A DNA stretch of 64,000 nucleotides from Escherichia coli (GTDB taxonomy: Bacteria; Pseudomonadota; Gammaproteobacteria; Enterobacterales; Enterobacteriaceae). This document shows positions 1 through 64,000 of this stretch, in pieces. The stretch lies in the NCBI RefSeq assembly GCF_048403405.1, contig NZ_CP183129.1. The stretch is one strand, 5' to 3'. Both the position numbers and the translations under genes were made by a program. Below the pieces are notes generated by a model. The model saw nothing but the letters and a program-made list of their open reading frames with translations, was not told the DNA's origin and ran no database searches. The number at the start of each line of letters is the position of its first letter. Within the stretch, counting starts at the first letter, position 1.

Positions 1-455
1 CTCAACGTGATACTTTTCAGCATTCCCGTAATTTCACGATGTAAACGCGCTTCAATCGGCAAGATTTTCGGTATTTTTATCGCACCATCAAGGACTTTTA
101 TGCCAACACAATGATAGCTCGATTGTCTGCCGTGTTTACTTTTAAAGGTTGGTTTACCTGCTTTCAGTTTCGGATTGAAAAAGTTAGAAAAAGCCACGTC
201 GAGGTTAATTACCGCCTGCTGCAACGCAATAGAATCATATTCTTTAAGCCATCCATACCGGCGGGATTTCTTCGCCACTGCAAGCAGTGGTTTGAGGTCT
301 TTACGCGGGTTTAAATTTACGCGGTGCCGCTGGTAAGAATGTTTCTTGATATGCAGAGCTTTGTTGTACGCAAAACGCACTGCACCGAACTGGGCGTTGA
401 TAAATTCAGCCTGTTCTGGTGTCGGGTAGATGCGTACTTTTGTTGCTCTTAACAT
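1..455 (-). CDS. tnpB: IS200/IS605-family TnpB (OrfB, RuvC-like RNA-guided nuclease family), N-terminal ~151 codons only; 3' part lies beyond the window start
   Basis: Minus-strand frame open from ATG (revcomp of 453-455) to the window edge with no stop; translation MLRATKVRIYPTPEQAEFINAQFGAVRFAYNKALHIKKHSYQ... resembles the OrfB_IS605 N-terminal domain. Absent from the ORF track because it has no stop inside the window. Confidence 0.7.
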   Translation of the reverse strand, partial: MLRATKVRIYPTPEQAEFINAQFGAVRFAYNKALHIKKHSYQRHRVNLNPRKDLKPLLAVAKKSRRYGWLKEYDSIALQQAVINLDVAFSNFFNPKLKAGKPTFKSKHGRQSSYHCVGIKVLDGAIKIPKILPIEARLHREITGMLKSITL

Positions 456-511
456 AATCAGCGCTCATTGATATAATGCTTTTATTTTAACACTTTAGGT
501 AAATATATCAA

Positions 512-937
512 TTGAGTAATCATGATGATTTACTGGCGGGATTCCTCCGCAAACGACACAGTGTCAGTAAGCTGGTTGTGCACCTTATTTTTACGACAAA
601 GTATCGACGTAAACTATTCGACAGTCAGATGATCGCTCAGTTGCGTGAGGCTTTTGGCTCCGCTGCGGCAAAGCTTGAATGCGAAATTATTGAGATGGAC
701 GGGGAGCCAGACCATGTACACCTGCTGGTTGCCTACCCGCCAAAACTGGCGGTCAGTGTGATGGTCAATAATTTAAAATCGGTATCATCACGTTTGCTAC
801 GCCAGCAGAACGCGCATTTACGTATGCAGAGTAAAACGGGGCTTTTGTGGTCGAGATCGTACTTTGTCTGTAGCACCGGAGAGGCAACGATTGAAACGCT
901 CAGAGCCTACGTTCAGAGTCAGTCAACACCTGATTGA
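512..937 (+). CDS. tnpA: IS200-like Y1 HUH transposase TnpA
   Basis: 141-aa ORF with an HVHLLV (HuH) motif and a C-terminal Tyr region (SRSYFV), size typical of IS200 TnpA; divergent from tnpB. Start at TTG 512 is uncertain. Confidence 0.8.
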   Translation: MSNHDDLLAGFLRKRHSVSKLVVHLIFTTKYRRKLFDSQMIAQLREAFGSAAAKLECEIIEMDGEPDHVHLLVAYPPKLAVSVMVNNLKSVSSRLLRQQNAHLRMQSKTGLLWSRSYFVCSTGEATIETLRAYVQSQSTPD

Positions 938-942
938 TCTTT

Positions 943-959
943 AAAGCCCTGCGGGCTTT
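943..959 (+). repeat. Perfect 7-bp stem / 3-nt loop hairpin (AAAGCCC-TGC-GGGCTTT) just after the tnpA stop; candidate IS subterminal hairpin or tnpA terminator
   Basis: Inverted repeat read directly from the sequence, followed by TTTT. Confidence 0.5.
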
Positions 960-1066
960 TCGCCTTATATCCCCGCCCGCATTGGGCGAGGGTTTACGGC
1001 GTTTTTCGCTAAGCAATGACTACCCTGTTTCGCTTGCATCTCCGGTGAGTTTTGCCACCCTTATAA

Positions 1067-3813
<2,747 letters not shown>

Positions 3814-3836
3814 GGCATGCTCCAGGCCGAAAAAGC

Positions 3837-4493
3837 CTAGCGTAATGGAATGATATCGCCTTGCCAACCCTGTGATGAACGCTGACCGACTAACAATAAT
3901 GAACCACGATCGGCGCGAACGATGAGACGACCATGTTCATCCCATAGTGCACTGTTACCACGGGCATTTGCCATCAGCACGGCAATTGAGTACTGATGTG
4001 AAAAAAATTGTAAGCGGCGGGTAGATGCCAGTAGGTCGGGTTCCCCCAGACATTGCCCTGTCGTAAACAGTGAACAGGTCGGATCCATATCCATACCTTC
4101 CGGTTGTTCATCGACCACCGTGATGGTTCTGGAACGACGGCCCAGACATGCACCATGACTCTGATGGTAGATCCCTGGTGTTTTTCGCCACGGTGCGAAC
4201 ACCGCAATTCCACGAATAAAGCGATCGTTATATTCAACGGGAAGGCCGGCAATGATGGTCATTCGCCAGGTCGTTGCAGCATAACAAAGCGGGTCTAACA
4301 GCGAGAGATCGGGTGGGGCAGGAAGGGCACGTCGCGAATAATCACACCCCAGTAAAGAAAGCGATGGAAAAACTAACAGCTGACATTGTTGCCTGGCGGC
4401 GGCCCTCACAAACTCCAGATGATGAGCTACCTGTTCGGTCAGTGAGGTTTTACGAGGCTCATATTGCGCTGCTGCAACTTTCCAGAACGACAT
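3837..4493 (-). CDS. yobB: C-N hydrolase (nitrilase superfamily) protein
   Basis: 218-aa ORF in the conserved position between holE and exoX. Confidence 0.85.
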   Translation of the reverse strand: MSFWKVAAAQYEPRKTSLTEQVAHHLEFVRAAARQQCQLLVFPSLSLLGCDYSRRALPAPPDLSLLDPLCYAATTWRMTIIAGLPVEYNDRFIRGIAVFAPWRKTPGIYHQSHGACLGRRSRTITVVDEQPEGMDMDPTCSLFTTGQCLGEPDLLASTRRLQFFSHQYSIAVLMANARGNSALWDEHGRLIVRADRGSLLLVGQRSSQGWQGDIIPLR

Positions 4494-4594
4494 AATGACT
4501 TCCTTTTCAAAATGACTGCAAATTATGGGTGCGGTTTAGAAAATACTCATAATTTAGCAGGCGTTATGTAAGAAAGTGTAACTCTGTATAAGTT

Positions 4595-4825
4595 TTATTT
4601 AAGTTTGGGCTCGTAAGGTAAACGTGACAGATTGACCGAAGCCAAACGGTGGGCGATAAGCCGCTCGCGAAACCAGCTGCGCAAATGTTCAGGCTGTTCA
4701 CGTTCAACCGCTTCAGCGATCACCGGCATATTGTAGCGTTCTTTAAATGCCACCCCGGCCGCCGCCAAATCGACATTCACTTTATCCATTTCTGTTTGAT
4801 CCAGTTTAGCCAGATTCTTCAGCAT
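4595..4825 (-). CDS. holE: DNA polymerase III theta subunit
   Basis: ORF 4595-4912; start placed at Met30 ([40 protein letters not shown]...) giving 76 aa. Confidence 0.9.
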
Positions 4826-4963
4826 TCTTAATCTCCTCATCATTCGCGGGCAAAAGTTACTAAGAGTGAGCCTGGATGGCAAGCCGGAATTGATGATCCT
4901 CGACTCAGACATTAGACAAGGTTATGCTCTGTAAAAAAGTTATTACAAAAAGGAATAGATAAT

Positions 4964-5338
4964 ATGGCTTCAACTGCACGCTCCCTTCGCTACGCGCTGG
5001 CAATCCTGACCACTTCGTTGGTGACACCTTCCGTCTGGGCACATGCGCATTTAACGCATCAGTATCCTGCGGCAAATGCGCAAGTGACAGCTGCCCCGCA
5101 GGCAATCACTTTAAACTTCTCGGAAGGCGTTGAAACAGGATTCAGTGGTGCAAAAATCACGGGGCCAAAAAACGAAAATATTAAAACATTACCGGCGAAG
5201 CGGAATGAGCAGGACCAAAAGCAACTGATTGTTCCACTGGCCGATTCGCTGAAACCCGGAACCTACACCGTTGACTGGTATGTTGTTTCGGTGGACGGGC
5301 ATAAAACGAAAGGACACTACACCTTTAGCGTGAAATAA
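4964..5338 (+). CDS. yobA: CopC-family periplasmic copper-binding protein
   Basis: 124-aa ORF with signal peptide; followed after 3 nt by the CopD-like yebZ. Confidence 0.9.
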   Translation: MASTARSLRYALAILTTSLVTPSVWAHAHLTHQYPAANAQVTAAPQAITLNFSEGVETGFSGAKITGPKNENIKTLPAKRNEQDQKQLIVPLADSLKPGTYTVDWYVVSVDGHKTKGHYTFSVK

Positions 5339-5341
5339 ATC

Positions 5342-6214
5342 ATGCTGGCGTTTACCTGGATCGCGCTGCGATTTATCCATTTCACCTCGCTGATGCTGGT
5401 TTTTGGCTTCGCAATGTACGGTGCCTGGCTGGCCCCCTTAACGATTCGTCGCTTGCTGACGAAGCGTTTTCTGCGTTTACAACAGCACGCTGCCGTCTGG
5501 AGTTTGATCAGTGCCACTGCAATGCTCGCCGTTCAGGGCGGGTTGATGGGAACGGGATGGACAGATGTATTTTCGCCAAACATTTGGCAGGCTGTTTTGC
5601 AAACGCAGTTTGGTGGCGTCTGGTTATGGCAAATTGTTCTCGCCCTCGTAACGTTGATCGTCGCCCTTATGCAACCGCGGAATATGCCACGTTTGCTGTT
5701 TATGCTCACTACCGCGCAATTTATTCTGCTGGCGGGAGTCGGGCATGCGACGCTGAATGAAGGGGTAACGGCGAAAATCCATCAGACTAATCACGCGATT
5801 CACCTGATCTGTGCGGCGGCGTGGTTTGGGGGATTACTGCCGGTGCTCTGGTGTATGCAACTCATTAAAGGTCGTTGGCGACACCAGGCTATTCAGGCAC
5901 TGATGCGTTTTTCCTGGTGCGGGCATTTTGCGGTGATCGGCGTACTGGCAAGCGGCGTGCTTAATGCATTGTTGATTACCGGATTTCCCCCCACGCTTAC
6001 GACTTACTGGGGCCAACTCTTATTGCTCAAAGCCATCCTGGTGATGATTATGGTGGCCATCGCGCTGGCTAATCGTTATGTTCTTGTACCGCGCATGAGG
6101 CAGGATAAAGATCGTGCGGCTCCCTGGTTTGTGTGGATGACTAAACTCGAATGGGCGATAGGTGCGGTAGTGCTGGTGATCATCAGCCTGCTTGCGACTC
6201 TCGAACCTTTTTGA
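5342..6214 (+). CDS. yebZ: CopD-family inner membrane protein
   Basis: 290-aa multi-helix hydrophobic ORF paired with yobA. Confidence 0.9.
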   Translation: MLAFTWIALRFIHFTSLMLVFGFAMYGAWLAPLTIRRLLTKRFLRLQQHAAVWSLISATAMLAVQGGLMGTGWTDVFSPNIWQAVLQTQFGGVWLWQIVLALVTLIVALMQPRNMPRLLFMLTTAQFILLAGVGHATLNEGVTAKIHQTNHAIHLICAAAWFGGLLPVLWCMQLIKGRWRHQAIQALMRFSWCGHFAVIGVLASGVLNALLITGFPPTLTTYWGQLLLLKAILVMIMVAIALANRYVLVPRMRQDKDRAAPWFVWMTKLEWAIGAVVLVIISLLATLEPF

Positions 6215-6226
6215 TGGATTACGAAA

Positions 6227-6568
6227 ATGATGAAAAAAAGTATTCTGGCGATTCTGTTACTCACCAGTTCTGCAGCGGCGCTGGCGGCACCGCAGGTGAT
6301 TACCGTCAGCCGTTTTGAAGTGGGTAAAGACAAATGGGCGTTTAATCGCGAAGAGGTGATGCTGACTTGCCGACCGGGTAATGCTTTGTATGTCATCAAC
6401 CCAAGTACCCTCGTGCAGTATCCTTTAAACGATATCGCACAAAAGGAAGTTACCAGTGGGAAGACTAAAGCCCAGCCCATTTCGGTGATTCAGATTGATG
6501 ATCCTAACAATCGCGGCGAAAAAATGAGTCTGGCACCGTTTATAGAACGAGCTGAAAAACTCTGTTAA
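6227..6568 (+). CDS. yebY: Periplasmic protein YebY (DUF2511)
   Basis: 113-aa ORF with signal peptide; third gene of the yobA-yebZ-yebY operon. Confidence 0.85.
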
Positions 6569-6597
6569 TTACCTAAAATAGCCTTTTGATTTCCAAT

Positions 6598-6640
6598 AAA
6601 AAAACCGCCTCAGTTCTTTCACCAGAACGGGCGGTTTTTA
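6598..6640. terminator. Bidirectional rho-independent terminator (yebY on the plus strand, RyeA on the minus strand)
   Basis: Hairpin aaaCCGCC...GGCGGttttt with an A-run on the left and a T-run on the right. Confidence 0.6.
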
Positions 6641-6726
6641 ACATTTAAGCTGATGACCACCGCGCTTTTTATTGACCATTTTGCACGCAAACTGGAAAAC
6701 CTGGCGTCGTCATCTATTCTTAAAGG

Positions 6727-6829
6727 GCAAGGCATCTAAGCCTGCATTAATGCCAACTTTTAGCGCACGGCTCTCTCCCAAGAGCCATTTCCCTGGACCG
6801 AATACAGGAATCGTGTTCGGTCTCTTTTT
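6727..6829 (+). ncRNA. sdsR: Small RNA SdsR (RyeB), sigma-S-dependent Hfq-binding sRNA
   Basis: Sequence GCAAGGC...TAAGCCTGCATTAATGCCAACTTTTAGCGCACGGCTCTCTCCCAAGAGCCATTTCCCTGGACCGAATACAGGAATCGTGTTCGGTCTCTTTTT recognised as SdsR, ending in a terminator hairpin plus U-run; lies between yebY and pphA as in K-12. Confidence 0.8.
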
Positions 6830-6963
6830 ATCTGTTAAAAGCCAGAAGCATTCCCTTCGCTGACTTTATAGTCAACCATAACACACACTCTACTGTCTGA
6901 GTCCAGCGTTTTTTAACATTCTTGTTAAGATTATGTGATCTTTAGCGCGGGAGGAAAATATTG

Positions 6964-7620
6964 ATGAAACAGCCTGCGCCCGTTTATCAGAGAATTGCGG
7001 GTCATCAATGGCGACATATCTGGCTTTCAGGCGATATACACGGTTGTCTTGAGCAGTTGCGCCGCAAATTATGGCATTGTGGTTTTGATCCGTGGCGAGA
7101 TTTACTTATCTCAGTGGGAGACGTTATCGATCGTGGGCCGCAAAGTTTACGTTGCCTGCAGTTACTGGAACAACATTGGGTTCGTGCGGTAAGAGGCAAT
7201 CATGAACAGATGGCGATGGATGCGCTGGCATCCCAGCAGATGTCTTTATGGTTGATGAATGGCGGCGACTGGTTTATTGCGCTGGCAGATAATCAACAGA
7301 AACAAGCGAAAACGGCGCTGGAAAAATGTCAGCATTTGCCCTTTATTCTTGAAGTACACAGTCGCACCGGCAAGCATGTTATTGCTCATGCCGATTATCC
7401 GGATGATGTTTATGAATGGCAAAAGGACGTCGATTTGCATCAGGTCTTGTGGAGCCGCTCGCGATTAAGTGAACGCCAAAAAGGGCAGGGAATTACAGGT
7501 GCTGATCATTTCTGGTTTGGTCATACACCGTTGCGCCATCGCGTGGATATTGGCAACCTGCATTATATTGATACAGGTGCTGTCTTTGGGGGCGAACTGA
7601 CTGTTGTGCAATTGCAATAA
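6964..7620 (+). CDS. pphA: Serine/threonine protein phosphatase 1 (PPP family)
   Basis: 218 aa from ATG 6964; GDIHG and GNHE metallophosphatase motifs. Confidence 0.9.
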   Translation: MKQPAPVYQRIAGHQWRHIWLSGDIHGCLEQLRRKLWHCGFDPWRDLLISVGDVIDRGPQSLRCLQLLEQHWVRAVRGNHEQMAMDALASQQMSLWLMNGGDWFIALADNQQKQAKTALEKCQHLPFILEVHSRTGKHVIAHADYPDDVYEWQKDVDLHQVLWSRSRLSERQKGQGITGADHFWFGHTPLRHRVDIGNLHYIDTGAVFGGELTVVQLQ

Positions 7621-7812
7621 TTAAAAATCACCGTACTCCTGTGCAGGTCGCCAGAAACCATCTATAAAATCCTCAATCGGAAAACAACCGCCATGGCGGA
7701 TCCGTTGATCGCTCATAGAATAAAGACACTGCTGTTCCGTGTTGTAGACATCCACAACAATATCTTCACAACCGCCATCCAGGTAGCAAACAAAAAGTAC
7801 CAGCGCGAACAT
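7621..7812 (-). CDS. yebW: Small uncharacterized protein YebW
   Basis: ORF 7621-7896; start placed at the internal Met giving 63 aa, conserved position. Confidence 0.6.
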   Translation of the reverse strand: MFALVLFVCYLDGGCEDIVVDVYNTEQQCLYSMSDQRIRHGGCFPIEDFIDGFWRPAQEYGDF

Positions 7813-7916
7813 TTCATCCCCGAAGTGTGGTGCCGTACCGTTAAGTTTAGGAGAGATTTTACAACGGGGGAATAACCAGGACAAATAACCCGCCATGCCG
7901 ACGGGTTCTTTTTGGA

Positions 7917-8153
7917 TCAGGCAAGACGCATAATCCAGGCATCAGATTGTTGATCGTAACGGGTACGGTAAAGGACAGAGTGTTCGCCATTTAGCAGGGC
8001 AGGAATACTGGTTTCAGCATCCCAGGCATCCAGTTGCATACATAAATCGGGGTCAGATTTACAAGGAATGGTTAACGTTCGATCACCCGGCGATTCGCCG
8101 TGTAATTCGCCGTCGTCGATTTCAAAAGCGCCTATGCGCACACTGGTTTTCAT
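7917..8153 (-). CDS. yebV: Small uncharacterized protein YebV
   Basis: ORF 7917-8168; start at MKTSVRIGAFEIDDGELHG... giving 78 aa. Confidence 0.7.
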   Translation of the reverse strand: MKTSVRIGAFEIDDGELHGESPGDRTLTIPCKSDPDLCMQLDAWDAETSIPALLNGEHSVLYRTRYDQQSDAWIMRLA

Positions 8154-8270
8154 CTTCGTGCTCTCCATTTAGCTGCCGGTTGTGGTACGACCAGTCCGAT
8201 CGCACCATTTTTCAGCGTAGTCAAGGCAGTGAGATTCGCCAGTCAAAACGTGCGCTTTTTTTGTGCTCTT

Positions 8271-9710
8271 TCAGGCGTTACCGGTAAAAAGTTTCCCGTC
8301 GCGCACCAGTTCACGCGGGTAGCTGTTTTTCAGTCGCGAACCAATTCGTTTGGCTAAACCAATCGGCTGATGCTGGAAAGTAACCAATACATCATCCGCC
8401 ACTGGCGCGGCTTGCGGGTAAACATCGCGCCCGCGATACCACTCTTCCGCTTCCTGCGGTGTCAGTTCAAAAGCGTTCACATTGTCGGGGGAGGCAAGGG
8501 CAATAACCGCTTCATGCTGCCAGCGATAACCTTTGTTATGCGTTTCGGCAAGTTTAATCCCCAACCGAGAAAATCGGACTTTACCGATCATGGCTTCAAT
8601 GCCCACCGGGAACAACCACAGTTCTTTGTCGCGTTGCCAGAGTCGCAGGTTTCCATCCCAGTTTAAGCCAACACTTGCAGCCGCCTGACGAATTTGTCCG
8701 GCTTCGCGATCTTTCACCGGGCTAAACGGAAAATTACTGACTTTGTATTTTGGGGCGGGTAACGCAGGAATCGCCTTGGTTTTACGCAGACGAGCAACGA
8801 AGAAGCCTTCGCAGTCGTAAATTTGTGGGAAAACATGCAAAAAGCCTTCTTCGGTCAGTGCCTTGTCCGCACCAGGGAAGAGATTGCCAAGCGGTAAAAA
8901 CTCTACTGCGTCGGGGTAAGTCTCTTTCAGCCACCGGCAGACGGCTTCATTTTCTTCCTGGTTTAAGGTACAGGTCGAGTAAACCAGCGTACCGCCAGGG
9001 CGTAATGCATGAAAGGCGCTGTCGATCAGTTCCCGTTGGGTAGCTGCGATTTCCTGATTGCTTTCTGGTGACCAGTTTTTTAGCGCATCGGGATCTTTAC
9101 GCACCACGCCTTCGCCGGAGCAGGGAGCGTCCAGCAAAATGGCATCGAACATTTCTGGCAACGCCGCACCAAACACGCGGCCATCAAAATGTGTGAGCGC
9201 AACATTACTGATACCACAGCGGCTGATATTGGCATGTAACACTTTTACCCGACTGGCGGAAAACTCATTGGCAAGGATTGCCCCTTCGTTATTCATCCGC
9301 GCAGCAATTTGTGTCGTTTTGGAACCTGGTGCAGCAGCGACATCCATCACCCGCTGTGGTGCATTACCGTCAGCAAACAAGGCGGCAACAGGCAACATTG
9401 AACTGGCTTCCTGAATATAAAACAGGCCGCTTAAATGCTCGGCGGTACTACCCAACGGCAATGCATCTTCATTGTCGCGTTCAATCCAGAAACCTTCTTC
9501 ACACCACGGAATTGGCGTAAGCGTCCAGCCATAAGGGGCGGTTAATTGCAGGAAATCAGCAACGGAGATTTTCAGCGTATTAACGCGAATACTGCGGCGC
9601 AACGGGCGCTGACAGGCGGCAAGAAAATCATCAAATGAGAGCGTCGAAGGCATTGCTTCGCGCATTTGTGTCAGAAAGGCGTCCGGGAAATAAACGGTGT
9701 GTTGGGCCAC
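8271..9710 (-). CDS. rsmF: 16S rRNA m5C1407 methyltransferase
   Basis: ORF 8271-9716; GTG start at 9710 gives 479 aa ([15 protein letters not shown]...); SAM-dependent methyltransferase motifs. Confidence 0.9.
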
Positions 9711-9789
9711 GAGCATGTACCACTGGCAAAAAAACAGGCGCGCAGTTTAGCATAAACGCTCCGGCGCAGGCACGCCGGAGCAGTGGGCA

Positions 9790-12423
9790 TTATTTGGGCA
9801 GCGCAGTTCCCCATTCACGCCACTCTTTCGGTTCACTTTCCTGCAACAGGAAGTGCTTGCCTTCCTGGGCTTTCGGTGCCAGTGGCGTACCCGGAGGCGT
9901 GGCGAAGGCGATGCCGCCACGGATAAACTGGTTAAAGGTGCCGGTTTTCACTACGCCGCCCGTCAGACCAAAGTCCAGACTATAACCCGATGCCAACCAG
10001 AAGACGGAATTGTTACGCACCAGGTGTTGATAGCGTTTACTGATGCGCATCGCAATCATCACGCGATCTGACAATGTCCCCAGCGTCATACCTGTAACCG
10101 TACCGACTTCCAGACCACGGAACAGCACAGGTGTACCGATGCCTAACGAACCGGCTTCCGGCGCTTCAACAATAATGCTCAAGCCATCCAGGTAACGCGA
10201 ATCAGTAATGGTAGCCTCTTGTAATTCAAAGTCGCGCCGAGGATTGCCCCGGCCTGGTTCGACGTTGATATACGGCTGGAGGATAGTATCAAGATGCTCA
10301 ACGCCAGCTGCCGAAATTTGCGGTGTGACCACTGAGAAGCGCGTACCACCGCGAGCAAAGGTCTGGACATATTCCGGATAGAGCACCGCCTTTGCCTGTA
10401 CTTCATTGCGCGCGGTAATCAGATCCAGCGTCTGGATTTGCCCGATATCAATACCGAGATAGCGAATTGGCATCCCGACCGCCAGTTTTCCGGCATCGAA
10501 AGCGTGAAGCGTAATCTGCCCGCCAACCGCACGGGCTGCTGTTTCGGAAGCATACAGAATACGCTTGTCGCCTTTACGCTGACTGGCGCTGGCACCGCTG
10601 AGGTTATCGAAGCTAATAGCCCCCTTTAATGCTCTGGAGAGCGGGGATGCCTGTACAGTCAGACCACTACCATTCAGCTGAACTTTCGCCCCACCTTCTG
10701 CCCAGAACACGCTGTTGCTGGTCAGAAGGTTGCGATACTCCGGCTTAATATGCAGATCGATATCAAACGCGTTAGCTCGCGGACGCACGGTAATAACTTC
10801 ACCAACTTCAAATTTACGGTACAGCACTACCGATCCTGCCTGCACATCCGGCAGCGTCTCTGCACTCAAACTCACGGTTGTGGTGGGTAAATCGCTAAGG
10901 CTGTTCTCCAGCGCTTTTTCCAGATTGGCATACAGTGGATAGCTGGCTTTCATCTCGCCTTTATCGCCTGGCAGAATACGTATCCCGCCGTTAATCCATT
11001 CTGAGGCGCTGGCACCAAGAAACTCAACGCCATCCAGCCCCACCTTCACGTCGACACGGCTGTTGACGACAAATTTGCTATCGCCTTTTACCAGTTCGCG
11101 ATGCTGAGGCTCGATGGCGACGGTAAAGGTAACGCCTTTGCTGGTGAGTTTACGATCAATAACCTGGCCTACCTGCACGCCGTGAAGAATGAGCGGCTGA
11201 CCAGCATCAATGCCGTAACTTTCTGGTGCTGTCAGGGTCAGTGTCAGAACATCCGGCTCTTGTAGCAGGGCTTTTTCACCTGGCACAACAACGAACTCTT
11301 TGCGTGGCTCGCCATCGCCGGGCACCAACTCAAAGGTTTTTCCGGTCAGCAGGGCGCTGAGATTGGCATCGCTAAGGGATAATTTCGGGTTGCGTAATTC
11401 GATGCGGGTATTTTCACGAAGCAGGGTGACGACGCTGGGATCAACGGTCATTTCCCCAGTGACTTTACCACCAGGATTTAAATCCAGTTTAGTCAGCTGT
11501 CCGACTTCCAGCCCCTGATACATTAACGGCGTCGAGTCGGCGGTTAATCCGGCCCCACTCGGCAGTTCCAGTTTGATTATTACGCCACGCTGGCTATGGG
11601 CCAGGTCTTCATACAGACCAAAGGTATCTTCCGCCTCGGCAGGTTTCGACTCTTCTGGTGAATCGAAGGCAATCGCACCGTTAACCAGTGCCGCCAGACT
11701 TTCCAGTTTCACCTTCGCGCCACTGATACTGACGTTGGCATCAACGCCGGAAACGTTCCAGAAACGGCTACCTTTTTTCACCAGGTCGGTAAAACGCCGC
11801 TCGATCAGGACATCAATCACCACGCCTTGCTTGTTGGGATTGATGGCATAGTCGTAGACTTTTCCCACCGGGATCTTACGGAAATAGACCAATGAACCGC
11901 TGTTCAGTGAACCGAGATCGGGGGCTTGCAGGTGGATCATCAGATCGCCATTGTCCAGCCGATATTTCGGTTGGGTATCGAGTGCGACAAAGTGATCCTG
12001 CTCTTTACCTTTACCTGGCATCATGCCGATATAGTTACCACCGACGAGGGCATCCAGCCCGGAGACACCTGCCAGCGAGGCCTTTGGCGTCACCAGCCAG
12101 AACTGTGTCTCTTCGCGCAGCGCATCTTTCATATCGGACTTGATGCTGACCTTGACTTCAATCTTACGAAGATCGTCGCTCAGGCTGATATCCTGCACAG
12201 TTCCGACTTCAACGCCCTGATAACGAACAGGCGTACGGCCTGGAACAATACCATCCGCCGACATAAAGTCGATGGTGACGGTATTACCCCGGTCCTGATA
12301 ACTATCCCAAATCAGCCAACCGGCAATCATTAGCGCGATGAATGGCAGCAGCCAGAAAGGTGAGATACGGCGTTTATTTTTAATCTGCGCTTCAGTCGTC
12401 GAAGCGGGCGTTTCCTGACTCAT
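9790..12423 (-). CDS. letB: MCE-domain lipophilic envelope-spanning tunnel protein LetB (YebT)
   Basis: ORF 9790-12465; start at [19 protein letters not shown]... gives 877 aa; repeated MCE domains. Confidence 0.9.
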
Positions 12424-13675
12424 GTGCATCCCAAAGTAAGCGGCTGTCCAGCCATTCCACAGCAAGAATAGTCAAAATTACCGCTGCGCCGAAATAAAAC
12501 GCAGCCGGTCCCATAGTAAAAGCGAGGATCTGATCGCGATTAATCAGCGACATGGTTAAAGATATGACAAACAGGTCGAGCATCGACCAGCGACCAATCC
12601 AGGTCACCATCCGCAGTAACAGAATGCGTGTGCGTAAACCTTGCTGGCATTTAAAATGAATACTCAACAGTAAAGTGAACATGACGATCACTTTAGTAAA
12701 CGGTACCAGAATACTGGCGATAAACACGATTCCGGCGACCGCAATGTTGCTACTTGCCAGCGACATAATCCCGGAAAGAATTGTATCTTCCTGCCGGCCA
12801 CCATTCAGATAAATGATAGAAATAGGCAACAGGTTGGCAGGTAACAATAAAACGATTGACGCTAACAGCGCCGCCCAGCATTTTTGCAGACTATGACGGC
12901 GACGCAGGCGTAGCGGGATATGGCAACGCGGGCAGCGACCACGCTGATCAGGATAGCCGGTAAAATGGCACCCAAGACAGACACGGAGTTTCTCGTCTCT
13001 ACAGGTAGCGGGGCGCTGTGGATAAAATCGCTCCCACAGTTCTTCGACATTGAGATGTGACAACGTCACCGTCGTTAAAATCACTAACGCCACAAAAGAG
13101 AACAAGCCGACACCCGCCTGGATATGGGCATAATCCTGTACCTTTATAGAAGCAACGCCAATGCCGACCAGGTAGATATCGAGCATTACCCACTCTTTCA
13201 GTCGCTCAAGCATCAGCAGTACCGGACGTAGATTCATTCCCAGTCGGTTACCAAACCATAAATAAGCTATGGAGGTCACCAGAATGAGGGGGGCACCAAT
13301 AACGCAGAAAAAGACCATTGATCCCGTTATCGCATCGCCCTGTTTGGTCATTTGCCAGATGCCTTGCATAACGTTGGCGTCAATACGAATGCCTAACAGC
13401 CAGATATGCAACAGCGGTTCGCCCCAGGCAAACGGCATAAGCAACAGCATAGTGAAGGCCATTGCCGCCAGGCGCGTTAGCGACCAGTCGCGCCCGTCAC
13501 GAATTTTTGCCTGACAGCGCGGACAATAGGCACTTTGATGAGAATTTATCTCGGGCAGGCTAAACAGCATGTCACATTGCGGGCAACGTTGGTAATCACC
13601 ACGCGGCAGTTCCTCACCGATAGCCCTCACTGTTATCTTTTTTGTCGGCGTAATTTGTGGTGTGTTAAGAGCCAT
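12392..13675 (-). CDS. letA: PqiA-family inner membrane protein LetA (YebS)
   Basis: 427-aa ORF with Cys-pair zinc-ribbon-like motifs and transmembrane segments; overlaps the letB start by 32 nt. Confidence 0.9.
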
Positions 13676-13804
13676 GACGTGCCAAATGTAATAAGAATTA
13701 ACATTAATCTTAACCCATGATGGGAATGATCTTGAGCATTAACGCATTTAATGCTTATTTTAATAGGCTGGCAGTTCCAGGTAAGACAACCAAGTGATTA
13801 TATA

Positions 13805-14302
13805 ATGAACAAAACAGAATTTTACGCGGATTTAAATCGCGACTTTAACGCGCTGATGGCAGGAGAAACCAGTTTTCTGGCAACGCTTGCGAACACCAGT
13901 GCGTTGTTATATGAGCGTCTCACTGACGTAAACTGGGCAGGTTTTTATTTGCTTGAGGACGATACACTGGTGCTCGGACCATTTCAGGGCAAAATTGCCT
14001 GTGTCCGGATACCCGTCGGGCGCGGCGTGTGCGGCACTGCGGTTGCCCGCAATCAAGTGCAGCGTATCGAGGATGTTCATGCGTTTGACGGGCATATTGC
14101 CTGTGATGCGACGAGTAATTCTGAAATTGTTCTGCCGCTGGTGGTGAAAAATCAGATTATTGGTGTTCTCGACATCGATAGTACCGTCTTCGGTCGCTTT
14201 ACAGACGAGGACGAGCAAGGCTTACGTCAGCTTGTGGCACAGCTTGAAAAGGTGCTTGCAACGACGGATTACAAAAAATTCTTTGCGAGCGTCGCAGGAT
14301 AA
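13805..14302 (+). CDS. msrC: Free methionine-(R)-sulfoxide reductase (GAF domain)
   Basis: ORF 13751-14302; start at MNKTEFYADLNRDF... giving 165 aa. Confidence 0.85.
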   Translation: MNKTEFYADLNRDFNALMAGETSFLATLANTSALLYERLTDVNWAGFYLLEDDTLVLGPFQGKIACVRIPVGRGVCGTAVARNQVQRIEDVHAFDGHIACDATSNSEIVLPLVVKNQIIGVLDIDSTVFGRFTDEDEQGLRQLVAQLEKVLATTDYKKFFASVAG

Positions 14303-14398
14303 TCAACGGATAACGTAGCATTTACTGATAGCGTCATTATAATGACGCCTGTTCATGCCTGCGCTTGTTGGCTACGTCCGTTGTAATCAGGAAATTTC

Positions 14399-15097
14399 AT
14401 GGAAAATCAACCTAAGTTGAATAGCAGTAAAGAAGTAATCGCGTTTCTGGCCGAACGTTTTCCCCACTGTTTCAGTGCGGAAGGTGAAGCGCGTCCGCTG
14501 AAAATCGGTATTTTTCAGGATTTGGTCGATCGTGTTGCCGGGGAAATGAACCTGAGCAAAACGCAATTACGATCCGCTTTACGTCTCTACACTTCGAGCT
14601 GGCGTTATCTTTACGGTGTTAAACCCGGCGCAACGCGTGTCGATCTTGACGGCAACCCATGCGGTGAGCTGGACGAGCAACATGTAGAGCATGCTCGCAA
14701 GCAGCTTGAAGAAGCGAAAGCGCGTGTTCAGGCACAGCGTGCTGAACAGCAAGCGAAAAAACGCGAAGCTGCCGCAGCTGCTGGTGAGAAAGAAGACGCA
14801 CCGCGACGCGAACGCAAGCCACGTCCGACCACGCCACGCCGCAAAGAAGGCGCTGAACGTAAACCTCGTGCGCAAAAGCCGGTAGAGAAAGCGCCAAAAA
14901 CAGTAAAAGCACCTCGCGAAGAACAGCACACCCCGGTTTCTGACATTTCAGCTCTGACTGTCGGACAAGCCCTGAAGGTGAAAGCGGGTCAAAACGCGAT
15001 GGATGCCACCGTATTAGAAATCACCAAAGACGGCGTCCGCGTCCAGCTGAATTCGGGTATGTCTTTGATTGTGCGCGCAGAACACCTGGTGTTCTGA
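14399..15097 (+). CDS. proQ: RNA chaperone ProQ (FinO-like)
   Basis: 232-aa ORF with a Lys/Ala/Glu-rich linker; immediately upstream of prc. Confidence 0.95.
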
Positions 15098-15116
15098 AAC
15101 GGAGGCCGGGCCAGGC

Positions 15117-17165
15117 ATGAACATGTTTTTTAGGCTTACCGCGTTAGCTGGCCTGCTTGCAATAGCAGGCCAGACCTTCGCTGTAGAAGATATCACGCGT
15201 GCTGATCAAATTCCGGTATTAAAGGAAGAGACGCAGCATGCGACGGTGAGTGAGCGCGTAACGTCGCGCTTCACCCGTTCTCATTATCGCCAGTTCGACC
15301 TCGATCAGGCATTTTCGGCCAAAATCTTTGACCGCTACCTGAATCTGCTCGATTACAGCCACAACGTGCTGCTGGCAAGTGATGTTGAACAGTTCGCGAA
15401 AAAGAAAACCGAGTTAGGCGATGAACTGCGTTCAGGAAAACTCGACGTTTTCTACGATCTCTACAATCTGGCGCAAAAGCGTCGTTTTGAACGTTACCAG
15501 TACGCTTTGTCGGTACTGGAAAAGCCGATGGATTTCACCGGCAACGACACTTATAACCTTGACCGCAGCAAAGCGCCCTGGCCGAAAAACGAGGCTGAGT
15601 TGAACGCGCTGTGGGACAGTAAAGTCAAATTCGACGAGTTAAGCCTGAAGCTGGCAGGAAAAACGGATAAAGAAATTCGTGAAACCCTGACTCGCCGCTA
15701 CAAATTTGCCATTCGTCGTCTGGCGCAAACCAACAGCGAAGATGTTTTCTCGCTGGCAATGACGGCGTTTGCGCGTGAAATCGACCCGCATACCAACTAT
15801 CTTTCCCCGCGTAATACCGAACAGTTCAACACTGAAATGAGTTTGTCGCTGGAAGGTATTGGCGCAGTGCTGCAAATGGATGATGACTACACCGTTATCA
15901 ATTCGATGGTGGCAGGTGGTCCGGCAGCGAAGAGTAAAGCTATCAGCGTTGGTGACAAAATTGTCGGTGTTGGTCAAACAGGCAAGCCGATGGTTGACGT
16001 GATTGGCTGGCGTCTTGATGATGTGGTTGCCTTAATTAAAGGGCCGAAGGGCAGTAAAGTTCGTCTGGAAATTTTACCTGCTGGTAAAGGGACCAAGACC
16101 CGTACTGTAACGTTGACCCGTGAACGTATTCGCCTCGAAGACCGTGCGGTTAAAATGTCGGTGAAGACCGTCGGTAAAGAGAAAGTCGGCGTGCTGGATA
16201 TTCCAGGTTTCTATGTGGGTTTGACAGACGATGTCAAAGTGCAGTTGCAGAAACTGGAAAAACAGAATGTCAGCAGTGTCATCATCGACCTGCGTAGCAA
16301 TGGCGGTGGGGCGTTGACCGAAGCGGTATCGCTCTCCGGTCTGTTCATTCCATCCGGTCCGATTGTTCAGGTCCGTGATAACAACGGTAAAGTTCGTGAA
16401 GACAGCGATACTGATGGGCAGGTTTTCTATAAAGGCCCGCTGGTGGTGCTGGTTGACCGCTTCAGTGCTTCGGCTTCAGAAATCTTTGCCGCGGCAATGC
16501 AGGATTACGGTCGTGCGCTGGTTGTGGGTGAACCGACGTTTGGTAAAGGCACCGTTCAGCAATACCGTTCATTGAACCGTATTTACGATCAGATGTTACG
16601 TCCTGAATGGCCAGCGCTGGGTTCTGTGCAGTACACGATCCAGAAATTCTATCGCGTTAACGGCGGCAGTACGCAACGTAAAGGCGTAACGCCAGACATC
16701 ATCATGCCGACGGGTAATGAAGAAACGGAAACGGGTGAGAAATTCGAAGATAACGCGCTGCCGTGGGATAGCATCGATGCCGCGACCTATGTGAAATCGG
16801 GAGATTTGACGGCCTTTGGACCGGAGCTGCTGAAGGAACATAATGCGCGTATCGCGAAAGATCCAGAGTTTCAGAACATCATGAAGGATATCGCGCGCTT
16901 CAACGCTATGAAGGACAAGCGCAATATCGTTTCTCTGAATTACGCTGTGCGTGAGAAAGAGAATAATGAAGATGATGCGACGCGTCTGGCGCGTTTGAAC
17001 GAACGCTTTAAGCGCGAAGGTAAACCAGAGTTGAAGAAACTGGATGATCTACCGAAAGATTACCAGGAGCCGGATCCTTATCTGGATGAGACGGTGAATA
17101 TCGCACTCGATCTGGCAAAGCTTGAAAAAGCCAGACCCGCGGAACAACCCGCTCCCGTCAAGTAA
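15117..17165 (+). CDS. prc: Tail-specific (C-terminal processing) protease Prc
   Basis: ORF 15069-17165; start at MNMFFRLTALAGLLAIAGQTFA (signal peptide) gives 682 aa; PDZ and S41 peptidase regions. Confidence 0.95.
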   Translation: MNMFFRLTALAGLLAIAGQTFAVEDITRADQIPVLKEETQHATVSERVTSRFTRSHYRQFDLDQAFSAKIFDRYLNLLDYSHNVLLASDVEQFAKKKTELGDELRSGKLDVFYDLYNLAQKRRFERYQYALSVLEKPMDFTGNDTYNLDRSKAPWPKNEAELNALWDSKVKFDELSLKLAGKTDKEIRETLTRRYKFAIRRLAQTNSEDVFSLAMTAFAREIDPHTNYLSPRNTEQFNTEMSLSLEGIGAVLQMDDDYTVINSMVAGGPAAKSKAISVGDKIVGVGQTGKPMVDVIGWRLDDVVALIKGPKGSKVRLEILPAGKGTKTRTVTLTRERIRLEDRAVKMSVKTVGKEKVGVLDIPGFYVGLTDDVKVQLQKLEKQNVSSVIIDLRSNGGGALTEAVSLSGLFIPSGPIVQVRDNNGKVREDSDTDGQVFYKGPLVVLVDRFSASASEIFAAAMQDYGRALVVGEPTFGKGTVQQYRSLNRIYDQMLRPEWPALGSVQYTIQKFYRVNGGSTQRKGVTPDIIMPTGNEETETGEKFEDNALPWDSIDAATYVKSGDLTAFGPELLKEHNARIAKDPEFQNIMKDIARFNAMKDKRNIVSLNYAVREKENNEDDATRLARLNERFKREGKPELKKLDDLPKDYQEPDPYLDETVNIALDLAKLEKARPAEQPAPVK

Positions 17166-17169
17166 TATC

Positions 17170-17201
17170 AATCAGGCACAAGAAATTGTGCCTGATTTTT
17201 T
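17170..17201 (+). terminator. Rho-independent terminator of proQ-prc
   Basis: Hairpin ATCAGGCACAA-gaaa-TTGTGCCTGAT followed by TTTTT. Confidence 0.7.
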
Positions 17202-17356
17202 AACAGCGGCAAGATGCCGTAAATCAGATGCTACAAAATGTAAAGTTGTGTCTTTCTGGTGACTTACGCACTATCCAGACTTGAAAATAGTCGCGTAACC
17301 CATACGATGTGGGTATCGCATATTGCGTTTTGTTAAACTGAGGTAAAAAGAAAATT

Positions 17357-18238
17357 ATGATGCGAATCGCGCTCTTCCTGCTAACGAACCTGGCCGTAAT
17401 GGTCGTTTTCGGGCTGGTACTGAGCCTGACAGGGATACAGTCGAGCAGCGTTCAGGGGCTGATGATCATGGCCTTGCTGTTCGGTTTTGGTGGTTCCTTC
17501 GTTTCGCTTCTGATGTCCAAATGGATGGCATTACGATCTGTTGGCGGGGAAGTGATCGAGCAACCGCGTAACGAAAGGGAACGTTGGCTGGTCAATATTG
17601 TAGCAACCCAGGCTCGTCAGGCGGGGATCGCTATGCCGCAAGTGGCTATCTACCATGCGCCGGACATCAACGCTTTTGCAACCGGTGCGCGCCGTGATGC
17701 CTCTCTGGTTGCTGTCAGCACCGGTTTGCTGCAGAACATGAGCCCGGATGAAGCCGAGGCGGTAATTGCTCATGAAATCAGCCACATCGCCAATGGTGAT
17801 ATGGTCACCATGACGCTGATTCAGGGCGTGGTGAACACCTTCGTTATCTTTATTTCCCGTATTCTGGCGCAGCTTGCCGCGGGTTTTATGGGCGGAAATC
17901 GTGATGAAGGTGAAGAGAGCAACGGCAACCCGCTGATCTACTTTGCGGTTGCAACGGTTCTGGAACTGGTGTTTGGTATTTTGGCGAGCATTATCACCAT
18001 GTGGTTCTCGCGTCATCGTGAATTCCACGCTGATGCCGGTTCGGCAAAACTGGTTGGTCGCGAGAAAATGATTGCCGCGCTGCAGCGCCTGAAAACCAGC
18101 TATGAACCGCAAGAAGCAACCAGCATGATGGCTTTCTGTATTAACGGTAAGTCGAAATCGCTCAGTGAGTTGTTCATGACTCACCCGCCGCTGGATAAAC
18201 GTATTGAAGCTCTGCGTACGGGTGAATACCTGAAGTAA
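17357..18238 (+). CDS. htpX: Membrane zinc metalloprotease HtpX (M48)
   Basis: 293-aa ORF with HEISH zinc-binding motif and N-terminal transmembrane helices. Confidence 0.95.
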
Positions 18239-18253
18239 TATGAAGTAAATACT

Positions 18254-18286
18254 AAAAAGCGCGTCCTGAACGACGCGCTTTTTTTA
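18254..18286. terminator. Bidirectional terminator between htpX and yebQ
   Basis: AAAAAGCGCGTC-ctgaa-GACGCGCTTTTTTT palindrome with A/T runs on both sides. Confidence 0.7.
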
Positions 18287-19657
18287 TGCCCTGGCTCGTG
18301 GCTGAGTGATACGTAAACCACTGACACAGGCAGCAATTACTGCCAGAATAGCCGCAGCCATCAGCGAGACGTGCGTACCATTATCACCAAACTGATTTAG
18401 CATCAGCGCCACCAGCGCCGCGCCACTACTCTGACCCAATAGACGAGCCGTCCCTAACATGCCACTGGCCCCACCGCTACGTTCGCGCGGAGCGGAGGTT
18501 ATAATGGTGTGGTTATTGGGTGACTGGAATAAGCCAAATCCAGCGCCACATAAGATCATCGGCCAGATAATATTGATATCCGCAGGTGACGCGGGCAGCA
18601 GAACCAGGGAAAAAAGCCCCGCAGCCATGATGAACAACCCTAAAGCCCCCAGCAATCCTGCATGTACGCGTTCAATCAAATAGCCTGCCAGCGGAGCCAT
18701 CACCATCGTTGCTAACGGCCACGGTGTCAGAAGTAAACCTGTTTCGACTTCACTACGCCCGAGCACGGTTTGCAGGTAAAAGGGCAGGGAAACCATTGCC
18801 AGCATTTGTGCGCAGAAAGAGCAAACAGATGTGCAAATAGAAAGTGAAAACAGCGGGATACGCAGTAAATCCACCGGTAGCAGCGATACGGGAAGAGAAA
18901 GCTGGCGGCGAATAAAGAAAATACCAACGACAACCATTACCACCAGTTCCGCACCAATCAATGTCAGCGATTGCCCCTGAGCGAAACCACTCAACGCAGT
19001 GATAAGCAGGCCGAAGGTTAACGCGTTCATCACGGCGCTGGGCAGGTCGAAACGGGGTTTACTGGCGCGAGAACCATTGGGTGGCAGAAAACGCATTGCC
19101 AGAAGCAGGGCGATAATACCCAACGGTACGTTGATTAAAAATAACCATTTCCAGGATGCGATGGAGAGGATTGCTGCAGCAATTGTCGGCCCGGCAGCAG
19201 AAGAAACGGCAACAATAAACGAGTTTATGCCCATCCCTCTACCCAGAAAACGTTGTGGATAGATCAGGCGGATAAGTGCGGTATTAACGCTCATCAACGC
19301 TGCACCGCCGAAACCTTGTATGACACGCGCAAGGGTGAGCATTTGCAGCGAATCAGAAAGGGCGCAGAACAGTGAAGACAACAGAAAAACGACCAGACCG
19401 CATTTATAAATACGTCGATAGCCAAACATATCGCCCAGAAACGAAAATGAGAGCAGGGAGATGACAATGGCGATTTGATAGGCGTTCACTACCCAGATGG
19501 AACTGGCTGGCGTGGCATGAAGGTCCGTGGCGATTGTTGGCAGGGCGACGTTGGCGATTGCGCCGTCAAGGACAGCCATCGAAATACCAATCACAATGGT
19601 TAATATCGCACCGTATCGCTGGGGCAATGGCAGGCCGTCGGCCTGAACTTTTGGCAT
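18284..19657 (-). CDS. yebQ: MFS transporter (drug:H+ antiporter-like)
   Basis: ORF 18284-19768; start at MPKVQADGLPLPQRYG... giving 457 aa; polytopic. Confidence 0.85.
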   Translation of the reverse strand: MPKVQADGLPLPQRYGAILTIVIGISMAVLDGAIANVALPTIATDLHATPASSIWVVNAYQIAIVISLLSFSFLGDMFGYRRIYKCGLVVFLLSSLFCALSDSLQMLTLARVIQGFGGAALMSVNTALIRLIYPQRFLGRGMGINSFIVAVSSAAGPTIAAAILSIASWKWLFLINVPLGIIALLLAMRFLPPNGSRASKPRFDLPSAVMNALTFGLLITALSGFAQGQSLTLIGAELVVMVVVGIFFIRRQLSLPVSLLPVDLLRIPLFSLSICTSVCSFCAQMLAMVSLPFYLQTVLGRSEVETGLLLTPWPLATMVMAPLAGYLIERVHAGLLGALGLFIMAAGLFSLVLLPASPADINIIWPMILCGAGFGLFQSPNNHTIITSAPRERSGGASGMLGTARLLGQSSGAALVALMLNQFGDNGTHVSLMAAAILAVIAACVSGLRITQPRARA

Positions 19658-19833
19658 AGGAATTTTATATCTTTGGTGAATAATCAACAGGGGTATGATT
19701 CTAGCACTGATATTCACGGTGGATGTCGCAGAATTGTAACTAACCGGCAAAAGATGGATTGCGACCACCCTGGTGCGAAATTATAATAAAAAACAGTTCT
19801 GATTTTTATAAAACACTCGCAATGAGGTGATAA

Positions 19834-20625
19834 ATGGCTAACGCAGATCTGGATAAACAGCCTGATTCTGTATCTTCCGTGCTGAAAGTTTTTGGCATTT
19901 TGCAGGCGCTGGGTGAAGAGCGCGAAATAGGGATAACCGAGCTGTCGCAGCGCGTCATGATGTCAAAAAGCACCGTTTATCGCTTTTTACAGACCATGAA
20001 AACCTTAGGTTATGTGGCGCAGGAAGGGGAGTCGGAGAAATATTCCCTGACCCTGAAATTGTTTGAACTGGGCGCTCGCGCGTTACAAAACGTCGATTTA
20101 ATTCGTAGCGCAGATATCCAGATGCGTGAGATTTCCCGCCTGACCAAAGAAACTATCCACCTCGGCGCACTGGACGAAGACAGTATTGTTTACATTCACA
20201 AAATTGACTCTATGTACAATTTGCGCATGTATTCACGGATTGGGCGTCGTAATCCGCTGTACAGCACCGCAATTGGTAAGGTACTGCTGGCATGGCGCGA
20301 TCGCGATGAAGTGAAGCAAATTCTTGAGGGCGTGGAGTATAAACGCAGTACCGAACGGACCATCACCAGTACAGAATCGTTATTACCCGTTCTGGACCAG
20401 GTGCGCGAGCAGGGGTATGGCGAAGATAACGAAGAGCAGGAAGAAGGACTGCGTTGCATTGCGGTTCCGGTATTTGATCGTTTTGGCGTGGTCATTGCCG
20501 GTCTGAGCATCTCCTTCCCGACGTTGCGTTTCTCCGAAGAGCGTTTACAGGAATATGTCGCAATGTTGCATACCGCGGCGCGCAAAATTTCTGCCCAAAT
20601 GGGTTATCACGACTATCCATTCTGA
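19834..20625 (+). CDS. kdgR: IclR-family transcriptional repressor KdgR
   Basis: 263-aa ORF with N-terminal HTH and IclR effector domain. Confidence 0.95.
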   Translation: MANADLDKQPDSVSSVLKVFGILQALGEEREIGITELSQRVMMSKSTVYRFLQTMKTLGYVAQEGESEKYSLTLKLFELGARALQNVDLIRSADIQMREISRLTKETIHLGALDEDSIVYIHKIDSMYNLRMYSRIGRRNPLYSTAIGKVLLAWRDRDEVKQILEGVEYKRSTERTITSTESLLPVLDQVREQGYGEDNEEQEEGLRCIAVPVFDRFGVVIAGLSISFPTLRFSEERLQEYVAMLHTAARKISAQMGYHDYPF

Positions 20626-20632
20626 TGAGAGT

Positions 20633-20672
20633 AAGAACCTGTCTGAATATCAAACAGACAGGTTCTTTATTT
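20633..20672 (+). terminator. Rho-independent terminator of kdgR
   Basis: AGAACCTGTCTG-aatatcaaa-CAGACAGGTTCT followed by TTATTT. Confidence 0.7.
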
Positions 20673-20768
20673 AGCATGAGAAAAATAAAGTTGAAGGTGG
20701 CGTTATATTAAACGCACTTGCGATAAGAATATTTTACTCATGAGTGAGAATCTGGTTATTTATTACCC

Positions 20769-21008
20769 TTAACCATTATCGACCACAATATTGCTTTTAC
20801 GTAACAACGGGCAATCTGTTATCCCCAGAAAACCACTTTTAGTGTGCAGGTATTGTACCGTGCTGGTGCCTCTGGCGGTCAGATAGGTACATTGCAAACC
20901 TAATCCCGCGGCATTCTCTTTGCTTCCAATCAAAACGCCATATCCGCTGAGTAATAATCCTATCCATACCAGTGCTATCAGCATAACTGTGCGAATGATG
21001 AATCGCAT
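20769..21008 (-). CDS. yobH: Small membrane protein YobH
   Basis: 79-aa ORF with an N-terminal hydrophobic segment, conserved position. Confidence 0.7.
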   Translation of the reverse strand: MRFIIRTVMLIALVWIGLLLSGYGVLIGSKENAAGLGLQCTYLTARGTSTVQYLHTKSGFLGITDCPLLRKSNIVVDNG

Positions 21009-21094
21009 TACAACCTCTTCTCTTTTTATGTTCGCTTAATCGTAGCGGCAATATGCGCTGAAGCAAGCGACTCATTCTGAAAAAGCACGAATAT

Positions 21095-21135
21095 CGACAT
21101 AGTTAGGCGCTGTTTAACTAACGCATGCTAGTTTA
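21095..21135 (+). promoter_or_regulatory. mgrB promoter region containing PhoP-box-like TGTTTA / TAGTTTA half-sites
   Basis: GTTTA hexamers at 21112-21116 and 21131-21135 upstream of mgrB; PhoP dependence of mgrB is established knowledge. Exact box assignment is uncertain. Confidence 0.35.
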
Positions 21136-21166
21136 ATGACATAAGGTAGGTGAAACGGAGATTGGA

Positions 21167-21310
21167 GTGAAAAAGTTTCGATGGGTCGTTCTGGTTGTCG
21201 TGGTGTTGGCTTGCTTGCTGCTTTGGGCGCAGGTATTCAACATGATGTGCGATCAGGATGTACAATTTTTCAGCGGAATTTGTGCCATTAACCAGTTTAT
21301 CCCGTGGTGA
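21167..21310 (+). CDS. mgrB: PhoQ feedback inhibitor small membrane protein MgrB
   Basis: GTG-initiated 47-aa [50 protein letters not shown]; below the ORF-track size cutoff. Confidence 0.9.
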
Positions 21311-21384
21311 TATCATTTTTTCAGCACTAGATTTTCTTCCTCTCCAGCAGTGGTAGAATAGCGCCTCTACTCAGAGGTGGTGAA

Positions 21385-21672
21385 ATGAACGAAGTTGTAA
21401 ATTCAGGCGTGATGAACATTGCGTCTTTGGTTGTATCGGTGGTGGTTCTTCTTATCGGGCTCATCTTGTGGTTTTTTATCAATCGTGCCAGTTCACGGAC
21501 TAACGAACAGATTGAACTGCTTGAGGCGTTGCTGGATCAGCAAAAACGTCAAAATGCTCTGTTACGTCGTTTGTGCGAAGCAAACGAACCTGAGAAAGCA
21601 GATAAAAAGACCGTTGAGAGTCAAAAATCGGTTGAAGACGAAGATATTATTCGTCTGGTCGCCGAACGATAA
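21385..21672 (+). CDS. yebO: Small membrane protein YebO
   Basis: 95-aa ORF, N-terminal transmembrane helix. Confidence 0.8.
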   Translation: MNEVVNSGVMNIASLVVSVVVLLIGLILWFFINRASSRTNEQIELLEALLDQQKRQNALLRRLCEANEPEKADKKTVESQKSVEDEDIIRLVAER

Positions 21673-22341
21673 TCCTTCCTCAATCTTGAGTAACCCCGTC
21701 GTTGAAGGGTTACTCAATTCATCCTGATTATACGCACTGCCATGGTGCAACTGCTTCAAATTAAAACTCTGGTCTGACTTCAAATAATTATCATATTATT
21801 TATTTGCGTAACGGGATATCAGAAAAAGATATTTAGCCCATTAATTTATTAGGATGTTTACATCGGATTTGTGATTAAGTGTGGTATTATTTATTAGCGA
21901 AACGTTTCTCTCTTGATTTTTTTGCGCATTCATCAATTTTTCTTATTTTAAATTTACAATACCTTTGGCGATTGACTTCTCTTTGGGGTGATCGATAGCC
22001 GTTAACTGACTGTTTTATGAGAAAAAGTGATATAACTTTTTATTCATTGCATAGCAGAAAATGTGATATTGCACGCACTATGTAATAACTTCTCCCACTG
22101 GCCTGGAACAACTGAACTTATTGAACTATGTTAGAAAATACGTCAGTTTAAGTATCTGCCTGAACTGGCAAGGTTAAGCACAATGATATATCGGCGCGTA
22201 TTCCGTTGCATAAGTGTGCAAAAAAAGTGGAAGACGTATCGAGATTTGTGCGTCTGATCGAGACATGTTTAAAAATGGCTTGCCATAATTAACGTTGTAT
22301 GTGATAACAGATTTCGGGTTAAACGAGGTACAGTTCTGTTT

Positions 22342-22485
22342 ATGTGTGGCATTTTCAGTAAAGAAGTCCTGAGTAAACACGTTGACGTTGAATACCGCTT
22401 CTCTGCCGAGCCTTATATTGGTGCCTCATGCAGTAATGTGTCAGTTTTATCTATGTTATGCCTGCGGGCGAAGAAAACAATCTAA
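22342..22485 (+). CDS. yobF: Small protein YobF, co-transcribed with cspC
   Basis: 47-aa [50 protein letters not shown] ending 12 nt upstream of cspC. Confidence 0.85.
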
Positions 22486-22497
22486 GGAATTTTTCAA

Positions 22498-22707
22498 ATG
22501 GCAAAGATTAAAGGTCAGGTTAAGTGGTTCAACGAGTCTAAAGGTTTTGGCTTCATTACTCCGGCTGATGGCAGCAAAGACGTGTTCGTACACTTCTCTG
22601 CTATCCAGGGTAATGGTTTCAAAACTCTGGCTGAAGGTCAGAACGTTGAGTTCGAAATTCAGGACGGTCAGAAAGGTCCGGCAGCTGTTAACGTAACAGC
22701 TATCTGA
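22498..22707 (+). CDS. cspC: Cold-shock-domain protein CspC
   Basis: 69-aa [72 protein letters not shown]; RNP motifs. Confidence 0.97.
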
Positions 22708-22752
22708 TCGAATCCACTGATCTGAAGTGTGAATACGCTTCAATCTCGCTAT

Positions 22753-22780
22753 AAAGCCTCGTCGAATGCGAGGCTTTTTA
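22753..22780 (+). terminator. Rho-independent terminator of yobF-cspC
   Basis: AAGCCTCG-tcgaat-GCGAGGCTT followed by TTTT. Confidence 0.75.
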
Positions 22781-22872
22781 CTTTGCTTTATCTTCGCTCC
22801 AGTCGTTCGGATATTTGCCCGCCGCGTGATTCGCGTTACACTTGCGGCCTTTAGTATCCTGCCGGAGTTGTC

Positions 22873-23682
22873 ATGTCGTTTTCCTGTCCACTTTGCCATC
22901 AGCCTCTTTCGCGTGAAAAAAACAGCTATATCTGTCCCCAGCGACATCAGTTTGATATGGCGAAAGAAGGGTATGTCAATCTGCTGCCCGTTCAGCATAA
23001 ACGGTCTCGTGATCCGGGCGACAGCGCGGAAATGATGCAAGCACGCCGCGCATTCTTAGATGCCGGACATTATCAGCCGCTGCGTGATGCAATTGTCGCC
23101 CAACTGCGGGAACGGCTTGATGAAAAGGCCACAGCGGTGCTGGATATTGGCTGTGGTGAAGGGTATTACACACACGCATTTGCCGATGCGCTGCCCGAAA
23201 TCACCACGTTTGGCCTGGATGTCTCGAAGGTAGCGATAAAAGCGGCGGCGAAACGCTATCCGCAGGTCACTTTTTGTGTTGCTTCCAGCCACCGTTTGCC
23301 GTTTTCCGATACCAGTATGGACGCCATAATACGTATTTACGCGCCGTGTAAAGCAGAAGAATTAGCGCGAGTAGTGAAGCCTGGCGGTTGGGTCATTACT
23401 GCCACGCCGGGACCGCGACATTTGATGGAGCTGAAGGGGCTGATTTACAATGAAGTACATCTTCATGCACCTCATGCAGAACAACTGGAAGGTTTTACAT
23501 TACAGCAGAGTGCTGAGTTGTGTTATCCGATGCGTCTTCGCAGTGACGAAGCCGTCGCATTATTGCAGATGACGCCGTTTGCCTGGCGTGCGAAGTCAGA
23601 AGTCTGGCAAACACTGGCAGCAAAAGAAGTGTTCGACTGCCAGACGGACTTTAATATTCACCTCTGGCAGCGTTCTTATTAA
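22873..23682 (+). CDS. rlmA: 23S rRNA m1G745 methyltransferase
   Basis: 269-aa ORF with N-terminal Cys4 zinc motif (CPLCHQ...CPQRHQ) and SAM-binding DIGCGEG motif. Confidence 0.9.
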
Positions 23683-24245
23683 CCGTGGAAGTGCGTCCAG
23701 AGGATCTGGACGCCGATGCCGATCAGCACCAGCCCGCCGAGAATTTCCGCTTTTTTCCCAATAATTGAGCCGATAAAGCGACCAACCATCATCCCTAATG
23801 TCGACATAATCAAGGTTGCACAACCAATGGCCAATGCGGTCGCGATAATGTTGACCTGCAGGAAAGCAAGACCAACACCCACAGCCATGGCATCCAGGCT
23901 GGTGGCAATCGCGGTGGTTACCAGTAGCCAGAAACCGTGTCGACGGCGCGGCTCTTCATCTTCATCATCTGCGCCACGAAAACCCTCAATAATCATTCGC
24001 CCGCCGAGGAATATCAGCAGCACAAACGCAATCCAGTGGTTCCATTCAAGGACAAACCGGCTGGCTAACATGCCCATTCCCCAGCCGATCAGCGGCGTCA
24101 GGGTTTCGACAGCACCAAAAATAAGGCCGGTTCGCAACGCTTCAGAAAATTTCGGTTTATGGAGGGTGGCACCTTTACCGATTGATGCAGCAAATGCATC
24201 CATCGACATACCAAACGCAAGAAGAACAGTAGCAGTGATATTCAT
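23679..24245 (-). CDS. mntP: Manganese efflux pump MntP
   Basis: ORF 23679-24299; start at [18 protein letters not shown]... giving 188 aa; polytopic. Confidence 0.9.
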
Positions 24246-24259
24246 GACAACGTCCTGAC

Positions 24260-24475
24260 CGGGGTATCCATAAAACACATCATCGCCCCCAGCAAACATG
24301 CATACATGAACGACAAACCGCGATGGTTTTCGCGTTCATGCAGGCATAGCGATTGATGTGCATATGGTCTCGCCTGACTGAAAGTGTTCAGTCCGTACGT
24401 GCCACGTTTTGCAACGAGTATGTTGACACGTACATTTCCGGAATCTGGAAATCGGCTACTCCCCAAATGAGGGCG
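24260..24475 (-). promoter_or_regulatory. yybP-ykoY manganese riboswitch in the mntP 5' leader
   Basis: Minus-strand leader contains the conserved GGGGAGUAG (revcomp of 24456-24464) and CAGGCGAGACC (revcomp of 24366-24376) aptamer elements; mntP riboswitch is established. Confidence 0.75.
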
Positions 24476-24673
24476 CAACCTTAACATATTTTGAGAATAT
24501 AAAACAACTGTTGGAATATATTATTTCATTGCTTTATTGATAACGATTTTCATTTAGATTTATATATCAATAAAACGTTAAAATAAATAACAAATAAGGG
24601 AAGGGGTAATATAGCCTAAGCTATGTCTGATTATTAAAAATACACTAAACATAGCTTTGGCTAAATTGATAAC

Positions 24674-25132
24674 TTATTGAGTTGAAACGAGAAGCTTATA
24701 AATTTTTTCCAGATCGTCGATATTTCGAACGCGGATTAACAGCCGACGCTGTTCTAATTGCATCACCAACACGCCATCTTCCGACAAGTTCATCGCTTTG
24801 ATTCGGCTATATTCAATCCAGACATTGGCGAAGAAAAAACCTTTTTGTTTAAAGATGATCTTCGGAACGCGGATCCAGAATATATAAAAACCCATCAGAG
24901 CCAGTGCACTTAATAACCATGTTGTTATTAGCGCGCCATGATTCGTGACGTTGTTATAGATAAGAATGACAATCAATCCGACGAAGATAACGCTATCGAT
25001 GCGACCACGCCGGAGCAAAGGAATTGCCAGCAGGGTGGGGCCGTTACGGCGGGGCATGATGAACTGATCGTAGATCGCGAAGGCCAGGAGTGCGGCGATG
25101 AAAAGAATCAGTACCAGGTCCGTGATTGTCAT
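24674..25132 (-). CDS. yobD: Inner membrane protein YobD (UPF0266)
   Basis: 152-aa hydrophobic ORF. Confidence 0.85.
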
Positions 25133-25141
25133 TAATCCTCC

Positions 25142-25170
25142 AGATAAAAAAACGGGGCCAAAAGGCCCCG
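25142..25170 (-). terminator. Rho-independent terminator of manXYZ
   Basis: GGGGCC-aaaa-GGCCCC hairpin with an A-run on the plus strand (U-run on minus). Confidence 0.75.
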
Positions 25171-25186
25171 GTAGTGTACAACAGTC

Positions 25187-26047
25187 TTACAGTCCCAGCA
25201 GGCCGCAAGCGTAACCAGCGATACCGATGACGAAGAAGCCAACGATGATCCACAGCGGGTTAACTTTTTTGCGCAGTAGCCACATACAAGCAAAGGTCAG
25301 CAGCAGTGGTACCAGGCCTGGCATTAACTGGTCCAGAATAGTCTGGACAGTGGTAACGTGTTCTTTGCCCGTCTGGTCAGTAATGCGAGAGACAACCAGC
25401 GGGATGTTGACATGCGTCCACTTGTTAACTAATGCCCCCATGACAAACAGGCCGAGGATAGACGCCCCTTCCGTCAGTTTTTGCAGGAAACCACCACCCA
25501 TATCTTTAACGATATCGATACCTTTGGAGTAACCATACGCTACGCCGTAGTAACGGGTTGCCAGACGCACCAGGTTAAACAAGATGAAGAACAGCAGCGG
25601 ACCTAACAGGCTGCCGCTCATTGCGATACCGGCACCCAGCGCTGCAAATACCGGTCGTACGGTTCCCCAGAAGATCGGGTCGCCTACACCAGCCAGCGGC
25701 CCCATCAAACCGACTTTGATACCGTTGATAGCACCGTCATCGATCTCTGCGCCATTAGCACGCTGTTCTTCCAGCGCCAGGGTTACGCCGAGAATCGGCG
25801 CAGCCACGAACGGCTGGGTGTTAAAGAACTCCAGGTGACGGCGAATAGCTTGTTTACGAGCTTCGTTGTTCTCAGGGTAGAGGCGACGAATTGCCGGTAC
25901 CATAGAGAAGCAGAAACCCAGTGCCTGCATACGTTCGAAGTTCCATGAACCCTGGAAGAGGTTAGAACGCAGGAAGACGCCACGAATATCACTTTGAGTG
26001 AGTTTTTTCTCGGTGGTAGTTTGAGTTGTATCAACCATTTCGCTCAC
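25187..26047 (-). CDS. manZ: PTS mannose-specific EIID component
   Basis: 286-aa ORF recognised as ManZ; start may be a few codons downstream. Confidence 0.9.
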   Translation of the reverse strand: MSEMVDTTQTTTEKKLTQSDIRGVFLRSNLFQGSWNFERMQALGFCFSMVPAIRRLYPENNEARKQAIRRHLEFFNTQPFVAAPILGVTLALEEQRANGAEIDDGAINGIKVGLMGPLAGVGDPIFWGTVRPVFAALGAGIAMSGSLLGPLLFFILFNLVRLATRYYGVAYGYSKGIDIVKDMGGGFLQKLTEGASILGLFVMGALVNKWTHVNIPLVVSRITDQTGKEHVTTVQTILDQLMPGLVPLLLTFACMWLLRKKVNPLWIIVGFFVIGIAGYACGLLGL

Positions 26048-26050
26048 CTG

Positions 26051-26851
26051 TTAGTCCAGTTCGTTATCGAGATCGTTGTTACCAGCTGCCTGAGCAGGCG
26101 CACCGGCTACGCGGTTGTATTTCGGGCTAAGTTGGATGTAGAGCACTGCCATAACAGTACCAATCACACCCAGAGCAACCAGGTTAAAGTTGGTGAATGC
26201 TGCGGTTACGAAGCCGAGGTAGAAGAACGGCATCAGGTAGCCAGCACGCATCATGTTGATAACCATCGCATAACCAACCACCACGATCATGCCACCGGCG
26301 ATATTCAGACCATTGGTCACCACTTCCGGAATCGCGTTCAGCATGTTCTGTACTTCGCTGGTACCAACAGACAGCGCAACGATGACGGCCGGAATAGCCA
26401 CACGCATTGCTTGCAGGAACAGAGAAGAAACGTGGATCCAGGAAATCGCTGTCAGGTTGCCGTTATCAGCAGCCTTATCCGCAGCGTGCTGGAAAGCAAC
26501 GGTAATAGTACGAACGATGATGGTCAGTACCTGGCCCGCAGCGGCCAGAGGGATTGCCAGTGCAATACCTGCACCAATGCTCTGATGACCTGCGATAACC
26601 AGAATGGTAGAAATGATGGAAGCCAGAGCGGCGTCAGGCGCAACTGCAGCACCGATGTTCATCCAGCCCAGCGCGATCATTTCCAGCGTACCACCGATAA
26701 TAATACCGGTTTTCATATCGCCAAGAACGATACCCACCAAGGTACACGCGATTAGCGGACGGTGAAACTGAAATTCATCGAGGATTGATCCCATACCTGC
26801 GATACAGGCTACGATAAATACCAGCACAATTTGAAGAGTGGTAATCTCCAT
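26051..26851 (-). CDS. manY: PTS mannose-specific EIIC component
   Basis: 266-aa polytopic ORF recognised as ManY. Confidence 0.95.
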   Translation of the reverse strand: MEITTLQIVLVFIVACIAGMGSILDEFQFHRPLIACTLVGIVLGDMKTGIIIGGTLEMIALGWMNIGAAVAPDAALASIISTILVIAGHQSIGAGIALAIPLAAAGQVLTIIVRTITVAFQHAADKAADNGNLTAISWIHVSSLFLQAMRVAIPAVIVALSVGTSEVQNMLNAIPEVVTNGLNIAGGMIVVVGYAMVINMMRAGYLMPFFYLGFVTAAFTNFNLVALGVIGTVMAVLYIQLSPKYNRVAGAPAQAAGNNDLDNELD

Positions 26852-26913
26852 TGTACTTCTCCTGTTTACGTAAGACTAAAGTGTGAAAACTGAGTGATAA
26901 TCAACACAATACG

Positions 26914-27885
26914 TTACTTATCGATTTTGCTGATCAGATCCATCATTTTCAGTTTCGGATCGGTGGAAACCTTACGGACTTCCAGCTCAATACCGCGCGC
27001 ATTCAGTTTCTTGAACGCCTCGATATCTTTTTCATCAACCGAAACCGCGTTATTCACCTGGGTTTTACCCTGACGGAATGCCATACCACCGACGTTAACA
27101 GAGGTGATTTTCACGCCGCCTTCAACGAGACGCTCTACATCTGTTGGGTTGGTAAATAACAGCATTACGCGTTCGCCAGCATATTTCGGGTTGTTGTAGA
27201 CGCGAATCATTTTGGCAACATCAACTACGTGTGCTGTTACGCCCGGAGGTGCAACCTGGGTGAGCAGTGTCTTACGAACGGTATCCGCAGCCACTTCATC
27301 ACTAACAACAATAATACGGGAGACATTGGTTTCTTTGGTCCAGCGGGTGGCGACCTGACCGTGAATCAGACGGTCGTCGATACGCGCAAGGCCAATAACC
27401 ATGTAGTCGTTTGGTCCCATTGGTTTTGCCGGAGTTGGAGCCGCTTTTGGTGCTGCGGCAGCGGGTGCTGGCGCGGCTTTTTCAACCGGTTTGGCTTTCA
27501 GAGCTTTCACGCCTTCACGGCCTGTTTCTACTGCCAGCGCAACCAGTTCATCAAAGCTTGGGTCATCATCACGGGCCATTAACGTTTCCACGAGCATTGG
27601 AATGTTAACGCCTGCAATGACTTCATAATGCTCTTTGTCGACGACAATGCGGCTGGCAGCATTGAACGGGCTGCCTCCCCATGTATCAACGAGAAACAGC
27701 ACGCCTTTAGTGGTGTCGAGTTTTGCCAACTGAGCGTTGTACTTTTCAATCAGCGTTTCGGCATTTTCACCTGGAACGAAATCGATCCAGCCGACGTTTT
27801 CCTGCTCGCCTAACAGCATTTCTGCGGTTTTAAGCAACTGCTCTGCAGCCCAACCATGTGTGCCTATAACAATAGCAATGGTCAC
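26914..27885 (-). CDS. manX: PTS mannose-specific EIIAB component
   Basis: 323-aa ORF with an Ala/Pro-rich linker between the IIA and IIB domains. Confidence 0.95.
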   Translation of the reverse strand: MTIAIVIGTHGWAAEQLLKTAEMLLGEQENVGWIDFVPGENAETLIEKYNAQLAKLDTTKGVLFLVDTWGGSPFNAASRIVVDKEHYEVIAGVNIPMLVETLMARDDDPSFDELVALAVETGREGVKALKAKPVEKAAPAPAAAAPKAAPTPAKPMGPNDYMVIGLARIDDRLIHGQVATRWTKETNVSRIIVVSDEVAADTVRKTLLTQVAPPGVTAHVVDVAKMIRVYNNPKYAGERVMLLFTNPTDVERLVEGGVKITSVNVGGMAFRQGKTQVNNAVSVDEKDIEAFKKLNARGIELEVRKVSTDPKLKMMDLISKIDK

Positions 27886-28347
27886 TTGCTACCTCCTTTA
27901 TTATCGTTAACACCTCAACGTGCCAGATGTATTTTTGAATCGTCGTCCACAATCGAATCGATTCAGATAAGGGCTACAACCAAAAACCCCTGCGTTTCGC
28001 GATTTATTTTAGATATCGAAAAAATTATTTTATGTGATGAAGATCCGTAATTTAACTTTCGATTAGCAGAAATTTCGAAAGGTAAAATATCCTTGTCACA
28101 TTCGTTTGCAAAGGAAGGTAAATCTTTGCCAAATCAGAGGCGTCTCTGATATGTTTAACTCCCGTTTAACAACCATGGAGTATAGGGCAGTAGCCCGCAG
28201 TATGGATCGTCACCGACGTCATTTCAGCATCAGGCCTTTTAACGCCTGCCTTTCTGGCACTCTATGCCGCACCTTTCGTTTGCATTTTGTCGTTACGCCT
28301 GCATTATTTCTGGCGTCGAATAGCTATTCCTTAAGCAGGAGCTTGTC

Positions 28348-29904
28348 ATGGAATTCTTAATGGACCCCTCAATTTGGGCGGGGCTACTCACGCTTGTTGT
28401 TCTCGAAATTGTGCTGGGTATCGATAACCTGGTCTTCATCGCCATTCTTGCTGACAAACTGCCGCCAAAACAACGCGATAAAGCGCGTTTGCTGGGATTA
28501 TCACTGGCGCTGATTATGCGTCTGGGGCTGCTGTCGCTGATTTCATGGATGGTCACGCTGACCAAACCGCTATTTACCGTCATGGATTTCTCCTTCTCCG
28601 GACGCGACCTGATTATGTTGTTCGGGGGGATATTCTTGCTGTTCAAAGCAACAACCGAACTGCATGAACGGCTGGAAAACCGCGATCATGATTCCGGCCA
28701 CGGTAAAGGCTACGCCAGTTTCTGGGTGGTCGTCACACAGATTGTCATCCTTGACGCCGTCTTCTCATTGGATGCGGTAATTACGGCAGTAGGGATGGTT
28801 AACCATCTGCCGGTGATGATGGCGGCGGTAGTGATTGCGATGGCGGTTATGCTGCTGGCATCGAAACCGCTGACGCGATTTGTTAACCAGCATCCAACGG
28901 TGGTGGTGCTCTGTCTGAGCTTCCTGTTAATGATAGGTCTGAGTCTGGTGGCAGAAGGTTTCGGTTTCCACATTCCGAAAGGTTACCTGTATGCCGCGAT
29001 TGGCTTCTCGATCATCATCGAAGTGTTTAACCAGATTGCGCGTCGCAACTTTATTCGTCACCAGTCGACTTTGCCGCTGCGAGCGCGTACTGCCGATGCC
29101 ATCCTGCGTTTGATGGGCGGGAAACGTCAGGCCAATGTTCAGCACGATGCCGATAACCCGATGCCGATGCCGATCCCGGAAGGTGCGTTTGCCGAAGAAG
29201 AACGTTACATGATTAACGGCGTACTCACGCTGGCGTCGCGTTCTCTGCGCGGGATCATGACGCCGCGCGGTGAAATAAGCTGGGTTGACGCTAATCTCGG
29301 GGTCGATGAAATCCGCGAGCAGCTGCTCTCCTCACCGCACAGCCTGTTCCCGGTATGTCGCGGTGAACTGGATGAAATCATCGGAATCGTACGTGCTAAA
29401 GAACTGCTGGTGGCGCTGGAAGAGGGCGTTGATGTGGCGGCGATTGCTTCGGCGTCTCCGGCGATTATCGTTCCGGAAACCCTTGATCCGATCAACCTGC
29501 TGGGCGTGCTGCGTCGTGCTCGCGGGAGCTTTGTTATCGTGACCAACGAGTTTGGTGTGGTACAAGGTCTGGTCACGCCGCTGGATGTGCTGGAAGCCAT
29601 TGCGGGTGAATTCCCGGACGCTGACGAAACGCCGGAAATCATTACCGATGGTGACGGCTGGCTGGTAAAAGGCGGTACAGATTTGCATGCCTTGCAGCAG
29701 GCGCTTGATGTTGAGCACCTTGCCGATGACGATGATATCGCGACGGTCGCGGGCCTCGTGATCTCGGCAAATGGTCACATTCCCCGTGTGGGCGATGTGA
29801 TTGATGTAGGGCCACTGCATATCACCATCATTGAAGCCAATGATTATCGTGTTGATCTGGTTCGCATTGTTAAAGAGCAACCGGCGCACGATGAAGATGA
29901 GTAA
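28348..29904 (+). CDS. yoaE: TerC-family membrane protein with C-terminal CBS/CorC domains
   Basis: 518-aa ORF: N-terminal integral-membrane region, C-terminal CBS pair plus transporter-associated domain. Confidence 0.9.
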
Positions 29905-29907
29905 GCG

Positions 29908-31506
29908 TTAACGTAACGGCATAATGGGCGTGATATGTCCATTATGCCGGGCGGGCGGCGGTTGGCTGCCCGCCAGCCATTTGGGAAAATCACGTAGCGG
30001 CATCGGCTGTGCGTACAAATACCCTTGCAAAATATGCACGCCATGACGGCGCAAATACTTCGCCTGTTCTTGCGTTTCCACGCCCTCCGCCACCAGTTCA
30101 ATATTCAGTCTTTGCCCCAGTGCGATGATGATATCGGTCACCGTCGAGTTAACCGCGTCAGAACCTATAGCTGCGGTAAATGACTTATCAATTTTCAGCA
30201 CGTCAGGACGTAATGTTTCAAGCCAGGAAAATGAACTGTTGCCGGTGCCGAAGTCATCAATCGCCAGTTTGACGTTTTTACGATGCAGCTCGCGGGCAAT
30301 CCGATAATCAACATCCAGTAAGGCATCGCGTTCGGTGATTTCGAGGATCAGTTGCTGAATCGGGTGAGCGCTAAACCAGTACTGGTTGAGATCTTTTATC
30401 AGCACACCACGGCGAAAATGGCTGGGTGCGACGTTAATGCCAACATGAAACTGACTACTCATTGGGAAAACATGCCGCTGACGGATGGTTTCTGCCATCA
30501 CATAGCGGGTCAGTGGCACAATTAAATGATGTTCTTCCGCGATAGGAATAAACACATCCGGTGAAATCCAGCCCTGACGTGGATTGTTCCAGCGCAGCAA
30601 AATCTCTACACCAATACATTGCTGGCTGCGCGCATTAAGCAAAGGCTGGCAGAACAATTCGAACTCATGTTGCGCCAGGCCCAGATTGATTTCACGGGAA
30701 AAACTCATTCGGTAAGCGGTCGCCAGCCAGGCGATATAGCCCACAAGTAAACTTAGCAGCACCGCCAGCGGTAATTGTGTTGGAAGATAGTGCCATGCCA
30801 GCGCCGTAGCCCCCGGACCATTAACGTTAATGGTAAAAGGAAAGCGTTGCGAAGAAACCTGATAGTTTTCATTGTCTTCAGGTTGCGGAAGGGAATCTAC
30901 CAGCCCATTACCATAGAGCAAATGCCGATTGTCCACCGTCAGGCTGGCGCTACTGATTTGCGGCAGTTGTGGCTCAAGCAGCATTGCCGCCAGTAAGTCG
31001 ATGTTAATCATCTCCATGACCCCAGCATTGCTACTGCCCGCTGCTGGCGTCCATTGAATCAAAACCGGACTGCCTTTAATCAGGGCATGGTCGGTCGTCA
31101 GGCGTAAAAGTGGTTGCGGTGCAGGAAGTTCAGCCAGAATGTCCACGACGGGCACATTGCGATAACCAAAAATGCTGGAGCAATAAAGTGTGCCGTCTTG
31201 CACCAGGCCAATGGATCGCACAGTTTGGAGTTTTGCCGCCTGTTTACGTAATGGCAAATGGGCGACAGAGCAGGGCAGACCAATTAGCGGAAGTAAGACT
31301 TCGCTACCTGCCTGTAGGGGAAGCAGTACTTTATCTAATTCCTCTACAGCGTGATTGGCGAATTGTACTACCCGTTGTTGATTTAAGTTACGCTGTGAAA
31401 TAAATCGCACGCTCAGGGTCGAAGCGAGCGTAACGAGTGCGCAAATCGTACAAACAATCATTCGATTACGGCGATAGGTTTTAATGATCCGTTGTGCTTT
31501 TTGCAT
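29908..31506 (-). CDS. pdeD: c-di-GMP phosphodiesterase PdeD (CSS-domain EAL protein)
   Basis: ORF 29908-31536; start at Met11 gives 532 aa; EAL-domain motifs (EITER..., DDFGTG). Confidence 0.85.
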   Translation of the reverse strand: MQKAQRIIKTYRRNRMIVCTICALVTLASTLSVRFISQRNLNQQRVVQFANHAVEELDKVLLPLQAGSEVLLPLIGLPCSVAHLPLRKQAAKLQTVRSIGLVQDGTLYCSSIFGYRNVPVVDILAELPAPQPLLRLTTDHALIKGSPVLIQWTPAAGSSNAGVMEMINIDLLAAMLLEPQLPQISSASLTVDNRHLLYGNGLVDSLPQPEDNENYQVSSQRFPFTINVNGPGATALAWHYLPTQLPLAVLLSLLVGYIAWLATAYRMSFSREINLGLAQHEFELFCQPLLNARSQQCIGVEILLRWNNPRQGWISPDVFIPIAEEHHLIVPLTRYVMAETIRQRHVFPMSSQFHVGINVAPSHFRRGVLIKDLNQYWFSAHPIQQLILEITERDALLDVDYRIARELHRKNVKLAIDDFGTGNSSFSWLETLRPDVLKIDKSFTAAIGSDAVNSTVTDIIIALGQRLNIELVAEGVETQEQAKYLRRHGVHILQGYLYAQPMPLRDFPKWLAGSQPPPARHNGHITPIMPLR

Positions 31507-31636
31507 GCGGGCCACCCTGTAAGCGTATGGCGACAAACGCCTGACGCAACAGTGGAAGTGTAGTGGGGAAAATTACAGCAGACGAGAAAGCGGGGATAAA
31601 TTCGCCCATCCGTTGCAGATGGGCGAGTAAGAAGTA

Positions 31637-33001
31637 TTAGTCACACTGGACTTTGATTGCCAGACCACCGCGTGAGGTTTCGCGGTATTTAGCGTTCATG
31701 TCCTTACCGGTTTCATACATCGTTTCGATGACCTTATCCAGCGAGACGCGCGGTGCACTGGTGCGACGCAGGGCCATCCGCGCGGCGTTAATCGCCTTGA
31801 CTGACGCAATGGCATTACGCTCAATGCACGGCACCTGAACTTGCCCTGCAACAGGGTCACAGGTCAAACCGAGGTTGTGCTCCATGCCAATTTCCGCCGC
31901 CACACAAACCTGTTCCGGGCTACCGCCCAACAGCTCGGCAAGGCCCGCAGCAGCCATTGAACAGGCAACACCCACTTCGCCCTGGCAACCGACTTCCGCA
32001 CCGGAAATAGACGCGTTCATTTTATACAGTGCACCAATCGCGCCCGCTGCCATAAAGTAACGGGTATAGATGTCCGGGCTAACCGATTCAATAAAGTGGT
32101 CATAATAAGCCAGCACTGCCGGAACAATGCCACAAGCACCGTTGGTTGGCGCAGTTACCACACGACCACCGGCGGCGTTTTCTTCGTTAACTGCCAGCGC
32201 AAACATGTTTACCCAGTCAATGACATTCATCGGATCGTTAGACAGTTTATCGCTGGAAACTAACATCCGGCGCAGGGCCGACGCACGACGCGGCACGCGC
32301 AGCGGGCCTGGCAGTACGCCTTCGGTGTTCATCCCGCGATCGATACATGCCTGCATGGTTTGCCAGACATGAGCGAAATACTCGTCGATCTCTTTCTTGC
32401 TGTGCAGCGCCAGTTCGTTCTGCATAGCGAGACCAGACAGCGAATAGCCGGTTTCATTGCAGTACGCCAGCAGTTCGGTGGCAGATTTGAACGGATACGG
32501 CACGCTCACTTCGTTGGCGGCATCCTGACCAAAGTGTTCTTCATCGACGATAAAACCGCCGCCGATGGAATAATAAGTTTTGCTGTAGACGACTTCATCG
32601 CCGTTATAGGCGTGGATTTGCATACCGTTTTCATGCAGCGGCAGGTTGCCGTTATGAAAACGCATCCCGTTGTCGCGCGGGAAATCCACTTCATGCCGTC
32701 CCTGTGCCAGCAGCAGACGTTCGCGCTCTTCTACGTCGCGAATAAAACCGGGAATACTGTCGATATCCACGGTGGCAGGTTCGTTACCTGCAAGACCCAT
32801 AATAATGGCGATATCGGTGTGGTGGCCTTTACCCGTCAGCGACAGTGAACCATAAACGTCCACGGCAACGCGAGTAACGCTATCCAGTAAGCCTTTTTCG
32901 ACCAGATCATCGACGAACTGTTTACCCGCCTTCATAGGCCCTACGGTATGGGAAGATGAGGGACCAATCCCCACCTTAAACATGTCGAATAGACTAATCA
33001 C
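31637..33001 (-). CDS. sdaA: L-serine dehydratase 1 (Fe-S dependent)
   Basis: 454-aa ORF recognised as SdaA. Confidence 0.95.
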
Positions 33002-33184
33002 GATAATACTCCTGACAAGGTGACTGGACTTCCAGTAACGAACTAATAACAGCGCATAGTGTAAGAGGGAACGCGGCGACTGGCTTAACTATTCACATGA
33101 ATTAAACTAATCAAAAACCGCGATTTAACTAATATTGCGATGATTGTCTCAAGTAGTGTTTTGTAGATGTAAAGATAAGTATAG

Positions 33185-33763
33185 TCAGGGTTTCACACCA
33201 ATTTGCAGCGCCAGCTCACGAATTATGCCTGCGGTCATTCCCCATACAAAATACTGTTCGTACCAGGACAGCCATACCCGATGTGAATCGCCACGGCGGT
33301 AGATATCTAAAGGGTGATAACGACCCAGATGTAATGCCTGGGCGAGCGGCATTTCAAACACCGCCGAGACTTCATCTTCACTGGCGCGATACGGCAGATC
33401 GGGCGGGATAATGCCGACCACTGGGGTTACCTGGTAGCCAGTTACGCTATCGACGGGCGGCAGCACGCCGATAACTTCAACGGCGGAAGGCGGTATAGCG
33501 ACCTCTTCTTCAGCTTCGCGCAGCGCGGCGGCGATAACTGATGCATCCGTGTCATCGACTGCGCCTCCAGGGAATGCCACTTGTCCAGCGTGTTTACGCA
33601 GATGAATTGAACGCTGAGTCAGCAACAACCCCGGTTGCGGTCGACGGACGATGGGGATTAACACGGCAGCCTGACGATGATTTAGGGTTTCCCGGTTAAT
33701 TTGCGGGCGCAAAAGTTGAAAGCGCGATAAAAAATCATCAAGCGTCAGGCTACGGTATTCCAC
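33185..33763 (-). CDS. nudL: Nudix CoA pyrophosphatase NudL
   Basis: 192-aa ORF with Nudix box ([22 protein letters not shown]). Confidence 0.9.
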
Positions 33764-33766
33764 GTC

Positions 33767-35128
33767 TTACTTCTCCAGTTGGCGTAATATCTTATTAACT
33801 TTATCAAAAGTTTCCTGATATTCCGCTTCTTCCTGGCTATCGGCGACAATTCCACCGCCCGCAGAGCAGTATATTTGTCCGTTAATGGCAGTCAGAGTGC
33901 GGATAGTAATGCTGGTGTCCATGTTGCCGCAAAAGCTCAAATAGCCAATGCTGCCGCACCAGGCATTACGTCGCTGCGGTTCCAGTTCGTCGATAATTTC
34001 CATAGCCCGTACTTTCGGAGCCCCGGTTATTGAGCCACCAGGAAAAGCTGCGCGCAGCAGATCGCTGGCGTGTAACTGTTCTGGTAGTTGCGCCGTTATG
34101 GTGCTGACCAGATGATGCACGGCAGGGAAGGGTTCCACCACGAACAGCTCTGGTACTTTTACCGAACCTGCTACGGCAACACGACCGATATCATTACGCA
34201 TTAAATCGACAATCATCAGATTTTCGGCACGATCTTTCGCTGAGTTCGCCAGTTTTTCTGCTTGTTTGCTATCTTCCTGAGGATCGGGCAGGCGTGGTAG
34301 CGTGCCTTTAATCGGGCGGGTCTGGATTTCACTATTATCACAAAGGATAAACCGCTCTGGCGAAAGGCTTAAAATCGCACCCTGTTCAAGACGTAAAAAA
34401 GCGCTAAACGGCGCGCGGTTGGCCTGATTAAGCTGAAGGAATGCCTGCCATTCATCGCCAGAATAGGTCGCATGAAAACGCTGGGCGAGATTCACCTGAT
34501 AGCAATCACCGCTGTGCAGATATTCCTGTACCTGGCGAAATTTTTCGCCGTACTGCTCGCGGGTCATATTGGATTGCCAGTCGGAAGTGAGCGTGAAATC
34601 TTCCTGCGGGGAGAATTGCTGGCTTTCCAGCCATGCCCGACGGGCATTGACATCATTATGACTCAGCAAAGAAACTGTATGACGCTGGTGGTCAACAACC
34701 AGCGCCCAGTCGTAGATACCCACTGCCATATCCGGCAGAACGATATCTTGCTGCGCAATTTCTGGCAGTGACTCAAAACGGCGGCCCAGATCGTAGCCAA
34801 ACAACCCCAGTGCGCCGCCCTGAAATGGCAAATCTTCGTTATGCGTTGGGCGAATGTCTGCGCGATCCAGCACCTGCTGGAGCACCTGTAGCGGGTCATC
34901 AGTGGTCGTTGTGCGTTTTTCGCTTTCACTAACAACGGTTTCTTTACCGAAAGTGGTTAAAGTGCAAATCGGCTCGGCGACCACAATATCAAAGCGGCTA
35001 TATGGATGATCGGCATAGCCGGAGTGTAAAAGCATCGCCCACGGCAGGTGGCTTAAGCGGGAGAAATAAAATTCAGCGGCGTCCTGACGCCAGGGTAAAG
35101 TAATCACAGCGGGAGATAACGTCTTCAT
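33767..35128 (-). CDS. pabB: Aminodeoxychorismate synthase component I
   Basis: 453-aa ORF, chorismate-binding enzyme family. Confidence 0.95.
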   Translation of the reverse strand: MKTLSPAVITLPWRQDAAEFYFSRLSHLPWAMLLHSGYADHPYSRFDIVVAEPICTLTTFGKETVVSESEKRTTTTDDPLQVLQQVLDRADIRPTHNEDLPFQGGALGLFGYDLGRRFESLPEIAQQDIVLPDMAVGIYDWALVVDHQRHTVSLLSHNDVNARRAWLESQQFSPQEDFTLTSDWQSNMTREQYGEKFRQVQEYLHSGDCYQVNLAQRFHATYSGDEWQAFLQLNQANRAPFSAFLRLEQGAILSLSPERFILCDNSEIQTRPIKGTLPRLPDPQEDSKQAEKLANSAKDRAENLMIVDLMRNDIGRVAVAGSVKVPELFVVEPFPAVHHLVSTITAQLPEQLHASDLLRAAFPGGSITGAPKVRAMEIIDELEPQRRNAWCGSIGYLSFCGNMDTSITIRTLTAINGQIYCSAGGGIVADSQEEAEYQETFDKVNKILRQLEK

Positions 35129-35201
35129 CAGTCCTGACTCTACTGGCTATGTGCCGGGTAGCATGAAATAATTAGCGCCAACAATTTAGCAGGAGTTAAC
35201 A

Positions 35202-35381
35202 ATGTTTGCAGGTTTACCTTCACTCACCCATGAACAGCAGCAAAAAGCCGTCGAGCGGATCCAGGAACTGATGGCACAAGGGATGAGCAGCGGCCAGGCA
35301 ATCGCGCTGGTGGCAGAAGAGCTGCGTGCCAACCATTCCGGCGAGCGAATCGTGGCGCGTTTTGAGGATGAAGACGAGTAA
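35202..35381 (+). CDS. yoaH: UPF0181 small protein YoaH
   Basis: 59-aa [62 protein letters not shown]; below the track cutoff. Confidence 0.85.
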
Positions 35382-35500
35382 CACACTAATCCGTATCGCT
35401 TTCGTTATAGAAGCCGATGATTATTTGATTGTGAGAAAAAGGACGCTTTTCATATGTGATTAAAAGCGTCCTGACCCATTTATGCTGATGTAAATTTTAC

Positions 35501-35800
35501 TCAGACCAGTGCTTTTAGTTCTTCCTGCATATATGTTGAAAAGTATTCAGGATTTTTAATCACAATGCGTTCACCAGACTCCATTTTTTTTGCCCATCCA
35601 ACCATTTTTTCCGTGAACCCCGGGTTCCAGCCTTCCTGGTCAGCTCGCGCCGTAATATCGGCGGCGCTCGCGGGTACTCCCAGTTCTTTTAAATATTTAA
35701 AGATTCCCTTCGCCGTGCTTTCATTCATCGAACTTGGTGTTGGTGCTGATACATCCATGGCACCAATGAAATCCAGGGCTTTATCTATTACAGCAGGCAT
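35501..35800 (-). CDS. yoaC: DUF1889 protein YoaC
   Basis: ORF 35501-35860; start placed at the internal Met (MPAVIDKALDF...) giving 99 aa. Confidence 0.7.
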   Translation of the reverse strand: MPAVIDKALDFIGAMDVSAPTPSSMNESTAKGIFKYLKELGVPASAADITARADQEGWNPGFTEKMVGWAKKMESGERIVIKNPEYFSTYMQEELKALV

Positions 35801-36221
35801 ATTCTTATCCTTAAAATTAACCATGTTATCGATAAGGCTATATATGACCTTAATTTGCATCTAATATCAAAGGGATTATAACGATATGGCACGAGTTAAC
35901 CTGTTGACATTCAGGTGTTTTAAAGGTAGCAGTTCATGGTGTGTTATCCAGTAAGAGGGAGAAAATTGACGGTCAGTTCTCACGCTATAACCAAATTGTT
36001 CAGCTAAGAAAGAAAACCAGAGATGCTAATCGAAGGGCGAACACAACGGCATGGTTATGTTTATTTATATAGTTAGCTTTATAGCTAAAATTGAAATTAT
36101 AAAAATAAATAATGAATTAGCAGGAGCATCAACAGTAATATCTTAATCTCTGGTCGATTTATGTAAAACCGACCAGTATTATCGATAAATTATCGTCTGA
36201 CTTATTTTGCTTCGATAAAGC

Positions 36222-36566
36222 TTACACCGCAGCCACAATCTTAATTTCAACTTTATACTTCGGGTTCATCAAACCCGCTTGTACCGTGCAGCGCACCGGC
36301 GCATGACCCGCGACAACCCAGGCATCCCACGCTTTATTCATCGCCGCGAAGTCGTTTTTATCGGCCAGGAAAATGGTGGCATCCAGAATGCTCGATTTAT
36401 TGCTGCCCTGTTTTTCCAGCACGGCGTCAATCTGCGCCAGCGTGTTGGCGGTTTGCTCAAAGGCATCGGCGTCGAGGTTTTCCGGTACACCAGTGTAGTA
36501 GAGCGTGTTGTTGTGGATTACTACATCAGACCAGCGGGCTTCAGCATCGATACGAACGATAGTCAT
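36222..36566 (-). CDS. yoaB: RidA/YjgF-family protein YoaB
   Basis: ORF 36222-36614; start at MTIVRIDAEARWSDV... giving 114 aa. Confidence 0.8.
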   Translation of the reverse strand: MTIVRIDAEARWSDVVIHNNTLYYTGVPENLDADAFEQTANTLAQIDAVLEKQGSNKSSILDATIFLADKNDFAAMNKAWDAWVVAGHAPVRCTVQAGLMNPKYKVEIKIVAAV

Positions 36567-36697
36567 CATTTTGTCCTCATTATCCTTCCATTTTCGTGCT
36601 GCAAAGACTGCCACAATGTGAGGTCGCCGTCACCACTTCAACTGGCGAAAGCGCCCTCATCCTGACATAATCCCTGTTCAAATCAACAGGGGGTAGT

Positions 36698-38608
36698 GTG
36701 ACGGACGATTTTGCACCAGACGGTCAGTTGGCGAAAGCGATACCGGGCTTTAAGCCGCGAGAACCACAGCGACAGATGGCGGTAGCCGTCACCCAGGCGA
36801 TAGAAAAAGGCCAGCCGCTGGTGGTGGAAGCCGGAACCGGTACGGGCAAAACCTACGCTTACCTGGCCCCTGCGCTGCGGGCGAAAAAGAAAGTCATTAT
36901 CTCGACCGGTTCAAAAGCGTTGCAGGATCAGCTCTACAGCCGCGATTTGCCAACAGTCTCAAAGGCATTGAAATATACGGGCAACGTGGCGCTGCTGAAA
37001 GGGCGCTCAAACTACCTCTGCCTCGAACGTCTCGAACAACAGGCGCTAGCGGGCGGCGATCTGCCGGTACAAATCTTAAGCGATGTGATCCTGCTGCGCT
37101 CCTGGTCTAATCAAACAGTCGATGGTGATATCAGCACCTGCGTCAGCGTGGCGGAAGATTCACAGGCGTGGCCGCTGGTCACCAGCACCAACGACAACTG
37201 TCTTGGCAGCGACTGCCCGATGTATAAAGATTGCTTTGTGGTCAAAGCACGCAAAAAAACGATGGACGCCGATGTGGTGGTGGTAAACCATCATCTCTTT
37301 CTGGCGGATATGGTGGTGAAAGAGAGTGGATTTGGCGAACTGATCCCGGAAGCTGACGTGATGATCTTCGACGAAGCCCACCAACTGCCCGACATTGCCA
37401 GCCAGTATTTTGGTCAGTCACTCTCCAGTCGACAACTGCTCGACCTGGCAAAAGACATCACCATCGCCTATCGCACCGAATTAAAAGATACTCAGCAGTT
37501 ACAAAAGTGCGCCGACCGCCTTGCCCAGAGCGCGCAGGATTTTCGTCTGCAACTCGGTGAGCCTGGTTATCGTGGCAACCTGCGCGAACTGTTAGCTAAT
37601 CCGCAAATTCAGCGAGCATTTTTACTGCTCGATGACACCCTGGAACTTTGTTATGACGTGGCGAAACTGTCGCTGGGGCGCTCCGCCTTGCTGGATGCGG
37701 CATTTGAGCGCGCCACGTTGTATCGTACGCGGCTGAAACGGCTAAAAGAGATCAATCAGCCAGGCTACAGCTACTGGTACGAATGCACTTCGCGCCATTT
37801 TACTCTGGCACTCACGCCGCTCAGCGTGGCGGATAAATTTAAAGAGTTAATGGCGCAAAAGCCAGGTAGCTGGATTTTTACCTCGGCAACGCTGTCGGTG
37901 AACGACGATCTGCATCATTTCACCTCGCGGCTTGGCATCGAACAGGCGGAGTCGTTGCTGTTACCCAGCCCCTTTGATTACAGCCGCCAGGCGTTACTCT
38001 GTGTGCCGCGCAACCTGCCGCAAACTAATCAACCGGGTTCCGCACGGCAACTGGCGGCAATGCTGCGACCGATCATCGAAGCTAACAACGGTCGTTGTTT
38101 TATGCTTTGTACCTCGCACGCCATGATGCGCGATCTGGCTGAGCAGTTCCGCGCTACCATGACGCTTCCCGTTTTGTTGCAGGGGGAAACCAGCAAAGGG
38201 CAACTGTTGCAGCAATTTGTCAGCGCCGGTAACGCGCTTCTTGTGGCAACCAGCAGCTTCTGGGAAGGGGTGGATGTGCGTGGCGATACATTGTCGCTGG
38301 TGATTATCGACAAGTTGCCGTTTACCTCACCGGATGATCCACTATTAAAAGCGCGCATGGAAGATTGTCGTTTGCGCGGAGGCGACCCGTTCGATGAAGT
38401 ACAGCTGCCGGATGCGGTCATTACTCTCAAGCAGGGAGTAGGGCGATTGATTCGCGACGCCGACGATCGAGGGGTTTTGGTGATTTGCGATAATCGGCTG
38501 GTGATGCGCCCTTACGGCGCGACGTTTCTCGCCAGTCTGCCGCCAGCGCCGCGCACCCGTGACATTGCCCGTGCGGTTCGTTTCCTTGCGATACCATCCT
38601 CCAGGTAA
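36698..38608 (+). CDS. yoaA: DinG-family ATP-dependent DNA helicase YoaA
   Basis: 636-aa ORF with Walker A (AGTGTGKT), DEAH box (DEAHQL) and Fe-S Cys cluster. Confidence 0.95.
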   Translation: MTDDFAPDGQLAKAIPGFKPREPQRQMAVAVTQAIEKGQPLVVEAGTGTGKTYAYLAPALRAKKKVIISTGSKALQDQLYSRDLPTVSKALKYTGNVALLKGRSNYLCLERLEQQALAGGDLPVQILSDVILLRSWSNQTVDGDISTCVSVAEDSQAWPLVTSTNDNCLGSDCPMYKDCFVVKARKKTMDADVVVVNHHLFLADMVVKESGFGELIPEADVMIFDEAHQLPDIASQYFGQSLSSRQLLDLAKDITIAYRTELKDTQQLQKCADRLAQSAQDFRLQLGEPGYRGNLRELLANPQIQRAFLLLDDTLELCYDVAKLSLGRSALLDAAFERATLYRTRLKRLKEINQPGYSYWYECTSRHFTLALTPLSVADKFKELMAQKPGSWIFTSATLSVNDDLHHFTSRLGIEQAESLLLPSPFDYSRQALLCVPRNLPQTNQPGSARQLAAMLRPIIEANNGRCFMLCTSHAMMRDLAEQFRATMTLPVLLQGETSKGQLLQQFVSAGNALLVATSSFWEGVDVRGDTLSLVIIDKLPFTSPDDPLLKARMEDCRLRGGDPFDEVQLPDAVITLKQGVGRLIRDADDRGVLVICDNRLVMRPYGATFLASLPPAPRTRDIARAVRFLAIPSSR

Positions 38609-38665
38609 TTTGTGATGGAGTATGGTATGATGCGCGCCTTTTTATTGATCTAAGCACGAAGACCC

Positions 38666-39361
38666 ATGCGAATTCTGGCTATCGATACCGCGACAGAGGC
38701 CTGCTCTGTCGCCCTGTGGAACGACGGTACGGTCAACGCTCATTTTGAGCTTTGCCCTCGTGAACATACTCAACGAATCTTACCGATGGTGCAGGATATC
38801 CTGACCACCAGCGGAACTTCCCTGACTGATATTAACGCTCTGGCTTACGGGCGCGGCCCCGGTAGCTTTACTGGCGTGCGCATTGGTATTGGCATCGCGC
38901 AAGGGCTGGCGCTTGGCGCGGAATTACCGATGATTGGCGTCTCCACGCTAATGACGATGGCGCAAGGGGCGTGGCGCAAAAACGGCGCAACACGCGTGCT
39001 GGCAGCCATTGACGCGCGAATGGGCGAAGTTTACTGGGCCGAATATCAGCGTGATGAAAACGGTATCTGGCACGGTGAAGAAACCGAAGCCGTACTCAAA
39101 CCCGAACTCGTTCATGAACGAATGCAACAGCTTTCCGGCGAATGGGTGACGGTAGGGACGGGCTGGCAAGCCTGGCCGGATCTCGGTAAAGAGAGCGGGC
39201 TGGTTTTGCGCGATGGCGAAGTGTTACTCCCCGCTGCAGGAGATATGCTGCCGATTGTTTGTCAGATGTTTGCCGAGGGTAAAACGGTGGCGGTAGAACA
39301 TGCCGAACCGGTTTATTTACGTAACAACGTCGCATGGAAGAAACTTCCGGGCAAAGAATGA
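38666..39361 (+). CDS. tsaB: tRNA t6A37 threonylcarbamoyladenosine biosynthesis protein TsaB (YeaZ)
   Basis: 231-aa [20 protein letters not shown]..., inactive Kae1/TsaD paralogue. Confidence 0.95.
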
Positions 39362-39400
39362 ATCTTAAGAGTATGCCCTGAGAAAAAAAGGAGTCGCATC

Positions 39401-39982
39401 ATGGCGGTTCAAAAGAACGTTATCAAAGGCATACTGGCAGGTACGTTTGCGCTAATGCTGAGCGGTTGTGTCACTGTGCCGGACGCCATTAAAGGCAGCA
39501 GTCCCACGCCGCAACAAGATTTAGTTCGGGTGATGAGTGCGCCGCAGCTGTACGTTGGTCAGGAGGCACGCTTTGGTGGCAAAGTGGTTGCGGTACAAAA
39601 CCAGCAAGGGAAAACCCGCCTGGAAATTGCTACCGTACCGCTGGACAGCGGAGCCAGACCAACTTTGGGGGAACCTTCACGCGGGCGCATTTATGCCGAT
39701 GTGAACGGTTTTCTGGACCCGGTAGATTTCCGTGGACAACTGGTTACGGTAGTTGGGCCAATCACCGGTGCGGTTGACGGCAAAATCGGCAACACGCCCT
39801 ATAAATTTATGGTGATGCAGGTAACGGGTTACAAACGTTGGCATTTAACCCAGCAGGTGATTATGCCGCCTCAGCCGATTGATCCATGGTTTTATGGCGG
39901 TCGTGGCTGGCCCTATGGCTACGGTGGATGGGGCTGGTATAATCCCGGCCCCGCGAGAGTACAAACTGTTGTAACTGAATAA
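39401..39982 (+). CDS. yeaY: Slp-family outer membrane lipoprotein YeaY
   Basis: 193-aa ORF with lipoprotein signal (LSGC). Confidence 0.85.
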
Positions 39983-40002
39983 TTGCTTGTTTTTAAAGAA
40001 AA

Positions 40003-40029
40003 AGAAACAGCGGCTGGTCCGCTGTTTCT
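40003..40029. promoter_or_regulatory. Perfect 11-bp inverted repeat (AGAAACAGCGG-ctggtc-CCGCTGTTTCT) containing a FadR-operator-like CTGGTCCGCTGTTT; also a candidate yeaY terminator stem
   Basis: Palindrome read directly; similarity to the FadR consensus ANCTGGTCNGAYNTGTT; position upstream of fadD. Confidence 0.45.
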
Positions 40030-40097
40030 GCATTCTTACGGTAAAGATAAAAATAAATAGTGACGCGCTTCGCAACCTTTTCGTTGGGTAATTATCA

Positions 40098-40114
40098 AGC
40101 TGGTATGATGAGTT
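40098..40114 (+). promoter_or_regulatory. FadR operator-like site AGCTGGTATGATGAGTT in the fadD promoter
   Basis: Match to the FadR consensus about 75 bp upstream of the fadD TTG start; fadD repression by FadR is established. Confidence 0.5.
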
Positions 40115-40186
40115 AATATTATGTTAACGGCATGTATATCATTTGGGGTTGCGATGACGACGAACACGCATTTTAGAGGTGAAGAA

Positions 40187-41871
40187 TTGAAGAAGGTTTG
40201 GCTTAACCGTTATCCCGCGGACGTTCCGACGGAGATCAACCCTGACCGTTATCAATCTCTGGTAGATATGTTTGAGCAGTCGGTCGCGCGCTATGCCGAT
40301 CAACCCGCGTTTGTGAATATGGGGGAGGTGATGACCTTCCGCAAACTGGAAGAACGCAGTCGCGCGTTTGCCGCTTATTTGCAACAAGGGTTGGGACTGA
40401 AGAAAGGCGATCGCGTTGCGTTGATGATGCCTAATTTATTGCAATATCCGGTGGCGCTGTTTGGCATTTTGCGTGCCGGGATGATCGTTGTAAACGTTAA
40501 CCCGTTGTATACCCCGCGTGAGCTTGAGCATCAGCTTAACGATAGCGGCGCATCGGCGATTGTTATCGTGTCTAACTTTGCCCACACTCTGGAAAAAGTG
40601 GTTGATAAAACCGCCGTTCAGCACGTAATTCTGACCCGTATGGGCGATCAGCTATCTACGGCAAAAGGCACGGTAGTCAATTTCGTTGTTAAATACATCA
40701 AGCGTCTGGTGCCGAAATACCATCTGCCAGATGCCATTTCATTTCGTAGCGCCCTGCACAACGGCTACCGGATGCAGTACGTCAAACCCGAACTGGTGCC
40801 GGAAGATTTAGCTTTCCTGCAATACACCGGCGGTACCACTGGTGTGGCGAAAGGCGCGATGCTGACTCACCGCAATATGCTGGCGAACCTGGAACAGGTT
40901 AACGCGACCTATGGTCCGCTGTTGCATCCGGGCAAAGAGCTGGTGGTGACGGCGCTGCCGCTGTATCACATTTTTGCCCTGACCATTAACTGCCTGCTGT
41001 TTATCGAACTGGGGGGCAGAACCTGCTTATCACTAATCCGCGCGATATTCCTGGGTTGGTAAAAGAGTTAGCGAAATATCCGTTTACCGCTATCACTGGC
41101 GTTAACACCTTGTTCAATGCGTTGCTGAACAATAAAGAGTTCCAGCAGCTGGATTTCTCCAGTCTGCATCTTTCCGCAGGCGGAGGGATGCCTGTTCAGC
41201 AAGTGGTGGCAGAACGTTGGGTGAAACTGACTGGACAGTATCTGCTGGAAGGTTATGGCCTGACCGAGTGTGCGCCGCTGGTCAGCGTTAACCCGTATGA
41301 TATTGATTATCATAGCGGTAGCATCGGTTTGCCGGTGCCATCGACGGAAGCCAAACTGGTGGATGACGACGACAACGAAGTACCACCGGGTCAACCGGGT
41401 GAGCTTTGTGTCAAAGGGCCGCAGGTGATGCTGGGTTACTGGCAGCGTCCGGATGCTACCGATGAAATCATCAAAAATGGCTGGTTACACACCGGCGACA
41501 TCGCGGTGATGGATGAAGAAGGATTCCTGCGTATTGTCGATCGCAAAAAAGACATGATTCTGGTTTCCGGTTTTAACGTCTATCCCAACGAGATTGAAGA
41601 TGTCGTCATGCAGCATCCTGGCGTACAGGAAGTCGCGGCTGTTGGCGTACCTTCCGGCTCCAGTGGTGAAGCGGTGAAAATCTTCGTAGTGAAAAAAGAT
41701 CCATCGCTTACCGAAGAGTCACTGGTGACTTTTTGCCGCCGTCAGCTCACGGGCTACAAAGTACCGAAGTTGGTGGAGTTTCGTGATGAGTTACCGAAAT
41801 CTAACGTCGGAAAAATTTTGCGACGAGAATTACGTGACGAAGCGCGCGGCAAAGTGGACAATAAAGCCTGA
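40187..41871 (+). pseudogene. fadD: Long-chain acyl-CoA synthetase FadD, interrupted by a -1 frameshift in a G6 run at 41011-41016 (premature stop at 41060-41062)
   Basis: Two ORFs (40121-41062 and 41056-41871) in different frames each encode a contiguous part of FadD (...[13 protein letters not shown] | [22 protein letters not shown]...); restoring one G rejoins them. TTG start at 40187. Confidence 0.85.
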
Positions 41872-41917
41872 GCGTTAAGTCAGTCGTCAGACGCCGGTTA
41901 ATCCGGCGTTTTTTTTG
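41830..41917 (+). ncRNA. sroD: sRNA SroD, derived from the fadD 3' end; boundaries approximate
   Basis: Established sRNA annotated at the fadD 3' end / fadD-rnd intergenic region in K-12, ending at the fadD terminator; placement from recalled annotation. Confidence 0.35.
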
Positions 41918-41918
41918 A
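41889..41918 (+). terminator. Rho-independent terminator of fadD
   Basis: ACGCCGG-ttaat-CCGGCGT followed by T8. Confidence 0.8.
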
Positions 41919-41940
41919 CGCCCACTAAAGAGAATACAAT

Positions 41941-43068
41941 TTGAATTACCAAATGATTACCACGGACGATGCGCTGGCTTCTTTGTGTGAAGCCGTCCGT
42001 GCCTTTCCGGCGATAGCCCTGGATACTGAATTTGTTCGTACGCGCACCTATTACCCGCAACTGGGTCTAATTCAACTTTTCGATGGCGAGCATCTGGCGC
42101 TAATTGATCCTCTCGGGATCACCGACTGGTCACCGCTGAAAGCGATCCTGCGCGATCCGTCCATCACAAAATTTCTCCATGCAGGCAGTGAAGATCTGGA
42201 AGTGTTCCTCAATGTCTTTGGCGAATTACCACAACCCCTGATTGACACGCAAATCCTTGCTGCCTTCTGCGGACGCCCGATATCATGGGGTTTCGCTTCC
42301 ATGGTGGAAGAGTATTCCGGCGTTACGCTGGACAAGAGTGAATCGCGCACCGACTGGCTGGCCAGACCGCTGACCGAACGTCAGTGTGAATACGCAGCGG
42401 CGGATGTCTGGTATCTGTTACCGATCACCGCAAAGCTTATGGTAGAAACGGAGGCCTCCGGCTGGCTACCTGCGGCGCTGGATGAATGCCGCCTGATGCA
42501 AATGCGTCGTCAGGAAGTCGTTGCACCGGAAGATGCCTGGCGTGATATCACCAATGCCTGGCAGTTACGCACACGCCAACTGGCCTGTCTGCAACTGTTA
42601 GCCGACTGGCGACTGCGCAAGGCGCGGGAGCGCGATCTGGCGGTGAACTTTGTCGTGCGCGAAGAGCATTTGTGGTCGGTAGCGCGTTATATGCCGGGAA
42701 GTTTAGGCGAACTGGACAGCCTGGGCTTATCCGGTAGCGAAATCCGCTTTCACGGTAAAACGCTGCTGGCGCTGGTGGAAAAAGCGCAGACATTGCCGGA
42801 AGAGGCCTTACCGCAGCCGATGCTTAACCTGATGGACATGCCGGGTTATCGTAAAGCGTTTAAAGCGATTAAGTCGCTGATTACTGACGTGAGCGAAACG
42901 CACAAGATCAGCGCCGAATTGCTGGCATCGCGTCGGCAAATCAACCAACTGCTGAACTGGCACTGGAAACTGAAACCGCAGAACAATTTGCCGGAGCTGA
43001 TTTCCGGCTGGCGTGGTGAGCTGATGGCGGAAGCATTACACAATTTATTGCAGGAATATCCGCAGTAA
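41941..43068 (+). CDS. rnd: Ribonuclease D
   Basis: 375-aa ORF starting at TTG (rnd is known to use UUG); DEDDy exonuclease plus HRDC domains. Confidence 0.95.
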   Translation: MNYQMITTDDALASLCEAVRAFPAIALDTEFVRTRTYYPQLGLIQLFDGEHLALIDPLGITDWSPLKAILRDPSITKFLHAGSEDLEVFLNVFGELPQPLIDTQILAAFCGRPISWGFASMVEEYSGVTLDKSESRTDWLARPLTERQCEYAAADVWYLLPITAKLMVETEASGWLPAALDECRLMQMRRQEVVAPEDAWRDITNAWQLRTRQLACLQLLADWRLRKARERDLAVNFVVREEHLWSVARYMPGSLGELDSLGLSGSEIRFHGKTLLALVEKAQTLPEEALPQPMLNLMDMPGYRKAFKAIKSLITDVSETHKISAELLASRRQINQLLNWHWKLKPQNNLPELISGWRGELMAEALHNLLQEYPQ

Positions 43069-43074
43069 AATCTT

Positions 43075-43117
43075 CCGAAGCCGGACTGGGCGCACTCAGC
43101 GCCACATCCGGCTTCGG
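43075..43117. terminator. Convergent intergenic stem-loop between rnd and yeaX (candidate bidirectional terminator, weak U-runs)
   Basis: CCGAAGCCGGA...TCCGGCTTCGG stem enclosing an inner GGCGC...GCGCC hairpin. Confidence 0.4.
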
Positions 43118-43121
43118 CAAA

Positions 43122-44087
43122 CTACAAATCCAACACCAGGCGTTTACCCTTCGCGCGCGAACAACAGATCAACATACTTTGCTGGCTGGCACGCTCTTCA
43201 TCGCTAAAATACTGATCCCGATGGTCAGCTTCACCTTCCAGTATTGCCGTTTCGCAGGTTCCGCATACCCCTTCACGACATAAACATTCCACTTTCGCGG
43301 CTTTATTATTTTCAATAACCTGCAAAATAGTCATCTCTTCCGGCACCACAAACTCTTTACCGGAACGGGCAAGCACCAGGGTAAATGCATCGCCGGTTTT
43401 GTCTTCAATCGCAAATTGCTCAAAGTGCAGCGTATCGGCGGCGATGTCCAGATGCGCAGCTTCACTTCTTACAGCTTCAATTAGCGCCTCGGGGCCGCAG
43501 GTATAAACATGTGTGCCAGGTTCGATATCCGCCAATAATCGCGCTAATTCCAGTCGTGTTCCGGTTGATGAATGATGAAAATGAACTTTCTCAGCCTGCG
43601 GATGCTGGACTAGCTCATCACGAAATGCGCAACTTTCTGGATTTCGCGAGCAGTAATGTAACTGCCAGTCGACGTCGCTGTATTGCAACTCTGCCAGGTG
43701 TGACAGGAAAGGGGTGATACCAATACCGCCCGCGATAAACAGATGCTTTCTGGCCGAGGGAATTAGCGCAAACAGGTTATTAGGCGTTGAAATCGTTAAC
43801 CGATCGCCCACTTTTACCTGCTGATGCAAAAAGCGGGAACCGCCGCGCGAGTTTTCCTCCAGTCGAACGGCAATCTGATAACAAGAGGTGTCATGCGGCG
43901 AACTCAGTAGTGAATACGCATTGCTGTACTCGTTATCACCATCGCTCATCTGCACAATGACGTGACTTCCTCCGGTAAACGCAGGTAATGGTTTGCCATC
44001 GGTTGCCACCAGCATGAAGCGTTTCACCTGTTCGGTAAGCGGTTCAACCTGGCTCACCTGTACTTCAAACATTTGATAGTCTGACAT
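43122..44087 (-). CDS. yeaX: Carnitine monooxygenase reductase subunit (ferredoxin-NAD(P) reductase with 2Fe-2S domain)
   Basis: 321-aa ORF with C-terminal CxxxxCxxC...C plant-type ferredoxin motif. Confidence 0.9.
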   Translation of the reverse strand: MSDYQMFEVQVSQVEPLTEQVKRFMLVATDGKPLPAFTGGSHVIVQMSDGDNEYSNAYSLLSSPHDTSCYQIAVRLEENSRGGSRFLHQQVKVGDRLTISTPNNLFALIPSARKHLFIAGGIGITPFLSHLAELQYSDVDWQLHYCSRNPESCAFRDELVQHPQAEKVHFHHSSTGTRLELARLLADIEPGTHVYTCGPEALIEAVRSEAAHLDIAADTLHFEQFAIEDKTGDAFTLVLARSGKEFVVPEEMTILQVIENNKAAKVECLCREGVCGTCETAILEGEADHRDQYFSDEERASQQSMLICCSRAKGKRLVLDL

Positions 44088-44142
44088 TGCTGTACTCCAT
44101 CAAAAATCAGCCCAGCGGCGGAAAATACCGCCGCCGATGTCA

Positions 44143-45267
44143 TTAGTCCTTAAACACCTGCGCCAGCAGATTATGGAAGTGGGCGATACCATGTTCGGAA
44201 ATTCCGCTACCGCTACTGTCGGCCATGATGCGCCCCTGGCCACGATAGCCACGCGATTTCAGCCCTTTCTGTACGCTTTCAACCAGACGTAAATCTTCCG
44301 GACGGAACACATCGCGATACCACTCAATCAGCGATTTTTGCTCGTCGGTTAACTCTTCATTGGTGAAGTAAATATCGTAGTTTTGCAGGGTAGTTTCAGA
44401 ATCCACCGGGAATTCATAAATGACCGTCATCATCCCTTTGATCGGGGTGACGTTCAGCATCGTGCACGGCCACAGCCAGAAACCGTGGAATGCCGCATCC
44501 GTGCCCTCTTCGAATTTGAAAGACTGTTCGGACGGTTTGGCGAAACCGTACTGCAGCGTCCAGTTACCGTGCATGGTGTGCCAGTAACGATCAACCTGTA
44601 CGGAGTCGGAGAAACCTGGATGCGCCGGACCACAGTGATAGCACTCGAGATAGTTATCGACAATGTTCTTCCAGTTGGCAGGCGTGCGGGTGGTAAAGCG
44701 GGCCGCCAGTTTCAGATCGTGGACTTCCGGGCAGGCTTCCAGCACTTTCGCCCCCAGACCGGGTAACTGATCTTCTACGCTGGTGGCGTTGGGGTCCATG
44801 TTGATGAAGACGAATCCGGCATATTCTTCCAGACGCACCGGAACCAGTTGCGCTTTGTCGCTATCGAAATTGGCGACGTTTTCGCAGTTACGCGCATGGG
44901 CCAGATTACCATCGAGTTTGAATGCCCAGGCGTGATACGGGCAGGTAATCACATTTTTCGCTTTCCCTTCGCCGCTCAATAACTGATGACCACGGTGCGG
45001 GCAAACGTTATAGAACGCGCGCAAAACCTTATCACGACCACGTACCAGCACGATGCTTTCGCCAATGATCTCACGCGTCACATAATCATTGGCATTCGCC
45101 AGTTCGCTGCTGTGAGCGACGCAAATCCAGCTTTTGGCGAAGACGTTCTCTTTTTCGTGTTCAAAGGCGTTCTGATCGGTATAAAAACGGGCAGGAATGG
45201 TCCACGCCTCTTGCGGGTTAGCGCAAAAATTTTCGGGTAGTACAAAGTCAGGGCTCAGATTGCTCAT
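44143..45267 (-). CDS. yeaW: Carnitine monooxygenase oxygenase subunit (Rieske non-heme iron oxygenase)
   Basis: ORF 44143-45387; start at MSNLSPDFVLPENF... giving 374 aa; Rieske CPHRGH...CPYHAW motif. Confidence 0.9.
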   Translation of the reverse strand: MSNLSPDFVLPENFCANPQEAWTIPARFYTDQNAFEHEKENVFAKSWICVAHSSELANANDYVTREIIGESIVLVRGRDKVLRAFYNVCPHRGHQLLSGEGKAKNVITCPYHAWAFKLDGNLAHARNCENVANFDSDKAQLVPVRLEEYAGFVFINMDPNATSVEDQLPGLGAKVLEACPEVHDLKLAARFTTRTPANWKNIVDNYLECYHCGPAHPGFSDSVQVDRYWHTMHGNWTLQYGFAKPSEQSFKFEEGTDAAFHGFWLWPCTMLNVTPIKGMMTVIYEFPVDSETTLQNYDIYFTNEELTDEQKSLIEWYRDVFRPEDLRLVESVQKGLKSRGYRGQGRIMADSSGSGISEHGIAHFHNLLAQVFKD

Positions 45268-45298
45268 AGGGTTACCTTTATCGTTAGGATGATGGCGC

Positions 45299-46909
45299 TC
45301 AGTTGTCGCCTTTGAATACGGTTCCCGCAGGGAGCACTGGCGTTTTTTCCGGGGCTTCAACCGGTGTCTGCGGGAGATAATGTTCAACTTGATGAGCCGG
45401 AATGTCGGCGTAATCCTGTTTCAGCCAGCGAATAAAGCCACCGACTTTCACCAGTAAAATAACGAGGAAGGGCAGGGCTGTAAGTACCACAGTGGTTTTC
45501 ATGGTTTCCAGCGACGCGCCAGTAAATAAGATAGACAGTGGAATCAGGGTGATAACCACGCACCAGAACAGGCGAAGAGCACGGTCAGGGTCGTCACCTT
45601 CCTTAAGATTTCGCGTACTGGTCGCCGCCATGGTGTAGGCCACCGCATCCATATGCGAGGCAAGGAAAATAATCATCACGCCCAGGTATGCGGCGAGGAA
45701 CAATTTACCGGCTGGCAACGACATCAGAACTTGCTGCACAGCTGTCTCGCCGCCCAGTGTTTCCAGCACCTGTGGGACGTTGATTACGCCATTGATAAAC
45801 TGGTGAATGGCATAGCTTTCCATTACGCCGAAGAAGAACCAGCAACCGACGGTGCTGCCGAGGATCAGTCCCCAGATAACTTCTTTAATCTTACGACCGC
45901 GTGAAACGCGTGTGACAAACATTGCTACGCCAGGGGTGTATGAAATCCACCACAGCCAGTAGAAAACGGTCCAGTTGCGGGGAAATGAACCATCGCCAAG
46001 CGGATCGGTGAATAAGCTCATTTGCAGGAAGTTTTGCGTGGTCAGGCCGATGGCATTGATGATGCTGTTGGTAATAAATTCGGTTGGACCGACAATCAGC
46101 ACCAGTAATGGCAGCAGGAACGCGCCCCAGCCAACCATTTTGCTCAGACGTTGCAAACCGTTGTTGATACCAATCCACGAGCTTAGGCAAAAAATGCCGC
46201 CGGAAAGCAGGATCACAAATGCCTGCACGGTGAAGTTATCGGGTAAACCGGTCAGCGCGGAAAGCCCACGAGTAAAGGTTGCTGCGGTAACAACAAGGGA
46301 AATGGTCAGCGCACCGACAGTGGCGATCAGGAACATCAAATCGACCAGTTTTCCCCACGGGCCTTGCGGGCGAACGCCGGTAATCGCGGCAATAATGCCG
46401 GAAAGGCTCAGACCTTTGTTTTTCCGCACATGAAAGTGATAAGCCATGATTAATGAGGCCAGCGTATAAGTTGCCCAGGCGCTGATGCCCCAGTGGAAGA
46501 AGGAGTAAGGGACGCTAAATTCGAGTGCCTGTTGTGAACGCGGTGCGATATTTAATCCAGGTGTTTGATAATAATAGGCCCATTCAGCACCCCCCCAATA
46601 AAGCGTAGAAGAACCTAAACCGGCACAAATAAACATAAACAGCCAGGAGAGCGTGCTGTATTCCGGTTTTCCTTCTCCAAGACGAATATTGCCGTATTTA
46701 CTGGTGGCTAAATAAATCACCAGTCCCATTGCCAGCAAAACCAATACCTGTACGGCGGAACCTAACGTACGCGTAACAAAAGTGTATATTGCGTTGGCCG
46801 CGTCGGCCGATTGTTGTGGGAAAAGGCTTAATGCAGCTGCGATGAAAAGAATGGCCACCAGGCTGATGCTTATCAGCGGCACATCTTTTTTCTTAACATT
46901 GCTCATCAT
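45299..46909 (-). CDS. yeaV: BCCT-family transporter YeaV (start codon uncertain)
   Basis: Long polytopic ORF with BCCT-family features, upstream of yeaW-yeaX. Confidence 0.85.
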
Positions 46910-47116
46910 GAGTCATCTCCTGGGCATAAAAGCCCGTCTCTGGCTTTTGCCAGTTGTAATTATTTGCAGGGTAATGAGTTGCATGTTGTGTTTAACAAAT
47001 TGATTATTTACATGTTACATAAATTAAACAATTAAGAATACGGAAAGCCATAAAACACGAAACGGAAACAATAAAAGGTGAAATGACGCAGGTTATTAAC
47101 TGCAAAGAACGAATAA

Positions 47117-47150
47117 AAAAACCGCGTCAGTGACGCGGTTCAAATAAACT
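47117..47150 (-). terminator. Rho-independent terminator of dmlA (yeaU)
   Basis: ACCGCGTCA-ctga-CGCGGT hairpin with a plus-strand A7 run (U-run on minus) just beyond the dmlA stop. Confidence 0.7.
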
Positions 47151-47159
47151 GGTTTGACC

Positions 47160-48245
47160 TTAACGCAAAATAATTTTGCAAATCGCGTCGGCAACCTGTG
47201 GCGTGGTGGCATTGCCTTTCATATCAGGTGTTTTCGGCCCGTGAGCAATCACTTCTTCAATCGCGGCCAGAATACCGTTATGCGCTTGCTGGAAACGCTC
47301 ATCGCCATTGCCGAGAAAATCGAGCATCATTGCACCGGCCCAAATTGTGGCGATAGGGTTAGCAATGTTTTTCCCGTAGATATCCGGCGCGGAACCGTGG
47401 ACTGGCTCGAAGAGCGACGGGAAAGTGCGTTCCGGATTCAGGTTGGCGGATGGGGCAATGCCAATGGTGCCGGTGCAGGCCGGGCCAAGATCGGAAAGGA
47501 TATCGCCAAACAAATTGGACGCCACTACCACATCGAAGCGTTCCGGCTGCATCACAAAACGCGCGCAGAGAATATCAATATGCTGCTTGTCCCAGCAGAT
47601 CTCCGGGTAATTCTCGGCCATTGCTTCCACTCGCTCATCCCAGTACGGCATGCTGATGGCTAAACCGTTCGATTTAGTGGCAGAAGTTAGCGTCTTACGT
47701 GGGCGGCTTTGCGCAAGTTCGAAGGCATAACGCAAAATGCGATCGACACCACGACGCGTAAATACCGATTCCTGAATGACGACTTCATGCTCTGTACCTT
47801 CATTCACTCTGCCGCCGAGCGAGGAATATTCGCCTTCGGTGTTTTCCCTGACCACGTAAAAATCGATGTCGCCAGGCTGTTTTCCCGCCAGCGGGCAGGG
47901 AACGCCAGGAAAGAGACGAACCGGGCGCAGGTTGACGTACTGGTCGAATTCACGACGAAATTTCAGCAGCGAACCCCACAACGAAATATGGTCCGGAACG
48001 GTGTCCGGCCAGCCGACGGCACCAAAATAGATGGCGTCGAAACGGCTAAGTTGCTCATGCCAGTCGTCCGGCATCATTTTACCGTGATGGCTGTAATACT
48101 CGCAGCTCGCCCACTCCATTTGCTCAAAACTCAAGGCGAAGCCCCAGCGCTCAGCGGCAGCCTGTAACACGCGAATCCCTTCAGGAAGGACTTCTTTGCC
48201 AATCCCGTCTCCCGGGATCGCAGCAATACGCATCGTTTTCATCAT
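47160..48245 (-). CDS. dmlA: D-malate dehydrogenase (decarboxylating) / tartrate dehydrogenase family
   Basis: 361-aa ORF, isocitrate/isopropylmalate dehydrogenase fold. Confidence 0.9.
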   Translation of the reverse strand: MMKTMRIAAIPGDGIGKEVLPEGIRVLQAAAERWGFALSFEQMEWASCEYYSHHGKMMPDDWHEQLSRFDAIYFGAVGWPDTVPDHISLWGSLLKFRREFDQYVNLRPVRLFPGVPCPLAGKQPGDIDFYVVRENTEGEYSSLGGRVNEGTEHEVVIQESVFTRRGVDRILRYAFELAQSRPRKTLTSATKSNGLAISMPYWDERVEAMAENYPEICWDKQHIDILCARFVMQPERFDVVVASNLFGDILSDLGPACTGTIGIAPSANLNPERTFPSLFEPVHGSAPDIYGKNIANPIATIWAGAMMLDFLGNGDERFQQAHNGILAAIEEVIAHGPKTPDMKGNATTPQVADAICKIILR

Positions 48246-48347
48246 TGGGTTCTCACTTCCTGACCATCAAAATTGACAACATCACCATCCTATAATTGAC
48301 TGAAAAGGAATTAATCCCTGTAACTGGTGAAACATAAAACACGAATC

Positions 48348-49271
48348 ATGAATAATTTACCGCTGCTGAACGATTTGCGCGTCTTTATGCTGGTGGCTCG
48401 CCGGGCTGGTTTTGCCGCCGTGGCGGAAGAACTGGGCGTTTCTCCAGCGTTCGTCAGCAAGCGCATCGCCTTGCTGGAGCAAACGCTAAACGTGGTGTTG
48501 TTACACCGCACCACCCGCCGTGTCACCATTACCGAAGAAGGAGAGCGGATTTATGAATGGGCGCAGCGGATTTTGCAGGATGTCGGTCAAATGATGGACG
48601 AACTTTCTGACGTGCGTCAGGTGCCGCAGGGGATGCTGCGTATTATCAGCAGCTTTGGTTTTGGACGACAGGTGGTGGCCCCGGCGTTATCAGCGCTGGC
48701 GAAGGCGTATCCGCAACTGGAATTACGTTTTGATGTGGAAGACCGGTTGGTCGATTTGGTCAATGAAGGTGTCGATCTCGATATTCGCATTGGCGATGAT
48801 ATCGCCCCTAATTTAATCGCCCGCAAACTGGCGACCAATTATCGCATTCTCTGCGCGTCACCGGAATTTATTGCGCAACATGGCGCGCCGAAACATTTAA
48901 CCGATCTTTCTGCATTGCCGTGCCTGGTCATTAAAGAGCGCGATCATCCTTTTGGTGTCTGGCAATTACGCAATAAAGAAGGCCACCATGCGATTAAAGT
49001 TACCGGCCCACTGTCGTCTAATCATGGAGAAATTGTCCATCAGTGGTGTCTTGATGGGCAGGGGATTGCTCTGCGCTCCTGGTGGGATGTTAGCGAAAAT
49101 ATTGCCAGTGGTCATTTAGTGCAGTTGCTACCGGAATATTACCAGCCAGCGAATGTCTGGGCCGTTTATGTTTCAAGGCTGGCGACGTCAGCGAAAGTGC
49201 GGATAACGGTAGAATTTTTACGCCAGTATTTTGCCGAGCACTACCCGAATTTTTCACTGGAGCATGCCTGA
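48348..49271 (+). CDS. dmlR: LysR-family regulator DmlR (YeaT), divergent from dmlA
   Basis: ORF 48327-49271; start at MNNLPLLNDLRVF... giving 307 aa; N-terminal HTH. Confidence 0.9.
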   Translation: MNNLPLLNDLRVFMLVARRAGFAAVAEELGVSPAFVSKRIALLEQTLNVVLLHRTTRRVTITEEGERIYEWAQRILQDVGQMMDELSDVRQVPQGMLRIISSFGFGRQVVAPALSALAKAYPQLELRFDVEDRLVDLVNEGVDLDIRIGDDIAPNLIARKLATNYRILCASPEFIAQHGAPKHLTDLSALPCLVIKERDHPFGVWQLRNKEGHHAIKVTGPLSSNHGEIVHQWCLDGQGIALRSWWDVSENIASGHLVQLLPEYYQPANVWAVYVSRLATSAKVRITVEFLRQYFAEHYPNFSLEHA

Positions 49272-49328
49272 TTAATGATTCAATTATCGGGTTGATATCG
49301 GGTTAAAACCTGATTTTCTCCTTTCTAA

Positions 49329-50036
<708 letters not shown>

Positions 50037-50208
50037 TGCTTTCAGCCCGCGTTGTCGCGGGCTTCCCATCTGTAATCCTCCCTGATTCTTCTCTGATATG
50101 GTGCTAAAAAGTAACCAATAAATGGTATTTAAAATGCAAATTATCAGGCGTACCCTGAAACGGCTGGAATAAACCATTTTCAGCGCATTCACCGAAGGAG
50201 GGAAAAGG

Positions 50209-50568
50209 ATGCTGCAAATCCCACAGAATTATATTCATACGCGCTCAACGCCTTTCTGGAATAAACAAACTGCGCCTGCCGGAATATTCGAGCGTCATCT
50301 TGATAAAGGAACGCGCCCGGGAGTTTACCCACGCCTTTCCGTTATGCATGGGGCGGTCAAATATCTCGGCTACCCTGATGAACACAGTGCAGAGCCTGAT
50401 CAGGTGATCCTTATCGAAGCGGGGCAGTTTGCGGTGTTCCCTCCAGAAAAGTGGCACAACATTGAAGCCATGACTGACGATACTTATTTCAACATTGACT
50501 TCTTCGTTGCCCCTGAAGTCCTGATGGAAGGTGCGCAACAACGGAAAGTCATTCATAACGGGAAATGA
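50209..50568 (+). CDS. yeaR: DUF1971 protein YeaR
   Basis: 119-aa ORF followed after 3 nt by yoaG. Confidence 0.85.
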   Translation: MLQIPQNYIHTRSTPFWNKQTAPAGIFERHLDKGTRPGVYPRLSVMHGAVKYLGYPDEHSAEPDQVILIEAGQFAVFPPEKWHNIEAMTDDTYFNIDFFVAPEVLMEGAQQRKVIHNGK

Positions 50569-50571
50569 ATC

Positions 50572-50754
50572 ATGGGCAAAGCAACGTATACCGTGACCGT
50601 CACCAATAACAGCAATGGCGTTTCTGTCGATTATGAAACAGAGACGCCGATGACTTTGCTGGTGCCAGAAGTGGCGGCTGAAGTGATAAAAGATCTGGTG
50701 AATACCGTGCGTTCTTATGACACGGAAAACGAACATGATGTTTGTGGTTGGTAA
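50572..50754 (+). CDS. yoaG: DUF1869 protein YoaG
   Basis: 60-aa ORF MGKATYTVTVTNNSNGVSVDYETETPMTLLVPEVAAEVIKDLVNTVRSYDTENEHDVCGW. Confidence 0.85.
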   Translation: MGKATYTVTVTNNSNGVSVDYETETPMTLLVPEVAAEVIKDLVNTVRSYDTENEHDVCGW

Positions 50755-50901
50755 TTATCACTGATCGTTGATGGCGCAATTTCTGCGCCATCGCAAAAAA
50801 ATCCTCCGTGATGCTCGTCACAAATCTTGCCCTCCCGATGTTGTGCTATGCTTTTTATCAGCGACTAACCCGCTAATGCAAAACAGATAAGTGAGGAAAC
50901 A

Positions 50902-51150
50902 ATGGGCATTCTGTCATGGATTATTTTTGGGCTTATTGCCGGTATTCTGGCGAAGTGGATCATGCCAGGTAAAGATGGTGGTGGATTCTTTATGACTATC
51001 CTGCTGGGGATAGTCGGTGCCGTAGTCGGCGGATGGATCAGCACGCTGTTTGGCTTTGGTAAAGTCGATGGCTTCAATTTTGGCAGCTTCGTGGTTGCCG
51101 TTATTGGCGCGATTGTCGTGCTGTTTATCTACAGAAAGATTAAAAGTTAA
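50902..51150 (+). CDS. yeaQ: GlsB/YeaQ/YmgE-family small membrane protein
   Basis: 82-aa Gly-rich ORF with two transmembrane helices. Confidence 0.9.
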   Translation: MGILSWIIFGLIAGILAKWIMPGKDGGGFFMTILLGIVGAVVGGWISTLFGFGKVDGFNFGSFVVAVIGAIVVLFIYRKIKS

Positions 51151-51208
51151 CGCGTAAATTGCACAAAGGCTGCACACAGGCAGCCTTTGCTATTTTCTAG
51201 ATGTGACG

Positions 51209-51283
51209 TTACCACCATCCCAGCTCAGTGCCGAGTACGACAATAATCGCCACACCCATCATAATAATCGTTGTTTTTTTCAT
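51209..51283 (-). CDS. yoaJ: Small membrane protein YoaJ (24 aa)
   Basis: Minus-strand ORF MKKTTIIMMGVAIIVVLGTELGWW. Confidence 0.6.
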   Translation of the reverse strand: MKKTTIIMMGVAIIVVLGTELGWW

Positions 51284-51285
51284 CT

Positions 51286-51384
51286 TTATGCTCCCGGGGC
51301 AGCATAGCCGCCAATAAAAAACCATGCTAAAAATACGACCGCTGTAATAAAGATTACAACCGGAAAAATAATACCGATTCGCAT
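51286..51384 (-). CDS. yoaK: Small membrane protein YoaK (32 aa)
   Basis: Minus-strand ORF MRIGIIFPVVIFITAVVFLAWFFIGGYAAPGA, adjacent to yoaJ. Confidence 0.6.
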   Translation of the reverse strand: MRIGIIFPVVIFITAVVFLAWFFIGGYAAPGA

Positions 51385-51416
51385 GTTATCACCAATCAAA
51401 AGGATGTGAATACGCC

Positions 51417-52442
51417 TCAGGAATGTAGCGCTGGATGCGCGACAAAAGGTGTTTTCTGTTTGCGTTTTTTCTCCTGATACATCGCGATATCGGCAGCATG
51501 CAGGGCACTGTCTGCATCGGTCGTTTCAGGATCGACTTCTACTATGCCAAGACTGGCACCGGGATAATACAAATCAACATCACCTAAGTGATATTCTCCG
51601 CATATTTGCTGCTGAATACGTTCTCGCAGAGACGAAATATCCGCATTCTCGTTGTTCAGTGAAACAACCAAAAACTCATCACCGCCGAGACGACCAATAA
51701 CTTCGCCATTTTGCTGGAGCGTATTAAGGCGCTCGCCAACCTGAATGAGGAACAAATCACCACTATTATGACCAAAACGATCGTTGATTAATTTGAAGTT
51801 ATCCAGATCGATAAACGCGATCATTATCTTATGGTTAAGATGTCGGGCGAGAGAAAACAGCGTCGTCAGGTTTTCAAAAATCGCCCGCCGATTCGGTAGC
51901 CCGGTTAACGAGTCGGTATACGATTGCGCAATCAGCGCAGCATTGGCTTCGCGCAGCTGTTCAACCAGTGCCTCTTTTTGAATATATTGTGCAATCAGTC
52001 CGGCGAATAACTGTAAAACCTGTTCCGCGCGTTCACTCCACTGGCGCTTCTCACTACTGGCGGCGCAAAGCGTGCCATAGAATGATCCATCCGGTAAGTG
52101 AATTGGCGTGCTCAGAAATGTGGTGATGCCAAGATTGCGTGCCGCAATACAGTCGCCCCAACGGTCAGGGACTTCATCGCTGAAAAAGCAGTTTTCATCA
52201 ATGGCGCGTTTGCATAACGAGTAATCCCACGAGACGGTAAAATTCTCCGGGATGTGCATTTTCTGGCTGTTACGGGCAAACATAATATGCTGCAGGCGCG
52301 CTTCGACATCCACTTTGGTCAGGTAGGTTGATTCCATATCAGTGACCATTTCCAGCATCTCCAGAAGCTGTCGGACCAGACTTTCCAGTGACTGTTCTTT
52401 GGCAAGGGATTGCGAGACGCGGGCGATAATCTGATCTGACAC
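51417..52442 (-). CDS. dgcP: Diguanylate cyclase DgcP (GAF-GGDEF)
   Basis: ORF 51417-52571; GTG start at 52442 gives 341 aa; GGDEF motif (RLGGDEF). Confidence 0.85.
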   Translation of the reverse strand: MSDQIIARVSQSLAKEQSLESLVRQLLEMLEMVTDMESTYLTKVDVEARLQHIMFARNSQKMHIPENFTVSWDYSLCKRAIDENCFFSDEVPDRWGDCIAARNLGITTFLSTPIHLPDGSFYGTLCAASSEKRQWSERAEQVLQLFAGLIAQYIQKEALVEQLREANAALIAQSYTDSLTGLPNRRAIFENLTTLFSLARHLNHKIMIAFIDLDNFKLINDRFGHNSGDLFLIQVGERLNTLQQNGEVIGRLGGDEFLVVSLNNENADISSLRERIQQQICGEYHLGDVDLYYPGASLGIVEVDPETTDADSALHAADIAMYQEKKRKQKTPFVAHPALHS

Positions 52443-52624
52443 GAAACAACTCCAGGATACGGCGGGTAAATGCTGATTATTTAATCTTTGCAGGCATGAT
52501 AAAACATCATCAACGAAGATGAAACAAGGCGTAATATGATTTGAGTGAATGTAATAAAAATAGTGCTGCAAAACAAAACGATACCGCGATACTCTAAGTC
52601 TGGATAAATATGTGAGATCAATAA

Positions 52625-52879
52625 ATGAAAATTATCAGTTTTGTTCTGCCTTGCTTGCTGGTCCTGGCTGGTTGTTCAACCCCTTCTCAGCCAGAAGCAC
52701 CCAAACCGCCGCAGATTGGTATGGCAAATCCGGCGTCGGTCTATTGCCAGCAGAAGGGCGGGACGCTCATTCCAGTGCAGACAGCGCAAGGGGTCAGCAA
52801 CAATTGCAAATTACCGGGCGGTGAAACGATTGATGAATGGGCATTGTGGCGACGGGACCATCCGGCTGGTGAAAAATAA
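52625..52879 (+). CDS. yoaF: Lipoprotein YoaF (DUF333)
   Basis: 84-aa ORF with lipobox LAGC. Confidence 0.85.
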   Translation: MKIISFVLPCLLVLAGCSTPSQPEAPKPPQIGMANPASVYCQQKGGTLIPVQTAQGVSNNCKLPGGETIDEWALWRRDHPAGEK

Positions 52880-52900
52880 CCGCCGGATGCTGTACTAAAA

Positions 52901-53248
52901 TCACAAGCTACGTAGCCAGTCGGCCAGCACCAGCGCATGGTTCTGCGTGGTGTTTTTTGCTGAGTAGAGCAGGGTCAGCGGCTGTTTTTTGGCGATGTCC
53001 GCCAGCCGCTTTCCTTCTTGCTCATGTTGCGCCAGTTCTGCAAGATATTGCTCGCGAAAGGTTGCAAAATCGACGACTTCGCCGTGAAAGGCTTTGCGCA
53101 GTTCCGTTGACGGCGTGATTTCTTTATCCCACTCATCAAGGGCTAAATCGGTTTTTTTGATACCACGCGGCCAGAGGCGGTCGACCAGTACGCGATAACC
53201 ATCGCTCTGTTCTGCCGGATCATAAACGCGTTTGCACTGAATATTCAT
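52901..53248 (-). CDS. yeaO: DUF488 protein YeaO
   Basis: ORF 52901-53269; start at MNIQCKRVYDP... giving 115 aa. Confidence 0.8.
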   Translation of the reverse strand: MNIQCKRVYDPAEQSDGYRVLVDRLWPRGIKKTDLALDEWDKEITPSTELRKAFHGEVVDFATFREQYLAELAQHEQEGKRLADIAKKQPLTLLYSAKNTTQNHALVLADWLRSL

Positions 53249-53302
53249 CGTGTTTGTTCTCCCTTCCACGCATGATTGGTCACGTCACTATAGCACCGGA
53301 TA

Positions 53303-54484
53303 TTAGCGAATTTCTTTGTCTCTCCCGGCGCAAAGTCCGAAAATCGCCATCAGTAGTGAAAGTATGGCAACACCCATCAATGGTATGGACCAGTCACCGT
53401 TAGTATCGTGTATTTTACCCATCAGCGGCGGCCCACAGGCTGCCAGCAAATACCCGACGGATTGTGCCATCCCCGAGAGTGCCGCCGCCTGATGCGCAGA
53501 ACTTGCCCGAAGACCAATGAACGTCAACCCCAGTATCATTGTTGCGCCGGAACCAAAACCGAAAAGCAGAGTCCAGGTGATCGCGTGCGCTGGCATAAAG
53601 CAGAGCCCAACCGCGCCCACTGCGCACATCAAGGCAACGAACGCTGCAACACCACGCTGATCTTTCACATGATGTAAGAAAAGTGGGATCAGCAAACCGG
53701 GAGCTGCTGTGGCTAGTTGCAGCAAACCATGCAGTGAACCCGCCTGTGCTTCGCTATAGCCGTGGCTGATGAGGATCGCCGGAAGCCAGCCAATAATCAC
53801 GTAATAGACCAGTGAGTTGATCCCAAGAAACAATGTTACCTGCCAGGCAAGCGGCGAACGCCAGATACCCCGAGTATGTAAGGCGCGTGAGGTACTCAAA
53901 TTTGCATGTTGTTGACTTCGCCACTGTGGCAGCCATAAAAAAAGAGCCAGCAGAGGAAAAGACATCAGCATGAGCAACGCGCCTTGCCAGCCAAAACCGT
54001 TCAAAGCCAGCGGCACGACCATAGCCGATCCCAGTGCCGCTGCAGCTCCCATTGTCAGGGAATATGCGCCGGTAAGTCTGGCGACGGAATGAGGGAAATC
54101 GCGTTTAATTAATCCTGGCAGTAAGACATTGCCTAATGCAATCCCACCGCCAATGACCGCTGTACCGCCAAATAAGAAGTAAGGCGAAGGGAGAGAGCGA
54201 ATTGCGATGCCAGCACAGATCAAAAGTAACGCGGCAAACAGGCTACGTTCCATACCAAAACGTCGCGCCACCGGGGCAGCCAGAGGTGAGATTAGCGCAA
54301 AGGCTAATAATGGCAGGGTGGTCAATAAGCCGGTTTGCGCCGTCGTCAGCGAGTAAGCGGAACGAATCGTATCCAGTAACGGTGCTGCGCCGGTAAAGGT
54401 GACGCGTAATGTTGTGGCAATCATTAAAATGCCAGCGATAAGGACAATCCTGTTTTTGCCGCTTAATGAAGTTGAACAGGTCAT
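53303..54484 (-). CDS. nimT: MFS transporter NimT (YeaN)
   Basis: 393-aa polytopic ORF divergent from the AraC-type regulator gene. Confidence 0.85.
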   Translation of the reverse strand: MTCSTSLSGKNRIVLIAGILMIATTLRVTFTGAAPLLDTIRSAYSLTTAQTGLLTTLPLLAFALISPLAAPVARRFGMERSLFAALLLICAGIAIRSLPSPYFLFGGTAVIGGGIALGNVLLPGLIKRDFPHSVARLTGAYSLTMGAAAALGSAMVVPLALNGFGWQGALLMLMSFPLLALFLWLPQWRSQQHANLSTSRALHTRGIWRSPLAWQVTLFLGINSLVYYVIIGWLPAILISHGYSEAQAGSLHGLLQLATAAPGLLIPLFLHHVKDQRGVAAFVALMCAVGAVGLCFMPAHAITWTLLFGFGSGATMILGLTFIGLRASSAHQAAALSGMAQSVGYLLAACGPPLMGKIHDTNGDWSIPLMGVAILSLLMAIFGLCAGRDKEIR

Positions 54485-54580
54485 ATGCTTCTCATTGTTA
54501 CAAACGAGGCTGTACCTTACCGTTTTTATTGTTATGTTGAATCAAGCTAAAATGACAAATTATCGCTAAATTCGGACAAA

Positions 54581-55402
54581 ATGATGCACAGGTTGAATCT
54601 CAATGGCTATGAACCCGACCGACACCATGAAGCCGCGGTCGCATTTTGTATTCACGCCGGAACGGATGAGTTAACCAGTCCTGTACATCAGCACCGCAAA
54701 GGACAGCTGATACTGGCGCTACATGGTGCAATTACCTGTACGGTGGAAAATGCTTTGTGGATGGTGCCACCGCAATATGCGGTTTGGATACCGGGCGGAG
54801 TGGAACATAGCAATCAAGTGACAGCTAACGCTGAACTCTGTTTTCTGTTTATCGAACCCAGCGCAGTGACAATGCCGACAACCTGTTGCACATTGAAAAT
54901 ATCGCCCTTATGCCGGGAATTAATTTTAACCCTGGCAAACAGGACGTCGACTCAGCGTGCTGAGCCGATGACCCGCAGATTAATTCAGGTCCTGTTTGAT
55001 GAACTCCCTCAGCAGCCACAACAACAGCTGCACCTACCCGTTTCTTCTCATCCTAAAATTCGCGCGATGGTGGAGATGATGGCGAAAGAGCCCGTCGAGT
55101 GGGGGTCATTGGGGCAATGGGCTCGCTTTTTTGCGATGAGTGAACGCAATCTTGCCCGACTGATAGTGAAAGAGACGGGGTTGAGTTTTCGCCAGTGGCG
55201 TCAGCAGTTACAGCTGATTATGGCGCTTCAGGGATTAGTGAAAGGCGATACTGTACAGAAAGTTGCTCATACGCTGGGGTATGATTCAACAACGGCCTTT
55301 ATTACTATGTTTAAGAAAGGCCTGGGGCAAACGCCAGGCCGATATATTGCGGGATTAACTACTGTTTCCCCACAATCAGCGAAACCAGACCCGCGGCAAT
55401 AA
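54581..55402 (+). CDS. nimR: AraC-family transcriptional regulator NimR (YeaM)
   Basis: 273-aa ORF with cupin-like N-terminus and C-terminal AraC HTH. Confidence 0.85.
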
Positions 55403-55805
55403 GCGGGCCAACCGGTACGCCGCGAAACAGCGCCACGCCCAAAACAGTGCCCACCAGCAGCCCGGCGACCAGTTGCGGCTGGCTGCCCATTAACGTCACG
55501 CCGCGCCCACCTAGCCAGGAGACAATAACGCCTACTGCAATTGCCACCAGCGATTTCCAGTTCAGAAACGAGTGAATCAGGGTTGAGGGCGGTAGCGTCC
55601 CGCTGGCGATGGGGGCCATAACGCCAATCGTCAGAATGATTATCCCGATACTTAGCCCCTGTTTTTCAATCCACGGGAAAAAGGTGCTTAACGGTGTGAC
55701 GCGGACAATGATTAACACCAGAATTGAAACGGCGACAGTGGTGTTATGACTGATAAAGCCCAGCGCAGCTAACCCGAGCAGGATCAGCAAAGTGACATCA
55801 AACAT
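55359..55805 (-). CDS. yeaL: UPF0756 inner membrane protein YeaL
   Basis: 148-aa hydrophobic ORF. Confidence 0.85.
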
Positions 55806-55974
55806 CGTGGTTTCCTTGCCAAAAAATAATAAGCCTGCTTACTTTACGCTTGCTGCAGGAAGGAAGTAGAAAATCTTTACGTTTTTTGCATAAAAAATCA
55901 GGCGAACTGTCATCAAACTGCAATTTGTGCACGCTAACAATAACGTGAAAACAGCTATCTCCCGGGGGCATACT

Positions 55975-56079
55975 ATGAACGATCAAATGTTCGTCGAGAC
56001 ACTGATTATCACGTCATCGTTTTTTGCCATTGCTGTTGTGCTGGTTTTGTCCGTTCTTCTTATCGAACGGACAGGCTAG
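55975..56079 (+). CDS. yoaI: Small membrane protein YoaI (34 aa)
   Basis: [37 protein letters not shown]. Confidence 0.6.
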
Positions 56080-56583
56080 TTACGCAGTGCGGCGGAAATT
56101 GACCAGTTCTGGTTGCGCAATGCGCAAATAATCCGCGGTTTTCAAAATAACGGATTTATCCAGCATGCCTGCATTGAAGGCGATTTCATCAAATCGTTCG
56201 AAGAGTAGGGGATCGGCAACCAGTTTGAGTTTTGGATGGAAGCTGAAAGGGGGGATCGCGCCGAAGACACAGCCTGTGAGTTCATCGACTTCCGCCGGGC
56301 TGGCCAACGAAGCGCGTAATCCGCCTATATGGCTGGCGAGTTGGCTCAGATCGGCCTGTTGATCGGCAGCGAGGATCGCCAGAACATGTTGATTTACACC
56401 ATTGCCTTTGACTTTACATACCAGTGCCTTAGCCCCCTGGCCTAAAGCGGTGCCACGAATTTCTGACACCGCTTCACATTTACCTACCGCTTCATGGGTA
56501 ACGACGCGGAAGTCAGCACCTTCTTGTGATAATAAAGCGATTAACCGCTGATGCGTCATGCTTCCTTTAGCCATTTCAGTCAT
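56080..56583 (-). CDS. yeaK: YbaK/ProX-type aminoacyl-tRNA deacylase YeaK
   Basis: 167-aa ORF in the conserved position. Confidence 0.85.
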   Translation of the reverse strand: MTEMAKGSMTHQRLIALLSQEGADFRVVTHEAVGKCEAVSEIRGTALGQGAKALVCKVKGNGVNQHVLAILAADQQADLSQLASHIGGLRASLASPAEVDELTGCVFGAIPPFSFHPKLKLVADPLLFERFDEIAFNAGMLDKSVILKTADYLRIAQPELVNFRRTA

Positions 56584-56625
56584 TTCATGCTCCTGAGATT
56601 ACAAGCAAACAACCACAGAAGGTTA

Positions 56626-57976
56626 TCATGAACGGCTGTTTTTGTTCTGCTTATTGACATATAAACGCTCATCGGAAGCTTTATACGCATCATGTAACGT
56701 ATCGTTTTCTTTCATCGCGTAAATACCGGAAGAGAAGCCGATCTCTTTCTGCGGCGCGATATGTTGCAGACGTTTTTCGATACGTTCAGGCAGTTGTGCT
56801 GCAATTTGCGGCGTCGAATCGACTAGAATGATGCAGAATTCATCGCCACCGAGTCGGATGGCATAATCACTTTTACGAATCGACTGTTTAATCGCCTGAG
56901 CTAATAACGTAATCGCTAAATCCCCCTCCTGATGACCGAGGGTGTCATTTATTTGCTTTAACTTGTCCATGTCAATTGCAATAAACATCACCGAAGAACC
57001 GGATTGCACCAGTTTTTGCAACCGCTGCTCCAGTTCAGGGGTTAAAATTTTGCGATTATACAGTCCTGTCATCGCATCACTAATATTTTCTCGCGACACA
57101 TTTTGGTATAAACGGAAGTGCATCCGCACCATATTCAGCAAAATTAACGCCGTCAAAATCCAGAACAGAACGCTTTTCCACGAAGACGTGATAAAGTAAA
57201 GAATATCAATGGATAACGAGACACGAATGCCGCCCGGTAAGTCATGGACGTAACTGACATACTGGAACAGATTATCTTCGCTCTGGTTGATGATAATGTC
57301 GCGCCCCGAATCGGTATCGGTTAGCGTGACATTGAGAAAACGCCAGAGGAGAGGGCGGTCATGAGTGTAAAAGATATTCCGCAGATTGTTTTTGTTAATA
57401 TCCAGCAGCACAATCCCTTTTAGCTGCCCTGCGACATATACCGGCGTCAGCAAACTCATCACGTTCTGTTTAGTACGCTGATCCTGGTAAATGCTCGATA
57501 AAACGGTACGCCCGGTAAATACCTTTTCAATATCTTTGCGATCGATGCCAATACTTCCTGACTGCAGGAAAGACCAGTTATTCATCGCAAAGTACTCAAC
57601 ATTAACCGGCTCATAAAAATAGACATAGCGGTCATTGAGATCGAGATAATAGTGAAATTTCTCGTCGGCCATCCCAAGACCTGAACCGTAATCATCCTGG
57701 TGGCGGTTGCCTTCCACTGCCTGATCAAAAGCGGGTAATAGTGCTGCAGCTTCCACAATTGTGTCGCAGTCAGTGGATGCGGTTTGTAGTGTGCCGCGTA
57801 AGCCAGGGTATTTATGGGCAGTCAGGTTTAAGCCATGGGTATTATTTGCAGACTCAAAAGCCTCGCAGATGGTGCGCCGCTGTTCTGGCGACAAGTTCAA
57901 AAATAAGGAAGGAAGATGTCAGCACAATGACACTTGCGGCGATAAAATGCCGGAGCATTCTATGGTGCAATTTCAT
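56626..57976 (-). pseudogene. dgcJ: Diguanylate cyclase DgcJ (YeaJ), disrupted: the N-terminal 30 codons are out of frame with the body, consistent with a ~140-bp internal deletion
   Basis: ATG at 57976 has a strong AAGGAG ribosome-binding site and encodes MKLHHRMLRHFIAASVIVLTSSFLIFELVA, then 11 out-of-frame codons and a stop at 57854. The GGDEF body (SPEQRR...RLGGDEF...) is in another frame with only an internal TTG at 57900. Confidence 0.65.
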
Positions 57977-58156
57977 GATAAATGGCACTCCTTCGGTTAG
58001 TGAAACGAGAAAACCAGATAAAGTTCGATTGCGGCCTGGCACAGGGGCGCTAATTATACTCATCTCTGCGCCGCTGGGGAGGGGAAATTTAGGGGTAATA
58101 GTAATAAATTGTATGCAAAAGCCACGCAAAAAGCATGGCTCTGAATATTTTTGCAC

Positions 58157-59632
58157 TTAAATATGATGAATAATCACTTTGTTGCCCCCCTCGCTTTTCG
58201 CTTCGCGTAAGGCTTTATCTGCTTCCGTCATGACAAGCGAGATATTACGTGTGTCACCCGTTGAAAAAACCGTGCCAATACTGATGGTCATTTGCTCAGG
58301 AACATCATATCTGTTACTAAAGCCGGTCAGGAGTTCGACATTTTTACGCATACGTTCCGCAATGATTTTTGCCTGGGCACTATTGAGTTCGGTAAATAGC
58401 AAGCCAAACACCTCACCCTCCAGTCGCGCTAAAATATCATCGGGGCGGATGCTTTGCTGGATAATATCGACAATTGAAACCAGCACTTTATCACCCACAC
58501 GATGTCCCCATTGGGCATTGATGCGTTTGAACTGATTAATATCAACCAGCATGACACAGAAGTCCTTAACAACAGGTCGCGACAATAATGACTCTACGCT
58601 GTTGAAAAAGTAGCGCCGATTATAAATATTGGTCAGCACATCATGAACTGCCAGTTTGCTGGAGAGTTGCAGTTCCTGAAAAATGTTATAAATCAGAAAA
58701 GACACAACAAACAGTTTACTGGAGACTTCAATCCCGCGACTGATATACCAGATGGTGTAATTATACTCATCCAGAGTTAGTAGAAGTAAGTTGCAGCATA
58801 GCGATGCCAGACATAATAATGCTATTAACGGCCATAGTTCGCTGGCTAATCGTGTACGCATGATAATAAAGAACAGTAAAAATGCCCACAGACAAACCAA
58901 TGTTTTTGTATAGTTGATTCCCCAGGTCGCAGTATGGTTGTCCGGACAGTAATCGACGACATACAAAGAATAGTCAGCGTTATAACTGCTCAGATTGTGT
59001 GCCAGAAGGGGAAAAACTAAAAAAGGAATCAGCGCCAGTAACAGAATGCCAGTTTTTTTCTTATTGTTGTCAAGGATGTTGTCTTTCCCATAACAAAAGA
59101 GCGCCAGCGAGGTTAAACAAATGAAACTGAGTTGGCGGAAAATATAGAAAATAGAAACATCATTCGACTTTGTCTGGATCAGTGTACTGCCGTTGATTGG
59201 TTTATGGATAATTACAATGGTTTCAACTAAATAGATAAGGCCACTTAAAAATGCAAGGCTTAAAATGAGTGTTGGTAAAATTTGTTTGTTAGTGAAATAC
59301 TTCATTAACATGAAAAGAAAAATGACGGCGTTAAGGAAAAACAAAGCCACAACAACCATCAGGTAATTCATCTGTGGGATGAGTTTTACATTCGTGTTTT
59401 CGTTATATAAGGTAGTAATGCAAAATAAAATTAACGTCAGCAATAAGCTGAAAATAAAAAAGCCTTGAGCTTTTAATTTTTGTGTACCCATAGAAGCCAT
59501 AAAAAGGAGAGCAATGTGAGTGCTGGATTTTATTGATGGCAGAGATATATAGTTTTGACCAGGATCAATTTTCGTTAACGATAAAAAATATTTAAAGAAT
59601 AACCCCAGGGAAACACGTGTTGACCGAATCAT
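58157..59632 (-). CDS. cdgI: GGDEF-domain membrane protein CdgI/DgcI (YeaI)
   Basis: 491-aa ORF with N-terminal multi-helix membrane domain and C-terminal GGDEF-like domain. Confidence 0.85.
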   Translation of the reverse strand: MIRSTRVSLGLFFKYFLSLTKIDPGQNYISLPSIKSSTHIALLFMASMGTQKLKAQGFFIFSLLLTLILFCITTLYNENTNVKLIPQMNYLMVVVALFFLNAVIFLFMLMKYFTNKQILPTLILSLAFLSGLIYLVETIVIIHKPINGSTLIQTKSNDVSIFYIFRQLSFICLTSLALFCYGKDNILDNNKKKTGILLLALIPFLVFPLLAHNLSSYNADYSLYVVDYCPDNHTATWGINYTKTLVCLWAFLLFFIIMRTRLASELWPLIALLCLASLCCNLLLLTLDEYNYTIWYISRGIEVSSKLFVVSFLIYNIFQELQLSSKLAVHDVLTNIYNRRYFFNSVESLLSRPVVKDFCVMLVDINQFKRINAQWGHRVGDKVLVSIVDIIQQSIRPDDILARLEGEVFGLLFTELNSAQAKIIAERMRKNVELLTGFSNRYDVPEQMTISIGTVFSTGDTRNISLVMTEADKALREAKSEGGNKVIIHHI

Positions 59633-59778
59633 TTTTCCGAATGATTGTTTTCTGGAACTAAATTGTGTAAAGGTTATGCTGTCATATTTAAAGCGATTGT
59701 AAGCTAATGTATGTAATAAATGAGATAATTTACAGTGAGCTAAAAATCAGCCAGGCGATAATGACCCGGCTGATAGTT

Positions 59779-61074
<1,296 letters not shown>

Positions 61075-61142
61075 CTACATTTGCCAACTGTATGCTACGC
61101 CTGTGTTGCCGCTTCTCTGGCCCACGGTTCGCTGTCGTTGTA

Positions 61143-61167
61143 GGCCCGGTAGCATGTGTACCGGGCC
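61143..61167 (-). repeat. Intercistronic stem-loop (GGCCCGGTA-gcatgtg-TACCGGGCC) between yeaG and yeaH
   Basis: 9-bp perfect inverted repeat 8 nt downstream of the yeaG stop; candidate mRNA processing or stability element. Confidence 0.4.
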
Positions 61168-61174
61168 AGGGTTG

Positions 61175-63109
61175 TTAAGACGATTTACGTACGCGCAAAT
61201 ACCATTCGCACAGTAAACGCACCTGTTTACGGGTGTAGCCTTTTTCCATCATACGGTCGACAAAATCGTCGTGTTTCTTTTGCTCGTCGGTTGACGTTTT
61301 GGCGTTAAACGAAATAACCGGCAACAGCTCCTCGGTATTGGAGAACATTTTCTTCTCAATAACCGTGCGCAGTTTTTCATAGCTGGTCCAGTTCGGATTG
61401 CGTCCGCTGTTATTCGCTCTGGCGCGCAGTACGAAGTTAACAATCTCGTTGCGGAAATCTTTTGGATTACTGATCCCCGCCGGTTTCTCGATTTTCTCCA
61501 GCTCGGCGTTAAGAGACTCGCGATCAAACAGCTGCCCGGTATCCGGATCGCGATACTCCTGATCCTGAATCCAGAAATCCGCGTAGGTAACATAACGGTC
61601 GAAAATGTTTTGCCCATATTCGGAATAGGATTCAAGGTAGGCCGTCTGGATCTCTTTGCCGATAAACTCGGCATATTTCGGGATCAGATAACCTTTCAGG
61701 AACTCCAGATAGCGTTCTGCCTGCTCTTGCGGGAACTGCTCGCGCTCGATCTGCTGTTCCAGGACGTAGAACAGATGGACCGGGTTTGCCGCCACTTCTA
61801 CATGATCGAAGTTGAACACGCGGGAGAGGATCTTAAACGCAAAACGCGTCGACAGACCGTTCATCCCTTCATCGACACCGGCGTAGTCACGATATTCCTG
61901 ATACGACTTGGCTTTGGGATCTGTGTCTTTCAGACTTTCGCCATCATAAACCCGCATCTTTGAATAAATGCTGGAGTTTTCTGGCTCTTTAAGGCGCGAA
62001 AGAATGGAAAAACGTGACAGCGTTTCCAGCGTGCCAGGGGCGCAGGGGGCGTGAGTCAATTCACTGTGATTAAGCAATTTCTCGTAGATTTTGATCTCTT
62101 CGGAAATGCGCAAGCAATACGGCACCTTCACGATGTAAACACGATCAAGGAAGGCTTCGTTGTTTTTGTTATTACGGAAAGTGACCCATTCGGATTCGTT
62201 CGAGTGGGCGAGAATAATCCCGTTGAACGGCAGGGCGGAGATACCTTCCGTCCCGTTGTAGTTACCTTCCTGAGTGGCGGTTAGCAAGGGATGCAGCACT
62301 TTAATCGGTGCTTTAAACATCTCAACGAATTCCATGATCCCCTGGTTGGCGCGGCACAGTGCACCGGAATAGCCGTAGGCGTCCGGGTCATTCTGCGCGT
62401 AGTGTTCGAGTTTACGAATATCGACTTTCCCAACCAGCGCGGAGATGTCCTGGTTGTTCTCATCACCGGGTTCCGTTTTGGCGATAGCAATTTGTTGCAG
62501 AATTGACGGCCAGACCTTCACTACCCGGAACTTAGTGATATCGCCACCAAATTCATGCAGGCGTTTTGCCGCCCACGGCGACATGATGGTGCCGAGATAA
62601 CGGCGAGGAATGCCATACTCTTTTTCCAGAATCTGCGCATCTTCCTGCGGATTGAAAAGACAGAACGGATGATCGTTGACCGGGCTACGCTCACCGTTGG
62701 CGCTCAATACATAAATCGGTACGAGCTGCATTAATGATTTCAGTCGCTCAGCAAGCGATGATTTACCCCCACCCACAGGCCCCAGCAGATACAGGATTTG
62801 TTTCTTCTCTTCCAGCCCCTGAGCCGCGTGTTTCAGATAAGAGACAATCTGTTCAATCGCGTCTTCCATGCCGTAAAACTCTTCAAACGCCGGATAACGT
62901 GCAATGACCCGGTTAGAAAAGAGTCGAGAAAGTCTGGGTTCCTGGGCTGTATCGACCATGACAGGCTCACCGATAGCCATCAATAGCCGCTCAGCCGCGT
63001 TGGCATAAGCACTGCGATCTTGCCGACAAGTGGTAAGAAACTCCTGCAGTGTGAACTCTTCGTCCTTGGCAGCTTCATATCGCTGGCGATAGTGATCGAA
63101 TATATTCAT
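61175..63109 (-). CDS. yeaG: PrkA-family serine protein kinase YeaG
   Basis: 644-aa ORF with Walker A (GPVGGGKSS) and PrkA-type kinase region. Confidence 0.95.
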   Translation of the reverse strand: MNIFDHYRQRYEAAKDEEFTLQEFLTTCRQDRSAYANAAERLLMAIGEPVMVDTAQEPRLSRLFSNRVIARYPAFEEFYGMEDAIEQIVSYLKHAAQGLEEKKQILYLLGPVGGGKSSLAERLKSLMQLVPIYVLSANGERSPVNDHPFCLFNPQEDAQILEKEYGIPRRYLGTIMSPWAAKRLHEFGGDITKFRVVKVWPSILQQIAIAKTEPGDENNQDISALVGKVDIRKLEHYAQNDPDAYGYSGALCRANQGIMEFVEMFKAPIKVLHPLLTATQEGNYNGTEGISALPFNGIILAHSNESEWVTFRNNKNNEAFLDRVYIVKVPYCLRISEEIKIYEKLLNHSELTHAPCAPGTLETLSRFSILSRLKEPENSSIYSKMRVYDGESLKDTDPKAKSYQEYRDYAGVDEGMNGLSTRFAFKILSRVFNFDHVEVAANPVHLFYVLEQQIEREQFPQEQAERYLEFLKGYLIPKYAEFIGKEIQTAYLESYSEYGQNIFDRYVTYADFWIQDQEYRDPDTGQLFDRESLNAELEKIEKPAGISNPKDFRNEIVNFVLRARANNSGRNPNWTSYEKLRTVIEKKMFSNTEELLPVISFNAKTSTDEQKKHDDFVDRMMEKGYTRKQVRLLCEWYLRVRKSS

Positions 63110-63544
63110 GGTATGCCGTCCTTTCGTTTTTTAGCACAGGTTAAGAGCCGTTCATATGAATAGTAGAGGCTCCCGGAAGAGGTAAACTGAACGACGTCTC
63201 TTGCTAAAACACAGCAACTCTCATGCCATTTTATCGACGATGAGAACAACGTGCCCGGTGATACACCTTCAAAATTAAGCGTAGATGGCAAATGGAAAAC
63301 TTGCCTGCACGGCTTTCTTAATTTCAATGGCATATCAACAACTCATCCATAAATTTTGCATAATTAATGTAAAGACCAGGGTCGCCAGTAACGCTAAATT
63401 CATTTGGCTGTAAGCGCGGTGTCATCCGCGTCAGGAAAATTAAACAGTTACTTTAAAAAATGAAAACGTAAAAAGGTTGGGTTTCGATGTATTGACGGGT
63501 AAACTTTGTCGCCCGCTAAACATTTGTTTAAGGAATGATTAATT

Positions 63545-64000
63545 GTGACCAAACTCAAACTTCTGGCACTTGGAGTGCTTATCGCAACGTCTGCAGGCGT
63601 AGCGCACGCTGAAGGTAAATTTTCCCTGGGCGCAGGCGTAGGTGTCGTTGAACACCCATATAAAGATTACGATACCGATGTTTACCCAGTACCGGTAATC
63701 AACTATGAAGGCGATAACTTCTGGTTCCGTGGCTTAGGTGGTGGTTACTACCTGTGGAATGACGCAACGGACAAACTTTCAATTACCGCTTACTGGTCGC
63801 CGCTTTACTTCAAAGCGAAAGACAGTGGCGATCACCAAATGCGTCACCTGGATGACCGTAAGAGCACCATGATGGCTGGTCTGTCTTATGCTCACTTTAC
63901 CCAGTACGGTTACCTGCGTACCACCCTGGCTGGCGATACCCTGGATAACAGCAACGGCATTGTCTGGGATATGGCCTGGTTGTATCGTTACACCAACGGC
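63545..64000 (+). CDS. mipA: MltA-interacting outer membrane protein MipA (5' part; continues beyond the window end)
   Basis: Open frame from GTG 63545 to the window edge: VTKLKLLALGVLIATSAGVAHAEGKFSLGAGVGVVEHPYKDYD...; no stop in the window, so absent from the ORF track. Confidence 0.85.
   Translation, partial: MTKLKLLALGVLIATSAGVAHAEGKFSLGAGVGVVEHPYKDYDTDVYPVPVINYEGDNFWFRGLGGGYYLWNDATDKLSITAYWSPLYFKAKDSGDHQMRHLDDRKSTMMAGLSYAHFTQYGYLRTTLAGDTLDNSNGIVWDMAWLYRYTNG

Follow-up and report, generated by a model that had tools for sequence, protein, structure and literature searches.

The window analysed here, a 64,000-nt stretch of an Escherichia coli contig (NZ_CP183129.1), carries the gene order yoaA, tsaB, yeaY, fadD, rnd, with all five of these genes on the plus strand. 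Between the end of yeaY at 39982 and the TTG start codon of fadD at 40187 lies a spacer of 204 bp, base-for-base the same as that of K-12 MG1655. This is the classical yeaY–fadD intergenic region of E. coli, and its arrangement is widely shared: in a comparative set of 80 Enterobacterales fadD loci, yeaY stands directly before fadD in all 79 loci with enough upstream DNA, and the spacer is usually 186–234 bp long. An original prediction had placed two FadR-operator-like sites upstream of fadD, one of them embedded in a perfect palindrome that could equally act as the yeaY terminator stem, and its coordinates for both sites and for the palindrome are all exact. The features of the locus are as follows.

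39340 to 39367, plus strand: candidate sigma-E-type promoter for yeaY (GAAACTT-N16-TCTTA), 34 nt upstream of the yeaY ATG, from a pattern scan
39401 to 39982, plus strand: yeaY coding sequence (Slp-family lipoprotein), from the list of open reading frames and the RefSeq annotation of identical DNA
40003 to 40029, plus strand: perfect 11-bp palindrome with a 5-nt loop, as RNA the putative intrinsic-terminator hairpin of yeaY
40012 to 40028, no strand assigned: upstream, weak FadR operator GGCTGGTCCGCTGTTTC (site 2 of the 2012 paper), from a published probe
40025 to 40037, plus strand: putative T-rich terminator tail TTTCTGCATTCTT, stronger in most relatives than in E. coli
40059 to 40074, no strand assigned: CRP-cAMP site core AGTGA-N6-TCGCA, centred at -60.5, from a published probe
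40098 to 40114, no strand assigned: proximal, strong FadR operator AGCTGGTATGATGAGTT, from a published probe, matrix score and conservation
40127, plus strand: fadD transcription start, from the literature, 60 bp before the start codon
40187 to 41871, plus strand: fadD coding region, with its TTG start at 40187, frameshifted in the window

Both predicted sites lie inside published K-12 FadR gel-shift probes, and a comparison with the published fadD sites showed that the probes match both predicted positions exactly. The site-1 probe GTAATTATCAAGCTGGTATGATGAGTTAATATTATG has a single exact match in the window, at 40088–40123, and the site-2 probe GAAACAGCGGCTGGTCCGCTGTTTCTGCATTCT likewise has one, at 40004–40036. 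The sequences and positions are those of the fadD FadR operators of Feng and Cronan 2012 (PMC3460868), with no difference in the window. In that study FadR bound site 1 as well as the fadL sites, whereas site 2 bound it more than 10-fold more weakly; both fadD sites shifted with FadR and released it with oleoyl-CoA, and the gel-shift results agreed with earlier DNase I footprints. Both FadR sites of the fadD promoter are thus long known, and the finding is correct but not new.

The two operators go by several names. The original DNase I footprinting, by Black et al. 1992, is said to have named them OD1 and OD2. More recent numbering of the fadD sites is reversed between papers: site 1 is the proximal one in PMC3460868 (2012), while FadR1 is the upstream one in PMC4259882 (2014). 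Both papers assign high affinity to the promoter-proximal probe, and with the opposite numbering a reuse of primers could mix up the strong and the weak site.

We scored the window with a symmetrised FadR matrix built from five non-fadD operators (fadL1, fadL2, fadBA, fabA and fabB) of the published probe table, and counted mismatches against the 17-bp dyad AACTGGTCNGACCWGTT, the consensus quoted in a 2022 review. The proximal site reached 11.7 bits, rank 4 of 63,984 window positions, with 4 mismatches to AACTGGTCNGACCWGTT, and 77 of the 80 Enterobacterales loci have a site of at least 7 bits at -100 to -79 relative to the start codon. The palindrome site reached 0.86 bits, rank 251 of 63,984, and has 7 mismatches, a result at the level of chance. 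It matches the consensus in the left half-site CTGGTC only, the other half being poor, and the hexamer CTGGTC alone occurs 49 times in the window. The resemblance to the FadR consensus that had been proposed for both sites therefore holds for the proximal site and fails for the one in the palindrome. Because of this low score, only experiments identify a FadR site in the palindrome; to take a low matrix score as refutation is wrong here, as it would discard a site that has been footprinted experimentally. Disagreement between a matrix score and a footprint can go either way.

Using the published transcription start, the proximal operator falls at -29 to -13, between the -35 and -10 regions, and this overlap with the core promoter is compatible with repression. 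The upstream operator falls at -115 to -99, outside the core promoter; the distance between the two sites is 68 bp (PMC3460868), or 86 bp from centre to centre. The 2022 review remarks that the position of the FadR site at about -100 is surprising; for repression it is a poor one. The palindrome that holds this site reads AGAAACAGCGG / CTGGT / CCGCTGTTTCT, with CTGGTCCGCTGTTT located at 40014–40027, and the half-site CTGGTC of GGCTGGTCCGCTGTTTC is made up of the five loop bases and the base that opens the 3' arm. Either strand of the 33-mer used as the site-2 probe folds back on itself into a DNA hairpin of about -11.7 kcal/mol, which may qualify the weak site-2 shift on technical grounds.

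The palindrome begins 21 nt past the yeaY TAA, and the sequence bears out that it is perfect over 11 bp, of which 6 are GC pairs. As RNA, the hairpin has a folding energy of -16.1 kcal/mol (z = -5.1), and including the flanks brings this to -21.6 kcal/mol. Counting perfect hairpins with a stem of at least 11 bp and a loop of 3–8 nt, we found 3 distinct ones in the 64-kb window, where first-order Markov randomisations lead one to expect 0.17. The other two, at 17170–17197 (AATCAGGCACAA...TTGTGCCTGATT) and 18254–18283 (AAAAAGCGCGTC...GACGCGCTTTTT), look terminator-like.

Comparison across species points to a role of the hairpin on the yeaY transcript. A stable hairpin lies 3' of the yeaY stop codon in all 66 of the scanned spacers of at most 260 nt, and in Yersinia, Serratia, Pantoea, Erwinia, Brenneria and Pectobacterium the same position is occupied by a hairpin of unrelated sequence with a classical T-run. 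In 52 Enterobacteriaceae spacers, where the hairpin is homologous and aligns gap-free, 98.3% of cells form standard pairs, and both-sided changes are seen at 4 of the 11 stem pairs (22 cells). This covariation score was reached by none of 500 shuffles, and pairing fell to only 39–69% when the partners were slid as a control.

A chance palindrome without function would leave such covariation, and the conservation of position across the order, as well as the rarity of perfect hairpins in randomised windows, without a cause, and we give that reading virtually no credence. All that counts for it is the lack of direct 3'-end data, a point that also counts against the terminator reading: the tables of Adams 2021, TERMITe and SMRT-Cappable-seq hold no RNA 3' end for yeaY, and the sole mapped end near the locus in Adams 2021 is the fadD/sroD end. 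An Rfam scan of the spacer returned no family, with only sroD downstream.

The tail of the hairpin bears on the strand that is read. After the GC core, the plus-strand tail has 6 T in 10 positions in the window; in 51 other species the mean is 7, with a range of 5–8, and 36 of these 51 relatives have at least 7. The E. coli tail is broken up (TTTCTGCATT) and the plus strand fails a scan rule of 5 T in 8, which counts against a terminator. The minus-strand orientation does pass such a simple terminator rule, and is the only one that does, its tail TTTCTTTTTC being the better T-run in E. coli. The palindrome might work mainly on the minus strand, as a terminator of antisense transcripts from the fadD promoter region, or else as a DNA cruciform or as the site of another protein, e.g. 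ArcA, which according to the literature controls the fadD promoter from a site that shares 1 bp with the palindrome FadR site. However, the minus strand carries no gene or Rfam family there; the compensatory G-U intermediates fit an RNA from the plus strand; and the minus-strand tail is poorly kept across species, at 2–9 T in 10, whereas the plus-strand tail has 5–8 T in 10 in every species. A minus-strand role is in our view hardly likely. Since the plus-strand tail is kept and the minus-strand tail is variable, the selected feature would be the plus-strand RNA hairpin, that is, the yeaY terminator.

The hairpin resembles intrinsic (Rho-independent) terminators, which have an A-tract upstream and a U-tract downstream, in its GC-rich stem and 5-nt loop, in a candidate T-rich tail, in its position 21 nt past a stop codon, and in an A-rich stretch 5' of the stem with the potential to pair to the tail. 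It differs from them in that the E. coli yeaY tail is interrupted, and in that the next gene is co-directional rather than convergent. From these alignments, we infer that the conserved, selected role of the palindrome is that of yeaY intrinsic terminator. The proposed terminator function is therefore supported, by covariation and by positional conservation; of the two roles suggested for the palindrome, the comparative data favour termination as the chief one under selection and put FadR binding second.

The same alignment separates the hairpin from the FadR half-site within it. Column conservation is lower in the loop (0.64) than in the arms (0.92–0.94), and just 20–29% of species retain the G at the loop centre. 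The loop has 19 alleles across the 52 spacers. CTGGT is the commonest single allele, although it is found in only 9 of the 52, and 14 further loops are one base away from it; there may thus be weak selection for the CTGGT half-site. Citrobacter, for instance, has CTCGT. As the conserved 3' arm contains the other, right half of the FadR site, the conservation of that half is not assignable to one role. Within E. coli, 4,392 genomes (81%) have CTGGT and 1,024 of 5,426 (19%) have CCGGT with an intact stem, ST131 being an example of a carrier. A second FadR site of at least 7 bits exists in only 3 of the 80 loci, and in none of them within the hairpin. The FadR half-site in the loop is apparently not under selection. 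The statement in PMC3460868 that Citrobacter, Klebsiella and Enterobacter largely keep both fadD sites needs qualifying for the upstream site, for which the conserved part is, on this alignment, the stem.

Three variants were noted beside these alleles. Enterobacter sp. 10-1 has a different second FadR-like site, TTCTGGTCTGATAAGAA (10.1 bits), just downstream of the hairpin and 154 nt ahead of the fadD start, with a weaker counterpart in Raoultella; this suggests a turnover of auxiliary sites, not conservation of the E. coli one. E. coli C21-2 (298–515 of its locus sequence) has a change from AAAAAG to ATGCAG at the equivalent of window 40000–40005, just 5' of the stem, which makes the perfect palindrome 14 bp long in place of 11 (TGCAGAAACAGCGG / CCGCTGTTTCTGCA) and looks like a template-switch (quasipalindrome) mutation. 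In E. coli PEC301 (1440–2414 of its locus sequence), an ISApl1 element separates the hairpin from the CRP site, its insertion point being at about window 40054; the upstream FadR site is thereby about 1 kb from the fadD promoter, a natural separation-of-sites mutant.

Transcription from yeaY may nevertheless pass the hairpin. In a microarray study (PMC2731931), sigma-E overproduction raised yeaY 2.8-fold, fadD 2.2-fold and rnd 1.5-fold, and the three genes were described as one putative operon. Upstream of yeaY, 39340–39367 fits a sigma-E-type promoter consensus and is a candidate promoter. A sigma-E promoter directly before fadD was also considered and set aside, the scan giving only a poor candidate with 3 mismatches at 40072–40099. 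The co-induction of yeaY and fadD by sigma-E points to read-through across the hairpin, and the yeaY terminator is probably leaky in E. coli. The published fadD-lacZ fusion spans 39587–40178; because it has both FadR sites and lacks the yeaY promoter, it could not test an effect of FadR on read-through.

Such read-through gives some room to a true dual function, in which the FadR site of the palindrome would itself be selected, as an auxiliary operator that adds to repression or as a roadblock to polymerases coming from yeaY. FadR does bind the site and acyl-CoA does release it; fadD and fadL are the sole fad promoters with two FadR sites (PMC3460868); the sigma-E induction of fadD together with yeaY, and the sigma-E-like promoter before yeaY, imply polymerases crossing the site; and CTGGT is the plurality loop across genera as well as that of most E. 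coli genomes. Set against this are the weakness of the binding, the merely 2- to 3-fold derepression of fadD that the literature reports for a fadR deletion, and the loss of the half-site in 43 of the 52 spacers and its change in 19% of E. coli genomes, where the vicinity offers no replacement site. In addition, the 2022 review states that the upstream site lacks an in vivo test. We consider a selected dual function unlikely. DNA looping between the two sites can be set aside as one form of it. A loop over 86 bp is unsupported, because FadR is a dimer and the second site is not conserved; FadR is not known to assemble into tetramers or other higher-order forms.

Transcription factors are known to act as roadblocks within transcribed DNA, as with LacI at operators and CodY and CcpA in Bacillus. 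The fadD locus is similar in that the upstream repressor site lies in the path of polymerases from the yeaY promoter, and different in that the affinity of FadR for the palindrome is low, so the likeness is a lead only. A leaky terminator might be combined with a fatty-acid-responsive roadblock, in which FadR at -115 to -99 would, without acyl-CoA, hinder sigma-E-dependent yeaY polymerases from entering fadD. If so, release of FadR by acyl-CoA would let envelope-stress transcription add to fadD expression, and the roadblock would account for the oddly placed second operator. This specific form we judge very unlikely.

We favour a reading in which the proximal site is the main operator, the palindrome is the yeaY terminator and FadR binding at the palindrome is weak and incidental, and we put its probability at roughly 0.8. 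A FadR dimer at 40098–40114 occludes the core promoter and so blocks RNA polymerase, long-chain acyl-CoA frees this operator from FadR, and CRP-cAMP at -60.5 activates fadD, all as described in the literature. The hairpin at 40003–40029 would terminate most yeaY transcripts, as the comparative data suggest. The K-12 loop and 3' arm read GGCTGGTCCGCTGTTTC, on this view by chance, with one good and one poor half-site, and FadR binding of this DNA, weak in vitro according to the literature, would presumably have little consequence in vivo. Weak and patchily distributed, FadR binding at the palindrome is then probably a minor, evolutionarily unstable by-product of the hairpin and no second selected function.

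The modest addition made here is that the hairpin with which the puzzling upstream operator coincides, a probable terminator, is conserved in structure and has a drifting loop. Because the loop half-site drifts both between species and within E. coli, the sequence comparison suggests that the second operator is for the most part a chance product of the terminator sequence, and this offers an explanation for the curiously placed FadR site flagged by the 2022 review. It also serves as a caution that an in vitro footprint is not always a regulatory element. The dual operators of fadL provide a comparison: fadL likewise has two FadR sites and modest (2- to 2.5-fold) FadR control, but its sites are 8 bp apart and equal in affinity, whereas those of fadD are 68 bp apart and unequal, with the distal one inside the terminator hairpin.

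The published CRP gel-shift probe matches window 40041–40088, the CRP site of fadD is described as Class I (PMC3460868), and a conserved block at 40058–40082 in the Enterobacteriaceae spacers covers it. Nearly invariant across the 52 Enterobacteriaceae spacers are also 40115–40128 and 40146–40186, in the fadD -10 region and 5' UTR; these blocks may reflect the promoter core or a post-transcriptional control of fadD. The hit of a simple promoter scan, TTAATA-18-TATCAT at 40113–40142, was set aside, as it conflicts with the published transcription start.

Further along, fadD itself is frameshifted in the window, having a G6 run at 41011–41016 where the closest genomes have G7, which divides the open reading frame into 40121–41062 and 41056–41871. 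G6 is present in only 4 of 5,426 complete E. coli genomes, one of which RefSeq marks as a frameshifted pseudogene; either a sequencing error in the homopolymer or a genuine loss of fadD could lie behind it. The sroD sRNA (Rfam RF00370, 115 bits), at 41830–41915, overlaps the 3' end of fadD.

The matrix scan also returned a FadR-like site elsewhere in the window, TTGTGGTACGACCAGTC at 8180–8196 on the minus strand, in the rsmF–yebV spacer and 27–43 bp upstream of the yebV ATG (8153). At 12.96 bits it is the second-best match to the FadR matrix in the window, a score that is somewhat circular in that the matrix includes the fadBA operator, with which TTGTGGTACGACCAGTC has the 12-nt core TGGTACGACCAG in common. 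None of the papers searched links FadR with yebV, and the match makes yebV a possible, as yet unreported, FadR target.

Follow-up and report, generated by a model that had tools for sequence, protein, structure and literature searches.

In the 64,000-nucleotide stretch of Escherichia coli DNA analysed here (the window), fadD is split into two reading frames by the loss of a single G from a poly-G tract. The tract is G6 in the context ...TTTATCGAACTGGGGGGCAGAACCTGC... (in a longer read-out ...CTGCTGTTTATCGAACTGGGGGGCAGAACCTGCTT..., with a G count of 6), whereas the closest genomes carry G7 in a gene that is otherwise the same. This bears out the earlier note on this DNA, which had described a fadD split at the tract by one lost base and had named two possible causes, a true inactivating mutation and a sequencing error in the homopolymer. 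Both halves of that alternative stand, and the analysis narrows the choice between them. Overall, we consider it somewhat probable that the lesion is a genuine, recent loss-of-function mutation in fadD; we infer that the base is truly missing from the DNA of the cell, and the phenotype with it.

The interrupted gene leaves the FadD frame after residue 277 and terminates early, while the remainder of the gene continues in the original frame from the first base after the run (Table 1). The positions given before for the run and for the premature stop are correct. The number of aberrant codons is 14 and not 16, and the 18-mer GAACTGGGGGGCAGAACC, quoted at 41005-41022, sits one base further on. 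As mechanically called, the ORF of the N-terminal fragment reaches back to an ATG at 40121 and encodes 313 residues; an exact-product lookup found no record of the 291-residue form that begins at the true TTG. In the downstream frame, the earliest possible start is a TTG that overlaps the upstream stop, and no ribosome-binding site is evident there. The two frames are not a chance pair of ORFs, since the window matches the intact fadD of 25 complete genomes over 1801 bp apart from one gap.

Table 1 Features of the window, and fadD lesions of other public contigs placed on window coordinates.
Feature	Position	Strand	Remark
ISEc46 element (IS200/IS605 family), left edge	~1-455	-	
ISEc46 element (IS200/IS605 family), left edge	512-937	+	
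Private SNP	544		synonymous, tnpA
Private SNP	18886		yebQ P258S
A7 run	39377-39383		just 5' of the yeaY start (39401), beside GGAG
FadR-operator-like sequences	~40013-40029 and ~40097-40113		upstream of fadD; GCTGGTCCGCTGTTTCT and AGCTGGTATGATGAGTT; likeness seen by eye
N-terminal fadD fragment	40187-41062	+	opens at TTG 40187; residues 1-277 authentic FadD, reaching ...CLLFIELGG, then 14 aberrant out-of-frame codons; TAA at 41060-41062
Lesion in public contig L023	40321		-G; the same contig has -T at 40971
Lesion in public contig L015	40512		-C, along with G6
Lesion in public contig L018	40936-40939		4-bp deletion; the same contig has +A at 40789
Lesion in public contig L016	40939		+A
Lesion in public contig L019	41003		-A
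Lesion in public contig L021	near 41006		+A
18-mer across the lesion	41006-41023		GAACTGGGGGGCAGAACC
G6 run	41011-41016	+	lesion site
fadD remainder, original frame	41017-41871	+	resumes at C 41017; residues 278-561, ending ...GKVDNKA; normal stop 41869-41871
Earliest start in the downstream frame	41056	+	TTG; 271-residue ORF; overlap with the upstream stop reads TTGGTAA
Intrinsic-terminator-like hairpin and T run	41889-41919	+	hairpin 41889-41911, 3' of fadD; by consensus scan only
rnd start	41941		
Private SNP	46590		yeaV V107G; AAC6 to AC7, a new C7 run
Private SNP	51463		dgcP H327R
dgcJ, largest remaining ORF	56626-57900	-	ancestral gene of 496 residues in MS 69-1
Private SNP	57664		dgcJ E to D
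dgcJ deletion junction	57885-57893		two copies of the 9-bp direct repeat CTGGCGACA

The gene order tsaB-yeaY-fadD-rnd is that of annotated complete genomes. The terminator-like hairpin downstream of fadD would make the gene its own transcription unit, separate from rnd, and a polar effect on rnd is not expected, given the predicted terminator and the position of the rnd start. Two FadR operator sites have been described for the fadD promoter, and we take the two FadR-operator-like sequences upstream of the gene to be their candidate counterparts. They do not differ from those of intact relatives, so the regulation of the broken gene should be unchanged. Upstream of yeaY lies a second homopolymer in the region with a lineage-variable length: the A7 run in Table 1 is common to MS 69-1, TUM1226, 4621 and CFSAN061763 and is A6 in most other E. 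coli examined. The ISEc46 element at the left edge comprises tnpA and a TnpB/InsQ gene truncated by the window end; its coordinates are taken from the annotation of MS 69-1, which is near-identical here.

Membership of the FadD family was judged with the NCBIfam equivalog NF006523, which has a curated cut-off of 884 bits, and by a full-length match. Adding one G to the run in silico gives, as the earlier note had proposed, an uninterrupted FadD of 561 residues, which scores 1172.4 bits over positions 1-560 of 561 and lies above the cut-off. The N fragment (593.7 bits, profile positions 1-281) and the C fragment (532 bits, positions 291-560) both fall under it. The 271-residue downstream product matches Pfam PF00501 and PF13193. 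By these scores the locus is a disrupted fadD, predicted not to be a working member of the family.

The position of the break also divides the catalytic motifs between the two products. The P-loop (residues 213-224) is on the N fragment, and GYGLTE (residues 356-361), the acyl-CoA synthetase signature (residues 431-455) and the C-terminal domain are all in the other frame. The break after residue 277 falls between the P-loop and GYGLTE, well ahead of the acyl-CoA synthetase signature, and the split gene does not place the ATP/AMP motifs and this signature on one polypeptide, as expected of a family member. The roles of the motifs follow in part the literature cited in PMC9329746. Among solved structures, the closest homologues are adenylate-forming ligases; one of them, the Thermus long-chain acyl-CoA synthetase 1ULT, can be aligned over residues 21-554. 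Neither fadD piece would be expected to be active.

The run length in other E. coli fadD alleles, to which the earlier note had pointed as a check, is informative. A 1801-bp fadD query matches in 5,425 of the 5,426 complete E. coli genomes, and the best 25 are identical to the window over the whole query except for a one-base gap in the G run. In the closest genomes (MS 69-1, TUM1226, 4621 and CFSAN061763), the tract reads CTG GGG GGG CAG, that is, G7; in the more distant alleles of most E. coli it reads CTG GGT GGG CAG, that is, GGGTGGG. The exact G7 67-mer, with 30-nt flanks, is found in 136 of the 5,426 complete genomes, while the exact G6 66-mer is found in a single one, strain B1.H1.18. 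Nearly every complete E. coli genome has an intact fadD. In MS 69-1, TUM1226 and 4621 it encodes the full enzyme of 561 residues (WP_000758422.1, long-chain-fatty-acid--CoA ligase FadD) from a gene with seven Gs, where the window has six, and both the gene and its yeaY-fadD-rnd flanks are otherwise the same. MS 69-1 (USA; CP146675) and TUM1226 (Japan; CP135719) are identical to one another over 64.6 kb, and were therefore taken as the ancestral state.

When a run differs by one base from that of the closest relatives, and these are intact and otherwise identical, the pattern is that of slipped-strand mutation. As read from these alignments, a synonymous GGT-to-GGG change had made the G7 tract, and the lesion is its contraction to G6. 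In the proposed sequence of events, this change in the lineage would have turned the codons of Gly276-Gly277 into G7, and replication slippage on the terminal branch to the strain would then have dropped one G. Translation would exit the FadD frame past residue 277 and halt 14 codons on. The N piece would retain the P-loop and lack GYGLTE, the acyl-CoA synthetase signature and the C-terminal domain, and neither a good start nor the P-loop would be present in the downstream piece. No active long-chain acyl-CoA synthetase would be made.

The main alternative is a homopolymer sequencing or consensus error, by which the strain would truly carry G7 and a functional fadD, one G having been lost in basecalling or polishing. 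We hold this to be quite possible, though short of probable. In the ancestral 64 kb, the G7 of fadD is the only G or C homopolymer of at least 7 bases, and the one length discrepancy of the window thus falls at its most error-prone position (for 454, Ion Torrent, PacBio and Nanopore consensus). That fadD is intact in nearly all complete genomes, with the G6 form so rare among them, also fits an error. Against this, the rest of the window carries no such signature. The equivalent 64 kb from MS 69-1, TUM1226 and 4621 was compared with the window, which holds 76 homopolymers of at least 6 bases, including 21 of 7-8 bases. The other 75 match the reference lengths, except for one C run that was lengthened by a substitution, with no indel; the 20 A or T runs of 7-8 bases are all unchanged in length. 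The stability of these 75 runs indicates an assembly without a general deletion-prone signature. Error-prone contigs, in contrast, carry roughly 1-5 extra indels per 10-20 kb.

The private branch of the strain argues in the same direction. Relative to MS 69-1 and TUM1226, the window has five private SNPs, of which four are nonsynonymous, and a single 1-bp indel, the missing G of fadD; it has also lost 140 bp within dgcJ. The branch of strain 4621, its sister, is comparable, with four private SNPs. A collection of 15 billion proteins has no record of the YeaV V107G or the DgcP H327R variant. The possibility that the private SNPs are consensus errors was considered and rejected: none of the five lies at a GATC (Dam) or CCWGG (Dcm) site, and two of them lengthen an adjacent run, roughly the number expected by chance. 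The dgcJ deletion is private, shifts the frame and lies between the two copies of a 9-bp direct repeat; it is absent from all complete E. coli genomes listed for that locus. It is not a sequencing-type error, and with it the terminal branch that carries the fadD lesion has a second broken gene. The clean 64 kb, in which the fadD indel stands alone against the ancestral state and the other homopolymer lengths are kept, and a genuine private branch of ordinary length that includes the dgcJ-breaking deletion, therefore argue for a real mutation in fadD. The same G6 in apparently clean assemblies of other backgrounds (B1.H1.18 and contigs L024 and L038) is a third argument for it.

Public data show how often the G6 form recurs. 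By exact-product lookup, the 313-residue N fragment of the window is found on 13 contigs, and the same frameshift on 215 contigs with a B1.H1.18-type haplotype and on 44 with a third haplotype (CTAGGGGGCAG), while the +1 frameshift products are found on 10 and 2 contigs. The -1 products therefore stand on 272 contigs against 12 for the +1 products, a strong bias that fits deletion-biased basecalling. The 271-residue C-terminal ORF has 395 blocks on record. G6 is present on at least five fadD haplotypes and is never clade-defining; its occurrence on scattered tips, within clones that are mostly G7, also favours an error. On the B1.H1.18-type haplotype, the intact protein, whose genes are not all G7, accounts for 14,634 blocks against 219 for the G6 form; the common fadD allele (P0031) has 83,802 blocks. 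Contig L057 and 21 similar places carry G7 with zero mismatches to B1.H1.18 over 21.7 kb. We considered whether G6 might be a fixed clone marker on this haplotype, given its 215 contigs, and this is ruled out by the 14,634 intact blocks and by the G7 clone-mates with zero mismatches.

The public G6 calls go strongly together with deletion-prone read sets. We examined 17 G6 contigs with a length of 10 kb or more: 11 have further indels, mostly homopolymer deletions, and of the six clean contigs, four belong to projects in which sibling runs have such errors. Runs from the same project (SRR30896xxx; ERR10114xxx/ERR104478xx; DRR393xxx) all have G6 and differ in their other deletions, which fits a systematic error at G7 combined with random errors elsewhere. 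Such an error is not automatic, however, since the error-rich assembly of contig L059 retains G7. Contigs L024 and L038, both with G6, are clean over 20.9 kb and 17.5 kb. B1.H1.18 has no homopolymer-length error in 48 kb, save for the lineage-variable A6/A7 site, and its second frameshift, in yobH, lies outside any homopolymer. Its fadD (NZ_CP146564.1, V8955_RS04290 and V8955_RS26260) is annotated by PGAP as 'frameshifted' and shares with the window the position of the G6, the identical 66-mer and the same split. It differs from the window by 12 SNPs within fadD and has 98.6% identity over 5 kb, and its clone-mates carry G7; the different haplotype makes it an independent event or an independent error.

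Two further observations concern these public genomes. Public contigs, as assembled, have many other independent fadD lesions, among them those of six contigs at window coordinates 40321-41008 (Table 1). Separately, in a large E. coli clone, yeaV, which encodes a BCCT transporter, is interrupted by an internal stop, giving products of 382 and 104 residues (19064-20674 in L033, the B1.H1.18 contig). The stop is also present in L034, L035, L037, L038, L041, L057 and L059, that is, in most of the examined contigs that match B1.H1.18 closely, both G7 and G6, and by its distribution it looks like a genuine inherited nonsense mutation. Our literature search found nothing specific on natural fadD frameshifts or on the G tract in E. 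coli.

A broader reading, which we regard as unlikely, is that the G7 tract is a lineage-specific hot spot at which real G7-to-G6 contractions recur independently in several E. coli lineages, the present strain among them, and switch off fatty-acid activation repeatedly and reversibly. If it holds, a core metabolic gene would owe a quasi-contingency locus to a silent substitution, perhaps with a transient benefit in some niches.

Finally, it is very improbable that the frameshift is bypassed or used, either through low-level -1 ribosomal slippage or transcriptional slippage on the G run, by which some full-length FadD would still be made, or as a reversible G7/G6 contingency switch for fatty-acid use. 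The 0-frame CTG GGG GGC formally matches the slippery pattern X_XXY_YYZ (as G_GGG_GGC), and a -1 shift would bring back ...ELGGQ..., as in the wild type. However, the 84 nt past the tract fold no better than shuffled sequences (z = +0.84), with no stimulatory RNA structure, and the frameshifted arrangement is not conserved: the closest relatives, with at least 136 genomes, are in frame with G7, and most others are in frame with GGGTGGG. G-only heptamers are also poor slippery sites in E. coli. A switch could draw on the presence of both G7 and G6 within one clone and of both -1 and +1 variants in public data, but the G6 form is rare and on tips only, and much of the apparent switching is confounded by read errors. 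Moreover, the phase-variable loci known to us have tracts longer than 6-7 Gs.

If the mutation is real, as we favour, its consequences may be predicted by analogy with engineered mutants. When fadD is deleted, cells no longer grow aerobically on fatty acids, whatever the chain length, with FadK as a weak anaerobic backup (PMC9329746), and the viability of E. coli fadD mutants drops in stationary phase (PMC7232532). The strain would then show no aerobic growth on oleate or other fatty acids, a build-up of free fatty acids, poorer stationary-phase survival and a weak anaerobic backup by FadK. Such a cost would explain why the off state stays on the tips. Together with the private dgcJ deletion, the fadD lesion would point to a lineage in which gene losses are building up. 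If the missing base is instead an error, the G7 tract, carried by at least 136 of 5,426 complete genomes, is a spot where assemblies tend to report a false fadD pseudogene. The locus is mildly notable for the silent substitution that gave a core gene a fragile G7, at which one may expect genuine slippage as well as false pseudogene calls.

The lesion is of a known kind, a routine single-gene defect and not a new system, and one public genome already has a pseudogene annotation for the identical allele. The poly-G/C contingency loci of Neisseria, Haemophilus and Campylobacter typically have longer tracts, switch at high frequency and have both states under selection. In fadD, as in these loci, the length of a coding homopolymer moves the gene in and out of frame. 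The fadD tract differs from theirs in having 6-7 bases and an off state that is rare and found on tips alone, and nothing in the data points to selection. The expected outcome for the window fadD is the same as for the fadD nulls of laboratory E. coli K-12, made by deletion or insertion (PMC9329746, PMC7232532). Those alleles were engineered or selected, whereas the window allele would be a spontaneous one-base contraction, which could revert by regaining a G.

Follow-up and report, generated by a model that had tools for sequence, protein, structure and literature searches.

Does a frameshift in fadD change the small RNA SroD, which is encoded at the 3' end of the same gene? The question is raised by a stretch of 64,000 nucleotides from Escherichia coli (contig NZ_CP183129.1), here called the window, in which the fadD sequence lacks one base upstream of sroD. 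Taken as a whole, we consider the following explanation moderately probable. SroD is most likely a 3' piece of the fadD mRNA, its DNA appears to be shared with the promoter and leader of the downstream gene rnd, and its level is probably reduced if the deletion is real.

The Rfam scan of the whole window produced a single sroD match. It lies at 41830-41915 on the plus strand, covers positions 1-86 of the 86 positions of the model RF00370, and scores 115.2 bits against a gathering threshold of 50 (E = 1.4e-22). A preliminary description of this DNA had placed SroD at 41830-41917, over the last ~40 nt of fadD and its terminator. The full-length match falls inside this interval, not elsewhere, and agrees with it within 2 nt. 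SroD is made up of the final 42 nt of fadD, counting the native stop codon TGA (41869-41871, the end of the fadD CDS in K-12, 1888061), and 44 nt of the 3' UTR. No base differs from K-12 MG1655 between 41772 and 41936. The 102-nt segment 41824-41925 has at least 99% identity in 5,413 of 5,422 complete E. coli genomes, whereas the 2-kb fadD region reaches 99% identity in just 473 genomes. The family model also matches 19 of 20 loci taken from other genera, and the layout, with sroD at the 3' end of fadD on the same strand and rnd downstream, is alike in orthologous loci. SroD was reportedly first described by Vogel et al. in 2003, and the K-12 gene is EcoCyc G0-9384. The RefSeq records that we examined carry no sroD annotation. 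The segment 41830-41915 is the already known enterobacterial small RNA gene sroD, complete and in its usual place, and not a new kind of element.

The RNA ends in an intrinsic terminator on the plus strand (41889-41916) with a 9-bp GC-rich stem, a 5-nt loop and a run of eight T. The hairpin occupies positions 41889-41911 and the T-run positions 41909-41916. It closes both fadD and SroD, and also serves as the hairpin and U-run of the rnd leader. Term-seq in three growth conditions mapped 3' ends on the K-12 minus strand at 1888017, 1888018 and 1888020 (PMC7815308). These correspond to positions 41915, 41914 and 41912 of the window, all within the U-run.

The fadD sequence upstream is broken. 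According to its translation and the list of open reading frames, the 5' fragment (40187-41062, plus strand) has a TTG start followed by 277 native and 14 out-of-frame codons, and ends at a premature TAA in the shifted frame (41060-41062, plus strand). Alignments to CFSAN061763 and MS 69-1 place the one-nucleotide deletion in a run of six G at 41011-41016, on the plus strand, where the relatives have seven. If the missing G is put back, the 561-aa FadD is restored. From the premature stop it is 767 nt to the SroD 5' end and 809 nt to the normal stop, and thus the distance of ~800 nt given previously is confirmed. The intervening 767 nt of fadD mRNA (41063-41829, plus strand) are predicted to be free of ribosomes; the native C-terminal frame is otherwise open and intact to 41871. 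Pfam PF00501 (AMP-binding) is recorded for a product identical to the truncated FadD. According to Pfam, the truncated protein would retain a partial AMP-binding domain, and the remainder of this domain together with AMP-binding_C falls in the downstream frame. Programmed frameshifting or transcriptional slippage would hardly rescue FadD, as six G form no known slippery site and the relatives plainly have seven. The sroD sequence itself is untouched by the frameshift.

It is a real possibility, somewhat short of an even chance, that the deletion arose in sequencing or assembly, as an error in a run of seven G. The real fadD would then be intact, and SroD would be as in other E. coli. The change is a one-nucleotide contraction in the longest G run of the region. 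The 66-mer with six G occurs in one of 5,401 complete E. coli genomes, in which fadD is multiply broken; the other 5,400 have seven G. The exact frameshifted product, of 313 aa, is encoded in public assemblies from at least seven unrelated sequencing runs, and the contigs that encode it have other homopolymers contracted too, for example A7 to A6 at the position corresponding to 39383; one of them contains five single-base deletions. Thus the G7 run is a recurrent site of sequencing error. On the other hand, this one G is all that distinguishes the window, over 25 kb, from the closest of 5,426 complete RefSeq E. coli genomes, MS 69-1, TUM1226 and OX030728. Over 49.8 kb the comparison with MS 69-1, in which fadD is intact, shows three SNPs and the G indel and nothing else. 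This span contains 17 homopolymers of 7 nt or longer, all in agreement with MS 69-1, and hence the assembly of the window is not generally prone to homopolymer errors. Moreover, natural loss-of-function slips are known in such runs. The sequence alone does not separate a real, recent, lineage-private mutation from an isolated residual error.

The consequences of the frameshift, if it is real, depend on where the RNA comes from, and here we favour its origin from the fadD transcript. SroD has been treated as processed from the FadR-repressed fadD transcript (PMC8313858). A consensus scan for sigma-70-like sites found one plus-strand site with at least 9 of 12 matches in the region 39900-42100. 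This site, TTAATA and TATCAT separated by 18 bp (40113-40142), probably belongs to the fadD promoter region. It also has the top score in 40050-40190 in a position-weight scan (8.70, the 99.96th percentile), which used textbook hexamer frequencies and is therefore approximate. The sequence of this region is the same in MS 69-1. Between it and rnd no further plus-strand site with at least 9 of 12 matches was observed. Nor did we find a conserved promoter upstream of 41830, as the best position-weight scores there are 2.3 to 3.1 and the synonymous positions vary freely. GAGAAT (41825-41830) was considered as a -10 box of SroD and rejected: it scores 2.74, has no -35 box, and its T is replaced by C in Klebsiella, Raoultella and Cedecea.

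The 86-nt SroD would thus be a 3' piece of the fadD mRNA. The intrinsic terminator of fadD sets its 3' end, in agreement with the mapped ends. Its 5' end would be produced by an RNase E-like endonucleolytic cut at GAA|UU, 39 nt before the fadD stop. Indeed, the 5' end GAA|UUA matches the RNase E cleavage motif RN|WUU as given in PMC7398697. Both the literature and the failure to find a strong or conserved promoter upstream of 41830 speak for the processing model, short of proof. The Term-seq counts are similar across the three conditions, with no obvious fit to strict control by FadR and CRP, and their normalisation is not evident.

If the deletion is real, there are two routes by which SroD would probably fall below its level in a sister strain with intact fadD. 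Firstly, Rho-dependent termination, faster decay or both could act across the 767 ribosome-free nucleotides. Secondly, FadD activity would be lost, and FadR would then remain bound at the fadD promoter, as expected from what is known about the fad regulon.

Rho polarity changing SroD production was the proposal of the preliminary description, and its two factual premises stand: SroD lies at the 3' end of fadD, and ~770 nt upstream of it are untranslated. The mechanism has a direct experimental precedent in Vibrio. In Vibrio cholerae, mutation of the oppB start codon or early stops lower OppZ, bicyclomycin restores it, and Rho termination is put at or near oppB codon 115; CarZ is abolished, likewise via Rho, by stop codons in carA or carB (PMC7398697). 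According to the same study, the effect of stop codons on 3' UTR-derived small RNAs varies with the position of the stop relative to the Rho site, and predicting rut sites from sequence is difficult (PMC7398697). The stretch 41063-41829 is G-rich (G 28.7%, C 22.2%), and a strong rut site is not evident. The C/G ratio exceeds one in 71 of the 768 segments of 78 nt within the untranslated stretch, with one region of C excess at about 41100-41180. The highest ratio, 1.40 at 41100-41177, is below the 90th percentile of the whole window, 1.50. In the list of Rho termination regions of K-12, fadD, rnd and sroD are all missing; fadD is translated in K-12. Rho action on the untranslated stretch is possible, with no pointer to it in the sequence, and as the stretch is G-rich, the effect of this route may be weak.

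There are two further circumstances that bear on the first route. Candidate sites of re-initiation are a TTG at 41056, which overlaps the premature stop (UUGGUAA), and an ATG at 41188 preceded by GGAGG. Translation restarting there to some extent could conceivably leave the 3' part of fadD covered by ribosomes. Further, RNA without ribosomes is more open to RNase E. The action of this enzyme could make the yield of the terminator-protected fragment lower or even higher.

The second route follows from the regulation of fadD. Acyl-CoA, which is made by FadD, releases FadR. Thus without FadD there is no acyl-CoA, FadR would stay on the fadD promoter, and the amount of RNA from this promoter would be low. 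This route is independent of Rho and was absent from the preliminary description. As for the outcome, we consider a measurable reduction of SroD, given a real mutation, to be a substantial possibility rather than the expected result.

We then turn to the DNA that encodes SroD. The last 399 codons of fadD from 74 Enterobacteriaceae sequences form a gapless alignment with mean pairwise nucleotide identity of 82.6%. Only 9 of the 348 degenerate codons with conserved amino acids have no synonymous variation, and eight of these nine are clustered at 41824-41862: CGA GAA, CGT GAC GAA, AAA, and GAC AAT. Among the 399 codons, variation is lowest in the 12-codon segment beginning at 41833: 0.43 bits, compared with a mean of 1.05 (SD 0.15). 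This value was reached in one of 5,000 permutations. CGA is a rare arginine codon, and codon preference therefore does not account for its invariance, seen in 74 of 74 sequences. The first of the conserved blocks, CGAGAA-NNN-CGTGACGAAGC (41824-41843, plus strand), spans the SroD 5' end, and its codons CGA, GAA, CGT, GAC and GAA are invariant in all 74 sequences.

The invariant positions have the geometry of a promoter. The candidate -35 box of rnd, GTGACG (41834-41839, plus strand), is situated within both SroD and fadD, and its six bases are invariant in the 74 sequences. The candidate -10 box GACAAT (41857-41862, plus strand) follows after 17 bp, with base conservation of 0.93, 1.0, 0.97, 1.0, 1.0 and 1.0, and implies a transcription start at about 41869-41871. 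This pair is the best sigma-70-like site in 41700-41900 (position-weight score 7.15, the 99.85th percentile of the window). Both invariant blocks coincide with the hexamers, and the spacer between them shows normal variation. Zhang and Deutscher are said to have described a hairpin and eight U between the rnd promoter and the ribosome-binding site. As the fadD stop is just 18 nt upstream of the hairpin, the rnd promoter must then fall in the last codons of fadD, inside SroD. We give a slightly better than even chance to these hexamers being the rnd promoter, with transcription starting at about 41869-41871. With its own promoter, rnd would be largely unaffected by the frameshift. The candidate promoter leaves unexplained the invariance of CGAGAA (41824-41829), which is directly upstream of the mature SroD 5' end; this hexamer may act in the processing of the RNA or serve as an upstream promoter element. 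The sharp constraint at 41824-41862 with its promoter-like geometry is the only result here that goes beyond textbook knowledge, and it is most likely a rediscovery of the rnd promoter.

The terminator is conserved as a structure. In an alignment of 67 sequences its helix is paired in 97.2% of cells, with compensatory changes in two pairs: in Kluyvera a GC pair has become AU, and in Cedecea a CG pair has become UA. The gene rnd (RNase D; 41941-43068, plus strand) begins with TTG, as in the K-12 annotation. We collected 80 Enterobacteriaceae loci via RNase D. The TTG start of rnd is kept in the loci compared, with GTG in a few, and the order of fadD, hairpin, U-run and TTG-initiated rnd is retained in nearly all loci inspected. 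According to reviews, translation of the rnd mRNA begins at UUG, and the mRNA carries a U-rich translational enhancer (PMC5934652, PMC7769764). In the light of this work, the terminator hairpin and U-run would serve also as the leader and translational enhancer of rnd.

No comparable conservation is seen in the rest of the SroD fold. The three 5' helices of the minimum-free-energy structure of the E. coli RNA are paired in 66-74% of cells of the same 67 sequences. The 5' part of this fold is therefore unsupported across genera, and any structural claim is confined to the terminator. This agrees with another reading of the locus, to which we give slightly less than an even chance: the 86-nt RNA may be a functionless, terminator-protected remnant of fadD decay, its conservation may come from the FadD C-terminus, the rnd promoter and the shared terminator and leader, and a change in its level would be without consequence. 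Pairing and covariation back the terminator helix only, and the invariant positions fit a promoter and extend, at CGAGAA, upstream of the mature RNA. No target or phenotype has been reported: sroD was not involved in the fadD-linked phenotype studied in PMC5874903, and its function is listed as "unknown" in PMC8313858. However, the Rfam consensus leaves the first 14 nt of SroD unpaired, and these nucleotides are invariant, as expected of a seed, and positions 31-54 contain an (ARN)n motif of the Hfq type (PMC5575007). Besides, the absence of a known target is not the absence of function.

The check for an independent promoter in the fadD 3' region, suggested previously, gave a conserved promoter-like pair at 41834-41862, but inside SroD, and none is conserved upstream of 41830. 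The strong non-coding constraint at 41824-41862 and its pair of invariant hexamers at a spacing of 17 bp, the placement of the rnd promoter upstream of the hairpin, as reported in older work, and hence within the SroD region, and the similar Term-seq counts in LB and glucose minimal medium would speak for SroD as a primary transcript of its own promoter or an attenuated rnd leader, with fadD translation irrelevant. This is nevertheless improbable, since the hexamers are downstream of the SroD 5' end and would give from about 41870 a terminated leader of ~46 nt and not the 86-nt RNA, the sites upstream of 41830 score low with freely varying synonymous positions, and the literature describes SroD as processed and FadR-dependent (PMC8313858). 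The version with an attenuated rnd leader fails for the same reason, as the only conserved promoter-like pair is inside SroD.

Processing from the fadD mRNA, the reading that we prefer, would make SroD similar to other small RNAs derived from 3' ends. CpxQ and SroC are also processed (type II) 3' UTR-derived RNAs that share the terminator of the parental gene. Like OppZ and CarZ (PMC7398697), SroD lies at an mRNA 3' end, overlaps the last codons, ends in a Rho-independent terminator, has an RNase E-like motif at its 5' end, and would depend on the parental promoter. The likeness to type II small RNAs is drawn from position, motif and literature. Unlike RNAs of the OppZ and CarZ type, SroD has its 5' end inside the coding sequence, and not past the stop codon, and it shares sequence with the candidate promoter and the leader of the gene downstream.

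In comparison with K-12 SroD (RF00370), the RNA sequence, context and terminator are the same, and only the fadD frameshift upstream, at 41011-41016, sets the two apart. The situation resembles classical Rho-dependent nonsense polarity in that a premature stop leaves 767 nt untranslated upstream of the feature. It differs from it in that the stretch is G-rich with one weak region of C excess, and in that the part of the "downstream gene" is taken by an RNA that would be excised from that very cistron. The rnd leader described by Zhang and Deutscher in 1992, a GC-rich hairpin and eight U that act as translational enhancer of a UUG-initiated gene (cited in PMC5934652 and PMC7769764), corresponds to the hairpin 41889-41911, the T-run and the TTG at 41941, and is conserved in the Enterobacteriaceae loci compared. 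That work considered the element from the side of rnd; here the same hairpin terminates fadD as well and supplies SroD with its 3' end.

We tentatively suggest, with rather less confidence than in the explanation as a whole, that the FadD C-terminus, the 5' half of SroD and the rnd promoter all share the last ~45 nt of fadD in a triple overlap, or that the frameshift, if real, is a natural stop-codon experiment lowering SroD via Rho or decay together with permanent repression by FadR, or both. If the triple overlap is true, it would explain the eight invariant synonymous codons, and much of the conservation of the "sroD family" across genera would be conservation of the RNase D promoter and leader. 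The importance of these observations is mostly in annotation, and it would be useful to record sroD at 41830-41915. If the frameshift is real, the strain, an isolate close to human strains of the ST69 type, would be devoid of long-chain fatty acid activation, and its fad regulon would not be inducible. In this case it would also offer a ready test of whether a small RNA derived from a 3' end needs translation of the parental ORF, the principle having already been shown in Vibrio. The junction of sroD, fadD and rnd carries overlapping signals, and mutations aimed at one of them, such as deletions of fadD, hit the others.

Synonymous variation is restricted at the 3' end of fadD, where the coding sequence runs into the small RNA SroD. 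Eight of the nine codons that are synonymously invariant among the last 399 codons of the gene, in 74 Enterobacteriaceae sequences, fall within positions 41824-41862 of the window. The invariant stretch includes CGAGAA (41824-41829), situated immediately 5' of the start of mature SroD. The candidate rnd promoter hexamers inside SroD do not explain the invariance of CGAGAA.

The annotation of this junction varies among records. The start of rnd is the ATG at 41953 in PGAP-annotated genomes, yielding a protein of 371 aa, and the TTG at 41941 in the K-12 annotation, yielding 375 aa. No sroD annotation was found in the copy of NC_000913.3 or in any PGAP record examined.

Two of the four differences between the window and E. 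coli MS 69-1 touch G/C homopolymers, namely the fadD change and the SNP at 46590. The latter, one of three SNPs, replaces CAACCCCCC by CACCCCCCC with formation of a new C7 run, and is synonymous in yeaV (GGT to GGG, minus strand). The G6 sequence of fadD is shared with only one complete RefSeq genome, that of E. coli B1.H1.18 (locus L003:1641-3391). There, the annotation marks fadD as incomplete and as carrying a frameshift, and its C-terminal part forms an ORF of its own, so either the gene is disrupted more than once or the assembly is noisy.

The comparison with E. coli CFSAN061763 revealed further differences. The dgcP gene of this strain is annotated as frameshifted (L006:31419-32443), having one A fewer at the AAA corresponding to position ~51635 of the window; in MS 69-1 dgcP is annotated as intact and has the same sequence as the window at this site. 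An IS200C transposase lies between htpX and yebQ in CFSAN061763 (L004:18240-18698, corresponding to ~17.4-18.3 kb of the window). It is absent both from MS 69-1 and from the window, which align here without gaps. SNPs between CFSAN061763 and the window are numerous at 20.1-31.6 kb and few elsewhere, a distribution that suggests a recombination patch.

Besides sroD, the window has Rfam matches to SraC/RyeA (minus strand) and SdsR/RyeB (plus strand), which overlap each other within 6689-6833, and to the cspA thermoregulator (22322-22782, plus strand). The last overlaps a short gene that is annotated as yobF in relatives, and just downstream of it is a csp gene, which carries the label cspE in those genomes.

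In the Citrobacter amalonaticus group, the gap between fadD and rnd contains an insert of ~165 nt (L016:2270-2470; loci L026 and L014 are also listed). L014 instead carries an additional hairpin between the fadD stop codon and the terminator, and it scores below the Rfam sroD threshold. In L016 the ~165-nt insert is flanked by the hairpin sequence ACGCCGGGTGAATCCGGCGT, one copy on each side. The insert starts with the inverted repeat GAGGTGATC...GATCACCTC and looks like a small mobile element.

What the first reader, a model, noticed from the sequence alone, without database searches (positions are those of the whole stretch)
57854..57976. dgcJ (yeaJ) N-terminal membrane segment is out of frame with the GGDEF body, suggesting an internal deletion
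A strong ribosome-binding site and ATG at 57976 open a frame encoding a hydrophobic N-terminus (MKLHHRMLRHFIAASVIVLTSSFLIFELVA) that stops at 57854. The rest of the cyclase is in a different frame overlapping the junction, with only an in-frame TTG at 57900. From my recollection of the K-12 protein (496 aa), about 45 codons are missing between ...ELVA and SPEQRR..., which would fit a ~140-bp deletion between short direct repeats (TCGCCAG). That recollection is unverified.
Basis: partly seen in the sequence, partly recalled or inferred. Interest (0 to 1): 0.5.

Follow-up and report, generated by a model that had tools for sequence, protein, structure and literature searches.

The report
Private 140-bp deletion inactivating dgcJ
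This E. coli strain has lost 140 bp near the start of dgcJ, a c-di-GMP signalling gene, through a deletion between two copies of a 9-bp repeat; that breaks the reading frame, an ordinary and already-known way of losing this gene, although this exact allele was not found in any other sequence searched.

Summary
dgcJ lies on the minus strand. The native ATG (57976) has a strong Shine-Dalgarno sequence but opens only a 40-codon ORF that stops at 57854. The rest of the gene (57900-56626, 424 codons) is in another frame. Alignment with intact alleles shows that exactly 140 bp are missing. In intact genes this stretch is bounded by two copies of TGTCGCCAG, and one copy remains at 57885-57893. The loss removes residues S31-V75, at the boundary between TM1 and the GAPES1/dCache sensor, and shifts the frame. 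The junction is absent from 5,426 complete E. coli genomes and from JGI metagenome contigs. None of the truncated products is in a 15-billion-protein collection. The nearest genome, MS 69-1, is otherwise almost identical across the 64 kb. The most likely reading is a microhomology (slippage) deletion that makes dgcJ a pseudogene. The expected consequence is loss of the DgcJ-NfrB local c-di-GMP pathway, and dgcJ knockouts are published as resistant to phage N4. Natural dgcJ disruptions are already known, so this is a new allele of a known kind. Residual activity from internal starts, and a sequencing or cloning artefact, cannot be fully excluded. Low interest.

The parts
56626..57976 (-). dgcJ pseudogene as a whole, from the native start codon to the native stop
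   Evidence: ORFs. NCBIfam equivalog NF040885 (diguan_DgcJ): the 40-aa ORF matches profile positions 1-29 and the 424-aa ORF matches positions 73-492 at 640.5 bits. Gene order cdgI-dgcJ-yeaK is the same as in annotated genomes.
57988..57993 (-). Native Shine-Dalgarno sequence AAGGAG upstream of the dgcJ ATG
   Evidence: Sequence. Anti-SD duplex energy is -8.3 kcal/mol, the 1st percentile of random 21-mers from the window.
57854..57976 (-). Residual 40-codon ORF: native residues 1-30 (including TM1) plus a 10-residue out-of-frame tail, RTAAHHLRGF, and a TGA stop
   Evidence: The hydropathy peak for TM1 lies at residues about 11-30.
57885..57893 (-). Deletion junction: the single remaining copy of the 9-bp direct repeat TGTCGCCAG
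   Evidence: Alignment A1. The repeat copies sit at gene nt 84 and 224 in the intact allele, 140 nt apart. It is one of only three direct repeats of at least 9 nt lying within 300 nt of each other in the gene.
56626..57900 (-). Out-of-frame body ORF of 424 codons, counted from an SD-less TTG: GAPES1 remainder (about 57891-57205), TM2 (about 57195-57115) and the GGDEF domain (about 57081-56635)
   Evidence: Pfam on the intact protein gives GAPES1 at 31-304 and GGDEF at 346-494. Body residue i corresponds to intact residue i+72. There is no SD pairing before TTG 57900 (+0.7 kcal/mol) or TTG 57894 (+0.4).
57664..57664 (-). Second private change in the same gene: GAA to GAC, E151D in intact numbering
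   Evidence: None of 5,404 complete genomes matches the 57-nt probe at 99% or better. The change is derived in the window, because MS 69-1 and 042 share the other base.
57854..57859 (-). UUU UGA at the end of the short ORF. A hypothetical +1 slip here would enter the body frame.
   Evidence: An in-silico +1 shift gives an open 449-aa fusion. TTTTGA occurs 50 times in the window, so the motif alone is no evidence of recoding.

Best explanation
The window carries a dgcJ (yeaJ) allele inactivated by a 140-bp deletion between two copies of the 9-bp direct repeat TGTCGCCAG. This is the classic signature of replication slippage or microhomology-mediated deletion. Shown: the deletion removes residues S31-V75, which sit at the junction between the first transmembrane helix and the periplasmic GAPES1/dCache sensor, and because 140 is not a multiple of 3 it shifts the frame. 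Ribosomes starting at the native, well-signalled ATG therefore make only a 40-residue hydrophobic peptide. The sensor remainder, TM2 and the GGDEF domain have no credible start signal of their own. Inferred: little or no body protein is made. Any that is made lacks TM1, so its sensor cannot reach the periplasm, and it lacks the first 45 residues of the sensor. The strain should then be functionally DgcJ-null: no DgcJ-dependent local c-di-GMP supply to the glycosyltransferase NfrB, hence less of the N4 receptor glycan, reduced sensitivity to N4-like phages, and a small loss of c-di-GMP-dependent motility inhibition. The allele looks like a recent event private to this strain.
For: Exact 140-bp gap and 9-bp flanking repeat. 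Two-frame ORF structure. Intact relatives are annotated as a 496-aa DgcJ. GAPES1 lies at 31-304 and GGDEF at 346-494. The two ORFs cover DgcJ profile positions 1-29 and 73-492. TM1 lies at about residues 11-30 and TM2 at about 308-334. SD pairing is -8.3 kcal/mol at the native ATG against +0.7 and +0.4 at the TTGs, and at best -4.1 at downstream in-frame starts. The junction is absent from 5,426 complete genomes by megablast and by 11-mer blastn, with a working positive control, and absent from JGI metagenome contigs. The truncated products are absent from the protein collection. The nearest genome, MS 69-1, differs at only 6 other positions in 64 kb. Literature: a dgcJ deletion or IS1 insertion gives N4 resistance; DgcJ catalytic activity and direct NfrB contact are required; point mutations in the dCache ligand pocket phenocopy the knockout (PMC8669469; PMC8669472).
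Against: No expression or phenotype data exist for this strain. The GGDEF domain is intact and still in an open frame. Shigella DGC genes with stops upstream of GGDEF still make c-di-GMP from internal starts when expressed (PMC11327459). nfrA and nfrB lie outside the window, so the state of the downstream pathway is unknown. The slippage mechanism is inferred from the endpoints only, and the deleted DNA shows no unusual hairpin potential that would favour it (z = -1.25 and -0.97). Without reads, I cannot prove that the deletion exists in the living strain.
Confidence: 0.85

Rival explanations
1. The remnant still works in part. Internal initiation (TTG 57900/57894, GTG 57756/57717, ATG 57672) or a +1 ribosomal slip at UUU UGA (57859-57854) yields a sensor-crippled protein that keeps the GGDEF domain and still contributes c-di-GMP, possibly without regulation.
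For: GGDEF and TM2 are intact, and the body ORF scores 640.5 bits against the DgcJ equivalog. Shigella flexneri dgcE, dgcQ and dgcN, which have nonsense mutations before GGDEF, still raise c-di-GMP and appear as multiple proteins (PMC11327459). A +1 slip at UUU UGA gives an open 449-aa fusion that keeps TM1, and GAGG lies just upstream, loosely like the prfB site (the prfB comparison is from my own knowledge).
Against: No SD pairing precedes the TTGs, and pairing is weak before the other starts. The short ORF ends 46 nt past TTG 57900 and about 100 nt before the next in-frame start, which is a poor geometry for re-initiation. TTTTGA is common, with 50 copies in the window, and the GAGG spacing differs from prfB. 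The Shigella results come largely from high-level plasmid expression. Single substitutions in the DgcJ dCache pocket already phenocopy a knockout for N4, so a protein missing 45 or more sensor residues is unlikely to serve NfrB.
Confidence: 0.1
2. The deletion is not present in the natural strain. It arose during laboratory passage, cloning or amplification, or it is an assembly or consensus error.
For: The allele was not found in any public data searched. The same window also has a 1-bp loss in a G7 run that frameshifts fadD and a substitution next to a C-run (46590). Both are typical of consensus errors in homopolymers.
Against: Assemblers do not collapse a 140-bp unique segment on a 9-bp repeat. 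Endpoints that fall exactly on a microhomology are a biological signature. If the event happened in culture it is still a real mutation with the same mechanism. A 140-bp gap is not a base-calling error.
Confidence: 0.05
3. The loss was positively selected, for example by N4-like (Schitoviridae) phages or for motility, as part of a wider rewiring of c-di-GMP signalling in this lineage, rather than being a neutral accident.
For: Two of the seven window-private events fall in dgcJ (P about 0.01 under uniform placement), and a third is a missense change in another cyclase, dgcP H327R. Loss of dgcJ protects against N4. Independent IS1 insertions in the 5' part of dgcJ occur in other isolates and in MG1655 CGSC 7740.
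Against: The enrichment test is post hoc and rests on tiny counts. E151D may simply be neutral drift after inactivation. Four of five private SNPs are nonsynonymous and fadD is also broken, which fits a general load of unpurged recent mutations. dgcJ is structurally intact in about 99% of complete genomes, so loss is not commonly favoured.
Confidence: 0.25

Closest known systems
dgcJ::IS1 in E. coli K-12 MG1655 CGSC 7740, and engineered dgcJ deletions (Sellner et al. 2021, PMC8669472; Junkermeier & Hengge 2021, PMC8669469)
   Same: The same gene is disrupted. The expected outcome is the same: loss of the specific c-di-GMP source for NfrB and protection against phage N4.
   Different: Here the lesion is a 140-bp microhomology deletion, not an IS insertion or an engineered knockout. 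It is in a wild-type-like, non-K-12 background closest to MS 69-1. No phenotype has been measured.
[quoted passage not shown]
   Same: These are sporadic, lineage-specific inactivations of an otherwise highly conserved gene. In L725 the break is also in the 5' sensor-coding part, and the GGDEF-containing remainder is still annotated as dgcJ.
   Different: The molecular event and breakpoints differ. The Shigella allele removes GGDEF, whereas this one leaves it intact but out of frame with the start.
Spontaneous deletions between short direct repeats (lacI deletions of Albertini et al. 1982; RecA-independent slipped misalignment, Bzymek & Lovett 2001). Both are cited from my own knowledge and were not checked here.
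   Same: One repeat copy plus the intervening DNA is lost, and the endpoints fall exactly on a perfect short repeat about 100-150 bp apart.
   Different: Nothing distinctive. No hairpin potential between the repeats was detected.
Shigella 'degenerate' DGC genes that stay active through internal starts (PMC11327459)
   Same: There is a premature stop upstream of an intact GGDEF domain.
   Different: Activity has not been tested here. The internal starts lack SD signals. DgcJ depends on its periplasmic sensor.

Membership tests
DgcJ (NCBIfam NF040885 equivalog; GAPES1 + GGDEF membrane diguanylate cyclase) | Sequence match to the equivalog model above its curated cut-off of 500 bits | tested here: met
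   The body ORF scores 640.5 bits and the intact relative 746.6 bits. Orthology of the locus is not in doubt, because the synteny cdgI-dgcJ-yeaK is preserved.
DgcJ (NCBIfam NF040885 equivalog; GAPES1 + GGDEF membrane diguanylate cyclase) | One continuous reading frame covering the whole model (TM1, GAPES1, TM2, GGDEF) | tested here: not met
   Profile positions 1-29 and 73-492 lie in two different frames, and positions 30-72 are missing. The locus is a dgcJ pseudogene, not a functional member.
DgcJ (NCBIfam NF040885 equivalog; GAPES1 + GGDEF membrane diguanylate cyclase) | Intact GGDEF active-site region | tested here: met
   TIGR00254 and Pfam GGDEF match at full length in the body ORF (121.8 bits). 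The motif RLGGDEFCI is present in the translation.
DgcJ (NCBIfam NF040885 equivalog; GAPES1 + GGDEF membrane diguanylate cyclase) | Diguanylate cyclase activity, and specific activation of NfrB and of N4 sensitivity | not testable with these tools
   This needs c-di-GMP measurement and phage plating. nfrAB lie outside the window.
Microhomology / slipped-strand deletion | Deletion endpoints coincide with a perfect short direct repeat in the ancestral sequence, and one copy is retained | tested here: met
   TGTCGCCAG sits at gene nt 84-92 and 224-232 in intact alleles, and a single copy sits at window 57885-57893.
Microhomology / slipped-strand deletion | Secondary structure that brings the repeats together (a facilitating feature, not a required one) | tested here: not met
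   DNA folding of the intact segment gives z = -1.25 and -0.97 against shuffles.
Programmed +1 frameshift site (prfB-like) | Conserved shifty codon plus stop, with a correctly spaced SD-like stimulator, and conservation of the two-frame arrangement among relatives | tested here: not met
   The two-frame arrangement occurs in no other genome. The UUU UGA stop exists only because of the deletion. The motif is common in the window. Frameshift efficiency itself was not testable.

The most novel reading that the evidence does not exclude
The deletion is an adaptive event rather than an accident. A natural isolate may have shed the DgcJ sensor input under pressure from N4-like phages, or for motility. 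The remnant may still be expressed, through internal initiation or a +1 slip at UUU UGA, as a sensor-less cyclase whose GGDEF domain acts without regulation. Together with the private dgcP H327R change, this would amount to a lineage-specific rewiring of local c-di-GMP signalling.
Probability: 0.05. Interest if true: 0.5.

Novelty: new member of a known kind. Interest (0 to 1): 0.2.

Why it matters
The finding matters mainly for annotation and strain phenotyping. The locus should be annotated as a dgcJ pseudogene (internal deletion, frameshift), not as a 424-aa cyclase starting at TTG. If the deletion is real, it predicts reduced sensitivity of this strain to N4-like phages and a slightly altered control of motility and exopolysaccharide production. 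That is relevant if the strain is used for phage work. It also adds one more independent natural loss-of-function allele to a gene that is intact in about 99% of E. coli genomes. It does not open a new question.

Tried and rejected
- **Same allele elsewhere:** I searched with a 45-nt junction probe designed so that intact alleles cannot seed. It gave no hit by megablast or by 11-mer blastn at E<1e-6. The positive control, using the same probe design on the intact boundary, hit 645 genomes. The control also showed that the megablast probe only works on genomes with window-like flanks, which is why I repeated the search with short words.
- **Other collections:** JGI metagenome contigs gave 0 hits. 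An exact look-up of eight possible products found none in the protein collection.
- **Hairpin-assisted slippage:** the deleted segment does not fold unusually well.
- **Is the 9-bp repeat itself unusual?** No. Shuffled genes give on average 1.19 such close repeats. Only the coincidence of the endpoints with the repeat is informative.
- **Promoter and terminator scan around dgcJ-yeaK:** results were at or below chance level, so I can say nothing firm about polarity on yeaK.
- **Programmed frameshift reading:** rejected as a membership claim, because the arrangement is unique to this window and the motif is common.
- **Published surveys:** a search for surveys of GGDEF gene variation turned up the Shigella paper. 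PMC10459773 does not mention DgcJ.

Full report
**1. Observation**

On the minus strand, AAGGAG (57993-57988) precedes an ATG at 57976. That ATG opens the ORF MKLHHRMLRHFIAASVIVLTSSFLIFELVARTAAHHLRGF, which stops at TGA 57856-57854. A second ORF in a different frame runs from TTG 57900 to 56626. It has 424 codons and contains the rest of a GGDEF protein. The upstream neighbour (58157-59632, 491 aa) and the downstream neighbour (56080-56583, 167 aa) are intact. In annotated relatives they are cdgI and yeaK.

**2. What is missing**

A 511-nt query across the region matched 5,409 complete E. coli genomes. Every listed match came as two pieces spanning 651 bp. Direct alignment with strain 2012C-4221 shows one gap of exactly 140 bp and no other difference in that stretch.

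In the intact gene, the 9-mer TGTCGCCAG occurs at nt 84-92 and again at nt 224-232 and nowhere else. The window keeps one copy, at 57885-57893. Native residues 1-30 are retained, the 45 residues S31-V75 are lost, and the frame is shifted because 140 is not a multiple of 3.

Pfam places GAPES1, the periplasmic sensor, at residues 31-304 and GGDEF at 346-494. Hydropathy places TM1 at about residues 11-30 and TM2 at about 308-334. The deletion therefore begins exactly where TM1 ends and the sensor begins. Against the NCBIfam DgcJ equivalog, the 40-aa ORF covers profile positions 1-29 and the body ORF covers positions 73-492.

**3. How widespread is the allele?**

I built a 45-nt junction probe (18 nt, the repeat, 18 nt) so that intact alleles cannot provide a 28-mer seed. 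The searches gave these results:
- The probe found nothing in 5,426 complete genomes.
- The same design on the intact left boundary found 645 genomes. This shows the probe design works, and also that flank SNPs limit its sensitivity.
- I therefore repeated the junction probe with 11-nt words and an E-value limit that excludes half-matches. Again there was no hit.
- The junction is absent from JGI metagenome contigs.
- Eight candidate translation products are all absent from a collection of about 15 billion proteins.
- The deleted 140 bp are present in 5,407 of 5,426 genomes.
- The whole gene is found in one place covering at least 80% of its length in 5,372 of 5,426 genomes. Large structural disruption therefore affects only about 1%.

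Two of those exceptions that I inspected carry IS1 in the 5' part of the gene.

**4. Background of the window**

The nearest genome, MS 69-1, differs from the 64-kb window by only five substitutions, one single-base gap and this deletion. With E. coli 042 as outgroup, all five substitutions are derived in the window.

| Window position | Gene | Effect |
|---|---|---|
| 544 | tnpA (ISEc46) | F11F, synonymous |
| 18886 | yebQ | P258S |
| 41011 | fadD | G7 to G6, frameshift, stop at codon 292 of 561 |
| 46590 | yeaV | V107G |
| 51463 | dgcP | H327R |
| 57664 | dgcJ | E151D |

E151D is seen in none of 5,404 genomes. The fadD G6 allele is seen in one other genome out of 5,401.

Two of the seven private events lie in dgcJ (P about 0.01 under uniform placement). 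That test is post hoc. E151D could equally be neutral drift after inactivation.

**5. Mechanism**

Shown: the endpoints coincide with a perfect 9-bp direct repeat and one copy is retained.

Inferred, from established knowledge of short-repeat deletions: slipped-strand misalignment during replication, or another microhomology-mediated event.

The repeat itself is unremarkable, since shuffled genes contain 1.19 such close repeats on average. The intervening DNA has no unusual folding potential.

**6. Consequence**

Shown: the native start has strong SD pairing (-8.3 kcal/mol), whereas TTG 57900 and TTG 57894 have none (+0.7 and +0.4). The downstream in-frame starts have weak pairing at best.

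Inferred: translation from the native start ends after 40 residues, and the body is made poorly if at all. Any product would lack TM1, so its sensor would stay in the cytoplasm, and it would lack the first 45 sensor residues.

The published work bears on this. DgcJ is the specific local c-di-GMP source for the glycosyltransferase NfrB and contacts it directly. Deletion or IS1 disruption of dgcJ protects against phage N4. Catalytically dead DgcJ fails to complement. Single substitutions in the dCache ligand pocket phenocopy the knockout (PMC8669469; PMC8669472). I therefore expect a functional null for this pathway. nfrAB lie outside the window and were not examined.

**7. Rivals**

(a) Residual activity. 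Shigella dgcE, dgcQ and dgcN carry stops before GGDEF yet still raise c-di-GMP from internal starts (PMC11327459). Here GGDEF is intact, so this cannot be excluded. The weak start signals and the dependence of DgcJ on its sensor argue against a meaningful role. A +1 slip at UUU UGA (57859-57854) would give an open 449-aa fusion that retains TM1. However, the motif is common and exists as a stop only because of the deletion.

(b) Artefact. The homopolymer indel in fadD hints that the consensus may not be perfect. A 140-bp loss with microhomology endpoints is nevertheless not a typical sequencing or assembly error. Reads or PCR are needed to settle this.

(c) Selection by phage or for motility. 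This is possible but unsupported beyond the small-count enrichment.

**8. Comparison and verdict**

The locus is orthologous to dgcJ, but it fails the requirement of a single continuous frame. It is a dgcJ pseudogene. Natural inactivation of dgcJ by IS elements, deletions or stops has been reported (PMC8669472; PMC11327459), and I saw it here in other genomes. This is a new, apparently private allele of a known kind, produced by a textbook mechanism.

Noticed in passing
window 41005-41011 (fadD, + strand; gene starts at 40187): A run of 6 G where MS 69-1 has 7 frameshifts fadD and gives a stop at codon 292 of 561. Only one of 5,401 complete genomes (B1.H1.18, annotated there as a truncated 'AMP-binding protein') shares the G6 allele. 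It is either a real second gene loss in this strain or a homopolymer consensus error.
   Followed up: partly
window 51463 (dgcP, minus strand): Window-private missense change H327R near the C-terminus of another diguanylate cyclase, DgcP. Together with the two dgcJ events, 3 of the 7 private changes in 64 kb fall in cyclase genes. This is a post hoc observation.
   Followed up: partly
window 544, 18886, 46590: The other window-private substitutions are tnpA (ISEc46) F11F, yebQ P258S and yeaV V107G. The last is adjacent to a C-run. Overall 4 of 5 private SNPs are nonsynonymous, which fits very recent unpurged mutations, laboratory passage or some consensus error.
   Followed up: partly
window 57664 (dgcJ): E151D in the GAPES1 sensor is found in none of 5,404 complete genomes. 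It may be drift after the gene was inactivated.
   Followed up: yes
window about 1-940: By correspondence with the MS 69-1 annotation, an IS200/IS605-type element (ISEc46 tnpA, plus an InsQ/TnpB-family RNA-guided endonuclease gene that runs off the window start) lies next to ptrB. It is shared with MS 69-1 and 042, and tnpA is frameshifted in 042.
   Followed up: no
L007 2728-5175 (strain L725) and L006 2228-4621 (strain Iso00041): Independent IS1 insertions interrupt the 5' sensor-coding part of dgcJ in other isolates. In L725, RefSeq still names the 449-aa GGDEF-containing remainder 'dgcJ'. In Iso00041 the fragment has been moved next to ygeH, between two IS1 copies.
   Followed up: partly
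window 56584-56625 (dgcJ-yeaK spacer): Only 42 nt separate dgcJ from yeaK, and no terminator-like site lies between them. The early stop in dgcJ could therefore cause Rho-dependent polarity on yeaK if the two genes are co-transcribed. The signal scans were at chance level.
   Followed up: partly
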